Shown piece after piece: positions 1 to 64,000 of a stretch of DNA of 64,000 bases (its first letter is position 1; each line of letters starts with the position of its first letter). The notes beneath the pieces are model-generated. The model did no database searches, was not told the DNA's origin, and worked only from the letters and a program-made list of their open reading frames with translations. This DNA is from Myxococcota bacterium (GTDB lineage: Bacteria; Myxococcota_A; UBA796; CAJQPC01): contig JAZAMN010000003.1 in NCBI GenBank assembly GCA_036229005.1, forward strand, positions 32,001 to 96,000, read 5' to 3'. The position numbers and the translations under genes are program-made.

Positions 1-147
1 GTCGCCGGGCTGGCGGTCCTTGCGTCATTGGCCTGGGGCTGGGACCTCGCCGTTGTAACCTTGAGCGCGACCACCGCCTGGGCGCTGGTGCCCCTGGTCT
101 TCCTTCGCCTCCGCGGCGAAGCCCCCAAGCGCTGAAAGGAGCCTGTC

Positions 148-1212
148 TTGGAGATCTCCCTCAAGGGAACCTCCCCCGCCGCCCTCGTCGCCGGGATCCT
201 GCTGCTGTCGCGCGCCCGGAGCTTCGGCATCCCGGGGGTGCGGGTGCAGATCGTCGGAGACCCCGACACCATCACGCCCGTGCTGGGGCCCGCCATCCTG
301 CACTCCAACGTGCTGGCGTCCTGCGGCGTCGGCCGGGAGGACGGTCACGGACCCCTGGTCATCGTCCCCGGGGCGGCGAACCTGCCTCTGCTGGCCTCGC
401 TCTCGCGGGAGGGGCTGGGGCCTTGGTTCCAGCTCGACACCCAGGGCGGTGGCTGCCACCCGGCGACCCAGGCCTTCGTGCGGCTGGCCCGGGATCGACG
501 CCCCGCTGCCCGAACGCGCTCCCGACAGCTCCGCCGCGCCCTGGCGACCCTGGGGATCCCCCCGGAGCCCGCGCTGCTCGACCTGCTCTTCGACGCGCCC
601 GCGCCGGCCCTCACCCGCCTGGCCCTCGCTCTGCGCGCCGGTCGCAGCATGGAGGGGGACAGCTCCCAGTCGTGGCAGCGGTGGGGAGCCCACTGTCAGG
701 GGACCCCACCCGATCCCATCGACCTCCCCGGCGGGATGGTGCTGGAGCGCTTCGCAGCCGGGGACCTGGAGCCCTGGCTGGCGCGTCTGTCGCTGGGGGC
801 GCGCGACCAGGTGGAAGACTGGCTGGTCGGCATGTCCGAGCTCGCCGAAGCCGACGGTGGGCGCGACCATGAGCTGGTCGGGGCGCTGGCCCAGGTGGTC
901 TCCCAGGCCCTCCTGCTCCCCCAAGGCGCCATGCTGCCGCCGCCCTCTGGCGCCGAAGACCTCATCGCCACGGGGCTCGTCCGGGCGCTGGGGGCGACCC
1001 GCGGTGAGCCAGACGCCAACCAGGCTCTGCTCCAGGTCTTCCGCTTCCTGGGCGGGCGCTTCGTGGAGCACGCCGCATACCCGGTGGACCTTGGCGCCAA
1101 CCCCGAGCCCCAGGACCGCCTGAGCCGCTGGAAGTGGTTCGTGGACTCCGTGCAGCAGGCGGCGACCCTGGCGGACAGCTTGTGGGCGGGGCTGATGGAT
1201 CCCGCGAGCTGA
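148..1212 (+). CDS. Hypothetical protein, 354 aa; N-terminus resembles a degenerate dinucleotide-binding beta-alpha-beta motif
   Basis: TTG start preceded by AAAGGAG; GC-rich third codon positions; stop overlaps next ATG (TGATG); N-terminus ISLKGTSPAALVAGILL. Confidence 0.75.
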   Translation: MEISLKGTSPAALVAGILLLSRARSFGIPGVRVQIVGDPDTITPVLGPAILHSNVLASCGVGREDGHGPLVIVPGAANLPLLASLSREGLGPWFQLDTQGGGCHPATQAFVRLARDRRPAARTRSRQLRRALATLGIPPEPALLDLLFDAPAPALTRLALALRAGRSMEGDSSQSWQRWGAHCQGTPPDPIDLPGGMVLERFAAGDLEPWLARLSLGARDQVEDWLVGMSELAEADGGRDHELVGALAQVVSQALLLPQGAMLPPPSGAEDLIATGLVRALGATRGEPDANQALLQVFRFLGGRFVEHAAYPVDLGANPEPQDRLSRWKWFVDSVQQAATLADSLWAGLMDPAS

Positions 1213-1889
1213 TGCGCACCTCCGTCCTGCTCCCCGTGTTGGATGAGCGGCGACTGCTCCCGCAGCGGCTGGCTGAGCTGGCCACCGCGCGCCCGCATCA
1301 GGTCATCGTGATCGACGGGGGCTCCTCTGATGGGACCCAGGAGATCGCGGCTGATGGGGCCTGCGAGCTCGTGCGCTCACCGCCTGGCCGGGGGACCCAG
1401 ATCAACGCCGGAGCACGCGTGGCCACCGGCGAGGTGCTGCTGATCCTGCACGCAGACGTGCGCCTGCCCGTGGGGTGGGAGCAGCACATCTGCGCTGCCC
1501 TCGAGGATCCCAGCGTGGTCGCGGGCGCCTTCAAGACCTGGCACGTCCCCGAGAGCCGGACCCTCCTGAGCCCCCTCTTCCACCTGGCCGATCTGCGCTC
1601 GCGGGTGACCGCGCGGCCCTACGGTGATCAGGCCTTCTTCGTCCGGCGGCGTGTGTTCGAAGAGGTGGGAGGTTGCCCGGATCAACCCCTGTTCGAGGAT
1701 CTGGAGCTCTCCCGGCGGGTGGCGCGGCGGGGGAAGATCCGACTGGTGGACGCCCGGGTGGAGGTCAGCGCCCGGCGCTTCCAGGCCGCCCCCCTCAAGT
1801 ACCTGCTGCTCATGAACAGCCTGCCCGGGCTCTACCGCGCCCGCGTCCCCCTCCGACTGCTGCAGCGGGTCTACGGGCAGATCCGCTGA
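1212..1889 (+). CDS. Glycosyltransferase family 2 (TIGR04283-like)
   Basis: SVLLPVLDE, VIDGGSSDGT, GRGTQINAGA, LHAD, YGDQAFFVRR and FEDLELSRR motifs; ATG overlaps upstream stop. Confidence 0.88.
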   Translation: MRTSVLLPVLDERRLLPQRLAELATARPHQVIVIDGGSSDGTQEIAADGACELVRSPPGRGTQINAGARVATGEVLLILHADVRLPVGWEQHICAALEDPSVVAGAFKTWHVPESRTLLSPLFHLADLRSRVTARPYGDQAFFVRRRVFEEVGGCPDQPLFEDLELSRRVARRGKIRLVDARVEVSARRFQAAPLKYLLLMNSLPGLYRARVPLRLLQRVYGQIR

Positions 1890-1906
1890 GCGAGCCGCCC
1901 CAGGGC

Positions 1907-1935
1907 CTCAACAAGCGCCGCGCGCTGACCGATGG
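1907..1935 (+). promoter_or_regulatory. Candidate sigma28 (FliA/WhiG)-like promoter CTCA-N18-CCGAT upstream of porin-MCP operon
   Basis: CTCA at 1907-1910 and CCGAT at 1929-1933; same spacing recurs upstream of the CheA-like gene. Confidence 0.35.
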
Positions 1936-1958
1936 GTCCACCAAGGTGCGGAGGTCAT

Positions 1959-2700
1959 GTGTTGAGCCTGCTCAGCCTGTGCGCGGCGAGCGGACGGGCC
2001 CAAGAACCCATGTCGGCCAGCGGCGGAGTGGGTCTCTATTCGCACTACAGCTTCCGCGGAGTGAACTACTTCGGCTCCAGCCTGCCGGACAACCCCGCCA
2101 TGCTCCTGGCCCCTTGGGCCGAGGTCGGTCGCGGCGGCTGGACGCTCGGATGGTGGTCGGGCCAGCAGGTCGGAGGCGCAGACCGCGTCGCCCTGGCTGA
2201 GGGGGGCGTCGGGGCGGAGCAGGACCTCTACCTGGGCTGGTCCGCAGATCTGGGGCACAGCGCATCGCTGTCGGCCACCGGCACCGCCTATTGGTACCCC
2301 CGGAGCACCAAGGCGGCCTCGGGCGCCGACGCCGCGCTCTGGCTGGAGCCCTCGGTGGCCTTGAGCTGGGGCCAGGCGCTGAGGTGGTCTGCCGGCGCGG
2401 CCTGGTATCAGGGGGTGCAGCCCAACCTGCGGCCCTGGTCCTATGGGTACCTCTCCAGCAGCGTGGGGCACAGCGTCCCTGTGGGGGAGGGCGGCGCCCT
2501 CGAGCTCGGCCAGCGGCCTCAAGGCCCCCCGCGAGTCCATGCTGTGGACCTCCAACACCTTCGACGCCACGCTCAGCGCGGGTGTCGCCTTCGACCTCGG
2601 CCCTGTGAGTGTGCAGCCGGCCGCCAACCTCACCTTCACCAACGGAGAGGCATGCAGCGAGCGCTTTGGCTGGCTCGGCATCGACCTCTCCGCGTCCTGA
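1959..2700 (+). pseudogene. Outer-membrane beta-barrel (TorF-like putative porin) interrupted by a frameshift near 2508
   Basis: GGAGG then GTG at 1959; YSHYSFRG and EQDLYLGW motifs with amphipathic strands up to ALELG; the barrel-like C-terminus (TFDATLSAGVAFDLGPVSVQPAANLTF...GWLGIDLSAS*) continues in the +1 frame and stops 9 nt before the MCP. Confidence 0.7.
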
Positions 2701-2709
2701 GAGCGCACC

Positions 2710-4824
2710 ATGTTCAAGAACCTGAGCCTCGGCATCCGGGCGGCAATGCTCGTGGTCATCGCCGTGGTGGTCCCTGCATCCATCACGCTGTGGACCGGGA
2801 TCAACGCCGCCTCCAAGGCGCTCGACGCCAAGGCCGCCGACCAACTCACCGCCATCCGGACCATCAAGCTCACGCAGGTGGAGCGCTGGTTCCAGGGCTG
2901 CCTGGATGACCTGGAGACCGTCTCGGAGCTGCCCGAGGTGCGCGATGCCTTCGTCGCCTACAGCGAGGCCTACCCCGCGGGCGTCGCCAGCCCCGAGTAC
3001 GAGCAGGTCCAGGGTGAGTTCGATGCGCTGCTCGCGGGCTTCTCCCGGCGGCATGCCTTCTACGACCTCTTCCTGATCACGCCCCAGGGGGACATCGTCT
3101 ACACCGCGGAGCACGAGGCCGACTTCGCCACCAACCTCTCCAGCGGTCCCTACGCGGACTCGGATCTGGCCGCCGCCTGGCGGGGGGCCCTGGCCGGGGA
3201 GGAGGTCCTCACGGACTTCGAGCCCTACGCCCCCAGCAACGACGATCCCGCCGCCTTCATCGCCCGGCCTCTGCTCCAGGGAGGGGAGGTCATCGGCGTG
3301 GTCGCGCTGCAGCTCCCCGTGGACCGCCTCAACGCCATCCTCCAGGAGCGCGCTGGCTTGGGCGAGTCTGGAGAGACCTACCTGGTGGGCGCCGACCAGC
3401 TGATGCGCACCGACTCCCGCTTCACCAAGGAGAGCACCCTGCTCCAGCTCGCCGTCGACACCGAGGGCGTGCGGGAGGGCCTGCAGGGCAGCGCGGGCGT
3501 GAAGGTCATCGACGACTACCGCGGGGTCCCCGTCTGGAGCGCCTATGCGCCGTTGGATGTGGCCGGGCTGGACTGGGTGCTGCTCGCAGAGATCGACGAG
3601 GCCGAGGTCGACGCCCCGGTGGTCTCCCTCCGCCGCACCGGCCTGCTCACCCTTGTCCTGCTCTCCTTGGGCTTCGGTGGCGCCGGCTTCTTCGCCTCCC
3701 GGTCCATGTTCAGCCCCCTGACGGGGATGGCCAAGGCGACCCAGGCGATGGCTGCCGGCGACTTCTCGCACACCGTGGAAACTGATCGCACCGACGAGAT
3801 CGGAGTCAGTCTGGTGGCCTTCGAGGAGATGCGGGAGCACCTCCAGCAGCTCCTGGGTGAGGTCCGCCAGGTCGTCACCGCGGCCGGTCGAGGAGACCTC
3901 AGCGGGCGGATCAACCAGAGCGCCTACGAGGGGGAGTACGCCACCCTGGCCGGCCTGGTGAACCAGATGGTGCAGAGCTTCGCGGACCCCATCTCCCAGG
4001 TCGTGGCCAGCGCCAAGAAGGTGGGGCACTCGGCCGAGGAGATCCAGAGCCAGAGCGAGAGCATCGCGCAGGGGGCCAGCGAGCAGGCCGGCTCCCTGGA
4101 GGAGACCGCGGCCTCGATGGAGGAGATCAGCGGGATGACCCAGCGCACTGCCGCCAACACCCAGGTCGCCCGGCAGCTCACCGAGGGCACCCTGGAGTCG
4201 GTGCGCGAAGGCGAGGCCGTCGTCGGCGAGATGGTCAGCTCCATGGACGAGATCCGCAGCTCCGCCAAGAACACCGCGGAGATCATCAAGTCCATCAACC
4301 AGATCGCCTTCCAGACCAACCTGCTCGCCCTCAACGCTGCCGTCGAGGCGGCCCGAGCGGGTGAGGCTGGCCGCGGCTTCGCGGTGGTCGCCGAGGAGGT
4401 GCGCAACCTCGCGCTGCGCTCCAACGAGGCCGCCCAGCGCACCGAGAGCCTCATCCACGAGTCGGTCGCTCTGGCCGAGCGCGGTCAGGGCCTCTCCGAG
4501 CGGGTGCGCACCCAGCTCGCCGCCATCGTGGACAAGGTCGACAAGGTCACCGGCGTGGTCGCCGAGATCTCCGCGGCCAGCGAGGAGCAGGCGCGCGGGG
4601 TGGCCCAGGTCACCCAGTCCATGTCCGCCATGGACCAGGTCGTCCAGAACGCCGCCGGAGCCGCTGCCGCATCCTCTGCGTCCGCCGAGCAGCTCAACAC
4701 CGAGGCCGCCGAGATGCAGCGGGCCATCGCCCACTTCCAGGTGGGCGGGGCGAACCCGGCGAGCCCCCAGCCGGTCAGCAGCGGCTTTGACGACGACAGC
4801 GTCTGGAGTGAGTTCGCGGCCTGA
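2710..4824 (+). CDS. Methyl-accepting chemotaxis protein (2 TM, Cache-type sensor, HAMP, signalling domain)
   Basis: [15 protein letters not shown] and GETYLVG Cache motifs; [48 protein letters not shown] hairpin. Confidence 0.97.
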
Positions 4825-4844
4825 GCGCAGGCGGACAGGGAGCG

Positions 4845-5732
4845 CTACCCGCCCGTGGCCCAGGCCCCACCGGCCTCGGGCTCAAAGGCCTGCCCGTCAA
4901 AGGCGAAGCGCTCCACCCCCGTCAGCGCCCCGTCCTGCACCTCGTAGACGCAAAAATGCGCGGTGCGGCCCTTGTCCGGCAGGAAGGCGTAGCCGCCGGC
5001 CCCCGGGTTGAGGATGTCGATGTCCGGGCCCTCCGGGTTGGGCAGCGCCGTGCGGAAGCCGTGGTGTTCGTGGCCATGGAGGATGGCCCCGACCCGGTGC
5101 GCGTGGCGCAGGAGCACGGCCTCCAGGGCGGCGGCGTTCTTGATGTTCCGGGTGTCGGGCCCGTAGGGTTCGCCCCGGCGGCCGCGCAGGGGGTAGTGCA
5201 CCATCAGGAACACAAAGCGCCCGTCCAGTTGGGGGGAGGCGAGGAGCTGATCCAGGCGCTCGAGCTGCTCTGGGTCCACCTCTCCAGTCGAGAGGATGGG
5301 CCTGTGCCTGCAGACGTCCACCCCGATGAACGCGAGGTCACCGTGAAGATGAAGCCGCGGCCAGGGGCCGCTCCCGGTCCACTCCCCAAAGTGGCGCTCG
5401 ATCCAGCGCTCTGCCTGGACCTGGGCCACGTAGGTGTCGTGGTTTCCGGGGATCAGCACCGAGGGCTGCGCCTCGAACATGGGGCCCAGCAGCTCCCGGG
5501 CCGCCAGGAACTCCGCCTCGGAGGCCAGGGCGGTCAGGTCACCGGTGCAGGCCAGCAGGTCAGGCTTCTGGGCCAGCACCGCGTCCACCAGGGCGCTCTG
5601 GGCGGCCGCCGTGAAGTGGCTGCGGCGTCCGGCCAGGTAGAGGTTCGCGGCCCCCAGGGCCCGCTTGCCAAAGAGCTCGCTGAGCTTGGGGGCGCGCTGG
5701 ACGTGGATGTCGGTGACGTGGGCGATTCGCAT
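4845..5732 (-). CDS. Calcineurin-like metallophosphoesterase (Icc/CpdA-like)
   Basis: DIH, TGDLT, PGNHD, VHYP and HGHEH motifs. Confidence 0.93.
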   Translation of the reverse strand: MRIAHVTDIHVQRAPKLSELFGKRALGAANLYLAGRRSHFTAAAQSALVDAVLAQKPDLLACTGDLTALASEAEFLAARELLGPMFEAQPSVLIPGNHDTYVAQVQAERWIERHFGEWTGSGPWPRLHLHGDLAFIGVDVCRHRPILSTGEVDPEQLERLDQLLASPQLDGRFVFLMVHYPLRGRRGEPYGPDTRNIKNAAALEAVLLRHAHRVGAILHGHEHHGFRTALPNPEGPDIDILNPGAGGYAFLPDKGRTAHFCVYEVQDGALTGVERFAFDGQAFEPEAGGAWATGG

Positions 5733-5796
5733 GCCCTGGACCTATCCTCTGGGAGGGGGGGCTGGGAGCGGATAGGTGCCCGGGACAGGAGACCGA

Positions 5797-6435
5797 ATGT
5801 CTGACCCCCGCACCCTGCTGGACAAGGCCGCGCAACAGCGGCAGCCCCTCAAGCTCCGCTCCAAGGCGGGGGAGTGGGTGAGCGCCCGCGTGGTGCGCGT
5901 GGAGAAGGGCGGCGTGGTGGTCGCGCTCGAGAAGCCCCGCTTCACCAGCGGCGAGGACCTGCGGGCCTGGATCTCGGTGGACGGCACCCCCTACACCTTC
6001 TCGGCCTCGGTGCTGCGCGATGGCGTGCCCATCCCCGACCGCAGCCGGGCGGGCCTGCTGCTGGGCTACCTGGAGGGCTTCGAGGAGGGGCGGCCGGAGC
6101 CCCGGTCCAAGGGCAGCGCCAAGACCAACTCGGCGCAGATCGAGGTGCTCCCCGCCGCCGGCCGCGGCCTGCGCCTGCTCGGTGGCGATGTGCGCCTGGT
6201 CGAACTCAGCGTCAAGCAGCTCGCCTTCGCGGTCCCTCAGCGCATCGCCCTCAAGTTCGTCGAGGGCAGCAGCGTGCGCGTGCGCATGCGCACCGAACAG
6301 GGCGTGGTCTGCGTGGCCGAGGGGGAGATCCGCCGCCTGGTGCGGGACGAGGGCCACTACCTCTACGGCCTGCACTTCACCCAGGTCCAGGACCCGGCGC
6401 TGCACCTGCAGGTGGTCAGCGCTCTGGTTCGCTGA
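5797..6435 (+). CDS. PilZ/YcgR-like two-beta-domain protein
   Basis: AGGAGA RBS; C-terminal LVELSVKQLAF...GEIRR...YGLHF resembles a PilZ barrel with degenerate DxSxxG; YcgR-like N-domain. Confidence 0.6.
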   Translation: MSDPRTLLDKAAQQRQPLKLRSKAGEWVSARVVRVEKGGVVVALEKPRFTSGEDLRAWISVDGTPYTFSASVLRDGVPIPDRSRAGLLLGYLEGFEEGRPEPRSKGSAKTNSAQIEVLPAAGRGLRLLGGDVRLVELSVKQLAFAVPQRIALKFVEGSSVRVRMRTEQGVVCVAEGEIRRLVRDEGHYLYGLHFTQVQDPALHLQVVSALVR

Positions 6436-6500
6436 AGCCGGGGGGTTCGCTGAAGCAGGCGGGTCCGCTGAAGCAGGCGGTCCGCTGAGCGGGCCGCTCA
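6426..6500. repeat. Imperfect tandem repeat of about 18 bp (CGCTGAAGCAGGCGGGTC, 3-4 copies)
   Basis: ttcgctgaagccgggggg / ttcgctgaagcaggcggg / tccgctgaagcaggcgg / tccgctgagcggg, between convergent stops. Confidence 0.7.
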
Positions 6501-6620
6501 GTCCTTGGGGGGAGGGGACTTCATCGCCCGCCAGACCATGCCTCCGATGAACAGGGGCATGACGACGAGGAACGCGACCGTCCCCCAGATGAGCACGGAA
6601 TCAATCAACGGGTCAGACAT
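6498..6620 (-). CDS. Small single-TM membrane protein, 40 aa (MSDPLIDSVLIWGTVAFLVVMPLFIGGMVWRAMKSPPPKD), absent from ORF track
   Basis: GGAGG 5 nt before ATG; one hydrophobic span followed by a basic tail; fills an otherwise empty gap. Confidence 0.75.
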   Translation of the reverse strand: MSDPLIDSVLIWGTVAFLVVMPLFIGGMVWRAMKSPPPKD

Positions 6621-6780
6621 GACAACCTCCACAAGGGGGCCCTGCGTGGCGCGGCCCCTCGCGGCATATGTCTGCAAGCCCAGTGCCAGTGAGGCCTCCT
6701 CAAGGGTCTGATCTCGCTCAGCAATCCCGGGGGCTGTGTGTGTGGGAAGCCCCGCTGGGGCTGTGCGGGATGCCCCAGAG

Positions 6781-6841
6781 CACAGAAGGCGCCCCCGAAG
6801 GGACGCCCTCTCTCAGCGCGAAGCCCCGAAGGGCCACCGCG
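6781..6841 (-). terminator. Tandem C(UUCG)G hairpins immediately after cysNC; probable terminator or stability element
   Basis: Minus strand GCGGTGGCCC-TTCG-GGGCTTCGC then GAGGGCGTCCC-TTCG-GGGGCGCCTTC followed by TGTG; weak U tract. Confidence 0.65.
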
Positions 6842-6844
6842 GAC

Positions 6845-8698
6845 TCAGTGGGTGGGCCGCTCGAACTGCCCGGCCTTGTCCAGGAAGTCGATGACCTGGT
6901 CCACCGCGTCGCTCAGGCGCACATCGTCCAGGGCGATGGTGAGCTCGGGCTCGCGGGGCGGCTCGAAGTCGTCCACCTTGGCGTCGGGGCGACGCTCGCG
7001 GCAGATCTCCGGGTCGGTGTTCACGTAGATCTGCATCACGCGGTCGGCGCCCACCTTCTCCCGCAGGTGCCGGCGGTCGTCCCGGTGGTAGGCCGGGTAC
7101 GCGCAGATGGTGATCAGGCCGGCGTCCGTGGCGGCCTTGCAGGCGGCCAGGATGGCGTTGAAGTCGTTGCCGCTGGGGTCCACCACGGTCGCGGTGCGGC
7201 CGTCGTCGAAGAGGCGACGCTCCAGCGCGTAGGCCAGGTGCCAGCGACCGGAGCCGGGCAGGCCAGTGAGCCAGATGGTGGCGCCCTTCTGGCCCAGGCG
7301 GTCGTGGCGCTCCCGGGGGGAGACCTGGGTGTTGGCGCGCATCGCGGAGCCCGCGCGGGCCTCCTTGAGCAGGGCCTCCAGGTCCTGACGCTCGGCGCCC
7401 AGATCCGCGATCATGCCGGCGGCGACGGTGTTGTTCGTGCCGGAGTCGATCAGGATGAACGAGCCGGTGTTCCGGTTGTTCGTGTACGGGTCGGTGTAGA
7501 GCGCCCGGGTGCAGGACAGGGTCACGCGGCCGATGTCGTTCAGATCCATGCCGGTGGCGGCGTGGTCGTCCTCCATCGTCTCCATGTCCTTGACCCAGTG
7601 CACGTCGGCCACCTGCGCGCGCACCGTCTGGGTGGTGTGCTTGAGCAGGTAGGACTTCTGGGGGTCCAGGGAGGTCTCGGACATCCAGACCAGGTGGGCC
7701 TCGACCTTGCGTTCCACGCGGGGCAGGTTGTCGGCCTTGACCAGCATGTCGCCGCGGGAGATGTCGATCTCATCGTCCAGGCGGATGGTCACGGACTGGG
7801 GCACGCGGGCGCCCTCGGAGGGCTCTCCGTGGATGTCCACGGCCTTCACGGTGCTGGTCTTGCCGGAGGGCAGGGCCATGACCGCGTCGCCGGGCTTGAT
7901 GGAGCCGGAGGCGATCTGGCCCGAGAAGCCGCGGTAGTCCAGGTTGGGGCGCAGCACGTTCTGCACCGGGAAGCGGAAGTCCTCGGTGTTCAGGTCCGCG
8001 TCCACCGGCACCGTCTCCAGGTAGGACAGCACGCTGTGGCCGTCGTACCAGGGGGTCTTCTCGCTGGGGCCCACCACGTTGTCGCCCTTGAGGGCGGACA
8101 CCGGGAAGAAGTAGACATCCTTGAAGTTCAGCTCGCCGGCCACCTGCTTGAAGTCGGCCTTGATGCGCTCAAAGACCTGTTGGTCGTAGGAGACCAGGTC
8201 CATCTTGTTCACGCACACTGCCAGGTGGGGGATGCCCAGCAGGCTGGCGATGAAGGCGTGGCGCTTGGACTGCTGCAGCACGCCCAGGCGGGCGTCGATC
8301 AGGATGATGCCGACATCCGCCGTGCTCGCGCCGGTCACCATGTTCCGGGTGTACTGCACGTGCCCGGGGGTGTCCGCGATGATGAACTTGCGGGCGTCGG
8401 TGGCGAAGTAGCGGTAGGCCACGTCGATGGTGATGCCCTGCTCGCGCTCGGCGCGCAGGCCGTCGGTGAGCAGGGAGAAGTCGATCTCCTCGCCCTCGAT
8501 GTTCGAGGCCTTCTTCACGGCCTCGAGCTGGTCCTCGTAGACCATCCCGGTGTCGTGCAGCAGGCGGCCGATAAGGGTGCTCTTCCCGTCGTCCACGGAG
8601 CCCACAGCGACAAAGCGAAGCTGCTCCTTGTACTCGTAGCGGGAGAGGTAGGCGTGGATGTCGGAGCGGATCAGCTCCGCGTCGGTGGTCTTGGCCAT
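6845..8698 (-). CDS. cysN: Sulfate adenylyltransferase large subunit fused to a degenerate APS kinase domain (CysN/CysC)
   Basis: GSVDDGKSTLIGRLL, EREQGITIDVAYRYF, DTPGH, NKMD, GSFILID; C-terminal TIWLTGLPGSG APS kinase-like domain. Confidence 0.96.
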   Translation of the reverse strand: MAKTTDAELIRSDIHAYLSRYEYKEQLRFVAVGSVDDGKSTLIGRLLHDTGMVYEDQLEAVKKASNIEGEEIDFSLLTDGLRAEREQGITIDVAYRYFATDARKFIIADTPGHVQYTRNMVTGASTADVGIILIDARLGVLQQSKRHAFIASLLGIPHLAVCVNKMDLVSYDQQVFERIKADFKQVAGELNFKDVYFFPVSALKGDNVVGPSEKTPWYDGHSVLSYLETVPVDADLNTEDFRFPVQNVLRPNLDYRGFSGQIASGSIKPGDAVMALPSGKTSTVKAVDIHGEPSEGARVPQSVTIRLDDEIDISRGDMLVKADNLPRVERKVEAHLVWMSETSLDPQKSYLLKHTTQTVRAQVADVHWVKDMETMEDDHAATGMDLNDIGRVTLSCTRALYTDPYTNNRNTGSFILIDSGTNNTVAAGMIADLGAERQDLEALLKEARAGSAMRANTQVSPRERHDRLGQKGATIWLTGLPGSGRWHLAYALERRLFDDGRTATVVDPSGNDFNAILAACKAATDAGLITICAYPAYHRDDRRHLREKVGADRVMQIYVNTDPEICRERRPDAKVDDFEPPREPELTIALDDVRLSDAVDQVIDFLDKAGQFERPTH

Positions 8699-9609
8699 TA
8701 GAAGTAGCCCTCCCGCTTCTTGCGCTCCATGGAGCCGTCCTCGTCGAAGTCGATCAGGCGGCCCTGCCGCTCAGACCAGGTGGTGGTCAGCATCTCCTGG
8801 ATGACCTCAGGCACCGTCGCCGCAGTGGACTCCACCGCGCCGGACAGCGGGTAGCAGCCCAGGGTGCGGAAGCGGACGTCCTTCATGACGGGCTCTTCCC
8901 CGTCCTTGAGGCGCATGCGCTCGTCGTTGACCATGATCCAGGTGCCGTCGCGCAGCACCATCGGGCGCTTCTCGGACAGGTACAGGGGCACGATGTCGAT
9001 GCCCTCGCGCTCGATGTAGAGCCAGATGTCCAGCTCGGTCCAGTTGGAGAGCGGGAACACGCGCACGCTCTCACCCTTGCGGATGCGGGTGTTGTAGTTG
9101 GACCAGAGCTCCGGGCGCTGGTTCTTGGGGTCCCACTGGTGGAAGCGGTCGCGGAAGGAGAAGATGCGCTCCTTGGCGCGGCTGCGCTCCTCGTCCCGGC
9201 GGGCGCCACCGAATGCGCAGTCGAACCCGTACTTGTTGAGCGCCTGCTTGAGGCCCTCGGTCTTCATGATCCCCGTGTAGTGGTTCGACCCGTAGTCGAA
9301 GGGGTTCATGTTCTGCTTCACGCCGTCCTGGTTGATGTGGACGATGAGGTCGATGCCGTTCTTCCGCGCGTACTCATCGCGGAAGGTGATCATCTCCTTG
9401 AACTTCCAGGTGGTGTCCACGTGCAGGAAGGGGAAGGGGGGCTTCCCGGGCGCGAAGGCCTTGAGGGCCAGGTGCGCCATCACGCCCGAGTCCTTGCCGA
9501 TGCTGTAGAGCATCACCGGGTTCTCGAACTCCGCGGCGGCCTCGCGGATGATGTGGATGCTCTCTGTCTCGAGCTGCTGCAGGTGGGTCAGTCTGTCTTG
9601 GAGTGACAT
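8698..9609 (-). CDS. cysD: Sulfate adenylyltransferase subunit 2
   Basis: [56 protein letters not shown]; stop overlaps cysN ATG. Confidence 0.98.
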
Positions 9610-9760
9610 GGTGGTCCGGGGTCGCAGGGGATGCCTGGTGGCACAGGCGGGGGGGACTACTAGCGTCCACCGGGGCCTGTTGCCACCTGTGGGTTGACAG
9701 GGGGGGCTCACGAATATGGCGTCCAGGCGGGCGCTCTGCGCCCTGCACGGTCACTGCACG

Positions 9761-10939
9761 CTACTTCCTCCGCTCGATCTGAGCGATGAGGTCCTCCAGG
9801 CTCCCGCCCGCACCCCCATCCAGATCGACCACCCCATCACTCTGTGCACCCCGCGGCGCCGACGAGGACAGGCTGCCCATGTCCGGCGCGCGTTGCGTCG
9901 GGGCCAGGGGCGGCGGCTCCTCGAAGGCCGGCGGCGGGGGCTGGATCCTGGGCCGCACGAAGCTGCCGCGGCCCCCCAGCCAGCGCCGGTAGCGCTCCCA
10001 GCTCCACTGCCCGTCCTGGGCGCCGATCTCCATGAGCTGCTCGATCTTGTGGAGCTGGCCTTCACGGATGATGGCGCGGATGGCCGTCGTGGTGCGCAGG
10101 ATCTGGCACTCGGGCACCCGGAAGTCCAGGTTCGGGCGCCGCACCAGGCGCTGCGCCACCACGCCGACCAGGCTGCTGGCGAGCTGCACGCGAACGCCCG
10201 CCTGGGACTCCGGAGGGAAGCTGGAGATCAGCCGCTGCAGGGCCTCGCTGACGCTGCCGGCGTGCATGCTGGCCAGCACCAGGTGGCCGGTCTCCGCCGC
10301 GTCCAGGGTGAGCTGCATCGTGCGCGCGCGGCGCATCTCGCCGACCAGGATGACGTCCGGATCCTCGCGCATCGCGTCCAGCAGGCCCTGCTCGAAGCTG
10401 GGTGTGTGCCGCCCCACCTCGCGCTGGCGGACGAACGCGTGCTGGGTGCGGAATCGGTACTCGACCGGCTCCTCCAGCGTGAGAACGTGTCGGGCGGGGG
10501 GCCTGTCCAGCTCCTGGATCAGGGCCGCCAGGGTGCTGGACTTGCCCGAGCCCGTGGTGCCCACCACCAGCACCAGCCCATGGCGCACCGCTACGAGCCC
10601 CTCCAGATCGGGGTGCAGGTTCAGGCGCCCCAGGGAGGGCTGCCCTCCGCTGAGCAGCCTCACGGCCAGGCCAACCCCCCGCAGAGACTGCAGCAGGTTG
10701 ATGCGGCAGGCCACCCCCGCGATGCGCTGGGACAGGTCGTAGCTGCGGCGCTCCAGGAAGCGGGGCCACTCGCTGTCGGGGATCAGCCGGCGGGCCAGCT
10801 CGCGGGTCTGCTGGGCCGTGATGGGGCTCCCGCTGCGCTGCAGGCGCCCGTCCACGCGCACCGCGGCGGGCAGGCCGGGCTCCAGGTGCAGGTCGCTCGC
10901 GCCGGCAGCGTGGGCGCTCTGGATCAGGGCTTCAATCAT
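9761..10939 (-). CDS. PilT/PilU-family type IV pilus retraction ATPase paralogue
   Basis: ASDLHL, GTTGSGKSSTL, TLEEPVEY, REDPDVILVGEMR, AETGHLV and AIRAIIRE motifs. Confidence 0.92.
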   Translation of the reverse strand: MIEALIQSAHAAGASDLHLEPGLPAAVRVDGRLQRSGSPITAQQTRELARRLIPDSEWPRFLERRSYDLSQRIAGVACRINLLQSLRGVGLAVRLLSGGQPSLGRLNLHPDLEGLVAVRHGLVLVVGTTGSGKSSTLAALIQELDRPPARHVLTLEEPVEYRFRTQHAFVRQREVGRHTPSFEQGLLDAMREDPDVILVGEMRRARTMQLTLDAAETGHLVLASMHAGSVSEALQRLISSFPPESQAGVRVQLASSLVGVVAQRLVRRPNLDFRVPECQILRTTTAIRAIIREGQLHKIEQLMEIGAQDGQWSWERYRRWLGGRGSFVRPRIQPPPPAFEEPPPLAPTQRAPDMGSLSSSAPRGAQSDGVVDLDGGAGGSLEDLIAQIERRK

Positions 10940-11076
10940 CACGGGGCTCCGGTCTGGGCAGTGTTTCGCCACTCCGGCTCCATTGTTTCACCCAGAGGCC
11001 CGCCGCTTCAGGAGCTGGACAGAGACAGCCTGTCCTCGCTGGGGCTGCGCCGGCGTGTACGCAGGCGCCTGAATCG

Positions 11077-11133
11077 TGTTGCGACTGAGTTGCTCAAGGC
11101 CTGGGAGGTGTTTATCACGACCGAATCGCAACA
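11077..11133. promoter_or_regulatory. Two operator-like boxes resembling TTGCGA-N5-TCGCAA upstream of the TonB-dependent receptor; candidate Fur-family (Fur/Zur/Mur) sites
   Basis: TGTTGCGACTGAGTTGCTCA and TCACGACCGAATCGCAACA; outer 8-bp perfect inverted repeat TGTTGCGA/TCGCAACA in an AT-richer patch. Confidence 0.5.
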
Positions 11134-11135
11134 AG

Positions 11136-13493
11136 ATGCTCTCCCTCCTCCCACTGCTGCTCGCTCAAGAACCGCTGACGGTGGCCCCCTCGCTGCTGCA
11201 GCCGGTGACCCCCGCTTATCCCAGCGACGCGGGCGAGGCCTCCGGGACGGTGCTCGTGCAGGTGGACGTTGACGCGCAGGGCCAGGTGGTCGGTGTGCGG
11301 GTGGTGTCCGGGCCCGAGGTCTTTCGCCCCGCCGCAGAGGCGGCCGCCTGGCAGCTCCACTTCTCACCGGGGTCCCAGGAGGGGGAGCCGGTCGCGGTGG
11401 CGGATCTGCCGGTGACCTTCCACTTCGCGCCGCCCCATGACCCCCACGAGCACGACGCCATGCTGGTCGTCGAGGCCGAGCGCTTCGAGCACCTGCACCC
11501 CCAGCCGGTGGCCGAGCTCGATGAACAGGACCTGGCCCAGACCCGCGGACAGGACCTGGGGGCCACCCTGGAGCAGCTCCCCGGGGTGACGCGGGCAGCG
11601 GGCACCGGAGACACCTCCAAGCCCATGATCCGGGGGCAGACAGAGCGGCGCCTGTTGCTGCTGGTGGACGGCGTCCCGCACGCCTCGCAGAAGTGGGGCC
11701 AGGACCACGCGCCTGAGATCGACCCCTTCGCCGCCGGCACGGTCGAGGTGCTCATGGGCGCGGCCGGGGTGCGCTACGGGCCCGAGGCGATCGGCGGGGT
11801 GGTGATGCTCAAGCCGCCCGAGCTGCTTGGGGGACCGGGGGTCTACGGCCACGCGGACCTGGCGCTCACCGACAACGGCCGACAGGGCTACGCGGCGGCA
11901 CGGCTGGACGGCGGGATCGGCTCGAACTGGGCGTGGCGGGTGGAAGGCAACCTGCGCAGCAGCGGGGATCTGTCGGCGCCGGACTACCTGCTGGGCAACA
12001 CGGCCTCGCGGGTGTGGAACGCGGGCGGGCAGCTCGCGTGGACGGGCGCCAGCACCACCCTGCGCCTGAGCCTGAGCCACTACGACCAGATCTCCGGCGT
12101 GTTCTATGGGGTGCAGGTGAGCGACCTGGGGGCGCTGGGGGAGGGGACCGTGCCCACCGGCGCCAAGGGCTGGAGCTTCGACCGCCAGTGGGAGCGCCCC
12201 TATCAGCGTGTCCAGCACGAGCGGGTGCTGCTGCACTGGGACCAGGAGCTGCCCGTGGGCGAGCTGCGCACGGTGGGGGCCATGCAGCTCAACCACCGGC
12301 AGGAGTTCGACACTGTCCGGCAGGACACCGGCAGCGCCCAGTTCGACTTCCTGCTCCAGACCTGGAGCCTGGAGAGCGCCTGGGTGCAGCCCAGCCTGAG
12401 CCTGGGGGACTGGGAGCTGGAGGGCGAGCAGGGCGTGAGTGGAAACCTGGCGCTGAACGCCTACTCCGGCCTCCCGTTGGTCCCCAACTACGCCTCCCGC
12501 AACCTGGGCGCCTACAGCCTCCAGCGCCTGGGCAACGCCCGCATGCACATCGAGGCGGGGCTGCGCGGCGACTGGATGGCCCGCCGCAGCTACCTGACCG
12601 ACCAGGCCTACGCCCGCCACGAGAACGCGGGCACCCTGGAGGACGGGGTCTGCACCCTCTCCGATGACATCGCCACCTGCGACCACCGCTGGGCCGGCCT
12701 GAGCGCCAGCGCCGGGGTCAACTGGCACGCCGTCCTCGACACGCTGGAGCTGCGCGTGGACCTGTCCCGCGCCACCCGCTTCCCCAGCGCCGACGAGCAG
12801 TTCATGAACGGCGTGGCCCCCACCATGCCCGTCTACGCACTCGGGGATCCCAGCCTCCCTCTGGAGAAGGCGTGGACCCTGAACCCCTCACTGGGATCGG
12901 ATCTGGGATGGCTCCGCCTGGAGATCTCCCCCTACCTCCAGCACATCCAGGACTACGTCTACTTCGCGCCGGTGGTCTCCGACGGCGAGGTCACCGTGGA
13001 CGTGACCGTGCGCGGCGCCTTCCCCCGCTACAGCTACCGCTCCGTGGACGCCCGCTTCGTGGGCATCGACGGCAGCCTGGCCATCCTGCCCACGCCCACC
13101 CTGGAGCTGGAGCTCGCCGGGGCCGCGGTGCGGGCGCACGACACCGCGCTGGACCAGACCCTGGTCGGGCTGCCCGGCGACTCGGCGCACCTCGCTGTCG
13201 CCTGGATGCCCCCCTTGGGTGGTCTGAGGGACTTCCGGGTCCAGGTGGTGGGCCGCGCGGTGGCGCAGGCCAAGGTCGATCCCGGCCTCGACCTCGCGGC
13301 CACTCCCCAGGGCTACCAGGTGCTGGACGCGAACCTGGGGCTCACCCTGCCCAGCTACCGCAAGGACTGGCGCCTCTCGCTGAGCGGCCAGAACCTGCTG
13401 AACACCCCTACCCGAGACGCGACGGGATTGCTTCGGTACTACGCCGACAACCCGGGGCGTCGCATCACCCTGCGCGCGAGCGTGGACTTCTGA
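11136..13493 (+). CDS. TonB C-terminal domain fused to a TonB-dependent receptor
   Basis: PAYP...GTVLVQVDVDAQGQV TonB_C; plug LEQLPGV...KPMIRG...YGPEAIGGVV; barrel ends QNLLN...PGRRITLRASVDF with terminal Phe. Confidence 0.93.
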   Translation: MLSLLPLLLAQEPLTVAPSLLQPVTPAYPSDAGEASGTVLVQVDVDAQGQVVGVRVVSGPEVFRPAAEAAAWQLHFSPGSQEGEPVAVADLPVTFHFAPPHDPHEHDAMLVVEAERFEHLHPQPVAELDEQDLAQTRGQDLGATLEQLPGVTRAAGTGDTSKPMIRGQTERRLLLLVDGVPHASQKWGQDHAPEIDPFAAGTVEVLMGAAGVRYGPEAIGGVVMLKPPELLGGPGVYGHADLALTDNGRQGYAAARLDGGIGSNWAWRVEGNLRSSGDLSAPDYLLGNTASRVWNAGGQLAWTGASTTLRLSLSHYDQISGVFYGVQVSDLGALGEGTVPTGAKGWSFDRQWERPYQRVQHERVLLHWDQELPVGELRTVGAMQLNHRQEFDTVRQDTGSAQFDFLLQTWSLESAWVQPSLSLGDWELEGEQGVSGNLALNAYSGLPLVPNYASRNLGAYSLQRLGNARMHIEAGLRGDWMARRSYLTDQAYARHENAGTLEDGVCTLSDDIATCDHRWAGLSASAGVNWHAVLDTLELRVDLSRATRFPSADEQFMNGVAPTMPVYALGDPSLPLEKAWTLNPSLGSDLGWLRLEISPYLQHIQDYVYFAPVVSDGEVTVDVTVRGAFPRYSYRSVDARFVGIDGSLAILPTPTLELELAGAAVRAHDTALDQTLVGLPGDSAHLAVAWMPPLGGLRDFRVQVVGRAVAQAKVDPGLDLAATPQGYQVLDANLGLTLPSYRKDWRLSLSGQNLLNTPTRDATGLLRYYADNPGRRITLRASVDF

Positions 13494-13503
13494 GGAGACC
13501 CCC

Positions 13504-14097
13504 ATGTCCCTGTTGCTGCTGGCCCTTGGCTGCGTGAACCCCTCGAACCCGGACGAGGAGAACGAAGAGGAGCTGATCACCACGGTGATCCTGGAGGCCA
13601 CCGACGCCTCGGGTGGCGTGATCTCCGCCACCTGGGAGGACCTGGAGTCCGACGGGAACCCCACGGTCGACGACCTCATCCTGATGGACGGCGTGGACTA
13701 CACCCTGAGCGTGCGCTTCCTGAACAACCTGGAGGACCCCGCCGAGGAGATCACCACCGAGGTGCAGGAGGAGGGGGACCACCACCAGCTCTTCTTCACG
13801 GGCAACGCGGTGGAGGGCGCCGCCACCGGCGAGAACCCCGACGCGGTCATCACCCAGGAGTACGCCGACGCCGACGAGAACGGCCTGCCCATCGGCCTGG
13901 AGAACAACATCTCCGCGGTCATGGAGGGCAGCGAGACCCTGATGGTGACCCTGCAGCACCTGCCTGACCAGGACGGCGTGGCCGTGAAGGTCGCCGGCCT
14001 GGAGGACGACGTCGCCGCCGGCTCGCTCTCCGACCTGCCCGGCAGCTCCGACGTGCAGGTGGAGTTCACGGTGGAGGTCGCCAGCGCCCCGCAGTAG
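13504..14097 (+). CDS. Acidic lipoprotein associated with TonB receptor (EEELITTV family)
   Basis: Lipobox ALGC; EEELITTV, EEGDHHQLFF, DADENGLPIGL, TLQHLP motifs; AGGAG RBS. Confidence 0.8.
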   Translation: MSLLLLALGCVNPSNPDEENEEELITTVILEATDASGGVISATWEDLESDGNPTVDDLILMDGVDYTLSVRFLNNLEDPAEEITTEVQEEGDHHQLFFTGNAVEGAATGENPDAVITQEYADADENGLPIGLENNISAVMEGSETLMVTLQHLPDQDGVAVKVAGLEDDVAAGSLSDLPGSSDVQVEFTVEVASAPQ

Positions 14098-14106
14098 TTT
14101 GGGGGC

Positions 14107-15393
14107 ATGCTTTCGCTCCTGAGCACCGTGGTCCTGGCCGCGCCCCAAGATGGGCTCCCCGCGGCTGGGTTCTGTGACACGCCCTTGGCGCTGGAGGTCC
14201 TGCGTGGTCGCGCGCAGGCCTCCCACCCGGGCATGCTCCTCCCGCCGGGGGGCGCCGGGGACGTGTCACCCCCGCCAATGGCGGACCGGGCCTTCAACGG
14301 CAGCCCCTACGCGCTGCACCAGGAGACCGAGCACTTCACGATCAACTGGTTCGACGAGGCGCTCCCGCAGCCGGCCGTGAACCTGGCCGCGGAGGCCCTG
14401 GAGCAGGCCTGGACCGCGTTCATCGACGAGCAGGGCTGGCCGGAGCCCGTCAGCAGCGACCGCTACTACCTGTGGGTGCTGCTGGACCCCAGCCTGGGGG
14501 AAACCACCGGCTACACCGTCGAGTTCTTCGATGACCAGTACGCCGACGGCTACCCGGTGATCTACCTGAACCCGGACTGGATCTCGCACCCCGACTTCTA
14601 CCGGGCGCTCGCGGCCCACGAGTTCATGCACGCCATCCAGTTCGCCATGCGCGACTGGAGCGAGCAGGACTCCGAGCAGAGCTGGTACTGGGAGGCCAGC
14701 GCGAACCACGCCAGCGAGCTCGCGGGGCCCGACTGGGACGGCCACCAATACACCTCGGCCTGGTACGCCGAGCAGGCGCAGCTCCGCTTTGACTCCGAGG
14801 TGGGCGCGCACCACTACGGGATGTTCGTGCTCAACGCGTACCTGGAGGACCAGCTCGGCCCGGGGACGATGAAGGGGATCTGGGAGCAGGCCGCCGCCGA
14901 CCCCAACACCCAGAGCTGGGACCTGCTGATCACCCAGGCCACAGATCTCCCCGCAGACGAGGTCATCGCCAGCTTCTCCGCCGCGTACGCCAATGGCCTG
15001 CTGCCCGAGTCTGCGCTCTACACCCCCATGACCGGTGAGGGCGACTACGCCGCCGGCCTGGGCGGCACCCTGGACACCCTGGGCTCACACGCCTGGACGG
15101 CGCCGGAGGCCGGCTGGATCCAGGTCGAAGGTCCGGCCCTTCTGGGCGCCGTGGACGGCCAGACCGGCACCACCATCTGGGCGGAGGCGGGCAGCGCGTT
15201 CACGGTCACGGGCCTGGAGGACGGCGCCGTCTACACCCTGTCCGAGGGCACAGCGCCGGACACCGGAGAGCCTGGAGACCCCGAAAAGGGGTGCGGCGGC
15301 TGCGCCGCGGGTGGTGGCCCCGGTTGGCTGCTCGGCGCGCTCGGGTTGATGTTTGTGCGGCGCCGCAAGATCAGGGTTGACCGCCGGGCTTGA
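14107..15393 (+). CDS. Secreted HEXXH metalloprotease-like protein with MYXO-CTERM sorting tail
   Basis: AHEFMHAIQ plus WYWEASA; tail KGCGGCAAGGGPGWLLGALGLMFVRRRK. Confidence 0.82.
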   Translation: MLSLLSTVVLAAPQDGLPAAGFCDTPLALEVLRGRAQASHPGMLLPPGGAGDVSPPPMADRAFNGSPYALHQETEHFTINWFDEALPQPAVNLAAEALEQAWTAFIDEQGWPEPVSSDRYYLWVLLDPSLGETTGYTVEFFDDQYADGYPVIYLNPDWISHPDFYRALAAHEFMHAIQFAMRDWSEQDSEQSWYWEASANHASELAGPDWDGHQYTSAWYAEQAQLRFDSEVGAHHYGMFVLNAYLEDQLGPGTMKGIWEQAAADPNTQSWDLLITQATDLPADEVIASFSAAYANGLLPESALYTPMTGEGDYAAGLGGTLDTLGSHAWTAPEAGWIQVEGPALLGAVDGQTGTTIWAEAGSAFTVTGLEDGAVYTLSEGTAPDTGEPGDPEKGCGGCAAGGGPGWLLGALGLMFVRRRKIRVDRRA

Positions 15394-16081
15394 GCTCCAC
15401 GCCCTCGCTGCGGACGGCCTCCAGGAAGCCCTCCAGGGTGTTCACGCCCCGGGGCTCGAAGTGCTCGTCGAGCACCTGGATACGGGCCATGCGGTCCACG
15501 CGGAAGTTGCGGTAGGCCTGACGCAGGGTGCACCAGGCGCCCAGGGTCCAGCGGTTGGTCCACAGCCAGAGGCCGATGGGGTGGATGCGCCGGGTGGTGG
15601 GCTTCCCATCGCGGTCCAGGTAGTCGAACTCCAGCACGCGGTGCTGCCCGATGGCCTCGCGGATCTGGACGATCGCGTCGGAGGTGTCGTCCTCCAGGCG
15701 GGCCGGGAAGGCGTGCAGAGGGGTGCGCTCCAGCCAGTCCCGCTGCCCCGGGGGGAGGGCAGCGGCGAGCTTGTCCAGGGCGCTGCGGGCGCCGGCGCGC
15801 AGGTTGGCGTCCCCCCAGCGGGAGGCCATGCGCGCGCCGAACACCAGGGCCTGCACCTCGTCCAGGTCGAACATGATGGGGGGCAGCTCGCCGCCGCGCT
15901 CCAGGCGGTAGCCCACCCCGGCCTCTCCCCGGATGGGCACCCCGCTGTCGATGAGATCCCGGACGTCTCGGTAGATGGTGCGCTCGCTGACCTCCAGGTG
16001 CTCGGCAAGCTCCTTGGCCGTCGCGGCGCGGCGGCGGCGCAGGGTGGCGAGCAGGCGGTAGAGGCGGTCAGCGCGGCGCAT
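15371..16081 (-). CDS. YafY-family HTH-WYL transcriptional regulator
   Basis: MRRADRL, LEVSERTIYRD, GEAGVGY, WTLGAWCTLRQAYRNFRVDRM. Confidence 0.95.
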   Translation of the reverse strand: MRRADRLYRLLATLRRRRAATAKELAEHLEVSERTIYRDVRDLIDSGVPIRGEAGVGYRLERGGELPPIMFDLDEVQALVFGARMASRWGDANLRAGARSALDKLAAALPPGQRDWLERTPLHAFPARLEDDTSDAIVQIREAIGQHRVLEFDYLDRDGKPTTRRIHPIGLWLWTNRWTLGAWCTLRQAYRNFRVDRMARIQVLDEHFEPRGVNTLEGFLEAVRSEGVELKPGGQP

Positions 16082-16087
16082 GGGGGC

Positions 16088-16513
16088 TCAGCCTTGGTCT
16101 GCAGGCGTCTCGGGGATGACGTGGAAGAAGTCCAGCATGACACCTGCGGGGTCCTGGATCTGCAGGGAGCGCCAGGCCCAGGGCTTGTCGCTGGCGGGGG
16201 CCATCAGCGGGATCCCCTTGGCCTCCAGGCGCTGCTGCAGCACGTCCACATCTCCGACGGGGATGGAGAGCATGAACCCCTCGGTGGGCTTGCCCTGGGG
16301 CGAGGGCATGGTGGTGAAGCAGAGCTGCGGGCCTGCGTGCTTGCGCGGGGTCAGGTGGACCTGCAGGTAGAGCTCGCGGTCGAACATGGCCTCCAGGCCC
16401 AGGGTGTTCAGGTAGAACTCGCGCAGGGGAGCCAGGTCCTTGACGAACACCAGGGGGTAGCCGTCGGGCAGGTTGGTGGGGAGGTCGGCGCGGGCGGGGA
16501 TGTCGGTGATCAC
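16088..16513 (-). CDS. VOC (glyoxalase/bleomycin resistance) family protein
   Basis: VKDL...EFYLNTLGL, VGDVD, DKPWAWRSLQIQDPAG; AAGGA RBS before GTG. Confidence 0.88.
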   Translation of the reverse strand: MITDIPARADLPTNLPDGYPLVFVKDLAPLREFYLNTLGLEAMFDRELYLQVHLTPRKHAGPQLCFTTMPSPQGKPTEGFMLSIPVGDVDVLQQRLEAKGIPLMAPASDKPWAWRSLQIQDPAGVMLDFFHVIPETPADQG

Positions 16514-16582
16514 TTGGGTCGTCCTTGGTGTTTTGTGAAGCGTCGTAGGCGTTCGCTTCCGACACCAGGAATGTAGGACCCC

Positions 16583-16647
16583 CTCCTGACAGAACATGGC
16601 AGGAGCCTGGCAGGAGGGCCCGGGCTGCTGACAGCATGGTGTCAGGA
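16583..16647. promoter_or_regulatory. Two palindromic CTGACA-N5/6-TG(T/G)CAG operators upstream of the VOC-WYL operon
   Basis: CTCCTGACAGAACATGGCAGGAG (16583-16605) and CTGACAGCATGGTGTCAG (16628-16645). Confidence 0.7.
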
Positions 16648-16666
16648 GGGATCCGGGCGCTCGGGC

Positions 16667-18331
16667 TCAGAGGGTCTTGAGGAACTCGATCAGGGCCAGC
16701 CTGTCCTCGTCGGTGAACACGAGCTCCCCATCGGGGCCGTAGAGCATCGAGGTGTGGCCTTGGTTGGACAGACCAGCCTGGGACACGTCAAAGCCCGCGT
16801 CCTCCACCTCCAGCCAATGCTCGGGGATCGCATCTCCGGTGGGGTAGCCCACGCAGTCCGCGTCAAAGTCGGTCTCAGGGTCCTGCGCCGGGCCCTGGAC
16901 AAAGAAGCTGGGGCGCTGCTCGACGGGGGACAGCAGGGCGCACAGGGTGGGGGCCGCGTTGTTGTGCAGGTAGGGGTAGCGGGCCCAGATGCCGTCCAGG
17001 GGTGGGGGGACGTAGCCTTCGCCGCCCTGCACGATGGTCTCCATGGCCTGGGAGATGGCCAGGTCGTTGAGGTCTTCGAGCGCGGTCATGCCCTGGGCGC
17101 GGCCGGGGTCGGTGCCCACGTCAAAGCGCGGGGTGGCGCCGTGGTAGAGCAGCCCGGTGGTCTGGATCTGCTCGGCGGGGGTGCCGCTGCTGTCGAGATC
17201 CCAGCCCTTCTCGTAGCTGCCGTGGCAGGCGCTGCAGTGCTGCTCGAAGAGGGCCTGGCCGGTCTTGGCCTGCTCCAGGTCGATGCTGTCGGCGCCGAAC
17301 CAGTCCTCCCAGCGGGGGGAGGGCGTGGCGAACACGGCGACGGTGAGCTCGTCCACCACGCGCTCGTTGTCCACGAGCCAGGTCTCCAGGCGCTCCAGGT
17401 CTGTGCCGCGGCCCAGCTCGTTCCACAGGAAGTTGGTGAGGATGGGGTTGCCCTGCACGATGCTGCCGTCGGCCAACCACGTGGTCTTGTAGCGCAGGGT
17501 CCACCACGGAGTGGGCTTGGAGTCGGCGACGAGGTCGTCGAGGATGGAGTCGCGCGGGTTGTACTGGGCGCTGGTGTCGAAGCTGGCGTAGGGGTCCTGG
17601 CCGCGCTTCTGGAGGGAGAGGTGGACCTGGGCCAGCGAGGTGTCCAGGCCCAACACCACGGGATCCTTGGTGCCCACGGAGCCGATGGCGGTGACCATCT
17701 CCTGGTAGAGCTGGACCTCGTCGTCGGTGGCGCCGGAGAGGTCCTGGAACACGTCGGCGGGGACGGTGGGCAGGACCTCGGAGGCCAGGGTGAAGAAGGC
17801 GTTGGGGCGGGCGGTCTTGTTGCCGATGCCGACCACGGTCTGGCCGAAGAGCTCGGTGGCGTGGCAGGCCGCGCAGGAGAACACCAGGGCCTCGCCCAGC
17901 TCGGTGTCCACGACGGCGGCGCCCATGGGGTCCCCAGGCTGCAGGCCGTTGGGCAGGGGCACGCCATCTTCCGGGATGGGGGGCAGGCCGAGCTGCTCGT
18001 AGAGCTCGTCCATGGTGCCGAAGCCGGCGACCTGGCGGGTCAGGCCCTGGATGGTGGCGTTGTCGGGGTTGTCCAGCAGCTCCACCAGGGGGCGGTAGGG
18101 CATGCGCAGGGAGCTGACCGAGACCGGCCAGACCATCACGTGCTCCAGGCCGGCCCAGCGGGCGGTCTCCAGGTCCTCCGGGGAGAGCGCGTAGATGTTG
18201 GCCCGGTCCGTCCCGGGCTCCACCCAGGCGTCCTGGGACCAGTCGGCGGCGAGGTTGTCGCACACGCCGTCTTGGTTCATGTCGAGACCCAGGCAGGGGT
18301 CCTGGGCGCAGGCGGTCAGGAGCAGCAGCAT
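16667..18331 (-). CDS. Diheme c-type cytochrome lipoprotein, RoxA (rubber oxygenase)/MauG-like
   Basis: Lipobox LTAC; CAACH and CSACH; GYVPPPLDGIWARYPYLHN; SNQGH...LIEFLKTL terminus. Confidence 0.8.
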   Translation of the reverse strand: MLLLLTACAQDPCLGLDMNQDGVCDNLAADWSQDAWVEPGTDRANIYALSPEDLETARWAGLEHVMVWPVSVSSLRMPYRPLVELLDNPDNATIQGLTRQVAGFGTMDELYEQLGLPPIPEDGVPLPNGLQPGDPMGAAVVDTELGEALVFSCAACHATELFGQTVVGIGNKTARPNAFFTLASEVLPTVPADVFQDLSGATDDEVQLYQEMVTAIGSVGTKDPVVLGLDTSLAQVHLSLQKRGQDPYASFDTSAQYNPRDSILDDLVADSKPTPWWTLRYKTTWLADGSIVQGNPILTNFLWNELGRGTDLERLETWLVDNERVVDELTVAVFATPSPRWEDWFGADSIDLEQAKTGQALFEQHCSACHGSYEKGWDLDSSGTPAEQIQTTGLLYHGATPRFDVGTDPGRAQGMTALEDLNDLAISQAMETIVQGGEGYVPPPLDGIWARYPYLHNNAAPTLCALLSPVEQRPSFFVQGPAQDPETDFDADCVGYPTGDAIPEHWLEVEDAGFDVSQAGLSNQGHTSMLYGPDGELVFTDEDRLALIEFLKTL

Positions 18332-18381
18332 GTCGGGAGTCTAACCCCGCTCTGGCCGCGCTCAGCCCCTGGGGCGGTCTG

Positions 18382-18939
18382 TCAGTGCAGCCACTCCACG
18401 CCGGCCAGGCGGTCGATGCGCTCCAGGCAGGCTTGCAGCGGGAGGGACAGGTCGTCGGCGTCCAGCACAGCCTGCAGGTCCGCGATCTCCAGGGCCCGGG
18501 CCATGCCGTAGACGGCCAGGTGGGGGTCGCTGAGCTCGGGGAGCTTGAGGCGCTCTCGCTGGGCGCCGTAGAGCGCCAGGATCGCCTCGTGGGTGTCGGG
18601 CTCGCAGCTCGCGGGGGCGGCGGTGCACAGGCCCTGCAGGCTGAGCATCTGCGGGCTCACGCCCACCAGCTTGACGCGCTGCAGTCCCACCAAGGTCACG
18701 GCCAGGGCGCTGGCGTCGGGCTGGACATCGTCGACCTCGGCCGTGCAGCCGTAGACAAAGAACTCTTCGGCCTGCCGCGGGCGCGCGTTGGTGGCCTGCC
18801 GCTGTTGGACCACCACCAGACCGTCTCCCGACTGGCCGAGCGCCTGGACACTGCCGGGTCTCCCGACCCGGATCTCCATCCGAGCGCCCGGCAGCAGGCA
18901 GGCCTCGCGTAGCGGGAGCAGCGGCAAGCGCTCGGTCAT
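18382..18939 (-). CDS. Stand-alone Lon protease N-terminal (substrate-binding) domain protein
   Basis: LPLLPLREACLLPG...IRVGRPGSVQAL, YGCTAEV, VGLQRV; no AAA+ or protease domain. Confidence 0.8.
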   Translation of the reverse strand: MTERLPLLPLREACLLPGARMEIRVGRPGSVQALGQSGDGLVVVQQRQATNARPRQAEEFFVYGCTAEVDDVQPDASALAVTLVGLQRVKLVGVSPQMLSLQGLCTAAPASCEPDTHEAILALYGAQRERLKLPELSDPHLAVYGMARALEIADLQAVLDADDLSLPLQACLERIDRLAGVEWLH

Positions 18940-19061
18940 CGGTGCACAGTAGAGATGGGACAAGGTGTTCTCAATGCGGCCTGGGGGCGGGTGGACAGGG
19001 TGCCGCTCCCTTGGATGCCTGGATCATAGGGTCGATCCGGCGCGCATGCGATTTCATGCCC

Positions 19062-19496
19062 TTACGGGGAGGCGGTCCTTGGGGCCTCGAAGCCCGCGAG
19101 CAAGGCCTCTGCCTCCTCCATGAGATCCCAGTAGCGATGCAGCCAGTCCTCGATCCGGTCGACCGATTCCACGGGTACGGAGAGCCACTCGGCCAGGCGG
19201 TGCACCCGTTCCCGCTCCGCCTCGCTGAAGTCCCCGTCAATACAGGCCAGGACGATGCAGTCGCGCAGGATCACGCGGCGCGTGGTCTCCGAGAGCCCGG
19301 GGTCCACCGGAGGAAGCGTCTGCAGGGGTCGCTCCAGCAGCTCGGTGGCGTCTACGTCCAAGAGCGCCCCGCGGAGCAGGATGTAGTCCCGCTCTTCGGC
19401 GGTCATGCCGTCCACAAGGGCTTGGGCCACAAGCAGGCGCAGGTAGGTGTGGGGGTCGAAGTCCTGGATCAGGCTCAGGCCGGGGTGTCTTGCCAT
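19062..19496 (-). CDS. TerB-family protein
   Basis: Two repeats, ALVDGMTAEER and ACIDGDFSEAERERVHRLAEWL. Confidence 0.8.
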   Translation of the reverse strand: MARHPGLSLIQDFDPHTYLRLLVAQALVDGMTAEERDYILLRGALLDVDATELLERPLQTLPPVDPGLSETTRRVILRDCIVLACIDGDFSEAERERVHRLAEWLSVPVESVDRIEDWLHRYWDLMEEAEALLAGFEAPRTASP

Positions 19497-19514
19497 GGGC
19501 AGGGTCTACCACGC

Positions 19515-19811
19515 TCAGCTCAGGCGCTCCCGGGCCTGGACCACCGCGTCGCGCGTGAAGATCCGCGAGAGCCGCTGCTTCTCTTGGCCATCCACGAAGA
19601 GCAGCAGGGTGGGGGTCGCGAACACCAGGAGCTGACCGCCCACCTCCGGGCTGTCGTTGAGGTCCACCTCCACGAAGCGCCAGCCGTCCTGGGAGAAGGT
19701 CTGCTCGATGAAGGGGAGCAGGGCGTTCGCGGGGCCGCAGGCGGGGCGGGTCAGCCACACGGCGAGGCGAGGGGAGTCCTGGCGGAGATCGTCGAAGTCG
19801 GAGAGTTCCAT
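19515..19811 (-). CDS. Thioredoxin-fold protein with CGPA (single Cys) motif
   Basis: WLTRPACGPA, FVEVDL, VFATPTLLLFVDGQEKQR. Confidence 0.8.
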   Translation of the reverse strand: MELSDFDDLRQDSPRLAVWLTRPACGPANALLPFIEQTFSQDGWRFVEVDLNDSPEVGGQLLVFATPTLLLFVDGQEKQRLSRIFTRDAVVQARERLS

Positions 19812-19915
19812 GCGCCCTGACTAATCATGCCGGGGGGCCGGGGAAGGGGCCGCGACGCGGGGGCTGATCCACCTCTGCGTGTGCCCGCGGAGCGCTTGCG
19901 AAGTACAGTGCGGCC

Positions 19916-21010
19916 ATGTCCGGAATCCTTGTCCGTCAGTCCCTGCGCAACCTGGTCGACGAAGGCCACATCCAGGCCCTCATCCCCGTCCAGGACAAGC
20001 AGATCCAGCCCAGCTCGCTGGACCTCCGGCTGGGGGCGCGGATCTGGCAGCTTCAGTGCTCGTTCCTCCCGGGGCCCCAGGGGATCGAGCGGAAGCTGGG
20101 TCGTCTGGCCACCGCGGCCCACCGTCTCCACCGCGACGCTCCGCTCGTGCTTCATCAAGGCGGGGTCTACCTGGCCGAAGTCGAGGAAGTGCTGGAGCTG
20201 CCCGACGGCGTCTGGGGGCGGGGCAATCCCAAGTCGTCCACCGGGCGCCTGGACGTGTTCGTCCGCCTGCTGACGGAGCAGGGCTACGCCTTCGACACGG
20301 TCCCCGCTGGGTACCGCGGCAAGCTCTTCCTGGAGATCACGCCGCAGTCCTTTCACGTGGCCGTGCGCCGCGGGGACCTGCTGGGGCAGCTCCGCCTGGC
20401 CACCGGTGACCCCCGCGTCGGTGTGGATGAGCTCAACCGCTACCAGGAGCAGTCGCCGCTGTGCATCTGGTCGGACGGCTCTCCGGCTCCCGTGGTGGAC
20501 CGCCCCCCGGGGGTCCTGCTCTCGGTGGACCTGGAGGCTGCTCACGGCGGCCCTGCGGGCTACCTGGCGCGGCGCCACCAGCCCCCCGTGGACCTGGCCC
20601 GCCGAAACCTGCGGGTCTCTCGCTGGTGGACCCCGCTGCCCCCCGCCTCGGACGAGGGGCACGTGCTCGAGCCCGAGCAGTTCTACATCTTCGCCACCCG
20701 CGAGCGCCTGTGCATCCCCCCGGAGCTCTGCGCTGAGCTGGTCCCCTTCGACGCCACCAAGGGCGAGCTGCGCACCCACTACGCCGGCTTCATCGACTCC
20801 GGCTTCGGCTGGTCCCCCGAGGGCGGCCCCGGCGCCCGGCTCGTCCTGGAGATCCGCACCCACGACGTGCCCTTCCTGCTGGAGCACGGCCAGCCCTTGT
20901 TCCGCCTGGAGTTCATGCGCAACGAGGCCGTCCCGGACCGCCTCTACGGGGCCGAGGGCTCGAACTACCAGAACCAGGGCCTCAAGCTCGCCAAGCAGTT
21001 CGGGGGCTGA
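19916..21010 (+). CDS. dcd: dCTP deaminase, long two-domain type
   Basis: QIQPSSLDLRLG, NPKSSTGRLDVF, HYAGFIDSGFG, SNYQNQGLKLAKQF. Confidence 0.93.
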   Translation: MSGILVRQSLRNLVDEGHIQALIPVQDKQIQPSSLDLRLGARIWQLQCSFLPGPQGIERKLGRLATAAHRLHRDAPLVLHQGGVYLAEVEEVLELPDGVWGRGNPKSSTGRLDVFVRLLTEQGYAFDTVPAGYRGKLFLEITPQSFHVAVRRGDLLGQLRLATGDPRVGVDELNRYQEQSPLCIWSDGSPAPVVDRPPGVLLSVDLEAAHGGPAGYLARRHQPPVDLARRNLRVSRWWTPLPPASDEGHVLEPEQFYIFATRERLCIPPELCAELVPFDATKGELRTHYAGFIDSGFGWSPEGGPGARLVLEIRTHDVPFLLEHGQPLFRLEFMRNEAVPDRLYGAEGSNYQNQGLKLAKQFGG

Positions 21011-21013
21011 GGG

Positions 21014-22111
21014 CTACTCCTTCCTCCCCAGCGACCCCCGCAGCAGCCGGTTCTCGACCACCTTCTTCTGCCGGTCCTTGTAGAGCCGGTGCGCGTTCGG
21101 TCCCGACTCGTTGGCCTCGGCGGTCTCCTGGTCGACGAGCTGGAACTCCACCATCACGTAGACGATGCGGCCCAACAGGTAGGTCGCCTGATCGCCCATG
21201 CGCGCGATCACGTCGTCCACGCGCACCGGGTAGTCCACGATGAAGTTGATGACCCGGTAGCCCTTGGACGAGAAGGGGTTCAGCGGCGGGGCCTCTGTGG
21301 GCTCCTTGTAGGAGAGCCGCTGCATCTGCTCGGCCATCTCCGCCAGCTTGGGCACGCTGGCGAGGGCGCCGCGCAGGTCCATCAGGTTGTTGTGGCTCTC
21401 GTCCGGGATGACGTAGTTCATCGGGAAGAGGTTGCGGTGCAGGTAGGCCAGCAGGGGCAGCAGCTCCTCTGGGCGCTCGACCACGATCCGGAAGCGGATC
21501 TTGTCGTAGAGGGTCGCGGCGATGGACTCGCGCTTGGAGAGCAGCTTCGAGATGACGCTCGTGCGGGTCTTGCGGGAGCTGTAGAAGCCCACCAGGGGGT
21601 AGCCCTCCCGGCGCATCTCATCGGCCTTCTCGATGATGCTGCGCTCGACGCGATCGATCAGCTCGACCTCGGAGATGGGCAGCCGGTGCTTGAGGTCCGC
21701 GGCCTCCATGTGGTTGATGGTGTGCATGAGCTTGAGGATCATGCAGGCCATCGACTGGTGCCGGCGGAAGCGGCCGGACACGGTGCTGGCGGCGATGAAG
21801 ATCTGCCGCACATCGTCCGGATCGCGCAGGTCATCCGGGAAGCGCAGGTCGTGGTGCTCCTCCAGGTAGTTGATCGACTGGTTGAACACAAAGCGCAGGC
21901 GCTCGCGGTCGGCCGGGTCGTCCGGGTCGATCAGGCTGACGCGCAGGAACTCGTCGACCTTGTCCAGGGTGTCCAGGTCCAGCTTGTGCCAGTCGATCAC
22001 GCTGGTGCCGTCCAGGATCAGGCGGATGGCCTCCAGGTCGTGGCGCTCCAGATCCTCCACCTGGAAGGCGGCTGCGAAGCTGGTGTCGATGTGGAGGATG
22101 TCTCGGCCCAT
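21014..22111 (-). CDS. TIGR04552-like protein (RelA/SpoT-type nucleotidyltransferase fold)
   Basis: SVIDWHKL, RKTRTSVISKLLSKRESIAATLYDKIRFRIVV, NPFSSKGYRVINF, VEFQLVD, HRLYK. Confidence 0.8.
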   Translation of the reverse strand: MGRDILHIDTSFAAAFQVEDLERHDLEAIRLILDGTSVIDWHKLDLDTLDKVDEFLRVSLIDPDDPADRERLRFVFNQSINYLEEHHDLRFPDDLRDPDDVRQIFIAASTVSGRFRRHQSMACMILKLMHTINHMEAADLKHRLPISEVELIDRVERSIIEKADEMRREGYPLVGFYSSRKTRTSVISKLLSKRESIAATLYDKIRFRIVVERPEELLPLLAYLHRNLFPMNYVIPDESHNNLMDLRGALASVPKLAEMAEQMQRLSYKEPTEAPPLNPFSSKGYRVINFIVDYPVRVDDVIARMGDQATYLLGRIVYVMVEFQLVDQETAEANESGPNAHRLYKDRQKKVVENRLLRGSLGRKE

Positions 22112-22226
22112 GGCCGGGGGAATAACCCGCGACCCGGCCCGTAGGCTGTCTGCGCCCCCTGGACCCGGCGATGGACCCTGCGACAGTCCATCCAAGGTGT
22201 TACCCCTGGCGGCCGGAGCGAGACCC

Positions 22227-23033
22227 ATGAGCGAGCTGGTCGAGAAGAGCCCCGCCGAGTCGGCGGACTACACGCCCATCAACACCGCCACCATGGCGGG
22301 CAAGGCCCAGATCCTCGGCGCCGCCCTTGGGGCCACCCTCAAGGGGATCCCCGCGCTGTTGCCGCTGGTGCTGCTGGTCGGTGGCCTGGGCCACCTGGTC
22401 ATGAGCTGGGGCGGGGCGCTGATGGTCGACATCCTCAAGCCCACCGGGCAGGGGGAGCTCTGGACCAGCGAGCTCACCAAGCAGGGCGTCGCGATCCTGT
22501 GGTTCATCCTGGCAAAGCCCCTGATCGACGCCTCCGCCATCTACGTGTGGCGCAAGGTGCGGCGCGGCCAGGACTTCTCCACCGGGCAGGTCCTGAACTG
22601 GGCCATCGGGCGCTACAAGCGCATGCTCAAGCCCCACGCCGCCAAGTTCCTGACGGTCTCCTTGGGCCTGATCATCGTCGTCCCGGGCGTGCTCTTTGGC
22701 CTGCAGTACGCGTTCGTCCACGCGATCGCCGCGACCGAGGAAGACCCCAAGAGCGTGCTCTCCAAGAGCCAGCGCTTCACCCAGGGCCGCCGCGGGCGCA
22801 TCGCCGCCGTCTGGGTGCCCTATGCCCTGCTGTGGTACCCGGCCTACTCCGTCATCGCGACCTACCAGGTGGAAGCCTGGGGCTGGTACGCCGTCGCCGG
22901 CTTCGGCGCCCTGGACATGCTCTTCCTGACCATCATGACCATGGTGCTCTACGGCATGTACGAGGAGCGCGTCCATGACGCCCGCATCGCCAAGGCCCGC
23001 CGCGACGCCAAGAAGTCTGACGCCGAGGCCTGA
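22227..23033 (+). CDS. Multi-pass membrane protein (about 5-6 TM)
   Basis: Hydrophobic spans; GLIIVVPGV...LSKSQRFTQGRR pattern; GGAG RBS. Confidence 0.75.
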   Translation: MSELVEKSPAESADYTPINTATMAGKAQILGAALGATLKGIPALLPLVLLVGGLGHLVMSWGGALMVDILKPTGQGELWTSELTKQGVAILWFILAKPLIDASAIYVWRKVRRGQDFSTGQVLNWAIGRYKRMLKPHAAKFLTVSLGLIIVVPGVLFGLQYAFVHAIAATEEDPKSVLSKSQRFTQGRRGRIAAVWVPYALLWYPAYSVIATYQVEAWGWYAVAGFGALDMLFLTIMTMVLYGMYEERVHDARIAKARRDAKKSDAEA

Positions 23034-23068
23034 GCCTCACGCGCCGAGCGCGCACAAAGGAGCTGCCC

Positions 23069-26000
23069 GTGCCTGAGACCTGGACCGGGCTGCCCCAGGG
23101 CGCCACCGCGTTCGCCATCGCCCAGCTCCTGCGCAACGAGCCGCAGCAGGCCTGGGTGGTCGCCCCCGACGTGGCCGAGGCCGAGCGCCTGGCCGCCGAG
23201 CTGGCGTGGCATGGCTGCAAGGTGGCCTACTACCCGCCCAACGACACGCGCCCCTATGAGGGGCTGAACCCGCACCCCGAGCTACCTCGGGAGCGGATCC
23301 TGGCCTTGCACAAGCTGGCGCGCGCCCAGGTGCAGGTGGTGGTGAGCCCAGCCCGCGCGCTTGCCCTCAAGACCCTCTCTCCCCAGACCCTTGCCGGAGG
23401 CGGGGAGCTGCGGGTCGGTCAGCAGATCGAGCCCGCCGATCTGGCCGCCCGCCTGGAGGCCCTGGGCTACCTTCCGGTCAAGCGGGTCGAGGACCCCGGG
23501 AACCTCCACCACCGCGGCGGAGAGACCCTGGACTGCTGGCCTCCCGGGCTCTCGGAGCCCGTGCGCATCGAGTGGTTCGATGACGAGATCGAGCGCATCA
23601 ACACGCTGGACCTCGACACTCTGCACTCCAAGGAGCCCCTGGACACCTTGGAGCTGCTGCCCGCACGCGAGGAGGTGCTGGGAGAGGACGCCCTGTCCCG
23701 CGCTCGGCGCCTGCTCCGCGAGCGCTGCGAGGCCCTGGGCTACGGCGAGGCCCTGCGCCGGGAGGTCCTGGAGGACGCCCGCTCCGGCCTGCGCTTCTCG
23801 GGCATGGACGCCTGGCTGCCCGCCTTCCAGGAGCTCGTGCCCCCCCAGAGCCACGCGGAGCTGCGCTGGATCGTCCTGGACCACCAGGCCTGCGTGGACA
23901 GCGTCGAGCAGCAGTGGGCCAACCTGGAGAGCGCCTACGCCGGCATGAAGCGCGCCGAGCGCCCCCTGGTGACCCCGCAGGAGCGCTACCAGGGCCCCCA
24001 GGACATCGAGGACCTGTTCCAGGACGCCCTCCGCATCGAGGCCCTGGCCTTTGACGGCGCCAGGCAGCGCGGCTTCTCCGCGAACCAGGATCTGCGGGTC
24101 AGCGGGGGCGAGCTCGCGCCTATCGTGGGGCGCCTGAGCCAGTGGCTGGATGAAGGCTGGCGGGTGGCTCTGGTGGCCGACTCCAGCTCGCGCGCGGAGC
24201 GGATGCGGCAGCTCTTCACGCCCCACGGCCTGAGCCCCGAGCCCTCCCGGCAGCACGACCCCGAGCAGTGGGCGCCCGGCAAGCTGCTGCTCTTGCGCGG
24301 CGACCTGCCCCGCGGCTTCCGGAGCGAGACCCAGCAGCTCGCCCTGATCACGGCGGATGAGGTCTTCGGCGCCAAGCACCGGGTGCGTCATGGGGCCGCC
24401 CGTCGCCGGCGAATGGGGCGGGACAACGCCCAGATCGAGTCCTTCGGCCAGCTCTCCCACGGCGACCTGGTCGTCCACGAGCGCCACGGCATCGGCCGCT
24501 ACCTGGGCCTGGACACCCTGGACCTGGGCAGCGGGCCCCAGGACATGGTGCAGCTCGAATACCGCGGCGGCGCGACCATGTACCTGCCGGTGTTCCGGCT
24601 CAACCAGCTCTACAGCTACCGCCACACCGGCGAGGGCGAGGTCAAGCTCGACAAGCTGGGCGGCGAGACCTGGATCAAGCGCAAGGCCAAGGTCAAGGCC
24701 GAGGTCATCAAGCTGGCCCACGAGCTGCTGGAGCTGCAGGCCCGGCGCGAGGTCCACGGAGGCCACGCCTACTCGGGCTTCTCCAGCCGCTTCCGGGCCT
24801 TCGAGGAGGCCTTCCCCTACACCGAGACACCCGACCAGCAGGCCGCCATCGACGAGGTGCTGGAGGACCTGTCCATGGAGCGCCCCATGGACCGCCTGGT
24901 CGTCGGGGACGCCGGCTTCGGCAAGACAGAGGTCGCCATGCGCGCGGCCTTCCGGGTCATCGAGGAGGGGCGTCAGGTGGCGCTGCTCTGCCCGACCACC
25001 GTGCTGGCTTTCCAGCACAGCCGCACCCTCCAGGAGCGCATGGGCCCCTTCGGCGTCAAGGTCGGCCTGCTCTCCCGCTTCGGCGACGCGGCCCAGGCCC
25101 GCGCCCTCAAGGCCGGGCTCAAGAGCGGCGAGATCGACGTCGTGGTCGGGACCACCTCCATCCTGGGTCGCGGGGTGCGCTTCCAGGACCTGGGGCTGGT
25201 CATCGTGGACGAGGAGCACCGCTTCGGCGTCCGCCAGAAGGAGAAGCTCAAGAAGCTGCGCGCCGAGGTGGACTACCTGGCCCTCTCGGCCACCCCCATC
25301 CCGCGCACCCTGCACATGGCCATGAGCGGGATCCGCGGCTTCTCCATCATCTCCACGCCGCCCCGCGACCGCCTCCCGGTGCGCACCCTGCTGGGCCGCT
25401 TCGGGCCGGGCCGCATCCGCGAGGAGATCCTGCGGGAGCTGCGCCGCGGTGGGCAGGTGTTCTTTGTCCACAACCGCATCCAGTCCATCCAGTCGGTGGC
25501 CCGGACCATCCGAGAGGCCGTGCCCGAGGCCAAGCTCGCCATCGCCCACGGGCAGCTCCCTGACGCCGAGCTGGAGACCGTGCTGGTGGACTTCGTGGAG
25601 CGCCGCGCGGACGTGCTGCTCTGCACCGCGATCATCGAGTCGGGCATCGACATGCCCAACGTGAACACCATCGTGGTCAACCAGGCCGACCGCTTCGGGC
25701 TGGCCGCGCTCTACCAGCTCCGCGGGCGCGTCGGCCGCTCCCACCGCCGCGGCTACTGCACCCTGCTGGTGGACGAAGGCAAGCGCCTGACCCGCGAGGC
25801 CCAGGAGCGCCTGCGCATCATCCAGGAGAACACCCGCCTGGGCAGCGGCTTCTCGGTGGCCAGCGCGGATCTCGAGCTGCGCGGGGCCGGGAACCTCCTC
25901 GGGGACCGCCAGCACGGCCAGATCGCCGCGGTGGGCTTCGAGACCTACATGCAGCTCCTGGAGGAGGCGATGGATGAGGCCGCCGGCGTGGCAGAACGCG

Positions 26001-26452
26001 CCCGGATCGAGCCCGACATCAACATCCCGAGGCCTGCGTTCATCCCCGAGGACTACCTGCCCGGGGTCGCCGAGCGCCTGCGGCTGTACAAGCGCCTCAG
26101 CTCGGGGCGCGACGTCGCCGAGGTGCGCGACGCCATGGACTGGACCGAGCAGGAGTACGGCGAGCTCCCCCAGCCCCTGCTCAACCTGGGGCGCCTGCTG
26201 GAGATCCAGGCCCGCTGCCGCCAGCTCGGCATCCTCAAGGTGGCCTGGCTCCAGGTGCGGGCCGTGCTCGTGCTGCACGAGTCCCACACGCTGGACACGG
26301 ATCGCCTGTCCTCGCTGATGCAGACGATGCCCAAGCGGGTGCGGCGGAAGGGCCCAGAGACCCTGGAGGTGAGCTTCACACCCCAGGAGGCCAACCAGCC
26401 CTACCTCTTCCTGCATTGGGCGCTGGATCTGCTGGAGGGCAGGGGCGCCTGA
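23069..26452 (+). CDS. mfd: Transcription-repair coupling factor
   Basis: GDLVVHERHGIGRY, FPYTETPDQ, GDAGFGKTEVA, DEEHRFGV, SATPIPRTL, QLRGRVGR, DLELRGAGNLLG, TRCF domain. Confidence 0.98.
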   Translation: MPETWTGLPQGATAFAIAQLLRNEPQQAWVVAPDVAEAERLAAELAWHGCKVAYYPPNDTRPYEGLNPHPELPRERILALHKLARAQVQVVVSPARALALKTLSPQTLAGGGELRVGQQIEPADLAARLEALGYLPVKRVEDPGNLHHRGGETLDCWPPGLSEPVRIEWFDDEIERINTLDLDTLHSKEPLDTLELLPAREEVLGEDALSRARRLLRERCEALGYGEALRREVLEDARSGLRFSGMDAWLPAFQELVPPQSHAELRWIVLDHQACVDSVEQQWANLESAYAGMKRAERPLVTPQERYQGPQDIEDLFQDALRIEALAFDGARQRGFSANQDLRVSGGELAPIVGRLSQWLDEGWRVALVADSSSRAERMRQLFTPHGLSPEPSRQHDPEQWAPGKLLLLRGDLPRGFRSETQQLALITADEVFGAKHRVRHGAARRRRMGRDNAQIESFGQLSHGDLVVHERHGIGRYLGLDTLDLGSGPQDMVQLEYRGGATMYLPVFRLNQLYSYRHTGEGEVKLDKLGGETWIKRKAKVKAEVIKLAHELLELQARREVHGGHAYSGFSSRFRAFEEAFPYTETPDQQAAIDEVLEDLSMERPMDRLVVGDAGFGKTEVAMRAAFRVIEEGRQVALLCPTTVLAFQHSRTLQERMGPFGVKVGLLSRFGDAAQARALKAGLKSGEIDVVVGTTSILGRGVRFQDLGLVIVDEEHRFGVRQKEKLKKLRAEVDYLALSATPIPRTLHMAMSGIRGFSIISTPPRDRLPVRTLLGRFGPGRIREEILRELRRGGQVFFVHNRIQSIQSVARTIREAVPEAKLAIAHGQLPDAELETVLVDFVERRADVLLCTAIIESGIDMPNVNTIVVNQADRFGLAALYQLRGRVGRSHRRGYCTLLVDEGKRLTREAQERLRIIQENTRLGSGFSVASADLELRGAGNLLGDRQHGQIAAVGFETYMQLLEEAMDEAAGVAERARIEPDINIPRPAFIPEDYLPGVAERLRLYKRLSSGRDVAEVRDAMDWTEQEYGELPQPLLNLGRLLEIQARCRQLGILKVAWLQVRAVLVLHESHTLDTDRLSSLMQTMPKRVRRKGPETLEVSFTPQEANQPYLFLHWALDLLEGRGA

Positions 26453-26482
26453 GGGCGCTAAGCTCCAGGGAGGAGGGAGAGA

Positions 26483-27610
26483 ATGCTGCTGCTTTTGCTG
26501 GCTTGTGGGCCCACCACTCCGGACTCCGCGGCCCCGGACACAGGCTCGGGACTGCCTCCCATCGACGAGGTCACCTCGGCGCGTCTCCAGGCAGCCTTGG
26601 AGCAGGTCCACGCGGAGCTCGGGGTCCCGGGCATCACCGCTGCCTACCACCAGGAGGGCCACCAGGTCTGGACCGGGTCGGTCGGCATCGTCGACTGGGA
26701 CACGCAGGCCGCGATCGCACCGCAGCAGCCGCTCAAGGCCGGCAGCATCACCAAGACCGTGACCGCGGCGGCCACTCTGCAGCTCGTCGAGGCCGGGGAT
26801 CTGGGCCTGGACGACGGGGTGGGGGAGTACGTGCCCTCCTTGGCGCAGCACGAGGGCTTGCAGGTCCGACACCTGCTCAACCACAGCTCGGGGCTGGAGG
26901 AGTACCCCGCGCTGATCGAGGCCTCCGAGCTCTCCGAGCCTTGGACCGAGGAGGCGCTCCTGGCCCTGATCGCCGAGCAGGAGCTGCGCTTCCCGCCCGG
27001 CTCGCAGCACGTCTACACCAACGCCAACTACCTGGTGCTGGGGCTCGTTCTGGAGGCCGTCACCGGCGAGGACTGGCAGACCACGACGGGCGCGCTGCTC
27101 CAGGAGCACGCGGGCGCGCAGGCCAGAATCCCGGACCCGGCGGGGGGCTGGGGCGAGATCGGCGCGGGCTACATGCTGGGTGTTCCCGGGGAGCCCATCG
27201 CGGTCGACGGGGAGATCGACTTCAAGGACTACCTGCACAACTCCGTGCTGGGGGCCGCTGGGAACATGAGCTCGGATGCGGAGGGGCTGGCGCTCTGGAG
27301 CTCCGCGCTCTGGGGCAGCGACGCGGTGCTCTCGGAGGACACCCTGGCGCTGCAGGTCAGCGAGTCCATGGAGCTCGGCGGCGATACGGCCTACGGCCTG
27401 GGCGTGGTGGTCTCCCAGGACGCCTACGGCCCGCTGCGCTGGCACAACGGCGCGGTCAATGGCTACGTGGCCTGGGCCGGGCACCGCCCCGAGCGGGGTG
27501 AGAGCGTGGCGGTGCTGGGCAACTGCTGGAAGCAGACCATGGCGGGCTGGGACTACACCTGGAGCACCCAGGTCGCCGACGCGCTCTGGGAGGCGGCCTA
27601 CGCGGACTGA
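26483..27610 (+). CDS. Serine hydrolase lipoprotein (class C beta-lactamase/D-Ala-D-Ala peptidase family)
   Basis: SITK (SxxK), LLNHSSGL, YTN, HNG; lipobox LLAC. Confidence 0.92.
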   Translation: MLLLLLACGPTTPDSAAPDTGSGLPPIDEVTSARLQAALEQVHAELGVPGITAAYHQEGHQVWTGSVGIVDWDTQAAIAPQQPLKAGSITKTVTAAATLQLVEAGDLGLDDGVGEYVPSLAQHEGLQVRHLLNHSSGLEEYPALIEASELSEPWTEEALLALIAEQELRFPPGSQHVYTNANYLVLGLVLEAVTGEDWQTTTGALLQEHAGAQARIPDPAGGWGEIGAGYMLGVPGEPIAVDGEIDFKDYLHNSVLGAAGNMSSDAEGLALWSSALWGSDAVLSEDTLALQVSESMELGGDTAYGLGVVVSQDAYGPLRWHNGAVNGYVAWAGHRPERGESVAVLGNCWKQTMAGWDYTWSTQVADALWEAAYAD

Positions 27611-28275
27611 GTCGCGCTTGCTGGGAGCGCTTGGGAGCGGGCGCCTCGCCGCCGCCAAGCCAGGAGGCCCAGGACGCCGAGCAGGCCAAAGAGGCCCCCC
27701 GCGCTCGGGGTGGAGCTGCACCCGCAGCCCTTGGACTCGGCCTCGGCGGTCTCTGCGGCGGGCAGGGCCTCCAACTCAGGCTGGGGGGGCGCGGGCGGCT
27801 CGCGCAGGATCTGCAGGTTGTCCTTGTCCACCTGCTGCAGCCGGCCGTCGGTGTAGGTGGGCTGGGGGCTGTACCAGCCCATCTGGGCGAACACGACCTC
27901 GTGCTGGGCGCTCGCGCTCTTGCGGCCGCGGTGGGCCTTGATGCCGTCCATCAGCAGGCGGCGGTCGGCGGCCTGGTAGGCGCGGGACTCGGCGCCCCCG
28001 ATGGCGCTGTCCAGGCGCTGGAGGCGCCAGACGGTGAGGCCCCGGGTCAGGGTGTTGTTCTCGGGGTCGATCTCGATGGCCTGCAGCAGCGGGTCCAGGG
28101 CGGCGTCGGACGCGGCGACGCAGTCGTAGGCCTCCTTGATGCCTTGTCGGGCCTTGAGGGTGTCCAGGTGGTGCTCCACCGGGCCGCAGGCGCTCAGATC
28201 CGTGGCGGGCAGGTCCGTGGGGGGGAGGTCGGCCGGGGTCTGGGCGAGGGCGAGGGCGCCAAGGAGCAGGGTCAT
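27598..28275 (-). CDS. Secreted protein with YARHG-like domain and MYXO-CTERM tail
   Basis: [11 protein letters not shown]...FAQMGWYSP...[12 protein letters not shown]; tail KGCGCSS...[15 protein letters not shown] overlaps glpK stop. Confidence 0.75.
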
Positions 28276-29747
28276 GCCTTCTCCACCGCCACGCGCCAGC
28301 TCTCGAGCAGAGCGTCGCGCTTCTGGGCGGTCATGGTGGGGGTGAAGTCGCGGTCCTTGCGCCAGCTCCGGGCCAGGTCCTGCTGGTCCTTCCAGAGGCC
28401 CACGGCGAGGCCGGCCAGGAAGGCGCTGCCCAGCGCGGTGGTCTCGAGCTGCTGGGGGCGCACGCAGCGGGTGCGGAGCAGGTCGGCCTGGAGCTGCATG
28501 AGCAGGTCGTTCCGGGCGGCGCCGCCGTCCATTCGGAGCTCGGCGAGGGGGGCGCCCAGGTCCTGGCTCATCGCGCGGAGGATGTCGGCGATCTGCAGGG
28601 CCACGCCCTCCAGCGCGGCGCGGGCCAGGTGGGCTTTGGTGGTGCCGCCGGTGATGCCGGTGATGGCGCCGCGGGCCTCGGGTCGCCAGTGGGGGGCGCC
28701 CAGGCCGGAGAGCGCCGGGACGAACACCACGCCACCGGAGTTGGGGACGGAGCGGGCCAGCGCCTCGATCTCGGAGGCGGTGGAGATGATGCCCAGGCCG
28801 TCGCGCAGCCACTGGACCGCGGCGCCCGCGATGAAGGCGCTGCCCTCGATGGCGTACTGGGGCTTCCCGCCCACCCGCCAGGCGACGGTGGTGAGCATGC
28901 CAGCGCTGCTCTGGGTGGGGGTGTCGCCGGTGTTCATCAGCACGAACGCGCCGGTTCCATAGGTGCACTTGGCCATGCCGGGGGAGAAGCAGGCCTGGCC
29001 GAACAGCGCGCCCTGCTGGTCACCGATCAGGCCGGCGACCGGGATCCCATCGGGCAGGAAGGGCACGCCCTTGGTGCTCCCGTAGATCTCCGAGGAGTCC
29101 CGGATCTCCGGCAGGCAGGCCTGGGGGATGCCCAGGATGGCGAGCAGCTCGGGGTCCCACTGCAGGGTGTCCAGGCGCATCAGCAGGGTGCGGCTGGCGT
29201 TGCTGGGATCGGTGACGTGCACCCCCGTCAGGCGGTGGGTGAGCCAGGAGTCGATGGTGCCGAACGCGGCCTTGCCGGAGGCGGCGGCGCTGCGCAGTCC
29301 GGGGACCTGGTCGAGCAGCCAGGCGGCCTTTGTGCCCGAGAAGTAGGGATCCAGGACCAGGCCGGTGCGCTCGCGGAACAGGGGTTCGTGGCCGGCTTCC
29401 TTGAGCTGCTTGCAGCGGTCCGCGGTGCGGCGGTCCTGCCAGACCAGGGCCCGGTGGTAGGCGGTGCCGGTGGCCCGGTCCCAGAACAGCGAGGTCTCCC
29501 GCTGGTTGGTGATGCCGATGGCGGCGATGCGCTCCGGGGAGATCTCCGCCTTGGCCAGGGCGCCCTGCACGGCGGCCCCCACGGACTCCCAGATCTCCTC
29601 GACGTCGTGCTCGACGTAGCCGGGCTGGGGGTAGTGGTTGGGGAACTCGACGTTGTGGGTGGCCAGCACCCGCATGTCCTGGGACAGCAGCAGCGCGGTG
29701 CTGCCGGTGGTCCCCTGATCGATGGCCAGGACCAGATCTCGCGCCAT
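28272..29747 (-). CDS. glpK: Glycerol kinase
   Basis: [49 protein letters not shown]. Confidence 0.98.
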
Positions 29748-29855
29748 GGCGCCTCCTTGGATGCGGGATGTTCCCGCCCACAGCAAGGGTGTGTCAAACC
29801 CGTGGGCGCTGCGCTACGTGGTGCATACAGTTGTCGACCACTTCAAGGGGTGCCC

Positions 29856-31169
<1,314 letters not shown>

Positions 31170-31196
31170 CCCACCCCTCGCTCCCCTGAACCCGCG

Positions 31197-33884
31197 TCAG
31201 TGGGCCTCCAGCCACTCAGCAATGGTGGAGCCCATCCAGCCCCCGCTGCCATCGGCCGCTGCCTCCATTCCGGGGCGCAGGCCGGGCCAGTCGGGGGGAT
31301 CCCGCAGGATGGGGTCCCAGTGCTCGCGGCTGTTGTGCTGCAGGATGCCGGAGAGCAGCTTGACGGTGCTGGGGGCCTCGGGGAGGCTCATCAGGGCCTG
31401 CACGCAGTACCGGTGCAGGTAGCCGGGGCGTCCGCGGACCTTGGGCTCCATGCACAGCAGCGCGACGGCGGCCTCCAGGGCTTCGCGGGCCTCGGGGACC
31501 TCGACGAGCAGCATGGCGCAGGCCTCGCGGCCGTGGATCTTGGGGTCGGCCACGGCGTCGATGCGCTCCTGCTGGGACATGGCCTCGGCCTCCAGGCGGT
31601 CGACCCAGCGGGGGGGCTGAACGCCGGCGGCCTCCGCGAGCGCGGCGTCCAGCGTGGGGCAGCGTCCGAAGGCGGCTTCGAGGGCGTCGGGGGAGGGCTG
31701 GAGCGCAAAGAGCTTCATCGCGCGCAGGGCCATGCGGCGGGCGTCCAGATCGGAGCTGTCGTCGTAGCCATAGTGCCTCAGGCAGGCGTCCAGCTCCGGG
31801 GTGGGCTCGCGGCCCTCCAGCAGGGCCAGGCCCAGCTTTGACTGGGGGTAGCGGCTGGCGTAGGGGACGACCCGGCCCAGCTCGGCGCGGTGTGGGGAGC
31901 GCGCGAGGGCCATAAGAGCCATGCCGTTCTCGTTGCCGTCGTTGCGTCCCGCGCTGATCTTGAGGGCCTCACAGACCTCCAGATCCAGGGCCTCCGGGGC
32001 ATAGCTGGCGAGCGCCAGGGCGGCCTCACAGCGCACCTCTCCCAGGCGCAGGCCGCTGACCTTTGCGTAGCGGAGGAGCTGGGTGCGGTCGTCGACCCGG
32101 AGCGCGCCCAGGGCCCGCATCGCCGCGCTCAAGAAAGCCTTGTAGTTCAGGGTGGTGTCGAAGCCGTCGTCTGCGGGGAGCTGGGCGACCAGGGCATTCA
32201 GGGCCGGCCCCGCGGCCTCCACCGAGAGCGCGCCGGCGAGCGTGGGCAGCACCTGGACCTGCCAGGTGTTCAGGGACTCCCTGGGGTCCAGCGGCTCGAT
32301 GCCCGCGACGATGGCCGCGTGTCCGGCCGGGTGGAGCTCCACCGCGCTCAGGGCCAGGATGTCTCGCGCCTTGCGTCCGTCCAGGCCACGCTGTCCCTCG
32401 GGCATGGACGAGCCGTGCAGCGCGATCCCGAGCAGCAGGAGCTGTGTGGCGGTGTTCAACGAGAGCGCCGAGCGCCGGACCATGTCCTCCTCCTCCCGGG
32501 AGTACTGCTCACACTCCCCCTCAATGAGCAGGGAGAGGGACTGCCGCAGCGTTCGGTGTTCGGGGGCACACCACAGCGCCTGCAGGGCCACCTGGTTCAA
32601 CTTGGGGTCCTCAAAGCAAGCGAGGACACGCTGGAGCCTCCCGGTCTCATCCAGCTCGGGCAGCTCGGCGACCAGCTTCTTCCGCTCCAGGCGCTCTCGA
32701 AGCGCCCTGGCCTTGGCCTCGGCCTCTCGCTGCTCGGCCCGCGCGGGGTCCAGATCCAGGGCCCGGAAGCGCGCCAGGGAGGCCGGCCAGTCGTGGTGCT
32801 TGCCCAGGCTCTGGCGGCCCGCCTGCAGCTCGCGGATCAGCTTGATGGCGTCCTGGACGATGCGGCCCGGGTGCTCGGCGGCGGCCTCCATGAAGGGCTC
32901 CAGGTGGGGCTCGTCAAAGAGGTAGGCGCGCCAGATGCTGTAGAGCGCGGTCGGTGTCGCCTTGGTGATCATGTCCAGGCGACCCTGCAGAGCGTCGTCG
33001 GGGACCACCTCGTTGAGGTTCTCGTAGAACACGTCCCCGGCCTCTTCGATGCTCCAGTTGGAGGGGTGGCTGAGCAGGGTGAAGATCCAGCGCGCCCGGT
33101 AGCCAAAGTAGAGCGCCGCGGACTGCCCCGGCTCGGCCTTGAAGGGCTCGAAGTCCTCGTCGTAGTCGTCGATCGAGAAGTGCCAGCTCGGGGCCACCTT
33201 GCCGTGCAGGGCCTCGAACGCGGCGGCCTGGACCTCCTCGGAGAGCTGCTCTTCGCCGGCGGCCTTGCACAGGGCGTTCAGGAACACGCTGTGCTGCAGG
33301 TCCGGGCTGAACACGCCGGCAAAGAAGCCGCGGTTGTGGTCCCAGCGCAGGACCTGGGGCTGGGGGTCCCCCGGGTAGGTGTCCAGGTGGAAGCTGTCGC
33401 CGTCGCCCAGGTCACCCAGGGGCAGGGTGCCCGCGAACACCCCGGCCAGGCCGTTGCCCAGGTAGTTGAGCTGGTCGGCCAGCAGGAGCTGCTCAAAGAG
33501 GTTGATGCCTTCGGGCGGCAGGCGCACCTGGCGGGAGACCAGGCGGAGCTCATCGAAGGTGGAGTAGGGGTTGACCTGGCCCTGGACCGCGCGCTCGAAG
33601 TCGACAAAGCGCTGCGGCGCGGGGATGCCCAGCGTCGGCTCGATGTCGCGGCTGTCACCGGTCCACAGGCCGTGGCTGGCTGCCATGGCCTCGCGCTGCC
33701 ACTGGGGGCCTTCGTGGTGGGCGAAGTCCTCGGCCGAGGCGGTGGGGTAGGGGCCTTGGGGCGGGAGCTGTCCCTCCTCCTCCGGGAGCCCGTTCTGGGC
33801 ACAGACGAAGCGCCGCAGCCGGGAGAGAGGACCGTCCAGGAAGCCCTCGGGGCCGTCCTGGAAGAGGGGGTCGAGCTCAGACAT
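31197..33884 (-). CDS. Large protein with N-terminal SMI1/KNR4 (SUKH)-like domain and helical (HEAT-like) repeats
   Basis: IEPTLGIPAPQRFVDF and LPLGDLGDGDSFHLD...VLRWDH match the SUKH pattern; later AMRALGAL and EAALALA helical motifs; GGAGG RBS. Confidence 0.65.
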   Translation of the reverse strand: MSELDPLFQDGPEGFLDGPLSRLRRFVCAQNGLPEEEGQLPPQGPYPTASAEDFAHHEGPQWQREAMAASHGLWTGDSRDIEPTLGIPAPQRFVDFERAVQGQVNPYSTFDELRLVSRQVRLPPEGINLFEQLLLADQLNYLGNGLAGVFAGTLPLGDLGDGDSFHLDTYPGDPQPQVLRWDHNRGFFAGVFSPDLQHSVFLNALCKAAGEEQLSEEVQAAAFEALHGKVAPSWHFSIDDYDEDFEPFKAEPGQSAALYFGYRARWIFTLLSHPSNWSIEEAGDVFYENLNEVVPDDALQGRLDMITKATPTALYSIWRAYLFDEPHLEPFMEAAAEHPGRIVQDAIKLIRELQAGRQSLGKHHDWPASLARFRALDLDPARAEQREAEAKARALRERLERKKLVAELPELDETGRLQRVLACFEDPKLNQVALQALWCAPEHRTLRQSLSLLIEGECEQYSREEEDMVRRSALSLNTATQLLLLGIALHGSSMPEGQRGLDGRKARDILALSAVELHPAGHAAIVAGIEPLDPRESLNTWQVQVLPTLAGALSVEAAGPALNALVAQLPADDGFDTTLNYKAFLSAAMRALGALRVDDRTQLLRYAKVSGLRLGEVRCEAALALASYAPEALDLEVCEALKISAGRNDGNENGMALMALARSPHRAELGRVVPYASRYPQSKLGLALLEGREPTPELDACLRHYGYDDSSDLDARRMALRAMKLFALQPSPDALEAAFGRCPTLDAALAEAAGVQPPRWVDRLEAEAMSQQERIDAVADPKIHGREACAMLLVEVPEAREALEAAVALLCMEPKVRGRPGYLHRYCVQALMSLPEAPSTVKLLSGILQHNSREHWDPILRDPPDWPGLRPGMEAAADGSGGWMGSTIAEWLEAH

Positions 33885-33971
33885 TGGGTGCCTCCGGGGT
33901 CATGCCCAGAGACTACCGGGGCGTCGGCGCTCGCCTCCAGACAGACGCGCTGAGACGCGCTGAGATGCCGC

Positions 33972-35384
33972 TCAGGGGGTGGGCTGCTCGGCCTCGGGGA
34001 CCTGCTCCCCCTTGATCCCCAGGCGGCTGGCCTCCTCCCGGAGCTCCTCCTTGATCTTGCGGCGGTGGGCGTTCAGGTCCCGCACGGTGGCGATCTCCCC
34101 GCGCTTGTCGTAGTCGGCCCGCACCACCGCCATGCGCTCGTTCACCGCCGCCCGCGCGGCCTCGTTGTAGTCGCGCTGCTGCTCCGCCCACTCCATGAAG
34201 CTCAGTCGCTGCTCGCGCTTGGCCGCCAGGAAGGAGTCCAGCTTCTCGCCGGGGGTCATGGGCGCGATGGCCTCGACGCTCTCCTTCCAGCCGGTCATCT
34301 CGCCCACCGGGACCTCGGAGTCCACGATGGTGCCCTTGGCGGAGGCGACCTCCAGGACGCCCTGCCCCCAGCGCTGGTCGATGCGGAAGTCCAGGTTGCC
34401 CGAGAGCTTGAGGCGCATCTCGTAGACCTGGTCACCGTCGCGGCGGCGCAGCATGTAGCGGCCGGGGGGCAGGGCCAGCACGATCTGCTCGTCGGGGGAC
34501 TTGTGGAGCTCGGCCACGAGCTGCTTCCCGGGGTCGGTGAGCACCAGGATGTGGCCGCCAAAGCCCGGCTTGAGGGTCACCCGCGCGTCGTCGTGGGTCA
34601 GGCGGGTCAGCGGCAGCTCGCCCTGGCCCTTGAGGTGCGTCTCGTAGACCGGGTGCTGGGTGCCCGCCAGGGTCCCGTCGGTGCTGGTGACCGTGCGCTC
34701 GTAGGCGTAGCTGTAGGCCTCGTTCAGGGAGACCACGCCATCGCCGTTGTCGGCCGCGCCGCGCAGCCCGGTGACCAGGTGGTGGGTGAAGAAGCTGCCC
34801 GCCAGCCGGTCGGACTCCTGGGCCCGCTCGCTCGCGGAGGAGGCGGTGATCCACACCTCGCCGGTCGACGACAGCGAGGTCCCCAGGAAGGGGTCCACGA
34901 CCTGCGCGCCCTTGGAGCTGGTGATGGCGCCCGACTGGCAGGCGTCCAGCACGCCCAGGCGCACCTCGGCGTCGATGCGCGTGATGTCCTCGCGCAGGGT
35001 CTCGAAGCGGTAACGGCTCTCCCCAAGCCGCAGCCCAGCCGCGTCGGCGTGCCCCGAATAGTAGAAGAAGAACAGCTCCTCCTCCTCCTGCCCCGAGGCC
35101 GTCGCGAAGGCCTCCAGCCATTGGGACAGCTCGCCCACGGTGGGGGAGTCCAGGACCACCACGTCCTCCGGGTTGAAGCCGCCCAGGTCGATCAGGGTCT
35201 CGGCGACCCGGTGGGCGTCCTTCTCGGCGTACTGCAGGGTCTCCAGGTCCAGTCCACCGTCGTTGTGGCCCACAACCAGGGCGCGCCGCACGACCTCGGC
35301 CTGGGCGTCGGACGCGGCGAAGGCCGACACCGCCAGGGCGCCGACCAGGGTGGAGCGGGAGAGGGCTCGGAGCGCGCGGGACAT
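33972..35384 (-). CDS. Exported caspase-family (peptidase C14) protease
   Basis: Signal peptide; ALVVGHN; FYYSGHAD (His) and LDACQSG (Cys) dyad; SFFTHHLVTGLRGAAD; QHP. Confidence 0.92.
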   Translation of the reverse strand: MSRALRALSRSTLVGALAVSAFAASDAQAEVVRRALVVGHNDGGLDLETLQYAEKDAHRVAETLIDLGGFNPEDVVVLDSPTVGELSQWLEAFATASGQEEEELFFFYYSGHADAAGLRLGESRYRFETLREDITRIDAEVRLGVLDACQSGAITSSKGAQVVDPFLGTSLSSTGEVWITASSASERAQESDRLAGSFFTHHLVTGLRGAADNGDGVVSLNEAYSYAYERTVTSTDGTLAGTQHPVYETHLKGQGELPLTRLTHDDARVTLKPGFGGHILVLTDPGKQLVAELHKSPDEQIVLALPPGRYMLRRRDGDQVYEMRLKLSGNLDFRIDQRWGQGVLEVASAKGTIVDSEVPVGEMTGWKESVEAIAPMTPGEKLDSFLAAKREQRLSFMEWAEQQRDYNEAARAAVNERMAVVRADYDKRGEIATVRDLNAHRRKIKEELREEASRLGIKGEQVPEAEQPTP

Positions 35385-35387
35385 CAG

Positions 35388-36110
35388 CTACTCCTTCTCA
35401 AAGTGCAGGGTGCGCAGGACCCCACCGTCCGGGACATCGTGCTTCAAGATTGCCTGACGGATCTGGGCCTCGCTGGGCTGCTCGCGGGTGAACAGGGCGT
35501 AGAAACGCTGCTCCCCCGGCGTTCCATCCATCTGCAGGGCAAAGGGGGCCTGCAGGATCTGCAGCTCGGAGTCGGCCTTGATGGTGCCGTAGAGCTCCAC
35601 GACCCCGTGCCCGTCCACTCCGCCAAAGCTCACGTAGGGCCGCTCCATCGTCGAGAACTTGAGCTGCAGCACGTCCCCGGCGTGGAGCACGTCGTCCGTG
35701 TCCAACAGCACCGGGCCCTCGCGGGTGTCCAGCCAGGCCTCCAGCAGGATGTGCTCGCCCTTGGAGCGGGTCTGCGCGTAGGGGTTGTCCGAGGCAGGCT
35801 CCTTCGGGGAGAGGAGCAGCGGGAAGGCCACCAGCACTGCTGCAGCCACCGCCATCAACACCCAGCGCCAGGCACTGTTGTCATTGGCTGGCATCGGCGA
35901 GGTGCGGCTGCCCGGCTCCCGCTCGGCGGCGCGGCGGATCGCCTCTGGGACGGGCTCAAGCACGAAGGCGTTGCGGTTGGCCTCCTGGGCGCCCAGGCGG
36001 CCCGCGCAGCGCTCACAGTCCTGGATGTGGGCCCGGGCCTGGGCCTCCGCGGCGGGGTCCAGCTCGCCGTAGCGGAGCTGGTTCAGCATCAGGGTGGAGA
36101 GGTGGGACAT
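35388..36110 (-). CDS. Zinc-finger transmembrane anti-sigma factor with C-terminal DUF4384-like domain
   Basis: HIQDCERC (HxxxCxxC); TM WVLMAVAAAVLVAFPLLL; TRSKG then AGDVLQL...DGHG. Confidence 0.85.
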   Translation of the reverse strand: MSHLSTLMLNQLRYGELDPAAEAQARAHIQDCERCAGRLGAQEANRNAFVLEPVPEAIRRAAEREPGSRTSPMPANDNSAWRWVLMAVAAAVLVAFPLLLSPKEPASDNPYAQTRSKGEHILLEAWLDTREGPVLLDTDDVLHAGDVLQLKFSTMERPYVSFGGVDGHGVVELYGTIKADSELQILQAPFALQMDGTPGEQRFYALFTREQPSEAQIRQAILKHDVPDGGVLRTLHFEKE

Positions 36111-36120
36111 GGTCTGGTCC

Positions 36121-36687
36121 TCAGAGGGCGTTGAGCTCTTGGAGCCACGGGGGAGGGTTCGTCTCGAGCTGGGCCTTGAACTTGGCCACGCGCTTGCGGA
36201 TGGCGGCGGCGCTCAGGCCCAGCAGATCGCCGATCTCGGCGTAGGTCATGCCGTCGACGTAGTGGTACAGCACGCAGTCCTGGGTGCCCTCGTCCGCCTC
36301 GTCCAGCAGACGGGCCACGAGATCGCGCAGGTCCGCGCCGGTGAGAAAGGTGTCTTCGACCGGGACCACGGCCTCCTCTTCCTGGAGGTCCTCGCGGCGC
36401 CGGCCGCGGGAGCGCAGGCGGTTCAGGCAGGTCGTCGTGGTGACCTTGAACAGCCAGGTGCTGGGCCGGGACTCACCCCGGAAGCTGTCGCGGTAGCGGT
36501 GGGCCTTCAAGAAGACCTCCTGGCAGACATCCTGGGCGTCGGCCTCGTTGCGCAGCAGGCTGCGGCAGCGGCCCAGGACCATGTCGCCATAGGCGCGGTA
36601 GAGAGCCTCGACATCGAGTTCCACGGAGGTGCCCGCCTTGCTTTGAGCGTTGCTCTGGCGCTGGGCCCTAACCCGGGGAGAGGCCAC
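36121..36687 (-). CDS. ECF RNA polymerase sigma-70 factor (start uncertain: 36687, 36624 or 36726)
   Basis: DAQDVCQEVF, STWLFKVTTTTCLN, DGMTYAEIGDLLGLS; GGGGAGG before GTG 36687. Confidence 0.93.
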   Translation of the reverse strand: MASPRVRAQRQSNAQSKAGTSVELDVEALYRAYGDMVLGRCRSLLRNEADAQDVCQEVFLKAHRYRDSFRGESRPSTWLFKVTTTTCLNRLRSRGRRREDLQEEEAVVPVEDTFLTGADLRDLVARLLDEADEGTQDCVLYHYVDGMTYAEIGDLLGLSAAAIRKRVAKFKAQLETNPPPWLQELNAL

Positions 36688-36746
36688 GGCGGCCTCCCCC
36701 TGGGCGGAGGGATGTCCTGGGGACATCGGGATGGCGGCGCTGCGGC

Positions 36747-37235
36747 TCACTCGCACTCGCCGGAGTCGTCGCTGCCCCAGTCCGTGCCGCTGTGGCCGGA
36801 CCCGACGGGGTAGATGGTGAAGGCACCCGGCAGCAGCTCGGCGTCACCGTCGGCGAACTCCAGGATGGCGTCGACCTCACCGAGCTCGGCGTCCTCGTCC
36901 ACCGACAGGATCGTGGTGATCTGGCCGTCCTCGACGACCTGGGCCATCACCTCGACGTCGCCGTAGAACACCATCGTGGCCTCGCTCAGGTCGAGCTCGC
37001 CGCTCTCCAGGCTGAGGATCCCGGCAAAGGTCTCGCCCTGCTCTGCGTGGCCGGGAACGAACTTGAGGACCGCAGGCTCAGCCTCCTCGCCGTCCTCGTC
37101 CACCGCGGTGTCGTCGTCCCACTCGTCCAGCTCGCAGCCCCACTCGTCGTCCGAGCAATCGCCGTCGTAGTAGATGCAGCCAGAGGTGATGGACAGGAAT
37201 CCCAGCAGGGGGAGGGCGCTCAGGTACTTGCTCAT
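36747..37235 (-). CDS. Acidic lipoprotein heading the ECF sigma operon
   Basis: Lipobox TSGC; GAGGAG RBS; acidic N-region followed by beta-rich domain. Confidence 0.8.
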   Translation of the reverse strand: MSKYLSALPLLGFLSITSGCIYYDGDCSDDEWGCELDEWDDDTAVDEDGEEAEPAVLKFVPGHAEQGETFAGILSLESGELDLSEATMVFYGDVEVMAQVVEDGQITTILSVDEDAELGEVDAILEFADGDAELLPGAFTIYPVGSGHSGTDWGSDDSGECE

Positions 37236-37288
37236 GGGGGTGTCTCCTCGAATGTCGACCGCGACGGTTGTTGTCGGTCGGCTCTATG

Positions 37289-37315
37289 GACACCGCCTCT
37301 GGCTCTGGGCGTTAC
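37289..37315 (-). promoter_or_regulatory. Candidate ECF promoter GTAAC-N17-GTGTC for the sigma/anti-sigma/caspase operon
   Basis: Minus strand CGGTAAC gcccagagccagaggcg GTGTCC, about 55 nt upstream of the lipoprotein ATG; AAC -35 core typical of ECF promoters. Confidence 0.4.
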
Positions 37316-37362
37316 CGCTGGATCGGAATAAGGGATCAGCGCTTGTAACAAAGAAGAAACGA

Positions 37363-38178
37363 ATGCCTGAAAAAGCTTATAAGAACCTGGATTTTCTCAA
37401 CTCGCCCGCCGCTCGACTCATCCGGATCCAGTGTGAGTACAGCGAGCCGCAGGCCCGCTTCCGCCGCATGGGCGTCGAAGACACCATCGTGATGTACGGC
37501 TCGGCACGCACGCTGCCGGGCAACGTGGCTCAGCTTCGCCTGCAACACGCCAAGGAGGCCCTGGCCAAGGCCAAGGGCAAGGAGGAGAAGGCCAAGCTCG
37601 AGGCCGAGCTCAAGGTGGCCGAGGGCAAGCTCGCCAACTCCCGCTACTACGACGAGACCCGCGAGCTGGCCCGCCGCCTGACCCGCTGGGGCATGACCCG
37701 CCCCGGTGGCCGCGAGTACCTGATCTGCACGGGCGGTGGCCCCGGCATCATGGAGGCCGGAAACCGCGGCGCCGCCGATGTCGAGGGGGGCCGCAGCGTC
37801 GGCCTGGGCATCAGCCTGCCCTTCGAGGAGCGCCTGAACCAGTACGTCTCCAAGGACCTGGGCTTCGTGTTCCACTACTTCTTCATGCGGAAGTACTGGT
37901 TCATGTACCTGGCCAAGGCCATGGTGGTGCTGCCCGGCGGCTTCGGCACGCTGGACGAGCTCTTCGAGCTGCTGACCCTGCGCCAGACCGGAAAGGTCCG
38001 CAAGCAGCTCCCGATCGTGCTCTTCGGCAAGGCCTACTGGGAGAAGGTGCTCAACCTGCAGGCCATGGTGGACTACGGCACCATCGCGCCGGATGACCTG
38101 GACATGTTCTTCACCACGGACTCCGTGGACGAAGCCTACGAGTTCCTGACCGTCCAGCTCCGCAAGGTCTGGGGTTAG
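37363..38178 (+). CDS. LOG-family nucleotide phosphoribohydrolase (TIGR00730-like)
   Basis: YGSAR, TGGGPGIMEAGNRGA, FHYFFMRK, PGGFGTLDE. Confidence 0.93.
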   Translation: MPEKAYKNLDFLNSPAARLIRIQCEYSEPQARFRRMGVEDTIVMYGSARTLPGNVAQLRLQHAKEALAKAKGKEEKAKLEAELKVAEGKLANSRYYDETRELARRLTRWGMTRPGGREYLICTGGGPGIMEAGNRGAADVEGGRSVGLGISLPFEERLNQYVSKDLGFVFHYFFMRKYWFMYLAKAMVVLPGGFGTLDELFELLTLRQTGKVRKQLPIVLFGKAYWEKVLNLQAMVDYGTIAPDDLDMFFTTDSVDEAYEFLTVQLRKVWG

Positions 38179-38187
38179 TCCAGCTCG

Positions 38188-39243
38188 ATGCAGACCACCC
38201 ACCGCTTGCTCCTTGGCGATGCCCGCGAGCTGGCGGGGGTGGATCCGGGGTCGGTGCAGCTCGTCCTGACCTCGCCGCCCTACCCGATGGTGCAGATGTG
38301 GGATCCGGCCTTCGGGGCCATGGATCCCCGCATCCAGCAGCACCTCGCCGATGCCGACGGGCTCGCTGCCTTTGAGGCCATGCACGCCCAGCTCGATGCG
38401 GTGTGGGCGCGCTGTGTGGACGCCCTGATCCCCGGCGGCTTCTGCTGCATCAACATCGGGGACGCCACCCGGTCGCTGGGGGGGCAGTTCCGCCTCTTCC
38501 ACAACCACGCCCGCATCGTGCAGAGCATGGTGGCGCTGGGCATGAGCGTGCTGCCGGACATCCTCTGGCGAAAGCCCACGAACGCCCCCAGCAAGTTCAT
38601 GGGCTCGGGGATGCTGCCGGCGGGGGCCTACGTCACCTATGAGCACGAATACGTGCTGATCTTCCGCAAGGGCGGCAAGCGCGCGTTCAGCAGCCAGGAG
38701 CAGCGGGCCAGGCGCAGCCGCAGCGCCTACTTCTGGGAGGAGCGCAACCTGTGGTTCTCGGACCTCTGGGAGCTCCATGGCGCGCGTCAGAAGCGGACCA
38801 GCGGGGGCCGGGACCGCAGCGCGGCCTTCCCCTTGGAGCTGCCCTACCGGCTCATCCAGATGTACTCCGTGCAGGGGGACTGCGTGTTGGACCCCTTCGT
38901 GGGGACCGGGACCACCCTCCAGGCCGCGCTGGCGAGCGGACGCAGCAGCGTTGGGGTGGAGATCGACCCCGAGCTGGCCCAGGGCGTGCTCCCCGGGCTG
39001 GAGGCTTCGCAGGGGCTGGGGGAGGCTCTGGGTGCTCGGCGCTTGAGGGCCCACCAGGACTTCGTGCGGGGCCGCCTGGAGGCTGGAAAGGACTTCAAGC
39101 ACGCAAGCGAGGTCTACGCTTTCCCTGTGGTGACCCGGCAGGAGCGCACGCTGGAGCTGCTGGCCTGCGTCGGGGTCGAGCGGGCAGGGGACAGTCTCCG
39201 GGCGGAGCACGCCCGCTGCACCCTGGAGCCCAGCGTGGGATAG
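38188..39243 (+). CDS. Orphan beta-class DNA amino-methyltransferase (probably m4C; resembles CTAG-specific M.MthZI/Zim type)
   Basis: TSPPY catalytic motif precedes LDPFVGTGTT SAM motif; CINIGDATR, KFMGSGMLP and SAYFWEERN blocks. Confidence 0.9.
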   Translation: MQTTHRLLLGDARELAGVDPGSVQLVLTSPPYPMVQMWDPAFGAMDPRIQQHLADADGLAAFEAMHAQLDAVWARCVDALIPGGFCCINIGDATRSLGGQFRLFHNHARIVQSMVALGMSVLPDILWRKPTNAPSKFMGSGMLPAGAYVTYEHEYVLIFRKGGKRAFSSQEQRARRSRSAYFWEERNLWFSDLWELHGARQKRTSGGRDRSAAFPLELPYRLIQMYSVQGDCVLDPFVGTGTTLQAALASGRSSVGVEIDPELAQGVLPGLEASQGLGEALGARRLRAHQDFVRGRLEAGKDFKHASEVYAFPVVTRQERTLELLACVGVERAGDSLRAEHARCTLEPSVG

Positions 39244-39265
39244 TGGGGCCCCCCTGGAGGTCCCC

Positions 39266-39724
39266 ATGTCCCGCTTTGGAATCCGCAAGCGCCTCAAGTC
39301 CGCCCTGGGGATGGGCAAGGGTCCGCAGATCGTGCGCCACCGGGTGACCTTTGTGCTCCCCGACGGCAGCGAGCAGGTGATCGAGGCAGAAGAGCACTAC
39401 TCGCTGCTCATGGCGGCCGACGCTGCGGGGATCACCATCTCCACCGGGCGCCGCGCGGGCGGCACCTGTCCGGACGGCCTCTGCGGCCTCTGCCGGGTCG
39501 AGGTGCTGGACAGCGCGGGCCTCTCCGCCAAGAAGGACGCCGAGCAGAAGGCGATCGACGATCACGTCGCCGGCACCCCCCACGAGGGCCGGGAGCGAAA
39601 GCCGGGGCCCCCCGCGACCCCCAACAGCCGGCTGGGCTGCCACGCCAAGATCCGCGGGCCCGGAGCCCGGATCCAGGTCCAGGCGCTCTTCGATCCGGAC
39701 AGCATCATGGGAACGGACGAATAG
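39266..39724 (+). CDS. 2Fe-2S ferredoxin with basic N-terminal extension
   Basis: CPDGLCGLC (Cx4Cx2C) and RLGC; VTFVLPDG start of fold; GGAGG RBS. Confidence 0.88.
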   Translation: MSRFGIRKRLKSALGMGKGPQIVRHRVTFVLPDGSEQVIEAEEHYSLLMAADAAGITISTGRRAGGTCPDGLCGLCRVEVLDSAGLSAKKDAEQKAIDDHVAGTPHEGRERKPGPPATPNSRLGCHAKIRGPGARIQVQALFDPDSIMGTDE

Positions 39725-39779
39725 CGCTGGATCGCGTGCGGGGCTTGCCGGGCGAGACCCGTCCGGCTTAGTCCACCCA

Positions 39780-40781
39780 ATGCAAACGATTCCAACCAAA
39801 CCTTACTGCGATCTCCACATCCACGTCGGCTCCAGCGTCGCCCCGCACGTGATGTGGTCCATGGCCCACCAGCAGGGCTTCAAGCTCCCCACCCGTGACT
39901 ACTGGGAGTTTGTCGACCTGATCACCGCCAACCCGTCCAAGGTCAAGAGCCTGGACGACTACCTCAAGATCCTCCACGTCTGGACGGAGCGCATCCAGTC
40001 CAGCCCCTTCGCCGTCGAGCGCTCGGTCTACGAGATCATCGGCAAGGAGTACCGCGGCTCCCGCGTGGAGAAGATCGAGCTGCGCTTCAACCCCATGAAG
40101 CGCAACCTGGAGGGCCAGCGCGATCTGGACCACATCATCCACGCCGCCCTGCGCGGCATGGACCGCGCCACCCTGGAGTACGGCGTCGAGGCCGGCCTGA
40201 TCTTCTGCCTGGCCCGCGAGTTCGACCCCGAGCTCAACGAGATCATCCTGGAGAAGGCCATCAAGTACGCCCACCGCGGCGTCGTGGGCATCGACCTGGC
40301 CGGCACCGAGAAGCACAACGTCGAGCTCTCCGACTCCGTGGGCAAGTACGCGGAGATCTTCCAGCGCGCCCGGGACGCCGGGCTGGGCACCACCGTGCAC
40401 ACCGGCGAGACCGCCAACACCGCGGGCGAAGGCGTCATGGCCGTCATCCAGAAGCTCAAGCCGCACCGCATCGGCCACGGCGTGCGCGCCTCCTACAACG
40501 AGGACGCCACCAAGATGCTCGCCGACACCGGCACCGTGCTGGAGATCTGCCCGACCTCCAACCTGAACACCCGCGCCGTCATGCACCTGGAGGAGTTCCG
40601 CTACGTGCTCTCCACCTTCCAGGACGCCGGCGTGCTGTTCACGATCAACACCGACGGCACCTACCTCTGCGAGACCAACATGCACCGGGAGCACCGCCTG
40701 CTCACCGAGTCGGGCATCCTGTCTCCCGAGGCCGCCGACCGCGCGCGCCTGCTGGCCTTCGAGGCGAGCTTCATCCAGTAG
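39780..40781 (+). CDS. Adenosine deaminase-family amidohydrolase
   Basis: DLHIH, ELRF, GIDLAG, VHTGE, RIGHG, LEICPTSN, INTDG. Confidence 0.92.
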   Translation: MQTIPTKPYCDLHIHVGSSVAPHVMWSMAHQQGFKLPTRDYWEFVDLITANPSKVKSLDDYLKILHVWTERIQSSPFAVERSVYEIIGKEYRGSRVEKIELRFNPMKRNLEGQRDLDHIIHAALRGMDRATLEYGVEAGLIFCLAREFDPELNEIILEKAIKYAHRGVVGIDLAGTEKHNVELSDSVGKYAEIFQRARDAGLGTTVHTGETANTAGEGVMAVIQKLKPHRIGHGVRASYNEDATKMLADTGTVLEICPTSNLNTRAVMHLEEFRYVLSTFQDAGVLFTINTDGTYLCETNMHREHRLLTESGILSPEAADRARLLAFEASFIQ

Positions 40782-40788
40782 CGCAGGC

Positions 40789-40822
40789 AGAAGTGGGGGC
40801 TGTTTTGCTCCCACCTTCTTTT
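40789..40822 (+). terminator. Intrinsic terminator after the deaminase gene
   Basis: GAAGTGGGGGC-TGTTTT-GCTCCCACCTTC followed by TTTT. Confidence 0.75.
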
Positions 40823-40847
40823 CGGGAGGAGCGGGCTCGGGGGTCCA

Positions 40848-42209
40848 ATGGGCATGACCGCACACCTTTGGGCCCTCTTGGCCTGCCACAACCCCCCGGA
40901 ACTGACCTGCGCCGTCGAGGCACAACTGCCCGCACCCGAGCCGTGGAGCGAGCAGCCCGGTCACCTGCACCCCTACATCGGCCAGATCGGGAGTTGGGAC
41001 GGCGCGGGCGGCGAACTCGACGGCTCCAGCAAGGTCCCCGCGCTCGACCAGCAGGTCGAAGCGGGCCTGTCCTGGACCTTCATGCCCCTTCACTGGAGCG
41101 AGCTGGAGCCGGACGGCCCGGCGGACCTGAGCGGGCCGCTGCCTCCCGAGTGGGAGGCGCTCGAGGCCTTCGTCCTGGAGGCCCACGCCCGCGGTCTGAA
41201 CGTGCTGGTGCAGGCGCCGGTGGTGGGCGGGAACAACGGGGGGCCGCCCGACTGGGTGGGCGCGGTGGAGAAGGGCCGCTCCGCCCCCGCGGACATGGAG
41301 GCGGCGTTCGACTTCTGCGGGACCCTGGCGCAGCGCTACGCCCCCGGGGGCACCCTCTGGCAGGAGCAGGGCGTGTCCGATTGGGGCGTTCAGGCCTGGG
41401 AGCTCGACAACGAGCCCGGCAGCTACCGCACCCACTGGGAGCAGCAGGAGGAGGACTTTGGCGACTTCTTCGCCGGCTGCGCCCAGGCCATCCGCGGAGT
41501 GGATCCCGACGCGCAGATCGTCGGCCCCGCCCTGGCCGCTGGGCAGGGGAACACCGTCTGGTGGGAGGACGTCCTGGCCAGCGAGGCTGAGCCCGGCCTG
41601 GATCTGAGCGTCTTCTCCTTCCACAGCTACGAGGGCATGGACAGCATCGGCCCCGACCGCCGCAGCGAGTGTGTTCTCTGGGAGCAGTACGGGGCCTACA
41701 GGAGCTGGGCGGAGTCCGCTGGCGTGACGCCGACCACAGCGGCCTGGCATACCGAGGGCGGCTTCGACTTCCTGGGGCGTCTGGGCGGCACCCAGCGGGC
41801 GCGCTGGCGCATGCAGTGGTCCGTCCGCCTACTGGGCCAGGGCGCCCACAAGATCACCTTCAAGGACCCCAAGGACGAAGAGCTGGTCGTCCAGGCCCTG
41901 CTCTCGGAGCACCTGGCGGACCCGTGGCCCCTGGAGGACCGCACCGCGGAGCTGGGACTGGGTGAGTTCGGGGGAGCCTGGGTCCATGAGGAGGAGAATG
42001 GAGGGGCGGTCTGGGTCTTGTGGCCCACCAACGGAGACCCTGCCGACCAGGACATCTGGCTACCCGTGTCCGCCAGCGAGGTGCGGCTGTTCGACTCCTC
42101 CGGAGAGACCTGGACGGAGTCTGCGCAGGACGGGGAGGTGCTCCTGAAGCTCAGAGGGTCCCGCCGATACAGCGAGACCCTCTTGGTTGTCGACCCAGGG
42201 GACGACTAG
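40848..42209 (+). CDS. Clan GH-A glycoside hydrolase-like lipoprotein (GH39/GH5-like)
   Basis: Lipobox LLAC; WSELEP, WELDNEP (acid/base), SFHSY, HTEGG (nucleophile). Confidence 0.72.
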   Translation: MGMTAHLWALLACHNPPELTCAVEAQLPAPEPWSEQPGHLHPYIGQIGSWDGAGGELDGSSKVPALDQQVEAGLSWTFMPLHWSELEPDGPADLSGPLPPEWEALEAFVLEAHARGLNVLVQAPVVGGNNGGPPDWVGAVEKGRSAPADMEAAFDFCGTLAQRYAPGGTLWQEQGVSDWGVQAWELDNEPGSYRTHWEQQEEDFGDFFAGCAQAIRGVDPDAQIVGPALAAGQGNTVWWEDVLASEAEPGLDLSVFSFHSYEGMDSIGPDRRSECVLWEQYGAYRSWAESAGVTPTTAAWHTEGGFDFLGRLGGTQRARWRMQWSVRLLGQGAHKITFKDPKDEELVVQALLSEHLADPWPLEDRTAELGLGEFGGAWVHEEENGGAVWVLWPTNGDPADQDIWLPVSASEVRLFDSSGETWTESAQDGEVLLKLRGSRRYSETLLVVDPGDD

Positions 42210-42227
42210 CTCCGATCCCCCGGAGGA

Positions 42228-43943
42228 CTAGTCGTCGCTGCGCGGGCGACGGCGACGGCGCTTCTTGGCGCCCCCTTCCTTGGCCTTGGCCGCGTCCTTC
42301 GGCTTGGCCGCGTCATTGGGCTTGCTGGGCTTCTTGGCGGCGGGCTTGTCGCCCTTGTCGCCGCGGGGCTTGCGCTCGCCGCGGGGCTTGCGCTCGCCCT
42401 TGTCGTCGTCGCGGCGGCGGCGGCCACGGCCACCCTTGCCACCGCTCTTGCGCTCGGACTTGTCCTCGCGGGCCTCCTTCACGTCGGACACGGAGTCCAG
42501 GCCGCCCTCCTGGGCGCGCTTGTTCCGCTCGGACTCGAAGAAGGTGTAGAGCGCGGTGGCCAGGAGCATGTCGCCCTTGAGGCCGTCCATCTTCTTGAGC
42601 GCCTTGACCAGGCCCAGGTAGCCCTCGAAGGCGGTGGTGCCCATGGCGGACTCGATCGCGGAGACCTGGCGGTCCACGCGGAGCTTGTTGGCTTCTTCTG
42701 CGGTGGGCATGATGCGCTCCTCGAACTGGATGTCGAACTGCCGCTCGAGCACCATGCGGGTGCTCAGGTCGGGGCCGCCGACCAGCGAGATTGCGGTGCC
42801 CTTCTTCCCGATGCGGCCGGTGCGGCCGATGCGGTGCATGTAGACCGCGGGGTCCTGGGGCAGGCTGTAGTTGATGACGTGGGAGAGGTCGGAGATGTCG
42901 ATGCCGCGGGAGGCGACGTCGGTTGCGACCAGGAACTGCACGGCGCCGGACTTGACCCGGGCCATGACCTTCTCGCGCTTGCTCTGGGGCAGCTCACCGC
43001 TGATGAGCTGGGCGTCCAGGCCCTGACGGTCCAGGAAGGTGGCCACGGTGGAGGTGTCTTCGCGCGTGTTGCAGAAGATGATGGTCGAGCCGGGGGTCTC
43101 CTGGTCGATCACCGCGAGCAGGGCCCGCACCTTGTGGAAACCAGGGCTGGTCTCGTACAGGATGTGGTCGATGCCCTCGACCTTGTCCTGGTCGGTGCTC
43201 AGCAGGACCTCGACCGGGTCCTTGAGGTGGCGCTGGATCAGGCGCTTGACCTCGGGGGCCACGGTGGCCGAGAAGAGCAGGGTCTGCGCCTCGGCGGGGC
43301 ACTTCTTGAGGATGCCGGTGACGTCCTTGTAGAAGCCCATCGAGAGCATCTCGTCGGCCTCGTCCAGGCAGTTCACCTTGACCTTGGACAGGTCCAGGTT
43401 GCCGCGGCGGATGTGGTCCGCGACGCGCCCGGGGGTGCCCACCACGATCTCGACGCCCTCCTTGAGGGCCTCTTCCTGGGGGCCCATGGAGACGCCGCCG
43501 TAGATGGCCATCACGCGCACGTCCTTGTGCTTGACGATGGCCCCCAGCTCCTTGGCGATCTGGTTGGCGAGCTCTCGGGTGGGGGAGAGGATGATGCCCT
43601 GGGTCACCCGGGCGCCGCTCTCGACGAGCTCGCAGATGGGGAGGCCGAAGGCGGTGGTCTTTCCGGTGCCGGTCTTGGCCCGGACGAGCATGTCCCGACC
43701 CGCCAGAGCCGGATCGATGCTCTCGGCCTGCACGGGGGTGGCCATGGTGTAGCCCATCTCGTTGAGGCCCTGGAGGAGCTGCTCGGAGATGGGGAAGGAG
43801 TCGAAGCTGCGGCCGGAGTTGTAGTCCTTGCCCTTCCGGCCCGGGGATGCGGGCTGCGCTTCGGCCTGGTTGTCGTTGTTCGCGGCTGTCTCGCCGCTGT
43901 CGGCCGACTGCTCGGCCTCGTTCTCGGAGCGATTCTCGCTCAT
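42228..43943 (-). CDS. DEAD-box ATP-dependent RNA helicase
   Basis: TPVQ, AKTGTGKT, PTRELA, TPGR, DEAD, SAT, HRIGRTGR; basic C-terminal tail. Confidence 0.97.
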   Translation of the reverse strand: MSENRSENEAEQSADSGETAANNDNQAEAQPASPGRKGKDYNSGRSFDSFPISEQLLQGLNEMGYTMATPVQAESIDPALAGRDMLVRAKTGTGKTTAFGLPICELVESGARVTQGIILSPTRELANQIAKELGAIVKHKDVRVMAIYGGVSMGPQEEALKEGVEIVVGTPGRVADHIRRGNLDLSKVKVNCLDEADEMLSMGFYKDVTGILKKCPAEAQTLLFSATVAPEVKRLIQRHLKDPVEVLLSTDQDKVEGIDHILYETSPGFHKVRALLAVIDQETPGSTIIFCNTREDTSTVATFLDRQGLDAQLISGELPQSKREKVMARVKSGAVQFLVATDVASRGIDISDLSHVINYSLPQDPAVYMHRIGRTGRIGKKGTAISLVGGPDLSTRMVLERQFDIQFEERIMPTAEEANKLRVDRQVSAIESAMGTTAFEGYLGLVKALKKMDGLKGDMLLATALYTFFESERNKRAQEGGLDSVSDVKEAREDKSERKSGGKGGRGRRRRDDDKGERKPRGERKPRGDKGDKPAAKKPSKPNDAAKPKDAAKAKEGGAKKRRRRRPRSDD

Positions 43944-44093
43944 TGATTTTTCTCCGCTTTCGCGATGGTGCGCGCTCGGCGCTCTAAACAGGGGCTCTTC
44001 CTATCCCTTGGAGCCCCTGAGCACCACAGGCGGCGGCGGGTGCGGGCCCCTGGACCTCTGGTTAGAGCCGCCACCTTCAGGCAGGAGCCACTG

Positions 44094-45071
44094 GTGGAGC
44101 AGCGCGCGCAAGACCTCGCCCAGATGCTGGAGGGTGCCCAGCGGGTGCTCTTGACCGGCCCCGTCGATCCGGACGGCGACTCCATCGGGGCCTGTCTGGC
44201 CCTGTCCCAGATGGTCCAACAGCGCTTCCCGACGGTGCAGGTCCAGGTCGCTGGAGACCCCGGGTTCCGCTACGCCAGGCTGCCCGGCGCGGACGGCATG
44301 ATCCCTGACGCACAGGTTGGGCTGGACCACGATCTGGTGGTGGTGATGGACGGCGACAAGGATCGCCTGCACCCCCAGGTGGAGGCGGCGTTCAAGGCCG
44401 CTGGGGCTCGCGTGATCGTGGACCACCACCGGACGACGGGCACCGACGGCTACGACCTGGCCATCCTGGAGCCCCAGGCCGAGAGCACCTGCGGCATGGT
44501 CCTGCGCATCCTGGACGCCTGGGGGTTGTCCCTGGACGCCGCGATCGCCGCGAACCTCTACACCGGGCTGATCTTCGACACCGGCGGCTTCCGCTACACC
44601 AACACCAGCGCGCAGACCCTGCGGGACGCCGCCCGGATGCTGGAGACCGGCATCGATCACGCCCAGCTCTCCATCAACACCCTGATGGAGCGTCGGGCGC
44701 AGGGGATGCGGCTGAACGCCCGGGTGCTGGATACCGCGGAGTTCTCGCTGGGCGGGGAGCTGCTCTGCGGGGTTGTGACCCAGGCGCTGCTCAGCGAGCT
44801 CGGGGCCACACGCGCCGACGTGGAGGGCATCGTGGATGCGATGGTCTACGTGGCGGGCGTCCAGGTCGCGGTCCTGTTCATCGAGCGCGGGCCGGGGGCG
44901 ATCAAGCTGTCCTTCCGGAGCCGGGGTCGCGTGGACGTCGCCGCGGTGGCCCGCAGCCTCACCGAGCGGGGAGGGGGGCACGCCAAGGCCGCCGGGGCCT
45001 CGATGGAGGGAGGCATGGACCAGGTGCGGGCGCAGACGGTCGCTGCGCTGGAGGCTGCGCTGCGGGGCTGA
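44094..45071 (+). CDS. DHH/DHHA1 phosphoesterase (NrnA-like)
   Basis: PDGDSIG, DHH, DTGGF, SFRS, GGGHAKAAG; AGGAG before GTG. Confidence 0.93.
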   Translation: MEQRAQDLAQMLEGAQRVLLTGPVDPDGDSIGACLALSQMVQQRFPTVQVQVAGDPGFRYARLPGADGMIPDAQVGLDHDLVVVMDGDKDRLHPQVEAAFKAAGARVIVDHHRTTGTDGYDLAILEPQAESTCGMVLRILDAWGLSLDAAIAANLYTGLIFDTGGFRYTNTSAQTLRDAARMLETGIDHAQLSINTLMERRAQGMRLNARVLDTAEFSLGGELLCGVVTQALLSELGATRADVEGIVDAMVYVAGVQVAVLFIERGPGAIKLSFRSRGRVDVAAVARSLTERGGGHAKAAGASMEGGMDQVRAQTVAALEAALRG

Positions 45072-45082
45072 ACCCTTCGCCC

Positions 45083-45955
45083 TCAGTGCTGCTCGTCGAA
45101 GCCCACGCTCCCGCCAACCGGGAGCAGGCAGGGCTCGTGTCCGCAGCTTCGGATCTCGCCCAGGAAGCCGGGCAGATCCACGCCGGGGAGACAGCGGGTG
45201 GGCTTGGACAGGGGGCCAAAGAACCAGTCCCAGTGGCAGGGGACCACCAGCTTGGGCTTGAGTGCCGCCAGGATCTCCTGCGTGTAGCCGGGGCGGTACT
45301 TGCGGCCGATGGCGCAGAGGCACACCACATCGGCCTCCAGGCCCTGCAGCAGCTCGGTGCGGTAGTCGGCGGAGTCCACGTGGACCACCTTGAGGCCGCC
45401 CCAGTTCACCCACCAGGTGTAGACCGCGCCGTGGCGCAGATCCGTGGTCCTGGGCGGCCAGCGGACGGGCTTGGGGATGTCCCCGGCCAGGCTGACCCGG
45501 TTGAAGTAGACCCGCCCGTGCTGGCTGGGGAGCGCCCTGGCGATGCCACCCGACAGCTCGATGTCCTCGTTCTCGGGCACGATGCGGATCTGGTGTTCGG
45601 GCAGCCCATAGCCCCGGGCGATGTTGGCGGTGTCGACGCTGCCCCACAGAGTCGCTCCCGTCTGCTCACAGAGAGCGGGGGCATCCAGGGCGTGATCGTA
45701 GTGGGAGTGGCCCACGAGCACGTCGTCCGCGCGGGGGATCTCGCGGCGCAGGGTCGCCTTGTCCACGGGGAGGGGGAGCAGGGCGGTCCGCAGCAGGCCG
45801 GGACGGCTGATGAAGGGGTCGAACACCAGGGTCTTCTGGCCGGACTCCAGGGTGAACCCCGCCGTGCCCAGCCAACGCAGGGTGTGGTGGCCCTTGAAGG
45901 GGCCCTGCCAGTACCCCTCGGTGGGGGCGGGCCGCGTGGCCAGGCGCCGGATCAT
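45083..45955 (-). CDS. Metallo-beta-lactamase-fold hydrolase
   Basis: WLGTAGF, DPFISR, HSHYDHALD, PCHWD. Confidence 0.9.
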   Translation of the reverse strand: MIRRLATRPAPTEGYWQGPFKGHHTLRWLGTAGFTLESGQKTLVFDPFISRPGLLRTALLPLPVDKATLRREIPRADDVLVGHSHYDHALDAPALCEQTGATLWGSVDTANIARGYGLPEHQIRIVPENEDIELSGGIARALPSQHGRVYFNRVSLAGDIPKPVRWPPRTTDLRHGAVYTWWVNWGGLKVVHVDSADYRTELLQGLEADVVCLCAIGRKYRPGYTQEILAALKPKLVVPCHWDWFFGPLSKPTRCLPGVDLPGFLGEIRSCGHEPCLLPVGGSVGFDEQH

Positions 45956-46329
45956 TCGGCGTCGGCGGGGGGCTCGACCGTGGCCTGCTCGCCGCCCTTG
46001 GGGGTGATCTCCAGGCCGTCGCCCTCCTGCACCAGGCCCACCTGGGAGAGGTCCAGCACGCAGGCGCGCTCGGCCATGCCGACGACCTTGGTCCCGGGTT
46101 CGATGGCGACCACGCGCTGGCTGACGCCGGCGTCGATGAAGCCGGTGGTGCACTGGGGGGGCGTGCAGCCGGCCACGTACTCTTCGCCCTTGAGGGTCAT
46201 CTTGGCGGAGCAGGCGGTCTCGTACGTGGAGCCGATGCCCTGGGTCATGGACATGGACTCGGCGCAGCCGCTGAGCAGGCCGAGGCCCACCAGGGCGAAC
46301 AGAGCGGACGGGAGGGTGTGTGCACGCAT
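45952..46329 (-). CDS. Small Cys-containing lipoprotein
   Basis: Lipobox LSGC; four further Cys; stop overlaps next ATG (ATGA). Confidence 0.75.
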   Translation of the reverse strand: MRAHTLPSALFALVGLGLLSGCAESMSMTQGIGSTYETACSAKMTLKGEEYVAGCTPPQCTTGFIDAGVSQRVVAIEPGTKVVGMAERACVLDLSQVGLVQEGDGLEITPKGGEQATVEPPADAE

Positions 46330-46410
46330 GCCCAGGGTCTAACCAAGGCATCGGAGGCTGGCCCGAGACTCCTCTCCCAGAGGGCGCGAGAGGGGGTTAG
46401 TCGGCGGCCC

Positions 46411-47157
46411 ATGCAGCTCACACCCTCCGAAGACGAGAGCCTCGACCAGCTTGTCGGGGACTGGCGGATCTTCCAACTCCGCCGCGGCCACCGCTTCTCC
46501 ACCGACGACCTGCTGACGGCCTGGAAGGCCTCCCAGGTGCGTCCCCAGGCCAGGCGCTACTGCGATCTGGGCTCGGGCATCGGCTCGGTGGGCCTGATGA
46601 CCCTGTGGAACCTCCCCCGGGACGCCCACATGACCACGGTGGAGGTCCAGGAGGTCTCCTACAAGCTCGCCCAGCGCAGCATGGCCATCAACGGCCTGCA
46701 GGACCGCACGCGGCTGCTGCACGGAGACATGCGCGAGACCGACGCTGGCGGCCCCTACGAGCTGGTCACCGGCTCGCCGCCCTACATCCCCCTGGGCAAG
46801 GGCGTGGTCAGCCCGCACCCCCAGCGCGCTGGCTGCCGCATGGAGCTCAAGGGCAGCGTGTTCGACTACTGCGAGGCCGCCGCCCGCATCCTGGAGCCGG
46901 GCGGGCGCTTCGTGTTCTGCCACAGCGGCGTGGACCCCCGGCCCGAGCAGGCGATCCCCGCGGCGGGGCTGACGCTGCTGGAGCGCCAGGACGTCTACTT
47001 CCGCGTGGGCAAGCCCCCGACCATCGCGCTGTTCGTGTGCGCCTGGGAGGGCGAGCGGCAGGACGCCGAGCCGCTGGTGATCCGGGACGAGGCCGGCCAG
47101 TTCACCGCCGCCTACCGCAAGGCGCAGGCGGAGATGGGGAACGCCGGCAAGGGCTGA
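46411..47157 (+). CDS. tRNA1(Val) A37 N6-methyltransferase-like (TrmN6/YfiC family)
   Basis: GHRFSTDDLL, DLGSGIGSVG, VEVQ, GSPPY. Confidence 0.82.
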   Translation: MQLTPSEDESLDQLVGDWRIFQLRRGHRFSTDDLLTAWKASQVRPQARRYCDLGSGIGSVGLMTLWNLPRDAHMTTVEVQEVSYKLAQRSMAINGLQDRTRLLHGDMRETDAGGPYELVTGSPPYIPLGKGVVSPHPQRAGCRMELKGSVFDYCEAAARILEPGGRFVFCHSGVDPRPEQAIPAAGLTLLERQDVYFRVGKPPTIALFVCAWEGERQDAEPLVIRDEAGQFTAAYRKAQAEMGNAGKG

Positions 47158-47161
47158 GCGC

Positions 47162-49066
47162 TCAGGCCGCCTGCTTGAGGCTCCGCGCCGGCAGCGTGAA
47201 GGTGAAGCAGGTTCCAGCGCCCGCCGCGCTCCGCACGGTGACCTGGCCCTCCAGGCGCTCCAGCGCGGCCTTGACGGAGGCGGTCCCGACGCCGCGGCCC
47301 GAGAGCTCACTGACCTCCTCGCGGGTGCTCAGGCCGTCGCTGAACATCGCCGCGACCCGATCTGAGTGGGTGGAGAAGGGGAGCCCGGCCGCCCTCGCCT
47401 TCACCTCCAGCTTCTCCCACTGGATGCCCCGGCCATCGTCCTCGACCTCCAGGTGAAGGCCGTCGGGGCGCTGGAGGAGCCGGAGACCCACCCGCGCCGT
47501 AGGGGGCTTGCCCAGGGCGGCGCGCTCCTCGGGCGGCTCGATGCCGTGGTCGACGCTGTTGCGCAGCAGGTGGACCAGGGTGGACAGGAAGCGGCTCCAC
47601 TCCGGGCTGCCCACGCGCACGTCGTCGGCCTCCACCCGGCACTCCAGCGGCTTGCCGACCCGCGCACCCAGGGCCTCGGCGCTGCGGGCCAGTCGCTCCA
47701 GGCTTCGGCTCGCGGGCTCGTGGCGAAGAGATGCCAGGGCCTCGCTGAGGGCGTCGTAGGGTACACGCGCTCGCACCTGGGCCTCGAGCCGCTGCAGATC
47801 CTCCTCCCGGATGTCCAGGCCGTTGTCCCCCAGCCAGCCCTGGATCGGCGCGATGGCCTCGTTCCAGAGGCCCTCCAGGTGCCGGTGCTCCTCTTCGGTG
47901 GGGCAACGATTCAGCTCCAAGCAGAGGTCCTCCAGCCGGTGAGCGGCCTCGGCCACGCGCGTGAGCCCGTAGAGCCCAACGCTCCCCTTGAGGGTGTGGA
48001 GCGCCCGCATGGCCTCGACGCGAGATCCCGGCGCCTTCAGGGCCTGGAGAAGCGCCTCCATCTCCTCGACGAAGGACACGACGCCACCCCGGTCCTGCCG
48101 CAGGTGGTGGATCAGCTCGGCGGTCTGGAGCTGGGCGGCCTCCGCGTCGGCGCGGGCCACCTCGTCGCTGCGGTCGCTCAGGATCGCGAGCCAGCGTCCG
48201 TCCTCCATCGGCTCCAGGGCGAGCCCCAGGGTGCGCTCTCCGCAGCGGATCGCCTTGGGGAGCTGCTGCATGGCGACCTCCTGCGGCAGCAGCCCTTCGG
48301 AGAGGCTCTCAAGCGCGAGGTCCAGCCAGTCTCCGGCCAGAGGATCCTGCTGGGCCACCCAGTCCGCCAGGTGGCCTGACGCCGGGCGCTCCCCCAACCA
48401 GGCCTCGAACTTGGCGGAGGTCTCCCGGCCAACGCGGCCATCCCGGAGCACGGCTGCGAACCCCTGCGAGGCTGCATCCACCAGCATCCGGGTCTCCGCT
48501 CGGCGGGTCTCCAGGGCCTCCAGGGCTCTCAGTCGTGCGGACTCGAAGAGCGCCGCGAGGCCCCAGGCCAGCAGGTTGACGATGACCCGGCTGACCGCGA
48601 ACACCTCGGGGGGATCCAGCTCCGCAGGCCAGCTCGCGGGATCCACCTGGAGGGTGAGGCCGACCACCAGCAGGATGTCGATCAGGAGCCAGGCGAGCGA
48701 CTGCCGGTTGCCCATCAGCAGGACCGCCATGAAGGGCCCCAGCGGGATCCAGCCGGCGGGGGAGGAGAGCAGGCCCCCCTTCTGCTGGCACGCGATCACG
48801 ATGCCCGCAGTGGTCGCCGCCAGCAGCAGGTGTGGGGTGAGCTTCCAGGCCTGGGTCTGGGCCAACAGGGGGATGCCCAGCAGGATCGAGAGGCCAAAGG
48901 CGAGCGACACCAGGCTCGCGGTGGGGTTGCTGCTGAGCCCGACCAGCGCGAACACCGCGGCCATCGCCCCGGTCACCAGCGCGAACCCGATGGTCAGGCT
49001 CACCCGATGGCGGGCGTGACGGGGGAGCCCCGCTGGCAGCAGTCGGGTCCAGAGCGCTTGGAACAT
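47162..49066 (-). CDS. Membrane-bound CheA-like histidine kinase (TM region, Hpt, CheA-type HATPase, no CheW domain)
   Basis: About 5-6 TM; LHTLKG Hpt; HLLRNSVDHGIE, EDDGRGI, GLST...SGRGVG; ends FTFTLP. Confidence 0.88.
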   Translation of the reverse strand: MFQALWTRLLPAGLPRHARHRVSLTIGFALVTGAMAAVFALVGLSSNPTASLVSLAFGLSILLGIPLLAQTQAWKLTPHLLLAATTAGIVIACQQKGGLLSSPAGWIPLGPFMAVLLMGNRQSLAWLLIDILLVVGLTLQVDPASWPAELDPPEVFAVSRVIVNLLAWGLAALFESARLRALEALETRRAETRMLVDAASQGFAAVLRDGRVGRETSAKFEAWLGERPASGHLADWVAQQDPLAGDWLDLALESLSEGLLPQEVAMQQLPKAIRCGERTLGLALEPMEDGRWLAILSDRSDEVARADAEAAQLQTAELIHHLRQDRGGVVSFVEEMEALLQALKAPGSRVEAMRALHTLKGSVGLYGLTRVAEAAHRLEDLCLELNRCPTEEEHRHLEGLWNEAIAPIQGWLGDNGLDIREEDLQRLEAQVRARVPYDALSEALASLRHEPASRSLERLARSAEALGARVGKPLECRVEADDVRVGSPEWSRFLSTLVHLLRNSVDHGIEPPEERAALGKPPTARVGLRLLQRPDGLHLEVEDDGRGIQWEKLEVKARAAGLPFSTHSDRVAAMFSDGLSTREEVSELSGRGVGTASVKAALERLEGQVTVRSAAGAGTCFTFTLPARSLKQAA

Positions 49067-49084
49067 ATGCACCTTCCAAGCGGC

Positions 49085-49113
49085 CTATCGGAATCGCCAG
49101 CGGCTACCGTGAG
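49085..49113 (-). promoter_or_regulatory. Candidate sigma28-like promoter CTCA-N18-CCGATAG upstream of the CheA-like kinase
   Basis: Minus strand CTCA cggtagccgctggcgatt CCGATAG. Confidence 0.4.
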
Positions 49114-49124
49114 CGCTCAGCCCC

Positions 49125-49970
49125 TCAGGGCGCCCAGTCCACCGGCACCGGCGCGTGCAACAGGCCCGCCGCGAAGGCGCGCTCGTAGAGCACCCGCAGT
49201 CCCTCGCGGGCGCGGTCGGAGTAGCTCAAGGTGTCCGCGTTGGCGTACATGTCCAGATATTGGGACACCCGATCCGCGGTGGGCAGAGCCCCTCCTCGCT
49301 CCAGCAGCCAGTTGATGGCTTCTTCCCGGTTGTCCAGGGCGTGGGCGATGGACTGGCGCATGATCTCGGAGGCCTGCGCGATGCGCTCGGGGCCCAGATC
49401 GCGGCGGATGACGTTCCCGCCCAGAGGCAGGGGCAGGCCGGTCTGCTGCATCCACCACTCCCCGATGTCGGCGACGCGGTGGAACCCCTCGGTCTCGTAG
49501 GTCAGGCGCCCCTCGTGGATGACCAGGCCCGCGTCGATCTCGCCGGAGCGCAGGGCGTCGAAGATGGCCGTGTAGGGTGTGATCGGGACGACGGTGGGGA
49601 CCAGGTCGGGCACCATGAGTCGGAGCACCATCCAGGCCGTTGTCGTCTCTCCAGGGATGGCCACCCGCTTGCCGGCGAGGTCACCAAGGCCCATGGGCTG
49701 GGGTGAGATGACCACCGGGCCGTAGCCGTCACCGACGCTGCCGCCGTGGGGCAGGAGCTGCCACTTGTCCGCGATGCGCGGGTAGTAGCCGATGCTCACT
49801 GCGCTCACGTGGGGCGGGTCGGAGCTGGCGATGCGGTTGAGGGCGTCGGTGTCCCGGGTGTCGATGTCCCACCCAAAGGGCCCGGGGTCGATCAGCCCCA
49901 GCATCAGGGCGCGGAACATGAACAGGTCGTCGGCGTCCGGGCTGCAGAGCACCTTGAGGCGGGTGGTCAT
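49125..49970 (-). CDS. mqnD: 1,4-dihydroxy-6-naphthoate synthase (futalosine menaquinone pathway)
   Basis: SPDADDLFMF, GYGP, PGETTTA, IHEGRLTY, GLPLPLGG. Confidence 0.9.
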   Translation of the reverse strand: MTTRLKVLCSPDADDLFMFRALMLGLIDPGPFGWDIDTRDTDALNRIASSDPPHVSAVSIGYYPRIADKWQLLPHGGSVGDGYGPVVISPQPMGLGDLAGKRVAIPGETTTAWMVLRLMVPDLVPTVVPITPYTAIFDALRSGEIDAGLVIHEGRLTYETEGFHRVADIGEWWMQQTGLPLPLGGNVIRRDLGPERIAQASEIMRQSIAHALDNREEAINWLLERGGALPTADRVSQYLDMYANADTLSYSDRAREGLRVLYERAFAAGLLHAPVPVDWAP

Positions 49971-51172
49971 TGGCTGCGCTCCGCGAGCTGGGAGGTGGTC
50001 TCGCGCAGGCGCGTGGACACGGTGCCCAGCAGCTTCCAGAGGATGCGGGTGCCCAGCTCGGGCTCGCGGCGGGTGAAGTCCTCCAGGGCCTGGCGCTCGA
50101 TGGTGATCAGGCTGCCAAAGCCGGTGCTGGTGACCGTGGCGCTGCGGGGCTGGGCGTCAACCAGGGACTGCTCGCCGAAGTGGTCACCGGGCCCCAGGGT
50201 CGCCACCGTGACGCCGTCCACGCTGACCTCCAGGTTGCCCTGTACGACCACGTAGAGCTTGCGGCCCACGTCGCCCTGGGCGACCACGATCTCGTCGGGG
50301 CCGACGAACACCTCGTTGACCATGCGGCCCACGCGGGCGCGGGCGTTGAAGGGCAGGTCCTCGAAGAGGAAGAGGCGGGACATCACGTCCGCCCGGGCGG
50401 CAGCGGCTTCGGCCCGCGGGGAGGCATCGGGGTCCACCACCAGCACGGTCACGTTGTCCGGACCGCCGTTGTCCAGGGCTTGCTGAACGAGGCGCTGTGC
50501 GGCGTTGTCCGGAGCGCCGTCGCCCAGGTGGCGGGCGATCTCCAGGGGGCCCACGGGGTCGCTCAGGCCGTCGGAGCAGAGCAGCAGGCGGTCGCCGGGC
50601 AGCACCTCGATCGCGGCGGTGTCGGGCTGAACGCCGGGCTGCAGGCCGATGGCGCGGGTGATGACGTTCCGGTAGCGGCTTCGGCGGGCCTCCTCGTAGG
50701 TCATCTGGCCAGTGCGCACGAGCTCGTTGACCATGGAGTGGTCGTCGGAGAGCTGCAGCAGCTCACCCTCCCGCAGCAGGTAGGCGCGGGAGTCGCCCAC
50801 GTGGGCCAGGAAGATGGCGCCGCCTCCGACCACGGCCACGACCAGGGTGGTGGTCATGCCGCGGCGGGCCTCGGACTCGGCCTCTTCGTAGACGCGGCGC
50901 GAGGCGGTCTGGCAGGCGTGGTCCAGGGCCTCGAGCACGCCGTTGCGGGTGCGGCGGCCGGGCTGGGCGGTGTAGGCCTGGACCGCAGCGTCGATGCGCG
51001 GGGCCAGCTCACCGAAGGTCTGCACGGTCAGGGCGCTCGCGACCTCGCCGCAGGCGCGCCCACCGACACCATCGGCCACCAGGTAGAGCCCGTGATCCGG
51101 CATCGCCAGCAGGGCGTCTTCGTTGTGGTCGCGCTTGCGACCTTCGTCGGTGATGCCGAAATAGCGCTTCAT
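49967..51172 (-). CDS. PP2C Ser/Thr phosphatase with C-terminal cyclic-nucleotide-binding domain
   Basis: NED, VADGVGG, HVGDSRAY, CSDGL, GGPDN; QGD...FGE...PRSATV. Confidence 0.95.
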   Translation of the reverse strand: MKRYFGITDEGRKRDHNEDALLAMPDHGLYLVADGVGGRACGEVASALTVQTFGELAPRIDAAVQAYTAQPGRRTRNGVLEALDHACQTASRRVYEEAESEARRGMTTTLVVAVVGGGAIFLAHVGDSRAYLLREGELLQLSDDHSMVNELVRTGQMTYEEARRSRYRNVITRAIGLQPGVQPDTAAIEVLPGDRLLLCSDGLSDPVGPLEIARHLGDGAPDNAAQRLVQQALDNGGPDNVTVLVVDPDASPRAEAAAARADVMSRLFLFEDLPFNARARVGRMVNEVFVGPDEIVVAQGDVGRKLYVVVQGNLEVSVDGVTVATLGPGDHFGEQSLVDAQPRSATVTSTGFGSLITIERQALEDFTRREPELGTRILWKLLGTVSTRLRETTSQLAERSQ

Positions 51173-51231
51173 TCCTGCTCCCAGCGGGCGGGTGCTCTAT
51201 CCCCCCGTCCCGCCGAGCGCACGACCCGCCC

Positions 51232-52422
51232 TCAGTGCATGGCCAGGGGGATGCGCTGGGTGTGCAGCAGCGTGCGGTCGCCCTGGGGGCCCTCCTCCAG
51301 CAGGCGGATCTCCAGCGCACCCTGGCCGCCCTCGGCCTTCTGCTCCGGGCTGAGGCTGAACTCCACCGCCCGGGTCTCACCCGCCTTCAGGCGCGTGTCG
51401 GGCCCGGTGGGGGCGAAGGGCGGCTCCGCGGCGATCGGGCGCTCCAGGCGCAGCTCGAAGGGCTCGCCCGTGTCCTGCCCTTCGGCGTCCACGGCGACCA
51501 CCTGGACCACCACCAGGGTGAAGGGCGAGCCCGTGGGGAAGCTGTGTCCGGCGCCCGTGTTCATGAGCGTCAGGGTGCCCGTGAGGGTCTCACCGCGGGT
51601 GAGCCCGCCCGGGGGGATGTCGGCCAGCATCGTCACCGCCCGCGCCGGATCCGCGGTCACGCCGTGGTCCCGGTGAGCGGCGAAGTCCCCGGCGGTGATC
51701 AGGCCAGATCGGGGAGGCATGTGGCAGTCCTGACACTGCACGCCGGCGGCGGGGTAGGGGCTGCGGCTCCACTCGCCGTAGGTGTCATACAGCGGCGCTT
51801 CGGCGCCCTCCCAGTCGAGCTGGTGGCAGCTCGCGCAGAACTCCGAGCTCCCCAGCTCCTCGCTGACGGCGACGGGGTGGGGGGCGCCGCTCGCAGGCCG
51901 GCTCCCGACCACGGTCTCGCCCCGGACGTGACAGGCCGCGCAGGTGACCCCTTCGGCGCTCAGGGAGGCGTCCCAGCTCTCGTTCGGCTCCACCAGCGCG
52001 CTGCCCAGCGGACCCCCGCTGTACTCGCGGACCAGGGCGGGCTGTTGGTTGACCAGCGGGGTGTGGCAGCTCGTGCAGAGCGGGCTGTTGCCCGTGGCCG
52101 CCATGGCCGCCTGGAAGGCCTCGTTGCCCAGGGCGTCGGCGTGGGCCGAGTCCGCCCAGCTATCGTGGATCTCGTAGTGGCAGCCGTTGCAGCTCTGGGC
52201 CGAGAGGCTGGCGACCCCGGGGGGCAGGGCCTGGTGGGCCACGGGCAGGCCCTCGGGGAAGAGCTTGGGGGCCTTGGCGGCCTTGGGCTCGGCCTCGGCG
52301 GGGGTCTCATCGGGCGAGGGGTCCGCGACCGGGGGCGGCGCGGTCTGCTGGCCCTTGTTCTTGCGCGCGGCGAAGGCCAGCGGCAGGGCGAGCAGCAGCA
52401 GCGGGAGCAGGCGGGCGTACAT
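51232..52422 (-). CDS. Exported pentaheme c-type cytochrome (c554/c552-like)
   Basis: CNGCH, CTSCH, CAACH, CASCH, CQDCHM; signal peptide; AGHSFPTG. Confidence 0.9.
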   Translation of the reverse strand: MYARLLPLLLLALPLAFAARKNKGQQTAPPPVADPSPDETPAEAEPKAAKAPKLFPEGLPVAHQALPPGVASLSAQSCNGCHYEIHDSWADSAHADALGNEAFQAAMAATGNSPLCTSCHTPLVNQQPALVREYSGGPLGSALVEPNESWDASLSAEGVTCAACHVRGETVVGSRPASGAPHPVAVSEELGSSEFCASCHQLDWEGAEAPLYDTYGEWSRSPYPAAGVQCQDCHMPPRSGLITAGDFAAHRDHGVTADPARAVTMLADIPPGGLTRGETLTGTLTLMNTGAGHSFPTGSPFTLVVVQVVAVDAEGQDTGEPFELRLERPIAAEPPFAPTGPDTRLKAGETRAVEFSLSPEQKAEGGQGALEIRLLEEGPQGDRTLLHTQRIPLAMH

Positions 52423-54965
52423 CAGAAATCAATGACCTCGGGCTTGTCCTCTCCGCCGCGGCGGGGGACGTGCACCACGGCGCCGTCGGGCGCGTAGAGC
52501 GTTGTGTAGACGGCGTAGTTCTCGCTGACCTTCTTCACGTAGGTGCGCGGCTCCCGCAGCGGGATCTGCTCCACCCAGTCGTCCAGGTCGATCTTGCCCT
52601 TCCAGGGGCGGTACCAGGAGCTCACGTTGACCGGCCCGGCGTTGTAGCTCGCCACCGCCATGGGCCAGCAGCCCTCGAAGCGGTCCAGGAGCTGGCTCAG
52701 GTAGAACACGCCGTACTGGATGTTCGTGGCGGGGTCCTCCAGCACGGCGGGGGTGTAGCTCTCCACGCCCAGCAGCCAGGCGACCTTGGAGCCGGTGTGG
52801 GGCATGATCTGCATGACCCCGATGGCCCCTGCGTGGCTCAGCGCGGTGCTCCGGTACAGGCTCTCGCGCCGCATCAGCCCAAAGGCCAGCAGCGGGTCGA
52901 CGTTGTACTCGCGGGACCAGCGCTCGACGTGCTCGCGGTGGGCGGTGGGGTAGCCCAGCCTCCAGGCGAGCAGCCTGTCCTCGCTGGTGGGCGCAGACTT
53001 CTCCAGGCCCAGGGAGAAGCGGGTGCTGTGGTGGTGGTCCTGCGCATAGACGAACGCCGACCGCCACTCCCCCTTGGTGATCGAGACCGCGCGCACCTGC
53101 TTCTGGCGCTCGCTGCGGCGGGACGCGCTGGCCTCGTACTCGTCGTAGATGTCCGCGAGGATCTCGCCGCTGAGCTCGTAGACGCCCACGCTGGCCAGGT
53201 CGTAGGCGGCCGGGAAGAGGGGCCAGACCTCGGCGTTGCGGTCCGCGATGCGCTTGAAGGTGGGGCCGTAGGAGGCGGGATCGACGTAGCGGCCCTCGAC
53301 ATAGGCGTCGTCCACCGCTGGCAGGGCCGTGGCCTTCGGGAAGCGGATGGGGATCGGCTCCACCGGCGAGGTCACCTCGGCCGGCTCCGACCACTGCGGG
53401 GCGCCCCAGGCCAGCGCGCCCCAGTCGAAGGCCTCCGGCTCGGGATCCTGCGTCTGTCCGGCGACGCGAGCCGGGACCGCGCTCCCCACCGGGCTCGCGG
53501 GCGGCTGCACCACCTGCGCGGCGGGGGGAGGCCCCGGGTTTCGACCCTGGCGGAGCTGCTCGGCGCTCATCTCGGCCAGGCCCGTGCGCCAGCGGGACTC
53601 CAGCATCAGCGCGTACCAGGTGTGCTCGGCGTTCTTGCGGATCCAGTTGTAGTCGGCGGCCGCCTTGCTGCGCTCGCCCAGCTTGGACCAGCTCTTCCCG
53701 CGGTAGTAGCGCGCGCTCAGGCCGGTCTCGCCGCCCTTGGCCACGATGGGGTCCAGCCGCGCGATGGCCTCCTTGTGCTCGCCCATCATGTAGGTGTCGT
53801 AGGCGGCGAACCACTCGGCCGCTCGGGCCAGCCCGCCCCCGCCCTTGGACAGCGCGTCCCAGTGCTCCCGCGCCGCCTCGTAGTTCCCGGCCATCTGCTG
53901 GGTGTGGGCGACCACGTCCCGCGCGTAGCGGAAGCGCCGGCTGCTGCCGTGGTTCTTGAGGCCCAGCTCGCCGTACTTGGCGGACTCCTCGAAGTAGCCG
54001 CCGCGGAAGTAGGCGCGGAACGCGTACCAGCAGTCCTCCGTGTTGGGGGCCTTCTCGTACTGCTGGGCGAAGGAGTCCCCCAGCGCCCGATACTGCTTGG
54101 TCCGCCAGGCGAAGGTGCTCCAGTTGGCCTGCTGCCAGGCCTTGACCGCCTCGTCGTCGGGGTTCTGGGCGCCGATGTCCTGGTACAGCGCCCAGGCCTC
54201 CTCCTTGAGGCCGCAGTCCCGCAGGCTGACGGCGCGGAGCTGGGCCTCGCGGACTGCGCCCATGTCGGGCTCGGCCAGGTCTTCGACCTCCATCAGAGCG
54301 TCCAGCGCGCCCTGCGCGGCCACGGCGGTGCAGGGATACTCGAAGCTGAGGGTCATCCCCTTGAGGAGCTGCGCGCCCTTGGCGGGGCTGGCGTTCGCCT
54401 CCGCCAGCGCCATACCCAGCTTGAGCTCTTCGGCCCGCGGGGTGTTCGGGTGCAGGTCCAGGTACTCCTGGTAGGCGTCGATCGCGGGCTTTCGGCTCCC
54501 GGCGGCCACCAGGGCATCCCCCCGCAACACCAGGCACTCGTCCGCGTGGGGACCATCCGGCCACTTGGTCCGGTAGGTCGCGCACTCGCTGGCGGCGACG
54601 CTGTGGCGCCCGCGCATGTGGTCCGAGAAGGCCTCGTACCAGGCACCGTAGGGGGAGAGCGGGCCGTTGCTCAGGCGCACGGCGGTGAACTGGGCCGAGG
54701 CCAGGTTCCAGCGCCCCTGGTCCATGTAGAGCCAGCCCAGCAGGAAGCGTCCGGCGGCTCGGGGGCGGCCGTAGGGACCCTCACCAGAGGCCAGCCAGGC
54801 CTCCAAGGTCGCGATGGCCTGCGTGTCGTCCCCTCGCTTGTGCGCAGCCACCCCCTCCTCCAGGGTGGAGGCCACGATGGGGACCGAGCCAGGGGCGACC
54901 GGCGGGGCCTCTGGCAGGCGGGCGCCCCCGAGCAGCGCGAGGCCCAGGCAGAGAGAGGTCAGCAT
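52422..54965 (-). CDS. Soluble lytic transglycosylase with TPR-like repeats
   Basis: RRESLY, AIGVMQIMP, NIQYG, SYNAG, EPRTYVKKV. Confidence 0.93.
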   Translation of the reverse strand: MLTSLCLGLALLGGARLPEAPPVAPGSVPIVASTLEEGVAAHKRGDDTQAIATLEAWLASGEGPYGRPRAAGRFLLGWLYMDQGRWNLASAQFTAVRLSNGPLSPYGAWYEAFSDHMRGRHSVAASECATYRTKWPDGPHADECLVLRGDALVAAGSRKPAIDAYQEYLDLHPNTPRAEELKLGMALAEANASPAKGAQLLKGMTLSFEYPCTAVAAQGALDALMEVEDLAEPDMGAVREAQLRAVSLRDCGLKEEAWALYQDIGAQNPDDEAVKAWQQANWSTFAWRTKQYRALGDSFAQQYEKAPNTEDCWYAFRAYFRGGYFEESAKYGELGLKNHGSSRRFRYARDVVAHTQQMAGNYEAAREHWDALSKGGGGLARAAEWFAAYDTYMMGEHKEAIARLDPIVAKGGETGLSARYYRGKSWSKLGERSKAAADYNWIRKNAEHTWYALMLESRWRTGLAEMSAEQLRQGRNPGPPPAAQVVQPPASPVGSAVPARVAGQTQDPEPEAFDWGALAWGAPQWSEPAEVTSPVEPIPIRFPKATALPAVDDAYVEGRYVDPASYGPTFKRIADRNAEVWPLFPAAYDLASVGVYELSGEILADIYDEYEASASRRSERQKQVRAVSITKGEWRSAFVYAQDHHHSTRFSLGLEKSAPTSEDRLLAWRLGYPTAHREHVERWSREYNVDPLLAFGLMRRESLYRSTALSHAGAIGVMQIMPHTGSKVAWLLGVESYTPAVLEDPATNIQYGVFYLSQLLDRFEGCWPMAVASYNAGPVNVSSWYRPWKGKIDLDDWVEQIPLREPRTYVKKVSENYAVYTTLYAPDGAVVHVPRRGGEDKPEVIDF

Positions 54966-55072
54966 GGGGGAAGAAGCTCCGCTGTGCCCAGAGCTTTAGT
55001 GCACAACCCCTTGACCTGCCAAGAGCGCCCCCTGCGGGGGATCCCGCAGCCATCTCCCCCCAAGCGAGGTCA

Positions 55073-55732
55073 TCAGGGCCGAAGCTGGTCCTCGGGCACG
55101 CCCAGCAGGAACTCGCTGCCGTCCTCGCTCATCAGCAGGTCGTAGGTGGGCCCATCGTGTACGGCCTGCACCACGCCTCGCCGCCCGTCGGTCAGCTCGA
55201 TGGGGTCCCCCAGGTGCCGGGCGCCCTCCACAGTGGGGCACGGGACCTGGGGCTCGTCGTACTCCACCCACTCGGCCCAGCCGCCCACCAGCACGCGCGC
55301 GCGGGTCCAGCCCTGCTCGCGCAGCCAGCCCGCCAGGGACTCGGCCTCCTGCTCCATGGTCGCGTCGTAGACGGCGATCCAGTGGTCCTTGGGGGGCAGC
55401 AGATCGGTGCGGTGCTTGAGCTGCACGCCGGGCAGCAGCAGGGCCTTGGGCATGACGCCGACGATCCACTCCGCGGGAGGGCGCACGTCCACCAGGGTCA
55501 CGCCTTCGTCGCCGATCACCTGGGCCGCCAGGTAGGTGCGGCCGATGCGCTCCTTGTGGTTGGGGCCGGGCGTGTCGCCGTCGCCGTCCACCAGCTTGGG
55601 GATCTTCGTGGCGTCGTAGCTGCCCTTGGTGCCCTTGGTCTTGCGGGAGGTGCGGGCCTCGGCGTCGCGCTCCATCCCGAAGGCCTTCAGGGCGATCTTG
55701 CGTGCTGCGTTCTTGAGGCGGTCGCGGATCAT
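55073..55732 (-). CDS. Rhodanese-like domain protein with basic N-terminal extension
   Basis: LVDVRPPAEW, GVMPKA, LVGGWAEW; the active-loop position reads VYD rather than Cys. Confidence 0.8.
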   Translation of the reverse strand: MIRDRLKNAARKIALKAFGMERDAEARTSRKTKGTKGSYDATKIPKLVDGDGDTPGPNHKERIGRTYLAAQVIGDEGVTLVDVRPPAEWIVGVMPKALLLPGVQLKHRTDLLPPKDHWIAVYDATMEQEAESLAGWLREQGWTRARVLVGGWAEWVEYDEPQVPCPTVEGARHLGDPIELTDGRRGVVQAVHDGPTYDLLMSEDGSEFLLGVPEDQLRP

Positions 55733-55842
55733 GTGGTCGGCACTCCAGGCCTCCATGCTGCCACAGGGCGCCGTGGCTTGGGGCTGGGCGGGGGTGACGG
55801 TGGCCGCTGCAGCACGTAGAATCCCAATCCGGAGGTCCCCCC

Positions 55843-57675
55843 ATGCTGCTGGCGCTGCTGCTCGCCTGTCCGCCCCCCATCATCGTGATGGAGGACACCA
55901 CCACGACGGACTCGCCCCAGGACAGCGAACCGCAAGACACCGACCCCGTCGACTTCGACGGAGACGGCTACCCCGAGGGCGTGGACTGCGATGACCTGGA
56001 CAGCTCGGTGAACCCGGGCGCCACAGAGATCTGGTACGACGGCCGGGATCAGGACTGCGACGGGAACGACTGCGACCAGGACAACGACGGGGTCCTGTTC
56101 GACTTCGCGATCTGCGGGGGCACCGACTGCGACGACAAGAACGCCGCCATCCGCCCTGACGCGACCGAAGTCTGGTACGACGGCGTGGACCAGAACTGCG
56201 ATGCCTGGTGTGACTGGGACGCCGACATGGACGGCTTCGCGGTGGACGGCAAGACCGGGACCGACTGCGTCGAGGTGCCGCTGGGGGACTGCGATGACGC
56301 GGTCGCGAGCACCAACCCCGACGCCTTGGAGTACGTCGACGGTCTGGACAGCGACTGCGACGGGGTCGAGGACGACCTGGAGACCCTGGACGCGGTCACC
56401 AGCCTCCAGGGCAACGGCGGCGACTTCGGGCTCTGGATGACCACTGGCGATGCCGACGGCGACGCCTACCCCGAGATCTGGGTCAGCAGCCCCGCTGCCA
56501 ACAGCGGCGCGGGACGGGTCGCCCGCTACAACGGCCTGGAGATCGACGCGGACGTCGGCGGGACCCTGGCCTGGACCCGCGCGGAGACCGCCATCGGCCC
56601 CAACGGCGCGAGCGGCGGGATCGGCGCGCCGATGTGGCGCCTGGACCTGGACGACCCCGGGCAGGGGCGCCTGGCCATCGGGGACCCCGGCTCCGGTCAG
56701 GTGCTGCGCTTCAACGAGCCCACCGCCTTGAGCACCGTGGCCACCTCGGACGCGAGCGTCGCCTACTTCTCGAGCTCCTACACCGTCTCCGGGGGCGCGA
56801 TGGGCGTCGTCCGGGCCGGCGCCGACCAGGACGCGCTGATCTTCCTGGGGACCCCGCTCGGCAGCAGCAGCTCCACCCAGGGCGCGCTGTGGCTCTACCC
56901 CACCGACCAGGCCATGCCGGCCTCCAAGGAGATCAGCAGCCTCCCTGGGACCCGGCTCTACCTGTCCGGCAACGTGTCCGACCAGCTCGGGGCCTCGGCG
57001 GTCGCGGTGGATCTGGATGGGGACGGCAAGCAGGAGCTCCTCGTAGGCATGCCAACCGCAGACAAGTCCGACGGCACCCCGGAGGTCGGCGGTGTGGTCA
57101 TCGTGGACAGCACCACGCTCTCTGACATCATCCTGGGCCACGCGGGCAGCCAGAAGGATCTCAGCGACATGGCCCAGATCAAGGGCGACAAGGCGGGCAA
57201 CCAGTTCGGCCAGCAGCTCTTCGCGGTGGGCGATGTGGACGGGGACGGGGTCGACGACCTGATCGCGAGCTCTCTGGTCTCCGGCAAGGCACGCCTGCAC
57301 CTGGTCTCCGGCGCGACTGCTGGGAGCAAGTCCGCCAGCCTGCTCCCCCGCATCGACGTGGGGCGCAGCTCCGACCTCACCGCCAACTACGTCGCGGCCG
57401 CCGACCTCAACGGCGACGGCGTGAACGACCTGGCCATCGGTGACGGGGACTCCCAGCAGGTCCTGATCTTCCTGGGGCCCCTGAGCGCCGCCAGCTACAC
57501 CGCGGCCGACGCCGATGCGGTCGTGAACAGCAGCGCCGCGGGCTTTGGCAGCTCCCTGATGTTCGTGGACAGCCTGGATGCGGATGGCGTGGTGGAGCTC
57601 TGGGTCTCGGCTCCGGAGGCGGTGGTTGACGGGAGCGTCGAGGGCGCGGTCTACCTGCTCCCGCTCGCGTTCTGA
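55843..57675 (+). CDS. Surface lipoprotein with MopE-like metal-binding repeats and FG-GAP beta-propeller
   Basis: DCDD...PGATEIWYDGRDQDCDG-type repeat x3; GDADGD, DLDGDG, GDVDGDG, DLNGDG. Confidence 0.88.
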   Translation: MLLALLLACPPPIIVMEDTTTTDSPQDSEPQDTDPVDFDGDGYPEGVDCDDLDSSVNPGATEIWYDGRDQDCDGNDCDQDNDGVLFDFAICGGTDCDDKNAAIRPDATEVWYDGVDQNCDAWCDWDADMDGFAVDGKTGTDCVEVPLGDCDDAVASTNPDALEYVDGLDSDCDGVEDDLETLDAVTSLQGNGGDFGLWMTTGDADGDAYPEIWVSSPAANSGAGRVARYNGLEIDADVGGTLAWTRAETAIGPNGASGGIGAPMWRLDLDDPGQGRLAIGDPGSGQVLRFNEPTALSTVATSDASVAYFSSSYTVSGGAMGVVRAGADQDALIFLGTPLGSSSSTQGALWLYPTDQAMPASKEISSLPGTRLYLSGNVSDQLGASAVAVDLDGDGKQELLVGMPTADKSDGTPEVGGVVIVDSTTLSDIILGHAGSQKDLSDMAQIKGDKAGNQFGQQLFAVGDVDGDGVDDLIASSLVSGKARLHLVSGATAGSKSASLLPRIDVGRSSDLTANYVAAADLNGDGVNDLAIGDGDSQQVLIFLGPLSAASYTAADADAVVNSSAAGFGSSLMFVDSLDADGVVELWVSAPEAVVDGSVEGAVYLLPLAF

Positions 57676-57801
57676 GCTCCGGGTCGCTGGGGCCCGGCTC
57701 TCGGTGGCCGCGCTCGCTTGGGCCGGCCCTCTGGACGCAGCTTTGGCGCACGCCACCGGCCTCCGTGGGATAGTGGAGCGCGCAGCACGCTGAGGGAGCC
57801 C

Positions 57802-58290
57802 ATGGCACTGTGGAAGGACATCGTCTTTGGCCGACCTGACGGCATCCGCCAGTCCATGTACCGGCGGCTGATGGGCAAGCAGGACCAGGTCGAGTCCGCG
57901 GCAGCCCCCACCCCCGAGCCCGTGGTCGACTCCGCAGAGAAGGCGTTGAACCTGGGGATCGAGGCCCCCAAGGACGTCACCCCACCGGACGGCTACGAGG
58001 TGGTCCTCCACCGCGACGCTCTGCCCGCCGGCGAGGTCATCGAGGTGATCATCGCAGGCAACGCCATCGCGCTCGCCCACGCCGCCGATGGCTGGTTCGC
58101 CCTGGACAACGCCTGCCCCCGCGGCGCCTGCGCCCTGGGCGAGGGGAGCCTGAGCGGCCACGATCTGACCTGCCCCACCCACGGCTGGGTGTTTGACGTC
58201 CGCGACGGGAGCTGCGCGATCAGCCCCAAGGACAAGGTCCAGACCTTCCCCGTCCAGGTGGAGGGCGAGGGCGTCTGCGTCGCCATCTGA
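57802..58290 (+). CDS. Rieske-type ferredoxin with atypical first ligand box (CPR) and N-terminal extension
   Basis: FALDNACPRGACALGEG...CPTHGWVFDVRDG; GAGGGAG RBS. Confidence 0.85.
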   Translation: MALWKDIVFGRPDGIRQSMYRRLMGKQDQVESAAAPTPEPVVDSAEKALNLGIEAPKDVTPPDGYEVVLHRDALPAGEVIEVIIAGNAIALAHAADGWFALDNACPRGACALGEGSLSGHDLTCPTHGWVFDVRDGSCAISPKDKVQTFPVQVEGEGVCVAI

Positions 58291-58362
58291 GGGCGCTGCA
58301 TCCTCAGGGGGCGAATCTGAGCGCGCCGAATCTGGAGGCGCCCTGGAGTCCAGCGCGCGCCG

Positions 58363-59205
58363 CTATTCCCAGGACTCCAGCTCCGGGACAGCCGGCCCCA
58401 GCCCGGGCGGGTCCGGCACGGGCCAGGTGTCGCCCCAGAGGTCCTTCCCGCCCTCGACCGCCCAGGTCTGGCCGGTCACGTAGTCGCCGGCCGGACTGGC
58501 CAGGTAGGCCACCAGCCACGCGATCTCCTCACGCCTGGCCAGGCGCTTGACCGGGACGATGCGGGGCATCTGGTCCAGGACCCCCAGGGACTTGGGGTAG
58601 TTGTTCAGGCCGGCGCTGGCGACCAGCCCGGGGGCCACGCTGTTGATCCGCACGCCACGCTGGGCCCACTCCACCGCGAGGCTGCGGGTCATGGCCTCGA
58701 CCCCGGCGCGCGCGGCGACGCTGTGGGCCATGCCGGGGAAGCCCCTCTGGCTGAGCATGGTGATGTTGATGATGCGGCCGCCGCGCTGGAGCATGCAGGC
58801 CTTGGCGACGGCCTGGGTCACCCGCCAGGTGCCCGACAGGTTGGTGTCCACCACCGCCTGGAAGCCCTTCTCGGTGATGGTCTCCGCCGGCGCCAGGAAC
58901 TGACCGCCCCCGTTGTTGACCAGGATGTCGATGGGGCCGTAGCGCTCGACGATCTGTGCGATCACCGCCTGGACCTGCTCCCCATCCCGGATGTTCATGA
59001 CCACCGGGTGCACCGAGGTCCCCAGCTCGGCCGACAGGGCGCTCGCCGCGGCCTCCAGCCGCTCCTGTTTGCGGGCCGCGATGACCACGGTGGCCCCCAG
59101 GCTGGCGAGCTCGCGGGTGATGGCGGCCCCGATGCCGCTGCCGCCACCGGTCACCAGGGCGAGCTTGCCGTCCAGCAGGCCGTCACGAAAGATGGAGGAG
59201 GCCAT
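58363..59205 (-). CDS. SDR oxidoreductase (trans-2-enoyl-CoA/citronellol dehydrogenase-like)
   Basis: TGGGSGIG, NNGGGQF, HSVAARAGV, EWA...RINSVAPG. Confidence 0.9.
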   Translation of the reverse strand: MASSIFRDGLLDGKLALVTGGGSGIGAAITRELASLGATVVIAARKQERLEAAASALSAELGTSVHPVVMNIRDGEQVQAVIAQIVERYGPIDILVNNGGGQFLAPAETITEKGFQAVVDTNLSGTWRVTQAVAKACMLQRGGRIINITMLSQRGFPGMAHSVAARAGVEAMTRSLAVEWAQRGVRINSVAPGLVASAGLNNYPKSLGVLDQMPRIVPVKRLARREEIAWLVAYLASPAGDYVTGQTWAVEGGKDLWGDTWPVPDPPGLGPAVPELESWE

Positions 59206-59208
59206 GGG

Positions 59209-61032
59209 TCAGTCCTTTTCCCTGCCGAGCAGGAAGTTCCAGGTGGGGTCGATCAGGGTGTCCAGCGGGGGCCGGGGGGTGGTCTCCAGCCGGTGCTCGG
59301 TGGCCTTTCGCCAGGCGGGGCCGTCCAGGTTCGGGGTGACGTGGGGCGCCGGGGGGCGCAGCCACCAGATGACGACGGACCCGTGGTCCTCGCCGGCACC
59401 CAGAGCTGCTTCCAGGGCGTTGACCCGCCGGTTGGCGCGGTTGCGGTGCATCACGGATCCGGGGAGCGCATCGAGCGCGATGGCCCCCACCCCCTGAGCG
59501 GCCAGAGCCTCCACGGCGCCTGGGGGGAGGGGACCCGGGTCCTGGCCGCCCTCCAGCACGCGGATCCAGTCCAGCAGGGGCTGGGCCCGCATCCAGTCAT
59601 CCCAGCCTTGGGGCTTGGGGGCGCCCGGCGGCAGCAGCAAGGGGTTCACCACCGGCTTGCGGTGGTAGCGCTGGTGGCGACCGACCTGGGGCATGCTCAG
59701 ACCGTCCCGCTTGAGGGGCAGCTCCAGCACGGCGCCCTGGCTGGCCTCCAGCACGCGCCAGGCCTGCTCGTACTGGAGGTCCTGGGTCTGGACGGGGAGG
59801 TTGGCGGAGAGCAGCAGCGCTTCGGCCAGCAGGGCCGGCACCCAGAGTCCAGGGCGGGGGAGACGCAGCGCAGCGGCCGCCAAGAGCCCCAGGGGGAGGA
59901 CCATGCCCCAGCGCTCCGGCCAGGTCAGGCGGTCCAGGAAGGGGTGGAGCTGGCCGAGCCAGTGGAAGGGCAGGGACAGGGCGCTGCCGCCGACCAGCAC
60001 CAGGTCTTCGCCCCGCTTGAGGAAGGGGCCCAGGACCATGACCGCGCCCAGGGCCGCCATGGCCAGCCAGGGGAGCATCTGGCGGGCTCTCTGGGCGCGC
60101 AGGGAGAGCGCAGCGGAGAGGGCCACGGCCCCCAGAAGCACCCACGAGATGCGGTTGCTGCGGTCCATGTAGCTGGACCACAGAAGCTCCAGCGGGGCGG
60201 CCCCGTGCGCGGCCTCGAAGCGCTGATGGGCTGGCAAGGCGGAGAGGTCCGCCGCGATGTCCAGGGGCATGGGCGCGGACTCTGGCGAGGTCACCGGCAG
60301 GGAGTCCCAGGACAGGGCGAAGGGCAGCAGAGCGGGCAGGGCCCCGAGCAAGGTGACCCCCACCGCCAGACCAAAACGCAGCCAGGCCTGCCTGTCGAGC
60401 TTGCGGGCGCCAGCGAGCAGCAGCGGGAGGCTCCCCAGGGCCGCGAACAGGGCCAGGTACCAGTAGGACAGCGCGGCGCCGAGCATGAACAGGCCGGCGG
60501 CGATGGCGTGTCGGACGCGCCCTTGGGGCTCCAGGGCCTGGGCGAAGGCCGCCAGGTAGAGCGGGATCCAGAAGGCCATGGTCTGGGGGGCGTGGTGGAG
60601 GTTCAGCTCCCGGAGCAGGGGCTCGCTGCAGACCCAGCCCACACCCAGCAGCCAGCCAGCGCCCTCCCGCTCCAGGGGCGCGCGGGAGCGGGTGAGGGTC
60701 CGGCCCAGGTGGTGGGCGGACAGTCCATTGGCCAGCAGGCAGCCCAGCCAGAACACGTTGTCGCTGAGGGGGAAGGGGAGCAGGGCCGCCAGCATCCCGC
60801 CCAGCGCGTGGTCCATCAAGTTGGGGGTGAGCAGCAGCACCGGGTAGCCCTGAGGCCAGAACACCGCGTCGGTGCTGGGCCACTGGCCTGGGGAGGCGAG
60901 CAGCGGTGGGACCAAGCCCCGGAGCCAGAGGGTGTCGGCGGCGTCCACATTGGGGAAGCCGGGGAGGCTGCTGTTCAGGTGCAGGGCCAGAGGCCAGGTC
61001 AGGAGCACGCCGAGCAGCAGGTAGCCCACCAC
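59209..61032 (-). CDS. Polytopic membrane protein, GT-C glycosyltransferase-like (start uncertain, up to 61086)
   Basis: LTWPL, FWPQG, SYWY, WPER, AVLELP, QRYHRKP pattern and about 10 hydrophobic spans. Confidence 0.65.
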   Translation of the reverse strand: MVGYLLLGVLLTWPLALHLNSSLPGFPNVDAADTLWLRGLVPPLLASPGQWPSTDAVFWPQGYPVLLLTPNLMDHALGGMLAALLPFPLSDNVFWLGCLLANGLSAHHLGRTLTRSRAPLEREGAGWLLGVGWVCSEPLLRELNLHHAPQTMAFWIPLYLAAFAQALEPQGRVRHAIAAGLFMLGAALSYWYLALFAALGSLPLLLAGARKLDRQAWLRFGLAVGVTLLGALPALLPFALSWDSLPVTSPESAPMPLDIAADLSALPAHQRFEAAHGAAPLELLWSSYMDRSNRISWVLLGAVALSAALSLRAQRARQMLPWLAMAALGAVMVLGPFLKRGEDLVLVGGSALSLPFHWLGQLHPFLDRLTWPERWGMVLPLGLLAAAALRLPRPGLWVPALLAEALLLSANLPVQTQDLQYEQAWRVLEASQGAVLELPLKRDGLSMPQVGRHQRYHRKPVVNPLLLPPGAPKPQGWDDWMRAQPLLDWIRVLEGGQDPGPLPPGAVEALAAQGVGAIALDALPGSVMHRNRANRRVNALEAALGAGEDHGSVVIWWLRPPAPHVTPNLDGPAWRKATEHRLETTPRPPLDTLIDPTWNFLLGREKD

Positions 61033-61069
61033 TCGGAGACCCCAGGCCCCCGCGCCCCGCGTCAGGCGC

Positions 61070-62974
61070 TCAGATGTCGAGGCCATCGACCTGGGCTGCG
61101 CGCTCCATGATGAAGCTGTACCGGGGGGCGGCGTCCTTGCCCATCAGGTCGGAGATCACCTGGTCGGTCTGGAGCTGGGCATCGTCTGGGATGGTGACCC
61201 GCAGCAGCCGGCGCCGACGGGGGCACAGGGTGGTCGCATACAGGGTCTTGGGCATCATCTCGCCCAGACCCTTGAAGCGGCTGATCTCCGGCTTGTAGCG
61301 GGCGGGCAGCCTGGACAGGATGCGCTCCTTTTCGTCGTCGTCGGCCGCCCAGTGGCTCTCCTTGCCGACCTCGATCCGGTACAGGGGCGGCTGGGCGATG
61401 TAGACGTGGCCGCCCTGGATCAGCCCGGGCAGGTGCCGGTAGAAGAAGGTGAGCAGCAGAGTGGCGATGTGGTGGCCGTCGACGTCGGCGTCCATGAGCA
61501 GGACGACCCGGTCGTAGCGCAGCGCCGACAGGTTGAAGTCCTTGCCCATCCCGCAGCCCAGCGCCTTGACGATGTCGCCCAGCTCCTGGTTGCGCAGCAC
61601 CTGGCTCATGCTCGCGGACTCGGTGTTCAGGACCTTGCCGCGCAGAGGGAGCACGGCCTGGTTGGCGCGGTCGCGCCCCTGCTTGGCGGAGCCGCCTGCG
61701 GAGTCGCCCTCGACGATGAACAGCTCGCACTCGTTGGGGTCCGAAGAGCTGCAGTCCGCGAGCTTGCCGGGGAGGTTGAGCTTGCGGGAGACCGCGCTCT
61801 TGCGGCGCACCTTCTTGGCGGCCTCGCGGGAGGCCATGCGGGCACGGGCGGCCTGGACAGCGCGGAGCACGATGCCCTCGCCCCAGGCTTTGTGCTCGTG
61901 CAGCCACTGCTCAAAGGCCGGGCGCAGGCTGCTGTCCACCTGGGCGCGGGCGTCGGGGTTGTTGAGCTTGTCCTTGGTCTGGCCCTGGAACTGGGGATCC
62001 ACGTGGTAGAGGCTCACGATGGCGACCACGCCCTCGCGGATGTCCTCGGCCGAGAGCTTGACCCCGCGGGGCTCCAGTTGGTGGGCGTCGATGAAGGCGC
62101 GCAGGCCCTTGACGATGCTCTCCTTGAGCCCCTGGACGTGGGTGCCGCCGTCGCGGGTGGGGATGCCGTTCACGAAGGAGAGCAGCTGCTCCCGGGGGGA
62201 GTCGGTCCAGGTGAACACGACCTCCATCCGGGGGTCCTCGGTCTCCAGGACAAAGGGCTCGGGCGCGGTGGGGCGCTTCTCACCCTTCTTCATCAGGGCG
62301 CCCAGGTAGTCCAGGACGCCGCCGTCGTGCTTGAACTCCAGGCGGGAGCCGGAGCCGCGATCGGTGAAGACGATGCGCAGGCCCTTGTTCAGGTAGCTCT
62401 TGACCTCCAGTCGCTCGCGGATCAGCTCGGGGTCGAAGCGCACCTCGCCGAAGATCTCGGGGTCCGGGGTGAAGGTGATGGTGGTGCCGGTCCCGCGGGC
62501 GGGGCCCACCTCTTCGACCGGCCCCCGGGGCTTGCCGCGGCGGTAGCGCTGGCGATGGAGCTTGCCGTCGCGCTTGACCTCGGCCGTCATGGACGTGCTC
62601 AGGGCGTTGACCGCCTTGGTGCCCACGCCGTGCAGACCGCCCGAGGTGTTGTAGGCCTTGGAGTCGAACTTGCCGCCGGTGTGGAGGTTGCACAGGATGA
62701 GCTCCAGGGCGGAGACCTTGTGCTTTTTGTGGATGTCCACCGGGATGCCGCGGCCGTTGTCCGCCACGCTGATGGTCCGGCCGTCTTCGCTCAGGGTGAC
62801 CTGGATGGTGGTGCAGTAGCCACCGATGGCCTCGTCGACGGAGTTGTCCACCACCTCCCAGATCAGGTGGTGGAGGCCATCCTTGCCGGTGCCTCCGATG
62901 TACATGGCCGGGCGGCGACGGATGCCCTCCAGGCCCTCGAGCATCTGGACGGAAGAGGAGTCGTAGCGGCTCAC
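61070..62974 (-). CDS. Type IIA topoisomerase subunit B (ParE/GyrB-like)
   Basis: EVVDNSVDE, GGLHGVG, EGDSAGG, PLRGK, DADVDG, RFKGLGEM; GTG overlaps subunit A stop. Confidence 0.97.
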   Translation of the reverse strand: MSRYDSSSVQMLEGLEGIRRRPAMYIGGTGKDGLHHLIWEVVDNSVDEAIGGYCTTIQVTLSEDGRTISVADNGRGIPVDIHKKHKVSALELILCNLHTGGKFDSKAYNTSGGLHGVGTKAVNALSTSMTAEVKRDGKLHRQRYRRGKPRGPVEEVGPARGTGTTITFTPDPEIFGEVRFDPELIRERLEVKSYLNKGLRIVFTDRGSGSRLEFKHDGGVLDYLGALMKKGEKRPTAPEPFVLETEDPRMEVVFTWTDSPREQLLSFVNGIPTRDGGTHVQGLKESIVKGLRAFIDAHQLEPRGVKLSAEDIREGVVAIVSLYHVDPQFQGQTKDKLNNPDARAQVDSSLRPAFEQWLHEHKAWGEGIVLRAVQAARARMASREAAKKVRRKSAVSRKLNLPGKLADCSSSDPNECELFIVEGDSAGGSAKQGRDRANQAVLPLRGKVLNTESASMSQVLRNQELGDIVKALGCGMGKDFNLSALRYDRVVLLMDADVDGHHIATLLLTFFYRHLPGLIQGGHVYIAQPPLYRIEVGKESHWAADDDEKERILSRLPARYKPEISRFKGLGEMMPKTLYATTLCPRRRRLLRVTIPDDAQLQTDQVISDLMGKDAAPRYSFIMERAAQVDGLDI

Positions 62975-64000
62975 TTGCTGCCCTCCGTCTCACCGAGGGC
63001 CAGGTCGATCTTGCGCTCCCAGCTCGCGAAGTGTCCGCGACGCAGCACCACGCTGCCCTTGTCGGCCCGCTTGCCCAGGTGCTTGCTGGCCCGGGCGGTC
63101 TCGTCCCGCCCCTGGGAGGTCTTGACGTCCACCCCCTGGAACTTGTCCGTGGTCAGCTCAAAGCCCAGCACGGTGTCTCCCTTGTTGAGCTTGATGGCCG
63201 TGACGCCCTTTCCGGCGCTCTTGACGGTGTTGATCTCGGTCACGGGGTAGACCAGCATGCGCCCCTTGTGGGTGGCGATGGAGGCCCACTCGGTGGCGTT
63301 GGAGCCATAGGCCGCCACCACGGAGTCGCTCCCCGAGACGCGACAGAAGCGGCGCCCGTTCTTGGTGGAGGGCTCCGCGAAGTTCTCCAGGGCGGCGCGC
63401 AGCCCGCGGCCCTCGTTGGTGATGCACACCACGTGGGGTGGCGGGACCTCCACCCCCAGCTCCAGTTGCTCGGACTCCAGCTTGGGGCGGCTGCGCTTGT
63501 CGTGGCTGGCCATGCCCACCACGCGCTCACCGGCGCTGAACTTGAAGTGCGCCTGTACGGGCTCGCCATACCCCGTGGTCGCGGGGACATCGGCCACCCG
63601 CATGGTGTACGCGCTGCCCAGCGAGGTGAACAGGGTCACGGTGCTCTTGGTGTTGCACAGGGCGATCCAGCCCACGCTGTCGCCGTCCTTGACCCGGATC
63701 TTGTCGACCTCGGAGAAGCGGCCCTGGCGCTTGATCCAGCCCTCGCGGGTGAGGATGACGAAGGCGTCCTCGCTCACGATGTAGGCGGCCTCGTCGTACT
63801 CGCGCTCCTCGACCTCCTCCAGGACCATGGTGCGCCGGCGCTGCTTGTACTGGAGCTTGACCTCCTCCAGCTCCTCGCGGACGACGTTCCAGAGCTCCTC
63901 CTCGCTGGAGAGGATGGCCTCGATGCGCGCTGCCTCGGCCCGCTTCTCCTCGAGCTCGGTGCGGATGGCCAGGATCTCGAGGCGAGCCAGCTTGTAGAGG
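62971..64000 (-). CDS. Type IIA topoisomerase subunit A (ParC/GyrA-like), 5-prime part beyond window edge
   Basis: Open frame to edge (LYKLARLEILAIRTE...RRT) followed by beta-pinwheel repeats (TREGWIKR, TTGYGEP, SAGKGV). Confidence 0.92.
   Translation of the reverse strand, partial: LYKLARLEILAIRTELEEKRAEAARIEAILSSEEELWNVVREELEEVKLQYKQRRRTMVLEEVEEREYDEAAYIVSEDAFVILTREGWIKRQGRFSEVDKIRVKDGDSVGWIALCNTKSTVTLFTSLGSAYTMRVADVPATTGYGEPVQAHFKFSAGERVVGMASHDKRSRPKLESEQLELGVEVPPPHVVCITNEGRGLRAALENFAEPSTKNGRRFCRVSGSDSVVAAYGSNATEWASIATHKGRMLVYPVTEINTVKSAGKGVTAIKLNKGDTVLGFELTTDKFQGVDVKTSQGRDETARASKHLGKRADKGSVVLRRGHFASWERKIDLALGETEGSK

Follow-up and report, generated by a model that had tools for sequence, protein, structure and literature searches.

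The window, the whole 64,000-nucleotide stretch of DNA that was analysed, carries five open reading frames (ORFs), all on the minus strand and spanning 31197..37315. The earlier note had described five co-oriented genes, with gaps of 10 nt between the sigma and anti-sigma genes and 3 nt between the anti-sigma and protease genes, and this arrangement was borne out; the protease gene and the 895-aa ORF are 87 nt apart. The features are listed in the direction of transcription.

37287..37316, minus strand: likely ECF promoter, GGTAACG-N15-GGTGTCCA, a two-block motif with fixed spacing; -35 block at 37310-37316 and -10 block at 37287-37294; the lipoprotein ATG follows after 51 nt
36747..37235, minus strand: acidic lipoprotein with lipobox Cys20, an accessory of the nearest clade that likely has an IPT/TIG-like Ig fold
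36121..36756, minus strand: ECF sigma factor (Pfam Sigma70_r2 7e-18, r4_2 1.2e-8; TIGR02937 2.9e-25)
35388..36110, minus strand: predicted anti-sigma factor, 240 aa, with HxxxCxxC (36003-36026), a TM helix (35808-35864), a linker and a DUF4384-like domain
35757..35762, minus strand: anti-sigma K117-G118 (QTRSK↓GE), predicted site-1 cut from [KR]G conservation
33972..35384, minus strand: C14B-type protease in which residues 1-29 are a predicted signal peptide, about 30-263 the caspase fold and about 265-340 a beta-sandwich, followed by a [KR]G linker and a genus-specific tail
35217-35219 and 34815-34817, minus strand: acidic residues D56 and E190 of a likely S1 pocket, invariant with D147
34938..35051, minus strand: invariant catalytic dyad H112 (35049-35051) and C149 (34938-34940), with D147
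34908..34913, minus strand: loop K158-G159 (Cys+9), self-processing or auto-inhibitory site predicted from conservation
34332..34337, minus strand: linker K350-G351, release site predicted from conservation at the border of a swappable C-terminal module
33975..34331, minus strand: 119-aa tail in place of the family barrel, likely helical as judged from its sequence only
34008-34013, minus strand: tail K458-G459, with K-G-E invariant in 4/4 copies at 69-75% identity
31197..33884, minus strand: 895-aa orphan with an SMI1/KNR4(SUKH)-like N-terminal region, adjoining the module and not part of it

The conserved cassette consists of a lipoprotein, an ECF sigma factor, an anti-sigma factor with a zinc finger, a TM helix and a DUF4384-like domain, and a C14 protease with a signal peptide. 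Protease relatives occur in 145/182 class genomes, and the sigma gene is present in 59/64 loci. When anti-sigmas were sought independently of the protease, 39 of the 40 recovered had an intact protease at the locus and the 40th a broken remnant. The gene order has been known since 2012 from four M. xanthus operons (PMC3501461); the residue-level cut-site prediction, the promoter and the barrel-less variant are added here.

The 895-aa ORF is a bystander. It has no Pfam or NCBIfam match, and 8 of its homologues also lack a Pfam match; the ESM Atlas lead to SMI1/KNR4 (cosine 0.89, TM-by-target 0.62-0.67) falls under the naming bar, and distant homologues carry SUFU. The SUKH-like gene accompanies 0/60 relatives and none of the 64 loci, so we reject it as a module member; in genomes G005 and G006 other genes fill its slot. 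Of the fifth gene proposed in the earlier note, the adjacent ORF thus stands, with its SUKH label as a lead, and its membership does not. We give hardly any weight to a role in phage defence or programmed death on the pattern of SAVED-CHAT/PCaspase or Craspase, in which the SUKH-like protein would be the immunity partner. Caspase-fold proteases beside sigma factors do defend in Haliangium and in type III-E systems, and DdvS controls a defence island (PMC11506125), but the ORFs flanking the window locus read as housekeeping-type genes in conserved synteny, a genome may hold up to several paralogues of the cassette, the candidate targets are envelope-type and the SUKH-like gene is an orphan. Pfam gave no CHAT match among the five proteins.

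The window pair fits an ECF sigma factor with a ZAS-type single-pass anti-sigma. The sigma has only the sigma2 and sigma4 domains, the GTG at 36756 may not be its true start, which could be further downstream, and the next gene encodes HxxxCxxC, one TM helix (residues 83-101, hydropathy 2.43) and an extracytoplasmic domain. The zf-HC2 match is weak (E 5e-4, under the Pfam cut-off), and the zinc motif has been lost in many relatives. DUF4384 is matched in 14/55 aligned anti-sigmas (best 2.9e-5; window copy 0.041). Candidate groups in Casas-Pastor 2021 are ECF25, whose text includes zinc-binding/DUF4384 anti-sigmas, and ECF216, which is assigned to Myxococcales; the word 'caspase' is absent from the portion of the supplement examined. 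The genome has an RseP gene.

The operon promoter is conserved far above chance. The GTAAC-N17-GTGTC element picked out in the earlier note lies at 37287-37316, and the consensus GGT(A/G)(A/G)C(G/A)-N15-GGTGTC, with fixed spacing, is found in 43/60 operon-leading regions versus 0 in 3 shuffles, as well as in 25/36 untrained out-of-class loci. The window site is the top-scoring one in its genome. The window sigma presumably recognizes the promoter of its own operon. The genome-wide excess of sites is small (8 at score at least 20 versus 0-6 at wrong spacers); the motif also lies upstream of barrel-like envelope genes, and the candidate regulon is small.

The protease has the fold, dyad and acidic S1 residues of peptidase C14B, with Arg/Lys specificity predicted. 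Peptidase_C14 (PF00656) is matched at E 4.6e-14 (53.1 bits against a cut-off of 21.4), and the AlphaFold model (pLDDT 90.3) matches the MALT1 caspase-Ig3 fold and AtMC4 (Z 22.8, rmsd 2.4, 206 aligned). The intact dyad claimed from the SGH and DAC motifs is present as H112 and C149, the only Cys of the protein, and H112, C149, D147, D56 and E190 are all invariant in 66/66 proteases. D56 aligns with the Asp of the metacaspase 'CIND' motif, D147 also sits at a metacaspase Asp position, and E190, judged by its position, is presumably equivalent to MALT1 E500. The S1 pocket of MALT1 is formed by Asp(alpha1), Asp(L4) and Glu(L5) (PMC4357240); D56, D147 and E190 likely form an acidic S1 pocket for Arg or Lys at P1. 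The protease is likely exported, with a basic N-region, a weak hydrophobic stretch and A-Q-A before the first conserved strand, a pattern its homologues share.

The inhibitor and the protease carry the same conserved Lys-Gly motif, and the protease therefore likely cuts both itself and the inhibitor there. The three motifs listed in the earlier note are in place: TRSKG between the anti-sigma TM helix and extracytoplasmic domain (K117-G118, the sole [KR]G of that protein), ITSSKG after the catalytic Cys (K158-G159) and VASAKG before the C-terminal tail (K350-G351). That note had named loss of xxKG in homologues as one outcome that would speak against its reading; instead, each of the three [KR]-G sites proved conserved, far above chance. 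The anti-sigma linker has [KR]G in 58/59 relatives and, with a motif-free model (A3), in 40/40 out-of-class loci and 142/147 representatives; control windows have it in 8/139, 13/136, 22/147 and 23/147 (6-16%). Linker length and motif-to-domain spacing vary, and the site behaves as a linear motif. In the protease, the loop has [KR]G in 66/66, 38/38 and 119/120 copies, the last 120 having been retrieved with a profile that contained their motifs, and the linker in 66/66 and 114/114 anchored copies. Residues 162-169, after the loop site, have pLDDT below 50, and pLDDT is also low at the linker. The profiles of the anti-sigma (P4-P1' T38/R81/x/K95/G100 %) and the loop (T93/R89/x/K100/G100 %) share T-R-x-K-G in two non-homologous proteins.

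The same conservation could reflect binding in the S1 pocket without a cut: the motif would serve for docking or as a pseudo-substrate, with the anti-sigma linker lodged in the active site of the protease and each partner inactivating the other, until a signal drives the two apart and a housekeeping site-1 protease gains access to the anti-sigma. Pro-domains of clan CD place Arg into S1 (PMC4357240), and PCi, which inhibits PCaspase, is also cut by it (10.1101/2023.06.23.546230). The dyad is invariant, however, and the three [KR]-G sites each lie at a domain border, which makes such docking rather unlikely. A scissile bond typically looks like this, with a small, almost invariant P1' residue and a flexible linker where two domains meet.

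ECF operons often include their own targets, and the protease, under the conserved promoter, might be a mere output of the sigma for envelope remodelling or processing, with the anti-sigma [KR]-G being structural or cut by an unrelated trypsin-like protease. The motif does persist at locus L141, where the protease gene is broken, but the L141 genome has another family protease. The domain fold does not need the motif: P0149 has four DUF4384-like repeats and not one [KR]G ahead of them. Moreover, the motif matches the protease loop and shifts between K and R with it between clades, and anti-sigma and protease stay adjacent while the lipoprotein varies. We regard the output reading as improbable.

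In the paralogous C74-type clade R-G prevails at both sites (28 R and 2 K in the loop; 27 R and 3 K among 30 anti-sigmas), both have lost the Arg at P3, and both K-loop proteases adjoin K anti-sigmas. An automatic tally that includes some wrong picks gave K/K 47, R/R 38, R/K 10 and K/R 2; the concordance is imperfect and comes mostly from a single deep split, together with one or two minor reversions. Self-activation at the loop is not universal, as 26/133 family rows (the third subclade) lack the loop [KR]-G; in this subclade 5 anti-sigmas read K-S or K-A. In the 21 C74-type linkers inspected, the stretch from beta-sandwich to barrel shows no conserved [KR]G. A permanently tethered enzyme would need to reach a site beside the inner membrane.

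After the second [KR]-G, most relatives carry an outer-membrane barrel, beta-helix or MORN module, which is absent from the window copy. The likely helical tail occurs in 4/182 genomes, all of one genus, and with the barrel replaced in this way the window copy would be a soluble periplasmic enzyme. Genome G000 lacks the tandem barrel copy that G004 and G006 have; together with the missing family anchor or sensor, this means that the window copy could be a partly relict variant. The lipoprotein (C20 invariant in 38/38, C161 in 34/38; ESM Atlas TIG lead 0.82-0.84, TM about 0.5) was found in 37/64 loci, all in the nearest clade (33 upstream, 4 downstream), and in 0/40 out-of-class loci. The earlier note had proposed it as sensor or output; restricted to one clade, it is not the general sensor.

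Control may instead be spatial, the protease cutting the anti-sigma with self-cleavage incidental: a barrel would keep the enzyme in the outer membrane until barrel assembly or the cell wall fails, and the lipoprotein could tether the barrel-less window copy. This logic resembles RcsF. A congener's copy has an eight-stranded OmpA/OprF-like barrel, clades without loop or linker motifs still keep the anti-sigma motif, and candidate regulon genes resemble outer-membrane barrels. Yet in the clade of the window copy neither the loop motif nor the linker motif varies, and MORN-tailed and helical-tailed members have no barrel; purely spatial control is quite unlikely.

On balance, the module is probably a protease-triggered envelope switch in which an Arg/Lys-specific caspase-fold site-1 protease would cut the anti-sigma at Lys-Gly and free the sigma. 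At rest, the loop K158-G159 of the protease would keep the enzyme in check, as would an outer-membrane tether in most relatives. A signal, likeliest the status of the envelope or its outer-membrane proteins, would make the enzyme cut itself in the loop and at K350-G351, so that the catalytic unit parts from its C-terminal module. The enzyme would then cut anti-sigma K117-G118, 16 residues outside the membrane, and the DUF4384-like domain would be shed; RseP and cytoplasmic proteases would complete the breakdown, and the freed sigma would transcribe a few genes of outer-membrane type besides its own operon. The window copy might be controlled by its own tail, the lipoprotein or a barrel-bearing paralogue in trans. 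The first two steps are not universal, given the C74-type linkers and third-subclade loops without [KR]G. Site-1 cleavage and self-processing are both deduced from sequence patterns, and the literature found reports no cleavage by any family member. As precedents, truncated DdvA of M. xanthus is an RseP substrate (PMC11506125), and MaOC1 requires self-processing (PMC5756287).

We tentatively raise the possibility of a phylum-wide form of trans-envelope signalling, with a dedicated caspase-fold site-1 enzyme and a T-R-x-[K/R]↓G code used thrice, in loop, module linker and anti-sigma. If so, the outer-membrane sensor would be swappable (barrel, beta-helix, MORN or, in the window copy, a short tail), a single activation would unlock the enzyme, detach it from the tether and lead to the anti-sigma cut, and K- versus R-type codes would partly insulate paralogous cassettes. 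The system would be the periplasmic, non-immune equivalent of the CRISPR caspase/anti-sigma modules, which may even derive from it.

Among known systems, the M. xanthus DK1622 operons are likened by gene order, ECF sigma - hypothetical - metacaspase; two of the four have a lipoprotein, and two of the middle genes (MXAN_4950, 6682, 7215 and 7455) encode a TM helix (PMC3501461). Sigma/metacaspase operons are also recorded there in Anaeromyxobacter, Haliangium, Sorangium, Ralstonia and Fibrobacter, and the part of that 2012 study drawn on gives co-occurrence only, without an anti-sigma call, motif, promoter, barrel or mechanism. DdvA/DdvS likewise pairs a zinc-binding single-pass anti-sigma with an ECF partner, and DdvA has a periplasmic caspase-family His-Cys domain and a proposed juxtamembrane linker cut before RseP; however, its CHAT domain is fused into the anti-sigma, its site is incomplete and it controls a CRISPR/CBASS island (PMC11506125), whereas in the window the protease is a C14 protein in its own right, its acidic pocket is complete and the two partners have a recognition motif in common. 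The window anti-sigma, at 240 aa, DUF4384-like, without TPR-CHAT and with its protease in a separate C14 gene, is not of the DdvA type. In Craspase (Csx29-Csx30-CASP-sigma), a caspase-fold enzyme likewise cleaves an anti-sigma, whose C-terminal domain is shed and in one group of Csx30 proteins is DUF4384, but the system is cytoplasmic, with an RNA-triggered TPR-CHAT that cuts after Met, and has no membrane span or signal peptide (PMC10028731; 10.1101/2022.08.17.504292). Haliangium SAVED-CHAT/PCaspase/PCc-sigma/PCi shares a cleavage-activated myxobacterial C14 protease encoded with a sigma; it differs in being cA3-triggered and broad in specificity, in cutting the sigma itself for abortive infection and in lacking a TM anti-sigma (10.1101/2023.06.23.546230). 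MALT1 paracaspase and type II metacaspases share the caspase fold followed by a beta-sandwich, the Asp/Asp/Glu S1 pocket and basic P1, and type II metacaspases also self-process at a basic loop residue (PMC4357240). They are 12-19% identical to the window protease, eukaryotic and cytosolic, and their domain orientation differs (Foldseek rmsd about 14). DegS/RseP/RseA has the two-step proteolysis of a single-pass anti-sigma that is proposed for the cassette. In FecA/FecR/FecI-type cell-surface signalling a signal crosses the envelope, as proposed for the cassette. Unlike both, the cassette would depend neither on a serine protease of the HtrA/Prc kind nor on a TonB-dependent transducer: its site-1 enzyme would be a clan CD cysteine protease, dedicated to the task, encoded alongside and normally borne by an eight-stranded barrel.

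Judged from sequence, the cassette is real and conserved; its gene order was already known, and the mechanism proposed for it is a prediction. Five minus-strand open reading frames (lipoprotein, ECF sigma, anti-sigma, C14 protease, and an 895-aa SUKH-like ORF) were found with the 10-nt and 3-nt gaps that the earlier note had described, together with the SGH/DAC dyad, the three xxKG motifs, and GTAAC-N17-GTGTC. Family scans matched the sigma to Sigma70_r2 (7e-18), the protease to Peptidase_C14 (4.6e-14), and the anti-sigma weakly to zf-HC2, and gave no match for the lipoprotein or the 895-aa ORF. The outer domain of the anti-sigma is DUF4384-like, with a match in 14 of 55 aligned members; a PF14326 search of the host genome (G000) at E 0.001 found none. 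Relatives of the protease occur in 145 of the 182 genomes of the class. We chose 64 neighbourhoods with 65 proteases from 150 matches listed and a further search, leaving out L001 and L057, whose contigs match L042 and L002 in length, as duplicates of these two. The sigma is present in 59 of these loci, three of the five misses being contig ends, and an anti-sigma immediately upstream was picked for 58 of the 65 proteases. The host genome holds two further sigma/anti-sigma/protease triplets, and the protease of the second could act in trans on the window cassette:

G000 C74:35886-38913, paralogous triplet L195, protease of R-G type with barrel-like C-terminus
G000 C46:20051-23077, paralogous triplet L006, protease of K-G type with barrel-like C-terminus

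Elsewhere in this genome, a caspase-fold protein with Asp-Ala-Ser replacing Asp-Ala-Cys (C6:133044-134213, plus strand) is likely an inactive homologue. A rearranged cassette (L161/L192; G349 C12:1463500-1467600) has its protease gene divergent from the sigma and a stand-alone beta-helix/barrel-like gene after the anti-sigma.

Conservation of xxKG among homologues, named beforehand as a test, was borne out: [KR]-G is kept at all three sites in the nearest set. Protease K158-G159, at Cys+9, is invariant in 66/66 sequences, positions 350-351 read [KR]-G in 66/66, and the anti-sigma carries [KR]-G in 58/59 (52 KG, 6 RG, 1 KS), within a linker that is otherwise unalignable. An outer-domain model built without the motif (A3), as a guard against circularity, matched in 155 of 401 genomes of the phylum, and homologous domains form 4,748 clusters (50% identity, E up to 1e-10). 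In 40 out-of-class loci picked among the matches listed, [KR]-G precedes the domain in 40/40; 38 adjoin an intact protease, each with a loop K-G, one adjoins a divergent protease, and one a broken remnant. The last (L141; G418 C1, about 3916800-3917900) has an intact RLKG anti-sigma beside a decayed protease fragment, and its genome encodes another family protease elsewhere. Among 147 scored representatives of the 50%-identity library, [KR]-G lies within 18 residues ahead of the domain in 142, vs 8/139, 13/136, 22/147, and 23/147 in control windows.

The P4-P1' profiles of the anti-sigma (T38 R81 x K95 G100 %) and the protease loop (T93 R89 x K100 G100 %; 119/120) coincide, and the linker site is looser, reading (A/T)xx[K68/R32]G in 114/114 anchored sequences, with 6/120 not anchored; the 120 proteases profiled for loop and linker were retrieved by a motif-containing profile. 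P0149, a 758-aa anti-sigma-like protein with a duplicated N-terminal domain and a TM segment, has four DUF4384-like repeats without K-G ahead of them, and the motif-to-domain spacing varies, so the [KR]-G behaves as a linear motif and a structural role within DUF4384 is disfavoured. Given the observed anatomy, conservation, pocket residues, and promoter, we consider one chain of events fairly probable as a whole. The protease, once exported as predicted, would cleave itself at K158 and K350 and then make the site-1 cut in the anti-sigma at K117-G118, whereupon RseP, encoded in the host genome, would act and the freed sigma would exert positive feedback on its operon.

The identity of the basic residue varies between clades. 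In the paralogous clade typified by the C74 triplet, the loop reads R-G in 28/30 and the anti-sigma R-G in 27/30, the P3 Arg is missing from both, and two K-loop proteases of one genus adjoin K-type anti-sigmas. An automatic tally of the paired residues in the two proteins, which took in 133 of the roughly 175 proteases retrieved, gave K/K 47, R/R 38, R/K 10, and K/R 2, with some wrong picks (L070, L074, and L206 are really K). The tree places the K/R pattern mostly at one deep split; with this and the mixed pairs, strict K/R co-evolution is only partly supported. A third subclade is missing the loop [KR]-G in 26 rows and its anti-sigmas mostly retain theirs, five anti-sigmas read K-S or K-A, and no linker motif is conserved among C74-type proteases. 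Of the sites, the one in the anti-sigma is thus the most constant, and the predicted self-processing sites are clade-specific.

The predicted protease model (pLDDT 90.3) combines a caspase fold with a beta-sandwich and has low confidence after G159 and around K350, as exposed linkers would. Foldseek placed MALT1 caspase-Ig3 nearest (E 6.4e-10), VIA placed AtMC4, caspases, and MALT1 nearest (Z 20.6-22.8), and phmmer against the PDB returned nothing below E 0.25. MALT1 cleavage sites carry a small P1' residue. D56, D147, and E190 are invariant, the two aspartates aligning with metacaspase Asp positions. In MALT1, P1 Arg is bound by Asp(alpha1) and Asp(L4) together with Glu(L5) (PMC4357240), and we infer that E190 is equivalent to the glutamate. 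For MaOC1, no cut site is given in PMC7935541. The protease could also dock on the anti-sigma without cleaving it, which we regard as unlikely; a co-fold pairing the protease (A1) and the outer portion of the anti-sigma (A2) scored 0.01 vs a mark of 0.32, which weighs neither for nor against binding. One further element stands out:

Window 34719-34751, EF-hand-like loop of the protease, D212/D215/E222 near-invariant

We take this pattern to be an EF-hand-like motif, and it is possibly a Ca2+ site that would put the protease under Ca2+ control. In part of the nearest clade, the loop lacks one residue relative to its out-of-class counterparts. A weak match of the beta-sandwich to PDB 9k1u_D, an 89-aa domain of a Ser/Thr kinase (E 0.068), hints at a PEGA-like module.

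Beyond the linker motif, the C-terminal modules of 65 proteases, sorted by regex, are DUF5683-like helices plus a barrel (36), beta-helix-type repeats (15), MORN repeats (4), others (9), and the window's own tail (1). An eight-stranded barrel places an N-terminal enzyme in the periplasm. One congener's module is modelled as helices and eight strands and matches OprF/OmpA (E 1.2e-5). Purely spatial control, with a protease that does not process itself, we hold to be quite unlikely. The window protease's 119-aa tail occurs in 4/182 genomes, all of one genus, and ends in an extra K-G-E kept in 4/4. A second, barrel-type copy lies directly downstream in congeners G004 and G006 and is missing in G000 and G005. 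The window therefore holds a derived form without the barrel, which goes back to a duplication within the genus.

The promoter stood in a wider form than the earlier note had proposed, whose strict pattern fits just 6 of 60 operon-leading regions. GGT(A/G)(A/G)C(G/A)-N15-GGTGTC scores at least 12 in 43/60, always with spacer 15 and with a matrix trained on the 60 regions themselves, and in 0/60 of each of three shuffles. GGTGTC alone occurs in 42/60 regions vs a shuffle mean of 6.8 (maximum 14), and 25/36 untrained loci score at least 12. The window site is the best-scoring in the host genome, where a small genome-wide excess suggests a small regulon. Two further sites lie upstream of exported barrel-like genes (barrel from sequence pattern alone):

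G000 C16:75807-76415, small, exported, barrel-like gene (L264), motif upstream in 11/17 homologues
G000 C54:37791-41514, exported-gene run (L263), second-best promoter site ahead

Pfam gave no match for these two candidate targets. The C54 run encodes a large barrel-like protein, a CxxCH cytochrome-c-like lipoprotein, a second barrel-like protein, and a repeat lipoprotein, and its site is kept in 3/3 congeners and 0/8 more distant matches. The C16 homologues mostly carry a GGTGAC variant and G000 carries GGTAGCG, possibly a hand-over between paralogous sigmas, which could share the C16 and C54 sites; coding controls score at most 5.2. The ECF promoter sits in an intergenic region shared with a divergent LOG/SLOG-family gene (PF03641; 37174-38178), syntenic in congeners. 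The protease, which lies behind this promoter, might be an output of the sigma and nothing more; we give this little credence.

The outer genes of the cassette fared differently. The lipoprotein is present in 37/64 loci, all within the 41 nearest (upstream in 33, downstream in 4), and in 0/40 out-of-class loci, which rules it out as a universal sensor; it holds no conserved [KR]G. The SUKH-like gene, counted in the earlier note as part of the module, is excluded: the 895-aa ORF was matched in 0/60 relatives, and other genes occupy its slot in congeners G005 and G006. The gene (31197-33884) encodes an SMI1/KNR4-like orphan, and its distant homologues carry SUFU, BNR, and TPR fusions like those of poly-immunity proteins. 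It is likely an immunity-type orphan and bystander, SMI1/KNR4 being a lead only. A role of the cassette in defence seems very improbable. Neither a sigma-70 promoter nor a minus-strand terminator was found in 31000-37500, so transcription may read through into the 895-aa gene. Three short near-tandem copies (gacgcgctga-like; window 33935-33970) follow the protease stop at the variable-slot junction.

To our knowledge, the substrates of most bacterial caspase homologues are not known. For the proposed site-1 cleavage, the cassette yields a prediction down to the residue (K117-G118) and a predicted promoter for use in a reporter, and it resembles operons of M. xanthus, a tractable organism. Among its members, the window's barrel-less copy would be the simplest to purify. 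If the prediction is right, clan CD cysteine proteases would join the site-1 enzymes of ECF signalling, and the large myxobacterial caspase family would gain a non-death role.

The gene order has been known since 2012. Asplund-Samuelsson 2012 (PMC3501461) reports sigma-metacaspase operons in M. xanthus (4/5 metacaspases) and other genera, with Table S2 rows of ECF - TM protein - metacaspase - lipoprotein, and a paper found through six of the locus tags gives no more than a passing mention. In the literature searched, the cassette has neither a functional study nor a test, and the shared motif goes unmentioned; subscription papers, the ECF supplement, or preprint supplements might contain a description. 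In ECF54 and EACC2 systems, as far as the sources go, the tie between ECF sigmas and caspase-family domains is one of context alone. DdvA/DdvS, Craspase, and PCaspase are mechanistic cousins that either fall outside the cassette family or differ in trigger and compartment. If the mechanism is right, the cassette would lend the model of DdvA self-cleavage, itself unproven, a precedent that has been tested.
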